Below are positions 1-12,823 of a DNA stretch of 12,823 nt, one piece after another. Source of the stretch: Promethearchaeota archaeon (GTDB lineage Archaea > Asgardarchaeota > Lokiarchaeia > Sigyniarchaeales > SOKP01); NCBI GenBank assembly GCA_018238625.1, contig JABCSY010000110.1, positions 1 to 12,823 of the forward strand, read 5' to 3'. The notes beneath the pieces were generated by a model. The model saw only the letters and a program-made list of their open reading frames with translations, made no database searches and was not told where the DNA came from. Every line of letters starts with the position of its first letter. Position 1 is the stretch's first letter. Position numbers and translations under genes: made by a program.

Positions 1-1187
1 TCTATAGGTTCTGCGAAAGAAGTACCAGCAGCGTCAAGTATGGTTGGTGCTAAATCTAAATTACTCACAAGTTTGTCTAACTTTAATCCTGGAGGGATCA
101 CATCGGGATAGCGAATTAAAAATGGAACCCGGATCATTTCTTCGGGCATAAACGCATCCTTATCGAAATGACCTCCAAAACTAGCTACAGAATCACCATG
201 ATCAGAAGTCATTATGAGTAGCGTATTTTCTACCAATCCAAGGGCCTCTAATTTATCAAGAATTAAACCCATTGCTTCATCAATAAGTGTTTGTTGAGCA
301 TAGTTATAGGCTAAGATTTCTTGCCATATGTCCCAAGATAGAGGATTTGGTATAATTAATTTACCATCTTTACTAATGGGATAATCATTGTTAGATTTAT
401 AAATCTCCGGTTTATTCTTTAAATCGTCTCGAAAGCTTGGGAGTTCAGATATATCCTTAGGATCATATAAATCTACAAATTCGGGAGTAGCATAATAAGG
501 TTGATGAGGCCCCCAGAAATCAACCCTTAAATGAAAAGGAGTCTTATCTTCTGATTCAACAATTTCTTCTAATTTTTTACACGCTAAATGAGCTAGAAAA
601 AAGGCCTCGTGAGTCTCTTTTGGAGTAGTCATCGGACCCACAGCGTGTTCATAGGACGCAACAAAATTAGAACTATAAAGTTCACCTTCTTTTATGTTTA
701 ATGCTTTAGCATATGCTCCACTAGGGTCTAATAACGCGTGTTTAACTCGCACTTGAAAATGAGGTAAATTCTTCTTGTTTATATAATCTTTATATTCTGA
801 TTTAGTATATGGATTTCCATATCCTGTATAATTAAAGCCTTCGCAATAAAAATCATTTGCGGTACCCCTTCCAGCGTGCCACTTCCCTATATAATAATTA
901 TTATATCCGGCTCTCTTTAGTGTTTCTAAATATAATTCTCTATCATACTCATGCTTTGTATCGTTCTTTATTTCACCATGATTATGAGGAAAAAGACCAG
1001 TCAATATTGTACGCCTGGCAGGTCCGCATAAAGGACAAGCAGTATATGCTCGAGTAAATTCCACTCCCTCTCTTGCTATACGTTCAAAATTGGGTCGTAT
1101 AATCTTGGGACCTCCTACTTTTTCACCATGTCCAAAAAATGCGTGATGATCCCATAGAATATAGACAATATTTGGTTTTTTTACCAT
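1..1187 (-). CDS. Cys-type (formylglycine-dependent) sulfatase, arylsulfatase/choline-sulfatase-like; 3' end beyond the left edge
   Basis: Not in the ORF track; translated by hand from ATG at 1187. The frame stays open to the edge (395 codons). Sequence starts MVKKPNIVYILWDHH and contains AYTACPLCGPARRTILTG (CxPxR at 1014-1028), YIGKWH, FWGPHQPY, IMTSDHGD, GHFDK, RVPFLIRYP and VSNLDLAPTILD, all sulfatase-family motifs. An AAGGA SD-like sequence lies upstream. Confidence 0.93.
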   Translation of the reverse strand, partial: MVKKPNIVYILWDHHAFFGHGEKVGGPKIIRPNFERIAREGVEFTRAYTACPLCGPARRTILTGLFPHNHGEIKNDTKHEYDRELYLETLKRAGYNNYYIGKWHAGRGTANDFYCEGFNYTGYGNPYTKSEYKDYINKKNLPHFQVRVKHALLDPSGAYAKALNIKEGELYSSNFVASYEHAVGPMTTPKETHEAFFLAHLACKKLEEIVESEDKTPFHLRVDFWGPHQPYYATPEFVDLYDPKDISELPSFRDDLKNKPEIYKSNNDYPISKDGKLIIPNPLSWDIWQEILAYNYAQQTLIDEAMGLILDKLEALGLVENTLLIMTSDHGDSVASFGGHFDKDAFMPEEMIRVPFLIRYPDVIPPGLKLDKLVSNLDLAPTILDAAGTSFAEPI

Positions 1188-1226
1188 TTTTAAATTATTA
1201 ATCCTTTTTAATATCTATATTTTTTT

Positions 1227-2516
1227 TCATAGAAGTGTTTGAGTAAACATTTTTATCTTATCTTTAAAGATTTTTTCTGAAGTCATTCGTTTGTCTCCGA
1301 CATCTACATCAATTATAAGCATTGGAATCCCCACTTCGTCCCTTAATGCTTCCCTTAAAATTTGCGGAACGCTTCCAAATTGCTTACAACCTAAGTGAGA
1401 TGTAAAAATAAAACAATCTGCAGTAAATTCTTTTGCCAATCTCACGCAATCGTCAATAAAGGGATAAAAGAATTCTGTTGATTGCTTTATCATTGGAAGA
1501 CTCATACCTTTTTTAGCCATTCCGTAAAATAAAGTATCCAAATCAGATTTTGTATTGATAGGGTCAAAAAAGTTGTAATTAAAAATATCGAATAAAATGC
1601 TCATCCCCAATTCTCGATCTAAATATTCACATAACCCCAAATTGAAGAAAATAATCATGTACGGCCATATACTTCGTATTTTTTCTTCACCACCATGATG
1701 CTCTTTATTTTTATAGCGGAACTTAGCAATTTCAAGCATATCGCGATAAAACTCTAATTTTTCTTCGCGCCCTGACATAAAGGTCGCGGCAGCTGCGGAT
1801 AAAGCGTTAAACATGTTTTCTACGGGACAAGGAGTCGCTTTTTTTAATTCAAATATTTCAAGTTGGATTTTGTTCGTTTCATTTTCTAGTTCAATCTGTT
1901 TTCTCATTTTCTCATAATCAGGCACTTGACCAATTGCTTTACCTAATTCCTCTAAACTTAGCCTTAGTTGTTCTCCATAATAAGTATAGCTTTTTTCTTC
2001 CCAAAGGAACGGTAAATCGGGAGTTATTAAGGGAATATTTTTATGATACCTAAAAAAGGGATAAGAAGCGTAAGTGTTGTCGCACGGCGCGGTTGGCGTG
2101 ATAATTGCGTCAAATCTGAATAAATCGTCAAGTGTCATCCCCATTGTCCCTTTTTGGGAGGAGCATGTGTGGAAGGGATGTCCCCAGCTATTTATTAAAT
2201 CATAGTAGGGTTCAGAACCATCAGGTAATAATGCTGATATGAAATACGAGACCGCTTCAACACAAACGGGCACACAATCAAAGCAATAAAGATAATCTGA
2301 GGGAAAGGCAAAATGGTATCCAATTACAGGTAGCCCTTCTCCCGCTTTTTTGATGAAATCAGCCATTACTAAGTCGATATATTTTAATCCTATCTTCAAT
2401 GCCGGCATTCCATCTTCGGGAAGTATTTTATCAACCAACGCGTATGTAGTGGACACGGCTTGTTTTAACATCTTATAGGGAATTATTCTATTTTCTAATT
2501 TTGATTGATCAACCAT
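1227..2516 (-). CDS. 2-hydroxyacyl-CoA dehydratase / benzoyl-CoA reductase family subunit (HgdA/HadB/BcrB-like alpha type), paralog 2
   Basis: ORF track gives 1227..2534. Three putative [4Fe-4S] Cys ligands (HTCSSQKG, TAPCD, HLGCKQ) and the family C-terminus GIPMLIIDVDVGDKR...KDKIKMF. Starting at ATG 2516 gives 429 aa, gaplessly colinear with the neighbouring paralog, so I prefer that start; 2534 remains possible. Confidence 0.88.
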   Translation of the reverse strand: MVDQSKLENRIIPYKMLKQAVSTTYALVDKILPEDGMPALKIGLKYIDLVMADFIKKAGEGLPVIGYHFAFPSDYLYCFDCVPVCVEAVSYFISALLPDGSEPYYDLINSWGHPFHTCSSQKGTMGMTLDDLFRFDAIITPTAPCDNTYASYPFFRYHKNIPLITPDLPFLWEEKSYTYYGEQLRLSLEELGKAIGQVPDYEKMRKQIELENETNKIQLEIFELKKATPCPVENMFNALSAAAATFMSGREEKLEFYRDMLEIAKFRYKNKEHHGGEEKIRSIWPYMIIFFNLGLCEYLDRELGMSILFDIFNYNFFDPINTKSDLDTLFYGMAKKGMSLPMIKQSTEFFYPFIDDCVRLAKEFTADCFIFTSHLGCKQFGSVPQILREALRDEVGIPMLIIDVDVGDKRMTSEKIFKDKIKMFTQTLL

Positions 2517-2556
2517 AGTTATACCATTTTTCATTTAATTATAATAATAATAAATA

Positions 2557-3846
2557 TTACATGAGCGTTTGTACAAACATAGTTATTTTATCTTTAAAAG
2601 CTTTCAAAGAGGTCATTCGAGCATCTCCTACGTCGAAATCAATTATTAACATAGGAATTCCTACTTCATCGTGAAGAGCTTCTCTTAAAAGTTGTGGGAC
2701 AGCGCCAAATTGTTTACACGCAATACTTTGAGTGTAAATAAAGCAGTCTGCGCTAAAATCTTTAGCCATTCTGATACAATCGTCTAAGAAGGGATAATAG
2801 AATTCCGAAGATTGCTTTACCATCGGCCATCCCATAGCCTTCCTTGCCATTCCGTAAAATAGTGAATTCAAATCAGATTTTGTGTCAATTAAATCTGATA
2901 GATTATAGTTAAAAATATCTAACAAAATGCTCATACCCAATTCGCGATCTAACCATTCACATAAAGAAATATCGAAAAATGTGAGCATATAAGGCCAGAT
3001 GGACCTAACTTTTTCTTCACCTCCATGATGCTCCTTGTTTTTATACCTATTTTTTGCGAGTCCCAACATTCTTTGGTAAAAAGAGAGGTTTTCAGATGTT
3101 CCCGAAATAAATATAGTTGCTGCAGCTGAAATGGGATTAAACATGTTCTCGATTGGGCTCGGAACAGCCTTAATTAAATCAAATAATTCCATTTTTAATT
3201 TTGTTACATCGTTCTCTAATTCCAAAGCGATTCTCATTTTCCCGTAATCGGGTTCTTGACCAATAACTTTACCTAATTCCTCTAAACTTAGCTTTAATTG
3301 TTCTCCATAGTACTTGTAACTTTTTTCCTCGTGAAGAAAAGGCATGTCAGCAATGATTAAAGGATACTTTTTTTGTAATTTAAAAAAAGGGTAAGAGGCG
3401 CATGTGGAGTCACAGGGCGCTGTTGGAGTGATAATCGCGTCAAATTTAAATAAATCTTCCAAACTCATCCCCATCACACCTTTTTGGGCGGAACATGTAT
3501 GAAAAGGGTGCCCCCAATTACCTATTAAATCGTAGTAGGTCTCGACACCGCTTAAAAGTAAAGCACCAAGAAAAAACGAAACCCCTTCAATACAAATTGG
3601 GACGCAATCAAAACATTTTAAGTATTCTGGCTGAAATGCAAAGTGGTATCCCACTATTGGTAATCCTTCTCTTGCTTTTTCGATGTCTTTACGAACCACA
3701 GACAAAACTTCTTCTAATCCAATTCTTAACGAAGGAAGTCCACTATCAGGTAATATCTTATCGATTAATTCATGAGTAGTTGACATCGAATTTAATAACA
3801 TCTGATATGGAATAATCCTATTTCCCATCTCTGTTTTATTAGACAT
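2557..3846 (-). CDS. 2-hydroxyacyl-CoA dehydratase / benzoyl-CoA reductase family subunit (alpha type), paralog 1
   Basis: 429 aa with HTCSAQKG, TAPCD, SIACKQ and GIPMLIIDFDVGDAR motifs. About 67% identical to the downstream paralog (hand count 289/429). Confidence 0.88.
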   Translation of the reverse strand: MSNKTEMGNRIIPYQMLLNSMSTTHELIDKILPDSGLPSLRIGLEEVLSVVRKDIEKAREGLPIVGYHFAFQPEYLKCFDCVPICIEGVSFFLGALLLSGVETYYDLIGNWGHPFHTCSAQKGVMGMSLEDLFKFDAIITPTAPCDSTCASYPFFKLQKKYPLIIADMPFLHEEKSYKYYGEQLKLSLEELGKVIGQEPDYGKMRIALELENDVTKLKMELFDLIKAVPSPIENMFNPISAAATIFISGTSENLSFYQRMLGLAKNRYKNKEHHGGEEKVRSIWPYMLTFFDISLCEWLDRELGMSILLDIFNYNLSDLIDTKSDLNSLFYGMARKAMGWPMVKQSSEFYYPFLDDCIRMAKDFSADCFIYTQSIACKQFGAVPQLLREALHDEVGIPMLIIDFDVGDARMTSLKAFKDKITMFVQTLM

Positions 3847-3892
3847 ATTTTTTATCCAAATTAAATCAGTAAGCTTTTTCCAAATTTTAATA

Positions 3893-5044
3893 CTATTTTA
3901 TCATTTCTAAAAAGGCTTCTATACGCGTTTGAAGTCTCGTTGTGTCTGCTTGGTAGAATTCTCGATCGAGGTCCAAAACTGGGATCTCCAAATCCTTTAG
4001 CCTATGTGAATGGAGCATGTTATCACATCCCGCTAGATCACAGTTGTTTATTCTCTGTAAGATAACGCCATCAATATTGGCTCTGTCAATTTCATTTCTT
4101 AGAAAATCAAATCGCCTTTCATAATCATCCATCATTCTAGGGCAAGAAAGTCTGTAATATAAGCGCTTTGAGATATTTTTTAAAGGGTTACTTCCATCAC
4201 CTATATGTACATCATCTAAAAAATTGCGAGATCCAAAGCATAAAGAATCAGACACTATTAAGGCTCCAGAATCTTCAATTAATCTAGTAAAATCAGTACT
4301 ATCTACTTCACTTCCAACGAGCATTATTCGTTTAATGTTCGATTTAATTCCTTCAGACTCTTTTAAGAATTTGAGAATTCTTTCTAATTCCTGGTTCGCA
4401 AATTCTTTAGGAATTGAGCTATTTGACATCGAAATTTGTAAAGCTTCACTTCCCGTAATTTTTGGCGTATCAATAATTCTTAGTTCATGGATTTTTCGCA
4501 AAAGATCACGATTGTGATTGTATATCTTTATCGAATTATGTAAATCTTGATCAGCTATAATTTGGTGAGTATAAGCTTCTTCTAATTCTTCTTTAAATTC
4601 TTCTATTTCTTTATGGTACCATTCAAAACCTTCATCTGTTATGATGTGAGGCATAGCAATATAAAACCTCGGAACCTTCTTTTCAAAACCTTCTCTTTTG
4701 AACACCTTTAAATCGAAGAGTTCGAACATTCGTCGAGTGTGATCGCACGAATTACAAATAAAAAGACCATCTAAGAAATCATAGCCTCCTCTTAAAGCTA
4801 AATCTAGAGTTGCTCGGACAAATGAGCACGTAAACCTTACCATGTATATGTCAGCTAAATCCGTGTCTTTATTTCCAGTTGCTCGAATTCTGAAAGGTAA
4901 TAAATTTGCTGCGTGCAGCAATTCTTCAGGAATGTAAGTACAATAATGACCAACTACCTTTTTATTCTTTTCTTGCCACCCCTTAACATAAGAGTTCATA
5001 ATTGAATTCGAAATATTAAGAAAAGGATCGTTATTTAGATTCAT
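3893..5044 (-). CDS. 2-hydroxyacyl-CoA dehydratase / benzoyl-CoA reductase family subunit (HgdB/HadC/BcrC-like beta type)
   Basis: 383 aa with KKVVGHYCTYIPEELLHAA, FTCSFVR, ICNSCDH, LCFGSR, SCPRM, NNCD and IPVLDLDREF...RLQTRIEAFLEMI, typical of the HGD-D family. Its ATG overlaps the upstream TGA (ATGA at 5041-5044). Confidence 0.92.
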   Translation of the reverse strand: MNLNNDPFLNISNSIMNSYVKGWQEKNKKVVGHYCTYIPEELLHAANLLPFRIRATGNKDTDLADIYMVRFTCSFVRATLDLALRGGYDFLDGLFICNSCDHTRRMFELFDLKVFKREGFEKKVPRFYIAMPHIITDEGFEWYHKEIEEFKEELEEAYTHQIIADQDLHNSIKIYNHNRDLLRKIHELRIIDTPKITGSEALQISMSNSSIPKEFANQELERILKFLKESEGIKSNIKRIMLVGSEVDSTDFTRLIEDSGALIVSDSLCFGSRNFLDDVHIGDGSNPLKNISKRLYYRLSCPRMMDDYERRFDFLRNEIDRANIDGVILQRINNCDLAGCDNMLHSHRLKDLEIPVLDLDREFYQADTTRLQTRIEAFLEMIK

Positions 5045-5544
5045 GATAATAAATCTCCCTTACTTTTTTTATAAACTTCATTCTTACCAATCATCAGGCA
5101 CCTTACTAGTTTTATGGCAGCCACATAGGACCCTTTAATTTTAATTTTTCTGGGAATTAGATACTTTAGAAGTTTCATTAGTCCAAAAATATTATTTTTA
5201 GAACGAATAATACTGCTTAACACGCTAATTATTTTTTCTTCTTCTACATTTACTATAAGTCGTGCAACAGGTTTATTAGCTTTCTCCACGCGACAATTAA
5301 AATTCTGTCTATCAGATGTAAGCATAAAAGTAATATATCCGTCTAATTCGACTAGATACATTTCTATTTCTTCACCCTCCCATTTCCCTATTTTTTTATA
5401 AGGCTCGTCTAGGCCAAACAAGTCCACCAACATCTTTGCCAATCGAGCGATATTAAGCACTTTTGTTTCCCTAACCAAATTTTCTGCTTTAAAATCCCTA
5501 CTAGTTTTCTTTAGATTATCAATTTGATTAATAGTAGCCACCAA
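5041..5544 (-). CDS. Hypothetical protein, probable SCP2 (sterol carrier protein 2)-like lipid/acyl-CoA-binding fold
   Basis: 167-aa ORF with a TTG start (the next codon, GTG at 5541, is an alternative). The 4-bp overlap with the next gene supports that it is real. C-terminal KYLIPRKIKIKGSYVAAIKL and KPVARLIV resemble the SCP2 pattern (GKxKIxGxxxxAxKL). The fold call is inference. Confidence 0.6.
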   Translation of the reverse strand: MVATINQIDNLKKTSRDFKAENLVRETKVLNIARLAKMLVDLFGLDEPYKKIGKWEGEEIEMYLVELDGYITFMLTSDRQNFNCRVEKANKPVARLIVNVEEEKIISVLSSIIRSKNNIFGLMKLLKYLIPRKIKIKGSYVAAIKLVRCLMIGKNEVYKKSKGDLLS

Positions 5545-5565
5545 ATTTTAATTATTTGAAGCAAT

Positions 5566-5573
5566 TATATAAA
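5566..5573 (-). promoter_or_regulatory. Putative archaeal TATA box (TTTATATA) for the dehydratase/sulfatase operon
   Basis: The minus strand reads CTTTATATAA, centred about 26 nt upstream of TTG 5544, which fits a leaderless or near-leaderless archaeal transcript. The AT-rich background lowers specificity. Confidence 0.55.
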
Positions 5574-5718
5574 GATTATATTAGTTAGATTAGTTAATAA
5601 AGTTAAAGCTTTTATTAATTATTTGGAGAGTTTTATGCTAATATTCTTATTAAACAAGTGTTTTCAGAACTTAGACTTTAAAGGGATTAAAGTGGGCAAA
5701 TTGCTTTCCTTCTTATAG

Positions 5719-5732
5719 GAAAAGTTTAATAA
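5719..5732 (+). promoter_or_regulatory. Putative BRE + TATA promoter for the aconitase gene
   Basis: GAAAAG followed directly by TTTAATAA, a purine-rich BRE abutting a TATA-like box, about 110-125 nt upstream of the ATG at 5845. Confidence 0.45.
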
Positions 5733-5844
5733 CATTTTAATTTTCAATATCTTGTATCTATTTTGTTCATAAATAGATTAAATTAAGGCATTCAATGAAA
5801 TACTAAATTAAATAATAATAAAATATCAATATTGGTTGAAAGTT

Positions 5845-7767
5845 ATGGGAAAAACTTTAACTGAAAAAATCTTAGAACAACACTTGGTTAACGGAAAATC
5901 AGAACGAGGGTCTGATATTAGCATAAAAATCGATCAGACATTAACTCAAGATGCTACTGGTACAATGGCATATTTGCAATTTGAAGCGATTGGTATTCCA
6001 CGCATTCAAACAGAACTATCAGTTAGTTATGTAGATCACAATACATTACAAACTGATTTTAAAAATCCTGACGATCATAGATATCTACAAAGTATCGCTG
6101 CGAAATATGGACTTTATTTTTCCAGACCTGGTAATGGTATATGCCACCAACTTCATTTAGAGAGGTTTGCTCGACCTGGAAAAACTTTACTTGGTTCGGA
6201 TAGTCATACTCCAACTGGTGGCGGTGTAGGAATGATTGCGATTGGGGCAGGAGGTCTCGACGTAGCAGCGGCAATGGCAGGTGAGGCTTTTCACCTAAAG
6301 ATGCCAAATGTTATTAATGTACACCTTACTGGGAATCTTCCTGACTTTGTATCTGCTAAAGACGTTATATTGGAAGTATTAAGACGTATTGGCGTTAAAG
6401 GGGCAGTTAATAAGGTATTGGAATACACCGGCCCAGGTGTTAAGACTCTAAGTGTACCTGAACGAGGTACAATAACCAACATGGGAACTGAAACGGGAGC
6501 CACGTCCTCAATATTTCCCTCTGACGAGATTACAAAAGAATTTTTAATTGCTCAAGAAAGAGGTGAACAATGGGTCGCCATTGCACCAGACGAAGATGCT
6601 GTATACGACGAAACCATAGAAATAAATCTGAGCGAACTCGTTCCTCTTGTGTCCCTACCTCATAGTCCAGGAAATGTAAAAACTGTAAAAGAAGTTGAAG
6701 GATTAAATGTTGATCAAGTTTGCATTGGGAGTTGTACGAACTCAACTTTACGAGATCTTAAAATTTCTGCTAACATATTAAAGGGAAAAACTATTAGCGA
6801 ACATACGGTTCTAACTGTCTCACCTGGTTCTCGTCAAGTTGTCAACCACATGATTAAATCTGGTGAGATGTCATATTTAATTGAAGCGGGAGCAAGAATT
6901 CTCGAAAACGCATGTGGTCCTTGTATTGGTATGGGGTTGTCGCCAAAAACCGATGCTGTTACGTTAAGAACATTCAATAGAAATTTTCTTGGAAGATCTG
7001 GCACAAAAAGCGCTCAAGCTTACCTTGTAAGCCCTGAAACTGCAGCTGTATCTGCGATTAGTGGAAAGATTACAGACCCAAGAACATTTGGAGCATTACC
7101 AAAAATAGATATGCCCAAAAAGTTTATGGTCAATGATAACATGATTATTCCACCAATGGAAGGCAAAGAGTCCATTGAGATCGTTAGAGGGCCGAATATC
7201 AAACCTTTACCGGAATTCAATCCTTTACCAGACAAATTAAAAGGTGAAGTTCTTCTTAAAGTCGAAGATGATATTACCACTGACCATATAATGCCAGCAG
7301 GTGCCAAAATCTTACCTTTGCGGTCAAATATTCCGGAGATAAGCAAGTTTGTGTTTAACCTTGTTGATCCAACATTTCCAGATAGGTCGTTAGAAAAGCA
7401 AGGAGGTTTTATAGTTGGAGGAGATAACTACGGTCAAGGTTCCAGTAGAGAACACGCTGCCATCGCACCTAAATATCTTGGTCTTAAAGCGGTCATAGTA
7501 AAATCGTTTGCGAGAATTCATTTAGCTAACCTCGTCAACTTTGGAATTGTTCCGTTAACGTTTGAAAACAAAGAGGATTACGCTAAAGTTGAACAAGGAG
7601 ATGAGTTTGAAATCGATCTAACCACAATAGAATCGGGAAAAGTGGCGTTAAAAAACCTTACTAAAGGTACTGAAATACAATTGACTCATTCTTTGAGCGA
7701 AACTGAGCTCAAAGTTTTAAAAGCGGGAGGAAAACTTCCTTTTATTAAGCAAAAACACGTTAATTAG
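5845..7767 (+). CDS. acn: Aconitate hydratase, single-chain ~640-aa type with fused C-terminal swivel domain
   Basis: Motifs TQDATG, VDHN, GNGICHQ, GSDSHT, IGSCTN, ACGPCIG ([4Fe-4S] Cys), RNFLGR, TTDHIMPAG, NYGQGSSREHAA and KSFARIHLANL. The track starts at TTG 5836; ATG 5845 (MGKTLTEKIL, preceded by GGTTGA) is more likely. Exact substrate not determined. Confidence 0.93.
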   Translation: MGKTLTEKILEQHLVNGKSERGSDISIKIDQTLTQDATGTMAYLQFEAIGIPRIQTELSVSYVDHNTLQTDFKNPDDHRYLQSIAAKYGLYFSRPGNGICHQLHLERFARPGKTLLGSDSHTPTGGGVGMIAIGAGGLDVAAAMAGEAFHLKMPNVINVHLTGNLPDFVSAKDVILEVLRRIGVKGAVNKVLEYTGPGVKTLSVPERGTITNMGTETGATSSIFPSDEITKEFLIAQERGEQWVAIAPDEDAVYDETIEINLSELVPLVSLPHSPGNVKTVKEVEGLNVDQVCIGSCTNSTLRDLKISANILKGKTISEHTVLTVSPGSRQVVNHMIKSGEMSYLIEAGARILENACGPCIGMGLSPKTDAVTLRTFNRNFLGRSGTKSAQAYLVSPETAAVSAISGKITDPRTFGALPKIDMPKKFMVNDNMIIPPMEGKESIEIVRGPNIKPLPEFNPLPDKLKGEVLLKVEDDITTDHIMPAGAKILPLRSNIPEISKFVFNLVDPTFPDRSLEKQGGFIVGGDNYGQGSSREHAAIAPKYLGLKAVIVKSFARIHLANLVNFGIVPLTFENKEDYAKVEQGDEFEIDLTTIESGKVALKNLTKGTEIQLTHSLSETELKVLKAGGKLPFIKQKHVN

Positions 7768-7776
7768 ATTAATTTA

Positions 7777-7786
7777 TTTTTTTTTT
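7777..7786 (+). terminator. Oligo-T (T10) archaeal-type terminator after aconitase
   Basis: Run of 10 T starting 10 nt after the TAG stop. Confidence 0.5.
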
Positions 7787-7812
7787 AATTATTTCATTTT
7801 TTAGGTACTATT

Positions 7813-8475
7813 ATGAATAATATTGAAGATGAATATCGTAAAATAATTGAATTTTATCCTAATGCAATTATTGAGAAAGAGTGTATTTCTCAAGTAAAAA
7901 TTCCTTTAAAAAATAAATTCTTTTTGAAAATCAACTTTAAAAATTACCCAAAAAAACCAATTATTAATTTAATTAGTAAAGATGACCAAATTTATCGAAA
8001 AGTTGATAAAATGATTCCATTATTAAATAAATGGGAAAAAAAGAATCCTCCTTCTATCGTTGATCTTATTAGTGAAATTTTAGCTTTCATTAATAGTTTG
8101 GAATCTAAAGAAATAAAAATCAAAAAAGAATTACTAAATGGAATTATCGCGTTATGTAAAAATCAACATCCGAGAGAAATATTAGGACTTCTAAGAATAG
8201 TTAATGGAATCGCTGTAGAATACATTTTGCCTCCGGGATCAATTACATCTAAGAGTTCTGGTCTTTTTATTCCTAGTAGATTGGGTTTTGATTCAACTCT
8301 CAATGGATCTATTCATTCACACCCTTCTGGAAATCCTAATCCGTCTATTATTGATATTAATAACGTTTTTAAAACAAAAAACTTCAATTTTATTGTCGCT
8401 TATCCGTATAATTTGAGCAGTATAAAATGCTTTAATAGAAAAGGACGGGAAATTGAGTTTAGAATAATAAATTAA
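7813..8475 (+). CDS. JAB1/MPN/Mov34 (JAMM/MPN+) metalloprotease fused to an N-terminal UBC/UEV/RWD-like domain
   Basis: The C-terminal half has E122 (HPREILGLL) and H168-S-H170-x7-S178-xx-D181 (GSIHSHPSGNPNPSIID), an intact JAMM motif. The N-terminal ~96 aa has LKINFKNYPKKP and LNKWEKKNPPSIVDLISEI, resembling UBC-fold motifs. An AGGT SD lies at 7803-7806. The JAMM call is strong; the N-domain call is inference. Confidence 0.85.
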   Translation: MNNIEDEYRKIIEFYPNAIIEKECISQVKIPLKNKFFLKINFKNYPKKPIINLISKDDQIYRKVDKMIPLLNKWEKKNPPSIVDLISEILAFINSLESKEIKIKKELLNGIIALCKNQHPREILGLLRIVNGIAVEYILPPGSITSKSSGLFIPSRLGFDSTLNGSIHSHPSGNPNPSIIDINNVFKTKNFNFIVAYPYNLSSIKCFNRKGREIEFRIIN

Positions 8476-8498
8476 AGAAAATATTCATTTAAAGGCAA

Positions 8499-9269
8499 GT
8501 GTGTTATTTGGCAGAAAAGAAATATTTAGCAGATCCTAAGAAAAGATTTTCTTCCAGAGTAGAAAACTATATCAAGTATCGACCGAGCTATCCTCTTGAA
8601 ATTATTGATATCTTGAAAGAGAAGAGAGTCTTAACAGAAAATACTGTAATTGCCGATATTGGTTCAGGTACAGGAATTTTAACAAAAATATTCTTGGATA
8701 ATGGTAATCAAGTTTATGGGGTTGAACCCAATAAAGATATGAGAGAAGCAGCCGAAAAACTCCTGCAAGGATATACAAGATTTTCAAGTCTTGAAGGTTC
8801 TGCTGAGACCACAGGATTAGATGAGAATTGCATAGATCTTATTATTGCTGGACAAGCTTTTCATTGGTTCGATGTAGAAGAGTCTAAGAGAGAATTTAAA
8901 AGAATAATAAAACCGAATGGTAATGTAGCGTTAATCTGGAACAATCGTGGAAAAAGCGGAACAGATTTTAATAGTAGTTATGAAAATTTCATTTTAAAAT
9001 ACGGAACAGATTATAGAGAAATAAAGAAAAATGATGGAAATGTGGATCTCTTTTTTAATTATCAAAAAGAAACATTTTATAATTTTCAAGAATTAGATTT
9101 TACCCATTTTAAAGGCAGGGTCCTTTCTTCATCTTATATTCCTTTAGATGATAATCCCCTTTTCTCAAAAATGATATTGGAATTGGAAGATTTATTTAAG
9201 AAACACCAACAGAATGAAATTATTAGAATTGAATACGATACCGAAATATATCTTGGTAAATTAGTTTAA
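8499..9269 (+). CDS. Class I SAM-dependent methyltransferase (Methyltransf_11-like)
   Basis: Motifs YIKYRPSYP, IADIGSGTG (motif I), GVEPN, IIAGQAFHWF and KRIIKPNG. Start is GTG 8499 or TTG 8508. Confidence 0.92.
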   Translation: MCYLAEKKYLADPKKRFSSRVENYIKYRPSYPLEIIDILKEKRVLTENTVIADIGSGTGILTKIFLDNGNQVYGVEPNKDMREAAEKLLQGYTRFSSLEGSAETTGLDENCIDLIIAGQAFHWFDVEESKREFKRIIKPNGNVALIWNNRGKSGTDFNSSYENFILKYGTDYREIKKNDGNVDLFFNYQKETFYNFQELDFTHFKGRVLSSSYIPLDDNPLFSKMILELEDLFKKHQQNEIIRIEYDTEIYLGKLV

Positions 9270-9340
9270 TTTTTAATCGTAAAATTGCTTCTAAAAAATA
9301 CTAACTTATAATTATTAATAAATAAAGTTTGGTGAATTGC

Positions 9341-9415
9341 ATGGAAAAGAAACAGAATAGATTAAATGTCGATCCGTTTCACTTTAAATATATTATTGCA
9401 AATGAAAACAAATAA
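9341..9415 (+). CDS. Possible 24-aa small ORF or gene remnant (MEKKQNRLNVDPFHFKYIIANENK)
   Basis: ATG at 9341 lies 5 nt after a GGTGA Shine-Dalgarno (9331-9335), with TAA at 9413-9415. It sits in an otherwise empty intergenic gap. No recognisable homology. Confidence 0.3.
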   Translation: MEKKQNRLNVDPFHFKYIIANENK

Positions 9416-9547
9416 AATTAAATCCTACCATTTTATATTCGGGATGTTATTTCTTATAATTTAAATTCTAATTTATCTTATAATGAATATTAAAACTAAA
9501 TAAAAATTTAAAGTAGATTAACTAAAAACAATTCGAGAGTAAAATAA

Positions 9548-10945
9548 ATGAGTTCTAAATTTTTAGAAAGAATAATTGAACCCTTAATTGTTAATTTAAT
9601 GCAACAATCAAAGATACCTGGGCTCGCTCTTAGCGTTATAAAAGATGGAAAACCATTCTATGCTAAGGGTTTTGGTGCGAGAAATTTAAAAAAGAATATT
9701 CCTTTTGATGAAGATACTTTATTTGGAATAGGTTCTATTTCAAAATCGTTTACTGCTCTGGGAATAATGCAATTAGTTGAACAAGGTAAAATTGATCTTC
9801 AAAGCCCGGTAAAAAAATACATTGATTTTAGGCTTGGAGATAAAAAAAATCCTATAAAAATACATCATCTACTCTCTCACTCTACAGGATACCCTGAACT
9901 TCTTGGAAATATAGTAGCATTAACAAGACGATTAGGTTTGATTGAAAATATTATTCCAATGAGTAGCTGGAATGATTACATGTTGTTTATAAACGGTGCA
10001 AGGAAGGAAGTTGTAGATATCCCCGGTAAGAGGTTCTTTTATAATAATGACATGTTTACTTGCTTAGGATTAATTATAGAAAAAGTATCTGGAATGAGAT
10101 TTGAAGAATATATTAGAGAGAATGTTTTGAAACCTTTAGGTATGAATAGATCCACATATTTACGAGAGGTTTATGATGACGATAATAATACTATAACAAA
10201 TTATTTTCCTCTTGATGAAGAAGGAAATCTTAAAGAATCAGATGCACCTATTGACAAATTTGTTTACGCTCCTGGGGGGTTATTAAGTTCAGTATACGAA
10301 TTACAAAACTATTTAATTGCTCTAATGAATGAAGGTAAACATGGGCAATCAGAAATTATTCAGAAATCATCAATAGATAAAATGTGGAAACCGTATAATA
10401 AAACTCCAGAATTATATGGTCACGGAGAGCCTTGGTATGGCTATGGTTGGTTTGTAGAAAAGGATTTTTTCGGGTATGACGTAATACAACATGGAGGGAG
10501 CGTTTTAACAGCGACTGCTATGGTAGCAATGATCCCAGAAATAAAAATGGCTGTTATTATGGGTGTTAACTGTGATGATCAAGGTTTATTAGACCCATTA
10601 GCTCACGGTATTTTAGCAATTCTTTTAGGAAAGGACATAAATGAAGCAGTCCCCCTATTACAAATCCAAAATAAGTTAAATAAGTTGGTGGGAAAATATA
10701 CAACATATAAAGATCTACAATCCTTAGAAATATTTCTTGAGAACGGAATTCTCTACGCTAAAATACCATATCCACATTTACCTAAACCTATTATTTTACC
10801 ACTTGCGCCGGAAAATGTAGATGAATTAAAATTTGTCGTACCAATTGCTTTCCCGGGTATGAAAATGAAAGGTCAATTTTTTATCGATGAAAAAACAGAT
10901 GAAGTACATTTTTTAGTAGATCGCTATAAATTCCATAAAATCTAA
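9548..10945 (+). CDS. Beta-lactamase class C-like serine peptidase (MEROPS S12), Pab87/CubicO-like, with C-terminal beta-rich domain
   Basis: IPGLAL, FGIGSISKSF (SxxK), LLSHSTG, FFYNN (YxN), PLGM, APGGLLSS, YGYGW and QHGG motifs. The C-terminal extension LVGKY...ILYAK...PLAPE...VDRYKFHK resembles the Pab87 oligomerisation/DUF3471 domain. No signal peptide is evident. Confidence 0.9.
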   Translation: MSSKFLERIIEPLIVNLMQQSKIPGLALSVIKDGKPFYAKGFGARNLKKNIPFDEDTLFGIGSISKSFTALGIMQLVEQGKIDLQSPVKKYIDFRLGDKKNPIKIHHLLSHSTGYPELLGNIVALTRRLGLIENIIPMSSWNDYMLFINGARKEVVDIPGKRFFYNNDMFTCLGLIIEKVSGMRFEEYIRENVLKPLGMNRSTYLREVYDDDNNTITNYFPLDEEGNLKESDAPIDKFVYAPGGLLSSVYELQNYLIALMNEGKHGQSEIIQKSSIDKMWKPYNKTPELYGHGEPWYGYGWFVEKDFFGYDVIQHGGSVLTATAMVAMIPEIKMAVIMGVNCDDQGLLDPLAHGILAILLGKDINEAVPLLQIQNKLNKLVGKYTTYKDLQSLEIFLENGILYAKIPYPHLPKPIILPLAPENVDELKFVVPIAFPGMKMKGQFFIDEKTDEVHFLVDRYKFHKI

Positions 10946-10955
10946 TTTTTTTTTT
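10946..10955 (+). terminator. Oligo-T (T10) terminator between convergent peptidase genes
   Basis: T10 immediately after the TAA at 10945, within a 14-bp gap before the convergent gene's stop. Confidence 0.55.
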
Positions 10956-10959
10956 ATCT

Positions 10960-12823
10960 TTATAACGGCAGCATTTTCATGAGAAATTCCATACTTGGTC
11001 CTTTTATCTTATATTCTTTTGGCGGTTCTTGTTTTAAAAGATGCTTAACAAAATAATCCCATTGCTTTCGTATAAAATATTCATCGTATACAAACAAATG
11101 ATTGCGATTAGGCAGTATCAACATATCAAAGTCTTTATTAGCCTTCATTAGTGCGTCTGCTAATTGGAGAGTTAGAGAATGGTGTACATTATCGTCCATA
11201 TCACCGCTAGCGAGAAATAATTTTCCTTTTAAATTTTGAGCAAGTCGGGCTGTAACTTGATTCTTGTAATTATCCCCTTCAAGCATACCTTGATATTTTT
11301 CCCCCCAATCTGAAACATATCCTCGTTGATCATAATTTCCAGCAGAGGATACAGCAACTTTATAAAAGTCTGGAAAAGAAAGGATCGCCGTTGCGGAAGC
11401 AAAACCTCCTCCAGAATGACCATATATTCCCACTCGATTTAAATCCATATATGAGTGTTCACTTGCTAGCTGTTGAATTGCTGTTATGTGATCTTCTAAT
11501 CCTCCAGCATCACCCATATTCCCATATCCATAATCATGAAATGCTTTGGAGCGTAGAGGGGTTCCCATTCCATCAACTGTGATTACTATAAATCCTAATT
11601 CTGCTATTGATTGTGGTGACCAAAAACCCATTACACCTCTATCTAATTTTTGAGGGAACAGTTTTGGTGTTCGAATAACTTGTGGTCCGGGATATATATT
11701 GTCGAGTATGGGATACCTCTTATTTGAATCAAAAGTGCTTGGAAAAAATATTAAACCGTATAAATCTGTAATTCCATCACGAGCTTTTACTTTGAACGAT
11801 TTGGGAGGTATCCATCCTTGTTTGAGAAGTAAACCTATATTAGATCTTTCAAGCTTTTGGATCAATTGACCATCTACAGCTCTTAGTACCGAAATGGGGG
11901 CGGCGTCTACTCTCGAAAAATTATCTACGAAATAATCTCCTGAAGGAGAAAATATCACATCGTGATTAGCATTTTCGGGAGTTAATAATTGAATATCAGT
12001 GCCATTAAATTTAGCACGATAGAGGTGACCATAATAAGGATCGCGAGTTTCTTCCTTTCCACCTGCGATAAAATAAACCCATCGATCTTTTTCATCAATA
12101 TGTTTGATATTGTGAACCATCCACTGGCCAGATGTGATTTGGTTTATAAGGACCCCGGTTTTTCCGTTATATAAGTACAAATGTCCCCAACCATCTCTTT
12201 GAGAGAACCAGATGATCTCGTTGCTATTTTTCACTACTTTTACATTAGGAGGTTCCATTATAATGTGATTGAAATCTATATGAGTTGATGCGCTCTCTTC
12301 AATGATAGTTCTAATATCGCCTGAAATTGCATCTAATTCGCATAATCTAGCCGTTTTACAATCGCGTTCTATATAAATAGAATATGCTATTTTACTATCT
12401 TCCCTCCACCATACAAACTTCATAAATATAGGGGGCATAAAAGCAACGGTTTGAGGTTTGTATTTTACTACAACTTTTGACTTTTTTTCGATATCTAATA
12501 TTACTAAATCTGCTTGCGCCACTTCATCATCCCCAGGTAAAGGATAGCGATACTTATGTAAGATTGGTCGGGAAGCTTTCCCTAATCCCGCTGATTGAAT
12601 GAGATACATTTCTTTCACCCTTCTTTGATCGAGTTTATGCACTAATAATTTCTTTGAATCAGGAGACCATAACATTATAGGCGGTAAAAGGGCGTCAAGT
12701 CCGAGACGACGGATTGTAATCTCATACGTGCTTGATTCAGGGAGAGTTCCATAGTCATTATGTTTTTCTCCGTCTTCAGTCAATTGCATTTCTTGTCCAC
12801 CTGAAAGAGAGCGTAGAAAAACA
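10960..12823 (-). CDS. S9B dipeptidyl-peptidase IV-like serine peptidase (DPPIV_N propeller + Peptidase_S9); 5' end beyond the right edge
   Basis: Nucleophile GIYGHSGGG, DMDDNVH (Asp) and PNRNH (His), plus IYPGPQ, WSPDSK and SQRDGWGHLY. The frame stays open upstream of the track's Met at 12789 (VFLRSLSGGQEMQLT) to the edge, so the true start is outside the window. Confidence 0.93.
   Translation of the reverse strand, partial: VFLRSLSGGQEMQLTEDGEKHNDYGTLPESSTYEITIRRLGLDALLPPIMLWSPDSKKLLVHKLDQRRVKEMYLIQSAGLGKASRPILHKYRYPLPGDDEVAQADLVILDIEKKSKVVVKYKPQTVAFMPPIFMKFVWWREDSKIAYSIYIERDCKTARLCELDAISGDIRTIIEESASTHIDFNHIIMEPPNVKVVKNSNEIIWFSQRDGWGHLYLYNGKTGVLINQITSGQWMVHNIKHIDEKDRWVYFIAGGKEETRDPYYGHLYRAKFNGTDIQLLTPENANHDVIFSPSGDYFVDNFSRVDAAPISVLRAVDGQLIQKLERSNIGLLLKQGWIPPKSFKVKARDGITDLYGLIFFPSTFDSNKRYPILDNIYPGPQVIRTPKLFPQKLDRGVMGFWSPQSIAELGFIVITVDGMGTPLRSKAFHDYGYGNMGDAGGLEDHITAIQQLASEHSYMDLNRVGIYGHSGGGFASATAILSFPDFYKVAVSSAGNYDQRGYVSDWGEKYQGMLEGDNYKNQVTARLAQNLKGKLFLASGDMDDNVHHSLTLQLADALMKANKDFDMLILPNRNHLFVYDEYFIRKQWDYFVKHLLKQEPPKEYKIKGPSMEFLMKMLPL

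What the first reader, a model, noticed from the sequence alone, without database searches (positions are those of the whole stretch)
7813..8475. Single-chain fusion of a Cys-less UBC/UEV-like domain with an intact JAMM isopeptidase: a possible archaeal ubiquitin reader-eraser
Seen: a complete JAMM motif (E122, H168, H170, S178, D181) preceded by ~96 extra residues. These contain L-x-I-x-F-x-x-Y-P-x-x-P (38-49) and L-x-x-W-x4-P-S-I-x-x-L-I-x-x-I (W74), which echo the E2/UBC YPxxP motif and the Trp-helix segment. There is no HPN motif and no Cys before W74; the only Cys in the domain is C24. Established: typical archaeal JAMM1 desampylases are single-domain; UEV domains are catalytically dead E2 folds that can bind ubiquitin; in eukaryotes JAMM enzymes work alongside UEV proteins as separate subunits (BRCC36 with BRCC45 in BRISC; AMSH with the ESCRT pathway containing TSG101/Vps23). 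Inference: this could be a fused, substrate-targeted deubiquitylase or de-Ubl-ase in an Asgard-like archaeon. It lies among metabolic genes with no Ub/E1/E3 neighbours, so it would act in trans.
Basis: partly seen in the sequence, partly recalled or inferred. Interest (0 to 1): 0.75.

Follow-up and report, generated by a model that had tools for sequence, protein, structure and literature searches.

The report
Cys-less E2-fold domain fused to JAMM protease
An Asgard archaeon encodes a small protein that joins a catalytically dead ubiquitin-E2-like domain to an intact JAMM metalloprotease, an undescribed layout that probably trims ubiquitin-like tags and echoes how eukaryotic JAMM deubiquitinases use E2-like helper subunits.

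Summary

- **C-terminal domain.** Residues 100-219 are an AfJAMM (AF2198)-type JAMM domain with E122, H168, H170, S178 and D181 intact (PDB 1oi0, E 1e-15; Foldseek E 7e-9).
- **N-terminal domain.** Residues 1-99 model confidently (pLDDT 89) as a UBC-superfamily fold. VIA gives Z 9.4 to the VPS37A UEV-like domain and 8.8 to the Tsg101 UEV. The Foldseek list is E2 chains throughout, but weak (best E 0.028).
- **No E2 chemistry.** There is no His in the domain. No Cys lies between YPxxP and the conserved Trp in 0 of 138 relatives.
- **Distribution.** The fusion is conserved. Among 301 genomes of the phylum it was found only in the window's own family and one sister family of the same order. It falls on one side of one branch of the JAMM tree.
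- **Context.** There is no conserved neighbour overall. One genus overlaps it with a TtuA/NcsA-like gene, and another has it 3-6 kb from ubiquitin.
- **Binding test.** A co-fold of the N-domain with the host ubiquitin gave only weak support (0.38 against 0.00).

Most likely this is a ubiquitin-like-protein isopeptidase with a built-in non-catalytic E2-fold docking module. Which Ubl it acts on is open. I rate it a new variant of a known kind.

The parts
7813..8475 (+). Whole gene: 220-aa two-domain protein (UBC-like domain + JAMM domain), stop codon included
   Evidence: ORF list and translation. 62 homologues, mostly 218-225 aa.
7813..8109 (+). N-terminal Cys-less UBC-superfamily domain (residues 1-99): helix 3-14, strands 19-21, 24-31, 36-41, YPKKP loop, strand 50-55, short helices 62-72, helix 82-98
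   Evidence: AF2 model pLDDT 89.3, pTM 0.81. VIA Z 9.4 to the VPS37A UEV-like domain, 8.8 to the Tsg101 UEV, 8.0 to the GCN2 RWD. The Foldseek list is E2 chains. hhalign to UQ_con-positive domains of Asgard repeat proteins gives prob 91.5%, E 8.7e-7.
7945..7959 (+). Y45-P46-K47-K48-P49 loop between the third and fourth strands (the E2/UEV-type YPxxP motif)
   Evidence: Y45, P46, K47 and P49 are invariant in 29 sequences. P46 and P49 are invariant in 31 N-domains and in 15 distant relatives.
8032..8034 (+). W74, the invariant Trp before the long C-terminal helix of the N-domain
   Evidence: Invariant in alignments A1, A2 and A5.
8110..8472 (+). C-terminal AfJAMM-type JAMM/MPN+ metalloprotease domain (residues 100-220)
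   Evidence: phmmer to PDB 1oi0_A, E 9.9e-16, residues 100-219. Foldseek to 1oi0/1r5x, E 7e-9 to 2e-8, TM (target) 0.85-0.91. Pfam Prok-JAB 24.8 bits against cut-off 25; 25.8 bits in the genome scan.
8176..8178 (+). E122, the catalytic glutamate of the JAMM motif
   Evidence: Aligned to AfJAMM 'HPDEF'. Kept in at least 90% of 29 sequences.
8314..8355 (+). H168-S-H170-x7-S178-x2-D181, the zinc-binding part of the JAMM motif
   Evidence: Positions. Aligned to AfJAMM 'HSHPS...PSEED'. The HxH...S..D pattern is present in 133 of 142 family sequences.

Best explanation
The gene encodes a soluble two-domain enzyme.

The C-terminal domain is a minimal AfJAMM-type zinc metalloprotease with a complete catalytic motif. 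By inference, it hydrolyses the peptide or isopeptide bond after the C-terminal Gly-Gly of a ubiquitin-like protein. That would mean either removing the tag from modified proteins or trimming a precursor.

The N-terminal domain is a UBC-fold module that has lost, or never had, the E2 catalytic Cys and HPN motif. It joins the protease through one continuous helix and a short linker. By inference, it acts as a built-in non-catalytic docking module that brings a Ubl, or a Ubl-loaded partner, to the protease in trans.

My odds for the substrate are: the host's eukaryote-like ubiquitin about 45%, a SAMP/Urm1-type sulfur-carrier Ubl about 25%, something else about 30%.

Shown here: the gene, both folds as predictions, the intact motif, its conservation, and its restriction to one archaeal order. 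Inferred: the catalytic activity, the substrate, and the role of the N-domain.
For: **JAMM domain**
- E 1e-15 to AfJAMM with all motif residues aligned.
- Foldseek E 7e-9, followed by Rpn11, PfJAMM1-SAMP2, CSN5, BRCC36 and a bacterial Ubl-DUB.
- The motif is kept in 133 of 142 family sequences.

**N-domain**
- pLDDT 89.3.
- VIA compared 48,161 chains; the 6 with Z >= 8 are 3 UEV-type domains (VPS37A, Tsg101, Vps23) and 3 E2s, Z 9.4-8.5, with 92-95 of 99 residues aligned. The rest of the list is nearly all E2, UEV or RWD entries.
- Foldseek rows are all E2 chains, or VPS37A once, at probability 0.66-0.97.
- The N-domain profile finds Asgard proteins with 3-4 tandem copies of the domain (E to 3e-18). 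Pfam scores other copies in those proteins as UQ_con (7 proteins over cut-off) or RWD (10 over cut-off).
- hhalign to the UQ_con-positive copy gives prob 91.5%, E 8.7e-7 over 88 columns.
- No Cys between YPxxP and the Trp in 0 of 138 sequences.

**Host and family**
- The host has the parts such an enzyme would act on: a free 83-aa ubiquitin ending in GG, a Ub-E1-E2-JAB operon, five ThiS/MoaD-type hits and six E1-like genes.
- That ubiquitin is found in 53 of 61 genomes of the order.
- 15 of 22 aligned orthologues carry residues after GG that need trimming.
- The fusion is one event on the JAMM tree: 34 fused rows on one side of a branch, support 98/90.

**Context hints**
- The gene overlaps a TtuA/NcsA-like gene by 4 nt in 4 of 4 genomes of genus g13.
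- It lies 3.2 and 5.9 kb from ubiquitin on the same strand in 2 genomes of genus g10.
- A JAMM enzyme that deconjugates TtuB from TtuA/TtuC in Thermus is on record (passage read in PMC3980101).

**Co-fold of the N-domain with the host ubiquitin**
- ipSAE 0.38, 0.37 and 0.38 against a best control of 0.00.
- The tool's verdict is 'weak support'. Such marks were reached by 58 of 80 solved complexes and 2 of 110 mismatches. At 0.60 or under, only 7 of those 80 solved ones passed, as did both mismatches.
- The runs agree in at least 96% of contacts, and the partner's pLDDT is at least 83.
- UEV-Ub and E2-Ub complexes are solved, so the pass may be from memory.
Against: - No Ubl, E1, E2 or E3 gene is a conserved neighbour. 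In 58 loci the commonest neighbours are a thiolase (14 loci), a nucleotidyltransferase (10), aconitase (10) and a methyltransferase (10).
- The two context hints each rest on a single genus. In g10, restriction-modification genes lie between the gene and ubiquitin.
- The closest solved relative, AfJAMM, cleaved none of the substrates tried, ubiquitin derivatives included (passage read in PMC300881).
- Single-domain members of this JAMM clade sit in archaea that lack ubiquitin by their titles: Methanoperedens, Methanoregulaceae, Thermoplasmata and Bathyarchaeota. This argues for a SAMP-type ancestral substrate.
- No Pfam UQ_con, UEV or RWD model hits the N-domain itself even at E <= 10. Only BRE hits 5 of 31 members, best E 0.0025.
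- A PDB profile search found nothing related.
- hhalign to the host's own E2 gave probability 0.9%, E 0.063.
- The best Foldseek E is only 0.028. The VIA tool notes that a best Z of 7-8 is common for unmatched models.
- The full-length model has pTM 0.59, so the packing of the two domains is uncertain.
- The gene is dispensable. It was not found in, for example, 4 of 4 genomes of genus g4 of the same family, two of them 100% complete.
- The host has seven other JAB-family genes, one of them inside the ubiquitin operon.
Confidence: 0.6

Rival explanations
1. It is a desampylase-type enzyme of the SAMP/Urm1-TtuB sulfur-carrier pathway, not of ubiquitin. The JAMM domain removes the sulfur-carrier Ubl from NcsA/TtuA, the E1 and other targets. 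The UBC-like domain docks on the E1-like or NcsA/TtuA protein.
For: - The JAMM domain belongs to the clade found as a single domain in archaea without ubiquitin.
- In 4 of 4 genomes of genus g13 the gene starts 4 nt inside the end of a TtuA/NcsA-like PP-loop gene, and in G288 a ThiF gene lies 3.5 kb away.
- A Thermus JAMM mutant accumulates TtuB conjugates of TtuA/TtuC (passage in PMC3980101).
- The host has five ThiS/MoaD hits and six ThiF genes.
Against: - The coupling is seen in one genus only. In the window's genome the NcsA-like gene is on another contig, C22.
- SAMP/Urm1 systems need no E2 (established knowledge), so recruiting a UBC fold is unexplained.
- NCBIfam's haloarchaeal desampylase model scores 13 bits against a cut-off of 130.
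- The host has a separate single-domain Prok-JAB gene of 164 aa that could do this job.
Confidence: 0.25
2. The N-domain is not a Ubl reader but an RWD-like protein-protein adaptor. It dimerises the enzyme, pairs it with the catalytically dead paralogue, or tethers it to an E2, E3 or a substrate complex. Ubl recognition is left to the JAMM domain alone.
For: - The fold matches RWD domains about as well as UEV domains (GCN2 Z 8.0, RWDD1 7.6, FANCL 7.2, kinetochore RWDs 7.0).
- The closest sequence relatives are internal copies in multi-UBC/RWD proteins with RING-like ends.
- A conserved paralogue clade keeps the N-domain but has lost the catalytic E and both His. It co-occurs with the active form in G071, G083, G113, G174 and G313. 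This recalls MPN+/MPN- pairs.
- The co-fold with ubiquitin was only weak.
Against: - The window's genome has no dead paralogue that I could find.
- Four genomes (G231, G258, G264, G270; completeness 83-100%) showed only the dead form, so pairing is not obligatory.
- The motif spacing is Y-P-x-x-P as in E2/UEV, not the Y-P-x-x-x-P that I recall for RWD.
Confidence: 0.3
3. It does not act on Ubl conjugates at all. The JAMM domain cleaves some other peptide or amide substrate, or is inactive in vivo, and the fusion has no ubiquitin-related role.
For: - AfJAMM showed no activity on any tested substrate.
- The neighbours in the window are peptidases and metabolic enzymes.
- There is no conserved Ubl context in 58 loci.
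Against: - Every characterised JAMM/MPN+ enzyme in the structure hits acts at a Ubl C-terminus (Rpn11, CSN5, BRCC36, PfJAMM1, CsRpn11, the bacterial Ubl-DUB).
- The catalytic residues are under selection (133 of 142).
- The partner domain is of the one fold dedicated to Ubl handling.
Confidence: 0.1

Closest known systems
AfJAMM (AF2198, PDB 1oi0/1r5x), the minimal archaeal JAMM domain
   Same: Residues 100-219 align end to end (E 1e-15). E, HxH, S and D are conserved. The minimal fold is the same (TM 0.85-0.91 on the target).
   Different: AfJAMM is a single domain of 124 aa, whereas this protein carries 99 extra N-terminal residues forming a UBC fold. AfJAMM has no known substrate.
Archaeal desampylases HvJAMM1 / PfJAMM1 (PDB 5ld9, 5lda)
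   Same: Single-chain prokaryotic JAMM isopeptidases that act in trans on Ubl conjugates. The structural match is Foldseek E 1.6e-3 to 1.8e-3.
   Different: They are single-domain. The NCBIfam desampylase model scores 13 bits against a cut-off of 130. The host has a separate 164-aa Prok-JAB gene.
UEV domains (Tsg101/Vps23, VPS37A UEV-like, Mms2)
   Same: A UBC fold without the catalytic Cys. These are the best structural matches: Z 9.4, 8.8 and 8.7, with 92-95 residues aligned. The motif is of the YPxxP type.
   Different: There is no Pfam UEV hit. The domain is shorter (99 aa) and ends after the first long helix. Ubiquitin binding has only weak co-fold support. It is fused to a protease, not to an ESCRT-I stalk.
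BRISC / BRCA1-A (BRCC36 JAMM + Abraxas MPN- + BRCC45 tandem UEV)
   Same: A JAMM protease working with Cys-less UBC-fold modules, and in some genomes an MPN-minus-like paralogue. BRCC45 (6h3c_C) matches at Z 7.3. Pfam BRE gives weak hits to 5 of 31 N-domains.
   Different: In eukaryotes these are separate subunits, and the JAMM is of the Rpn11/BRCC36 type (PF01398), which does not hit this protein. The resemblance is one of layout; I have no evidence of descent.
Bacterial E2-E1-JAB triple-module proteins and RWD-like inactive E2 domains in Ubl operons (Iyer, Burroughs, Aravind 2006; passages read); Bil/CBASS JAB enzymes
   Same: UBC-fold and JAB domains combined in one polypeptide or operon. 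Inactive E2-like domains there were predicted to bind Ub-like moieties.
   Different: Those carry an E1 domain and a Cys-bearing E2, sit in conserved operons and are bacterial. Here there is no E1 domain, no Cys and no operon, and the range is one Asgard order. The PADLOC JAB models hit only the short zinc-site stretch (best E 4.3e-6).

Membership tests
JAMM/MPN+ metalloproteases (Pfam Prok-JAB PF14464, AfJAMM type) | E-x(n)-H-S/T-H-x7-S-x2-D motif | tested here: met
   E122, H168-S-H170, S178 and D181, aligned to the AfJAMM motif. Present in 133 of 142 family sequences.
JAMM/MPN+ metalloproteases (Pfam Prok-JAB PF14464, AfJAMM type) | Significant sequence and fold similarity to a solved JAMM domain | tested here: met
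   1oi0_A E 9.9e-16. Foldseek E 7.1e-9, TM (target) 0.85-0.91. Pfam scores 24.8 bits against cut-off 25 in hmmscan and 25.8 bits in the genome scan; relatives score 27-38 bits.
JAMM/MPN+ metalloproteases (Pfam Prok-JAB PF14464, AfJAMM type) | Zinc-dependent hydrolysis at a Ubl C-terminus | not testable with these tools
   Needs an enzyme assay. The nearest solved relative gave negative assays.
E2 ubiquitin-conjugating enzymes (Pfam UQ_con PF00179) | UBC alpha/beta fold with a YPxxP(P) loop between strands 3 and 4 | tested here: met
   Model. Foldseek and VIA lists. YPKKP is invariant.
E2 ubiquitin-conjugating enzymes (Pfam UQ_con PF00179) | Catalytic Cys preceded by an HPN motif | tested here: not met
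   No His in residues 1-99. No Cys between YPxxP and W in 0 of 138 sequences. Not an E2 enzyme.
E2 ubiquitin-conjugating enzymes (Pfam UQ_con PF00179) | Match to the family HMM | tested here: not met
   No UQ_con hit for any of 31 N-domains at E <= 10. The only link is indirect, through hhalign to UQ_con-positive paralogous domains (prob 91.5%).
UEV domains (Pfam PF05743) | UBC fold lacking the catalytic Cys | tested here: met
   The top VIA rows are UEV-type domains.
UEV domains (Pfam PF05743) | Match to the family HMM | tested here: inconclusive
   No UEV hit at E <= 10. The genome-wide UEV search rang nowhere, controls included.
UEV domains (Pfam PF05743) | Non-covalent ubiquitin binding | tested here: inconclusive
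   Co-fold of the N-domain with the host ubiquitin: 0.38 against a best control of 0.00, the tool's verdict 'weak support'. Needs NMR or ITC.
RWD domains (Pfam PF05773) | Y-P-x-x-x-P loop (definition recalled, not from a call) and a match to the family HMM | tested here: not met
   The spacing here is Y-P-x-x-P. No RWD hit for 31 N-domains. hhalign to RWD-positive copies gives only prob 24.8%. The fold similarity to RWD is real (Z 7.3-8.0).
Haloarchaeal desampylase (NCBIfam NF041370) | Score over the equivalog cut-off | tested here: not met
   13 bits against a cut-off of 130.
Eukaryote-type JAB (Pfam PF01398: Rpn11/CSN5/BRCC36) | Match to the family HMM | tested here: not met
   Not among the hits for this protein at E <= 0.1. 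The genome scan lists six other loci but not this one.

The most novel reading that the evidence does not exclude
One order of Asgard archaea invented a single-chain 'reader-eraser' deubiquitinase. A UEV-like domain holds one ubiquitin (or the ubiquitinated target) while the fused minimal JAMM domain cuts the isopeptide bond. In some genomes it pairs with a catalytically dead paralogue that has the same two domains. That would be a prokaryotic counterpart of the MPN+/MPN-/UEV logic of BRISC and of the JAMM-ESCRT link, arising where the eukaryotic ubiquitin system has its roots.
Probability: 0.2. Interest if true: 0.75.

Novelty: new variant of a known kind. Interest (0 to 1): 0.55.

Why it matters
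JAMM deubiquitinases in eukaryotes are nearly always steered by partner subunits: MPN-minus proteins, UEV/RWD scaffolds and ESCRT adaptors. How that dependence arose is unknown.

Here the steering-type fold and the protease are one 220-residue chain. It occurs in the archaeal group closest to eukaryotes that also has a highly conserved ubiquitin.

If the N-domain does bind ubiquitin, this is a minimal and tractable model for substrate-targeted JAMM enzymes. It would also show that Cys-less E2 folds were already being reused as ubiquitin readers in Asgard archaea outside ESCRT-I.

If the enzyme instead serves the SAMP/Urm1-NcsA pathway, it would be the first UBC-fold domain tied to a pathway that is thought to need no E2. 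Either result is testable with two small soluble proteins.

It would also give a first functional handle on the AfJAMM clade, whose substrate has been unknown since 2003.

Tried and rejected
**Searches that found nothing**
- Profile search of PDB sequences with the N-domain: four unrelated hits, E >= 0.4.
- ESM Atlas with the N-domain alone: no usable hit. With the whole protein it found only the protein's own Prok-JAB cluster (score 0.96), then bacterial Prok-JAB clusters below 0.9.
- NCBIfam and PADLOC hold no model for the N-domain. I therefore dropped the idea that this is a CBASS/Bil-type defence JAB: there are only short zinc-site matches, and no E1/E2/Ubl operon.
- Pfam UEV in the own genome: no hit, but the control genomes did not ring either, so this is uninformative.
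- hhalign of the N-domain profile against the host's single E2 sequence: probability 0.9%. It did place YPKKP on the E2's YPKQPP.

**Gene context**
- Neighbour clustering over 58 loci gave no family-wide partner.
- The own genome's NcsA-like gene is on contig C22, unlinked to this gene.

**Expression**
- One metatranscriptome run (X20) has contigs 90-95% alike over 7357-7849 and 8008-8475. These come from a relative, not this strain. The tool warns that presence in an RNA library does not show transcription, so I draw no conclusion.

**Tools and sources not available**
- The co-fold queue was full ten times before the job was accepted (accepted).
- Supplements of papers are closed. The Asgard UEV-like and RWD-like sequences in SI Fig. 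S3 of PMC6601020, and the asCOG tables of the Asgard surveys (recalled, not read), may already list this family.
Full report
**1. The observation**

The window has an ORF at 7813..8475 on the + strand, with an ATG start, encoding 220 aa. C24, L38, I40, F42, Y45, P46, P49, W74, E122, H168, H170, S178 and D181 are all as stated.

The only Cys are at 24, 115 and 206, and the only His at 119, 168 and 170. So the first 99 residues have no His (no HPN motif) and one Cys.

There are two small corrections. The second motif has two prolines (W74-x4-P79-P80-S81-I82). The extra N-terminal part is about 99 residues, because AfJAMM aligns from residue 100.

The neighbours are an aconitase, a SAM methyltransferase, a Pab87-like beta-lactamase-fold peptidase, an S9 peptidase, three HGD-D genes and a sulfatase.

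**2. It is a real, conserved gene**

A search of 5.8 billion proteins (121-385 aa only) gave 62 relatives at E <= 1e-3, mostly 218-225 aa long. Where named, the sources call them Lokiarchaeota, Promethearchaeota, Hermodarchaeota or Hodarchaeota proteins, 'Mov34/MPN/PAD-1 family' or 'hypothetical'.

In 29 aligned sequences Y45, P46, K47, P49, L71 and W74 are invariant. E122, H168, H170, S178 and D181 are kept in at least 90%.

**3. The C-terminal domain**

- Residues 100-219 match the solved AfJAMM (AF2198; 1oi0_A E 9.9e-16, 1r5x_A E 1.4e-15), with the whole motif aligned.
- Pfam Prok-JAB scores 24.8 bits against a cut-off of 25. The genome scan gives 25.8 bits, and relatives score 27-38 bits.
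- The full-length AF2 model (pLDDT 82.7, pTM 0.59) hits 1oi0/1r5x at Foldseek E 7e-9 to 2e-8 with target TM 0.85-0.91.
- Below these come Rpn11, PfJAMM1 with and without SAMP2, a bacterial Ubl-deubiquitinase, CSN5, BRCC36 and Caldiarchaeum Rpn11.
- PF01398, the eukaryote-type JAB model, does not hit this protein. It does hit six other genes of the genome.

**4. The N-terminal domain**

Modelled alone with 31 aligned N-domains taken from related loci, it gives pLDDT 89.3 and pTM 0.81. The layout is helix 3-14, strands 19-21, 24-31 and 36-41, the YPKKP loop, strand 50-55, short helices 62-72 and a long helix 82-98.

*Structure searches*
- Foldseek against the PDB found nothing at E <= 0.001. However, every listed row is an E2 chain or, once, the VPS37A UEV-like domain. 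The best E is 0.028, probability 0.66-0.97, query TM 0.43-0.56.
- VIA-align against 48,161 representative chains gave:

| Match | Z | rmsd (Å) | aligned |
|---|---|---|---|
| VPS37A UEV-like | 9.4 | 3.2 | 92 |
| Tsg101 UEV | 8.8 | 3.0 | 94 |
| Ubc8 | 8.8 | 3.7 | 95 |
| Plasmodium falciparum E2 (2h2y) | 8.7 | 2.9 | 92 |
| Vps23 UEV | 8.7 | 3.0 | 95 |
| GCN2 RWD | 8.0 | 2.9 | 92 |
| BRCC45 in BRISC | 7.3 | 3.4 | 94 |
| FANCL central domain (3zqs) | 7.2 | 3.1 | 84 |
| Bacterial Bil E2 | 6.9 | 2.9 | 90 |

- By their titles nearly all 50 rows are E2, UEV or RWD entries.
- The tool warns that a best Z of 7-8 is common for unmatched models. The weight therefore lies on the uniformity of both lists and the full-length coverage, not on the scores.

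*Sequence evidence is thinner*
- No Pfam UQ_con, UEV or RWD hit for any of the 31 N-domains, even at E <= 10. BRE (BRCC45) hits 5 of 31, best E 0.0025.
- A PDB profile search found nothing related.
- hhalign to the host's own E2 gave probability 0.9%.

*An indirect link holds*
- The N-domain profile, run over 1.84 billion representatives, found 78 proteins at E <= 1e-3.
- Among the 71 of these that I scanned, many are proteins of 350-700 aa with three or four tandem copies of the domain.
- Pfam scores other copies in the same proteins as UQ_con (7 proteins over the cut-off) or RWD (10 over the cut-off), some with RING fingers.
- hhalign of the N-domain profile to the UQ_con-positive first copy gives probability 91.5%, E 8.7e-7 over 88 columns. 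To the second copy it gives 98.2%, E 3e-14. To the RWD-positive last copy it gives only 24.8%.

*No E2 chemistry.* No sequence has a Cys between the YPxxP loop and the conserved Trp (0 of 138; loci and database proteins overlap in part).

I conclude that this is a non-catalytic member of the UBC superfamily. Whether to call it UEV or RWD cannot be settled here. The Y-P-x-x-P spacing is the E2/UEV one by my recollection of the motifs.

**5. Range and origin of the fusion**

- In the species-representative genome collection, 57 loci encode the full two-domain protein. All carry Asgard titles, except one record titled as a Nanopelagicaceae bacterium.
- There, 16 loci match residues 101-220 only: 15 from Methanoperedens, Methanoregulaceae, Thermoplasmata, a Bathyarchaeota genome and one record titled only 'uncultured archaeon', plus one from a Jordarchaeum.
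- In a sample of 301 genomes of the window's phylum, full-length matches occur in 43 genomes. 37 are in the window's own family f1 and 6 in family f2 of the same order. Three more are cut at contig ends.
- Families f10, f15, f21 and f22 have the JAMM part only.
- Within f1 the gene is patchy. For example, none was found in 4 of 4 genomes of genus g4, two of them 100% complete.
- On a tree of 61 JAMM domains, the 34 fused rows lie on one side of one branch (support 98/90; 96% of bootstrap trees). This is consistent with a single fusion. The root is not known.
- More distant relatives (28-36% identity) keep both domains, with P46, P49 and W74 invariant.
- One variant adds an AN1 zinc finger and TPR repeats in front (P0130).

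**6. What the host offers as substrates**

The genome (97.9% complete, 7.6% contamination) contains:
- a free ubiquitin of 83 aa ending in GG on contig C7;
- an operon on C50 with a ubiquitin-like protein ending AGYF, an E1, an E2, an Rpn11-like JAB and a membrane protein with a Cys-rich tail;
- two more ubiquitin-domain proteins next to that operon;
- eight JAB-family loci in all, five ThiS/MoaD hits and six ThiF genes.

The free ubiquitin is found in 53 of 61 genomes of the order, at 94-100% identity within the family. 15 of 22 aligned orthologues carry one to eight residues after GG, so a trimming peptidase is needed in many relatives.

**7. Gene context**

Over 58 loci there is no family-wide neighbour. 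The commonest are a thiolase (14 loci), a nucleotidyltransferase (10), aconitase (10), a methyltransferase (10), a Ras-like GTPase (8), TatD (7) and an FMN reductase (7).

There are two genus-level exceptions in family f2.
- In 4 of 4 genomes of genus g13, the gene overlaps by 4 nt the end of a TtuA/NcsA-like PP-loop gene. In G288 a ThiF gene and Pus10 are nearby.
- In 2 genomes of genus g10, it lies 3.2 and 5.9 kb from the ubiquitin gene on the same strand. A HAD-like gene and restriction-modification genes lie between them. A third genome's contig ends inside the R-M gene next to the ubiquitin gene, before the place where this gene would lie.

Each exception is one evolutionary event, so these are hints and no more. 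They also point to different Ubls.

**8. Co-fold**

- Scores were 0.38, 0.37 and 0.38; the best of three controls was 0.00.
- The tool's verdict was 'weak support'. The mark was reached by 58 of 80 solved complexes and 2 of 110 mismatches. At 0.60 or under, only 7 of those 80 passed, as did both mismatches.
- The runs agree in at least 96% of contacts, and the partner's pLDDT is at least 83.
- No contacts were given.
- UEV-ubiquitin and E2-ubiquitin complexes are solved, so likeness may explain the pass.

This raises my odds a little.

**9. Mechanism and rivals**

Best reading (0.6): a Ubl-directed JAMM isopeptidase or processing peptidase whose fused Cys-less UBC fold is a docking module.

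For ubiquitin as substrate:
- the UBC fold is the ubiquitin-handling fold;
- SAMP/Urm1 pathways need no E2 (established knowledge);
- the fusion exists only in an order with a highly conserved ubiquitin;
- there is the g10 hint and the weak co-fold.

For a SAMP/Urm1-type substrate:
- the ancestry of the JAMM clade;
- the g13 overlap with TtuA/NcsA;
- the Thermus precedent of a JAMM that deconjugates TtuB from TtuA/TtuC (passage read, PMC3980101).

Against any confident claim of activity: AfJAMM cleaved nothing in vitro, ubiquitin derivatives included (passage read, PMC300881).

The adaptor rival (0.3) is fed by a conserved paralogue clade that keeps the N-domain but has lost the catalytic Glu and both His.
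- It is seen in L059, L128, L131, L148-L154, P0062, P0065 and P0070.
- It co-occurs with the active form in G071, G083, G113, G174 and G313.
- It stands alone in G231, G258, G264 and G270.
- It was not found in the window's genome.

**10. What is known**

Four full-text searches for an Asgard or archaeal UEV/RWD/E2-JAB combination found no description of this architecture. So did one search for hyphenated names (UEV-JAB, UBC-JAB, RWD-JAB, E2-JAB, UEV-MPN, UEV-JAMM).

From passages I read:
- Asgard archaea are said to have several E2s, one Uev-like homologue and one RWD-like domain (PMC6601020).
- UEV-Vps23 proteins bind ubiquitin, and a Jab1/MPN gene sits in one ubiquitin cluster (bioRxiv 10.1101/2023.07.25.550441).
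- The ESCRT survey derives UEV from E2 (PMC10936438).
- Bacterial E2-E1-JAB triple fusions and RWD-like inactive E2 domains in Ubl operons were predicted in 2006 (PMC1779556; restated in PMC11354881).

None of these is this layout. Pfam, NCBIfam and PADLOC hold no model for the N-domain. Supplements were closed, so an asCOG number or an SI tree may already include the family.

**11. Verdict**

The fold assignment is supported. The 'reader-eraser' function is plausible but unproven. This is a new domain architecture built from two known kinds of domain, restricted to one Asgard order. It is of clear interest for the evolution of steered JAMM deubiquitinases and is easy to test. Interest 0.55.

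Noticed in passing
L059, L128 (G165:C2), L131 (G237), L148-L154 (G071, G264, G231, G113, G083, G270, G258); P0062, P0065, P0070: A conserved paralogue clade has the same two-domain layout, but the catalytic Glu and both zinc-binding His are replaced (a 'GTFISRPSG'-type stretch). This is an MPN-minus-like pseudoenzyme. It co-occurs with the active form in five genomes, stands alone in four, and was not found in the window's genome.
   Followed up: partly
G000:C21:4682-5569 (-) = L089; P0066, P0067, P0073, P0084, P0090 and others: Asgard proteins with three or four tandem Cys-less UBC/RWD-like domains, often ending in a RING-like Cys/His cluster. The layout is reminiscent of FANCL. The window's genome has one, cut by the contig end.
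   Followed up: partly
P0130 (481 aa); G165:C17:498173-498826 in a 497-aa frame: A longer variant of the family: AN1 zinc finger + TPR repeats + UBC-like domain + Prok-JAB.
   Followed up: no
G000:C50, L087 6644-13089: The host's ubiquitin operon: a Ub-like protein of 111 aa ending AGYF, E1 (ThiF), E2 (UQ_con), an Rpn11-like JAB, and a 372-aa multi-pass membrane protein with a Cys-rich C-terminus. Upstream lie a 125-aa Ub-like protein ending AG and a 261-aa membrane protein with a C-terminal Ub-like domain.
   Followed up: partly
A3/A4 (ubiquitin orthologues of the order): 15 of 22 aligned orthologues of the free ubiquitin carry 1-8 residues after the C-terminal GG. The window's genome encodes the mature GG end.
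   Followed up: no
L129, L132, L133, L134 (genus g13); L125, L126, L127 (genus g10): Genus-specific contexts of the fused gene. In g13 there is a 4-nt overlap with a TtuA/NcsA-like gene. In g10 the order is ubiquitin, Type ISP/Eco57I-like restriction-modification gene(s), a HAD-like gene, then the fused gene, all on one strand.
   Followed up: yes
L003 (DATKTW010000007.1): A contig that encodes the protein at 87% identity, with Asgard-type neighbours, belongs to a record titled 'Candidatus Nanopelagicaceae bacterium'. It is probably a mis-binned contig.
   Followed up: no
window 8477-9258: One contig of DNA run X1 joins 8477 to 9258. It skips 780 bases that hold the methyltransferase gene just downstream, so a strain variant without that gene seems to exist (table 5).
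   Followed up: no
window 1227-5044 (-): Three consecutive HGD-D (2-hydroxyacyl-CoA dehydratase D-component) genes and a 167-aa ORF lie upstream of the aconitase. This block and the aconitase travel with the fused gene only in the closest relatives.
   Followed up: no
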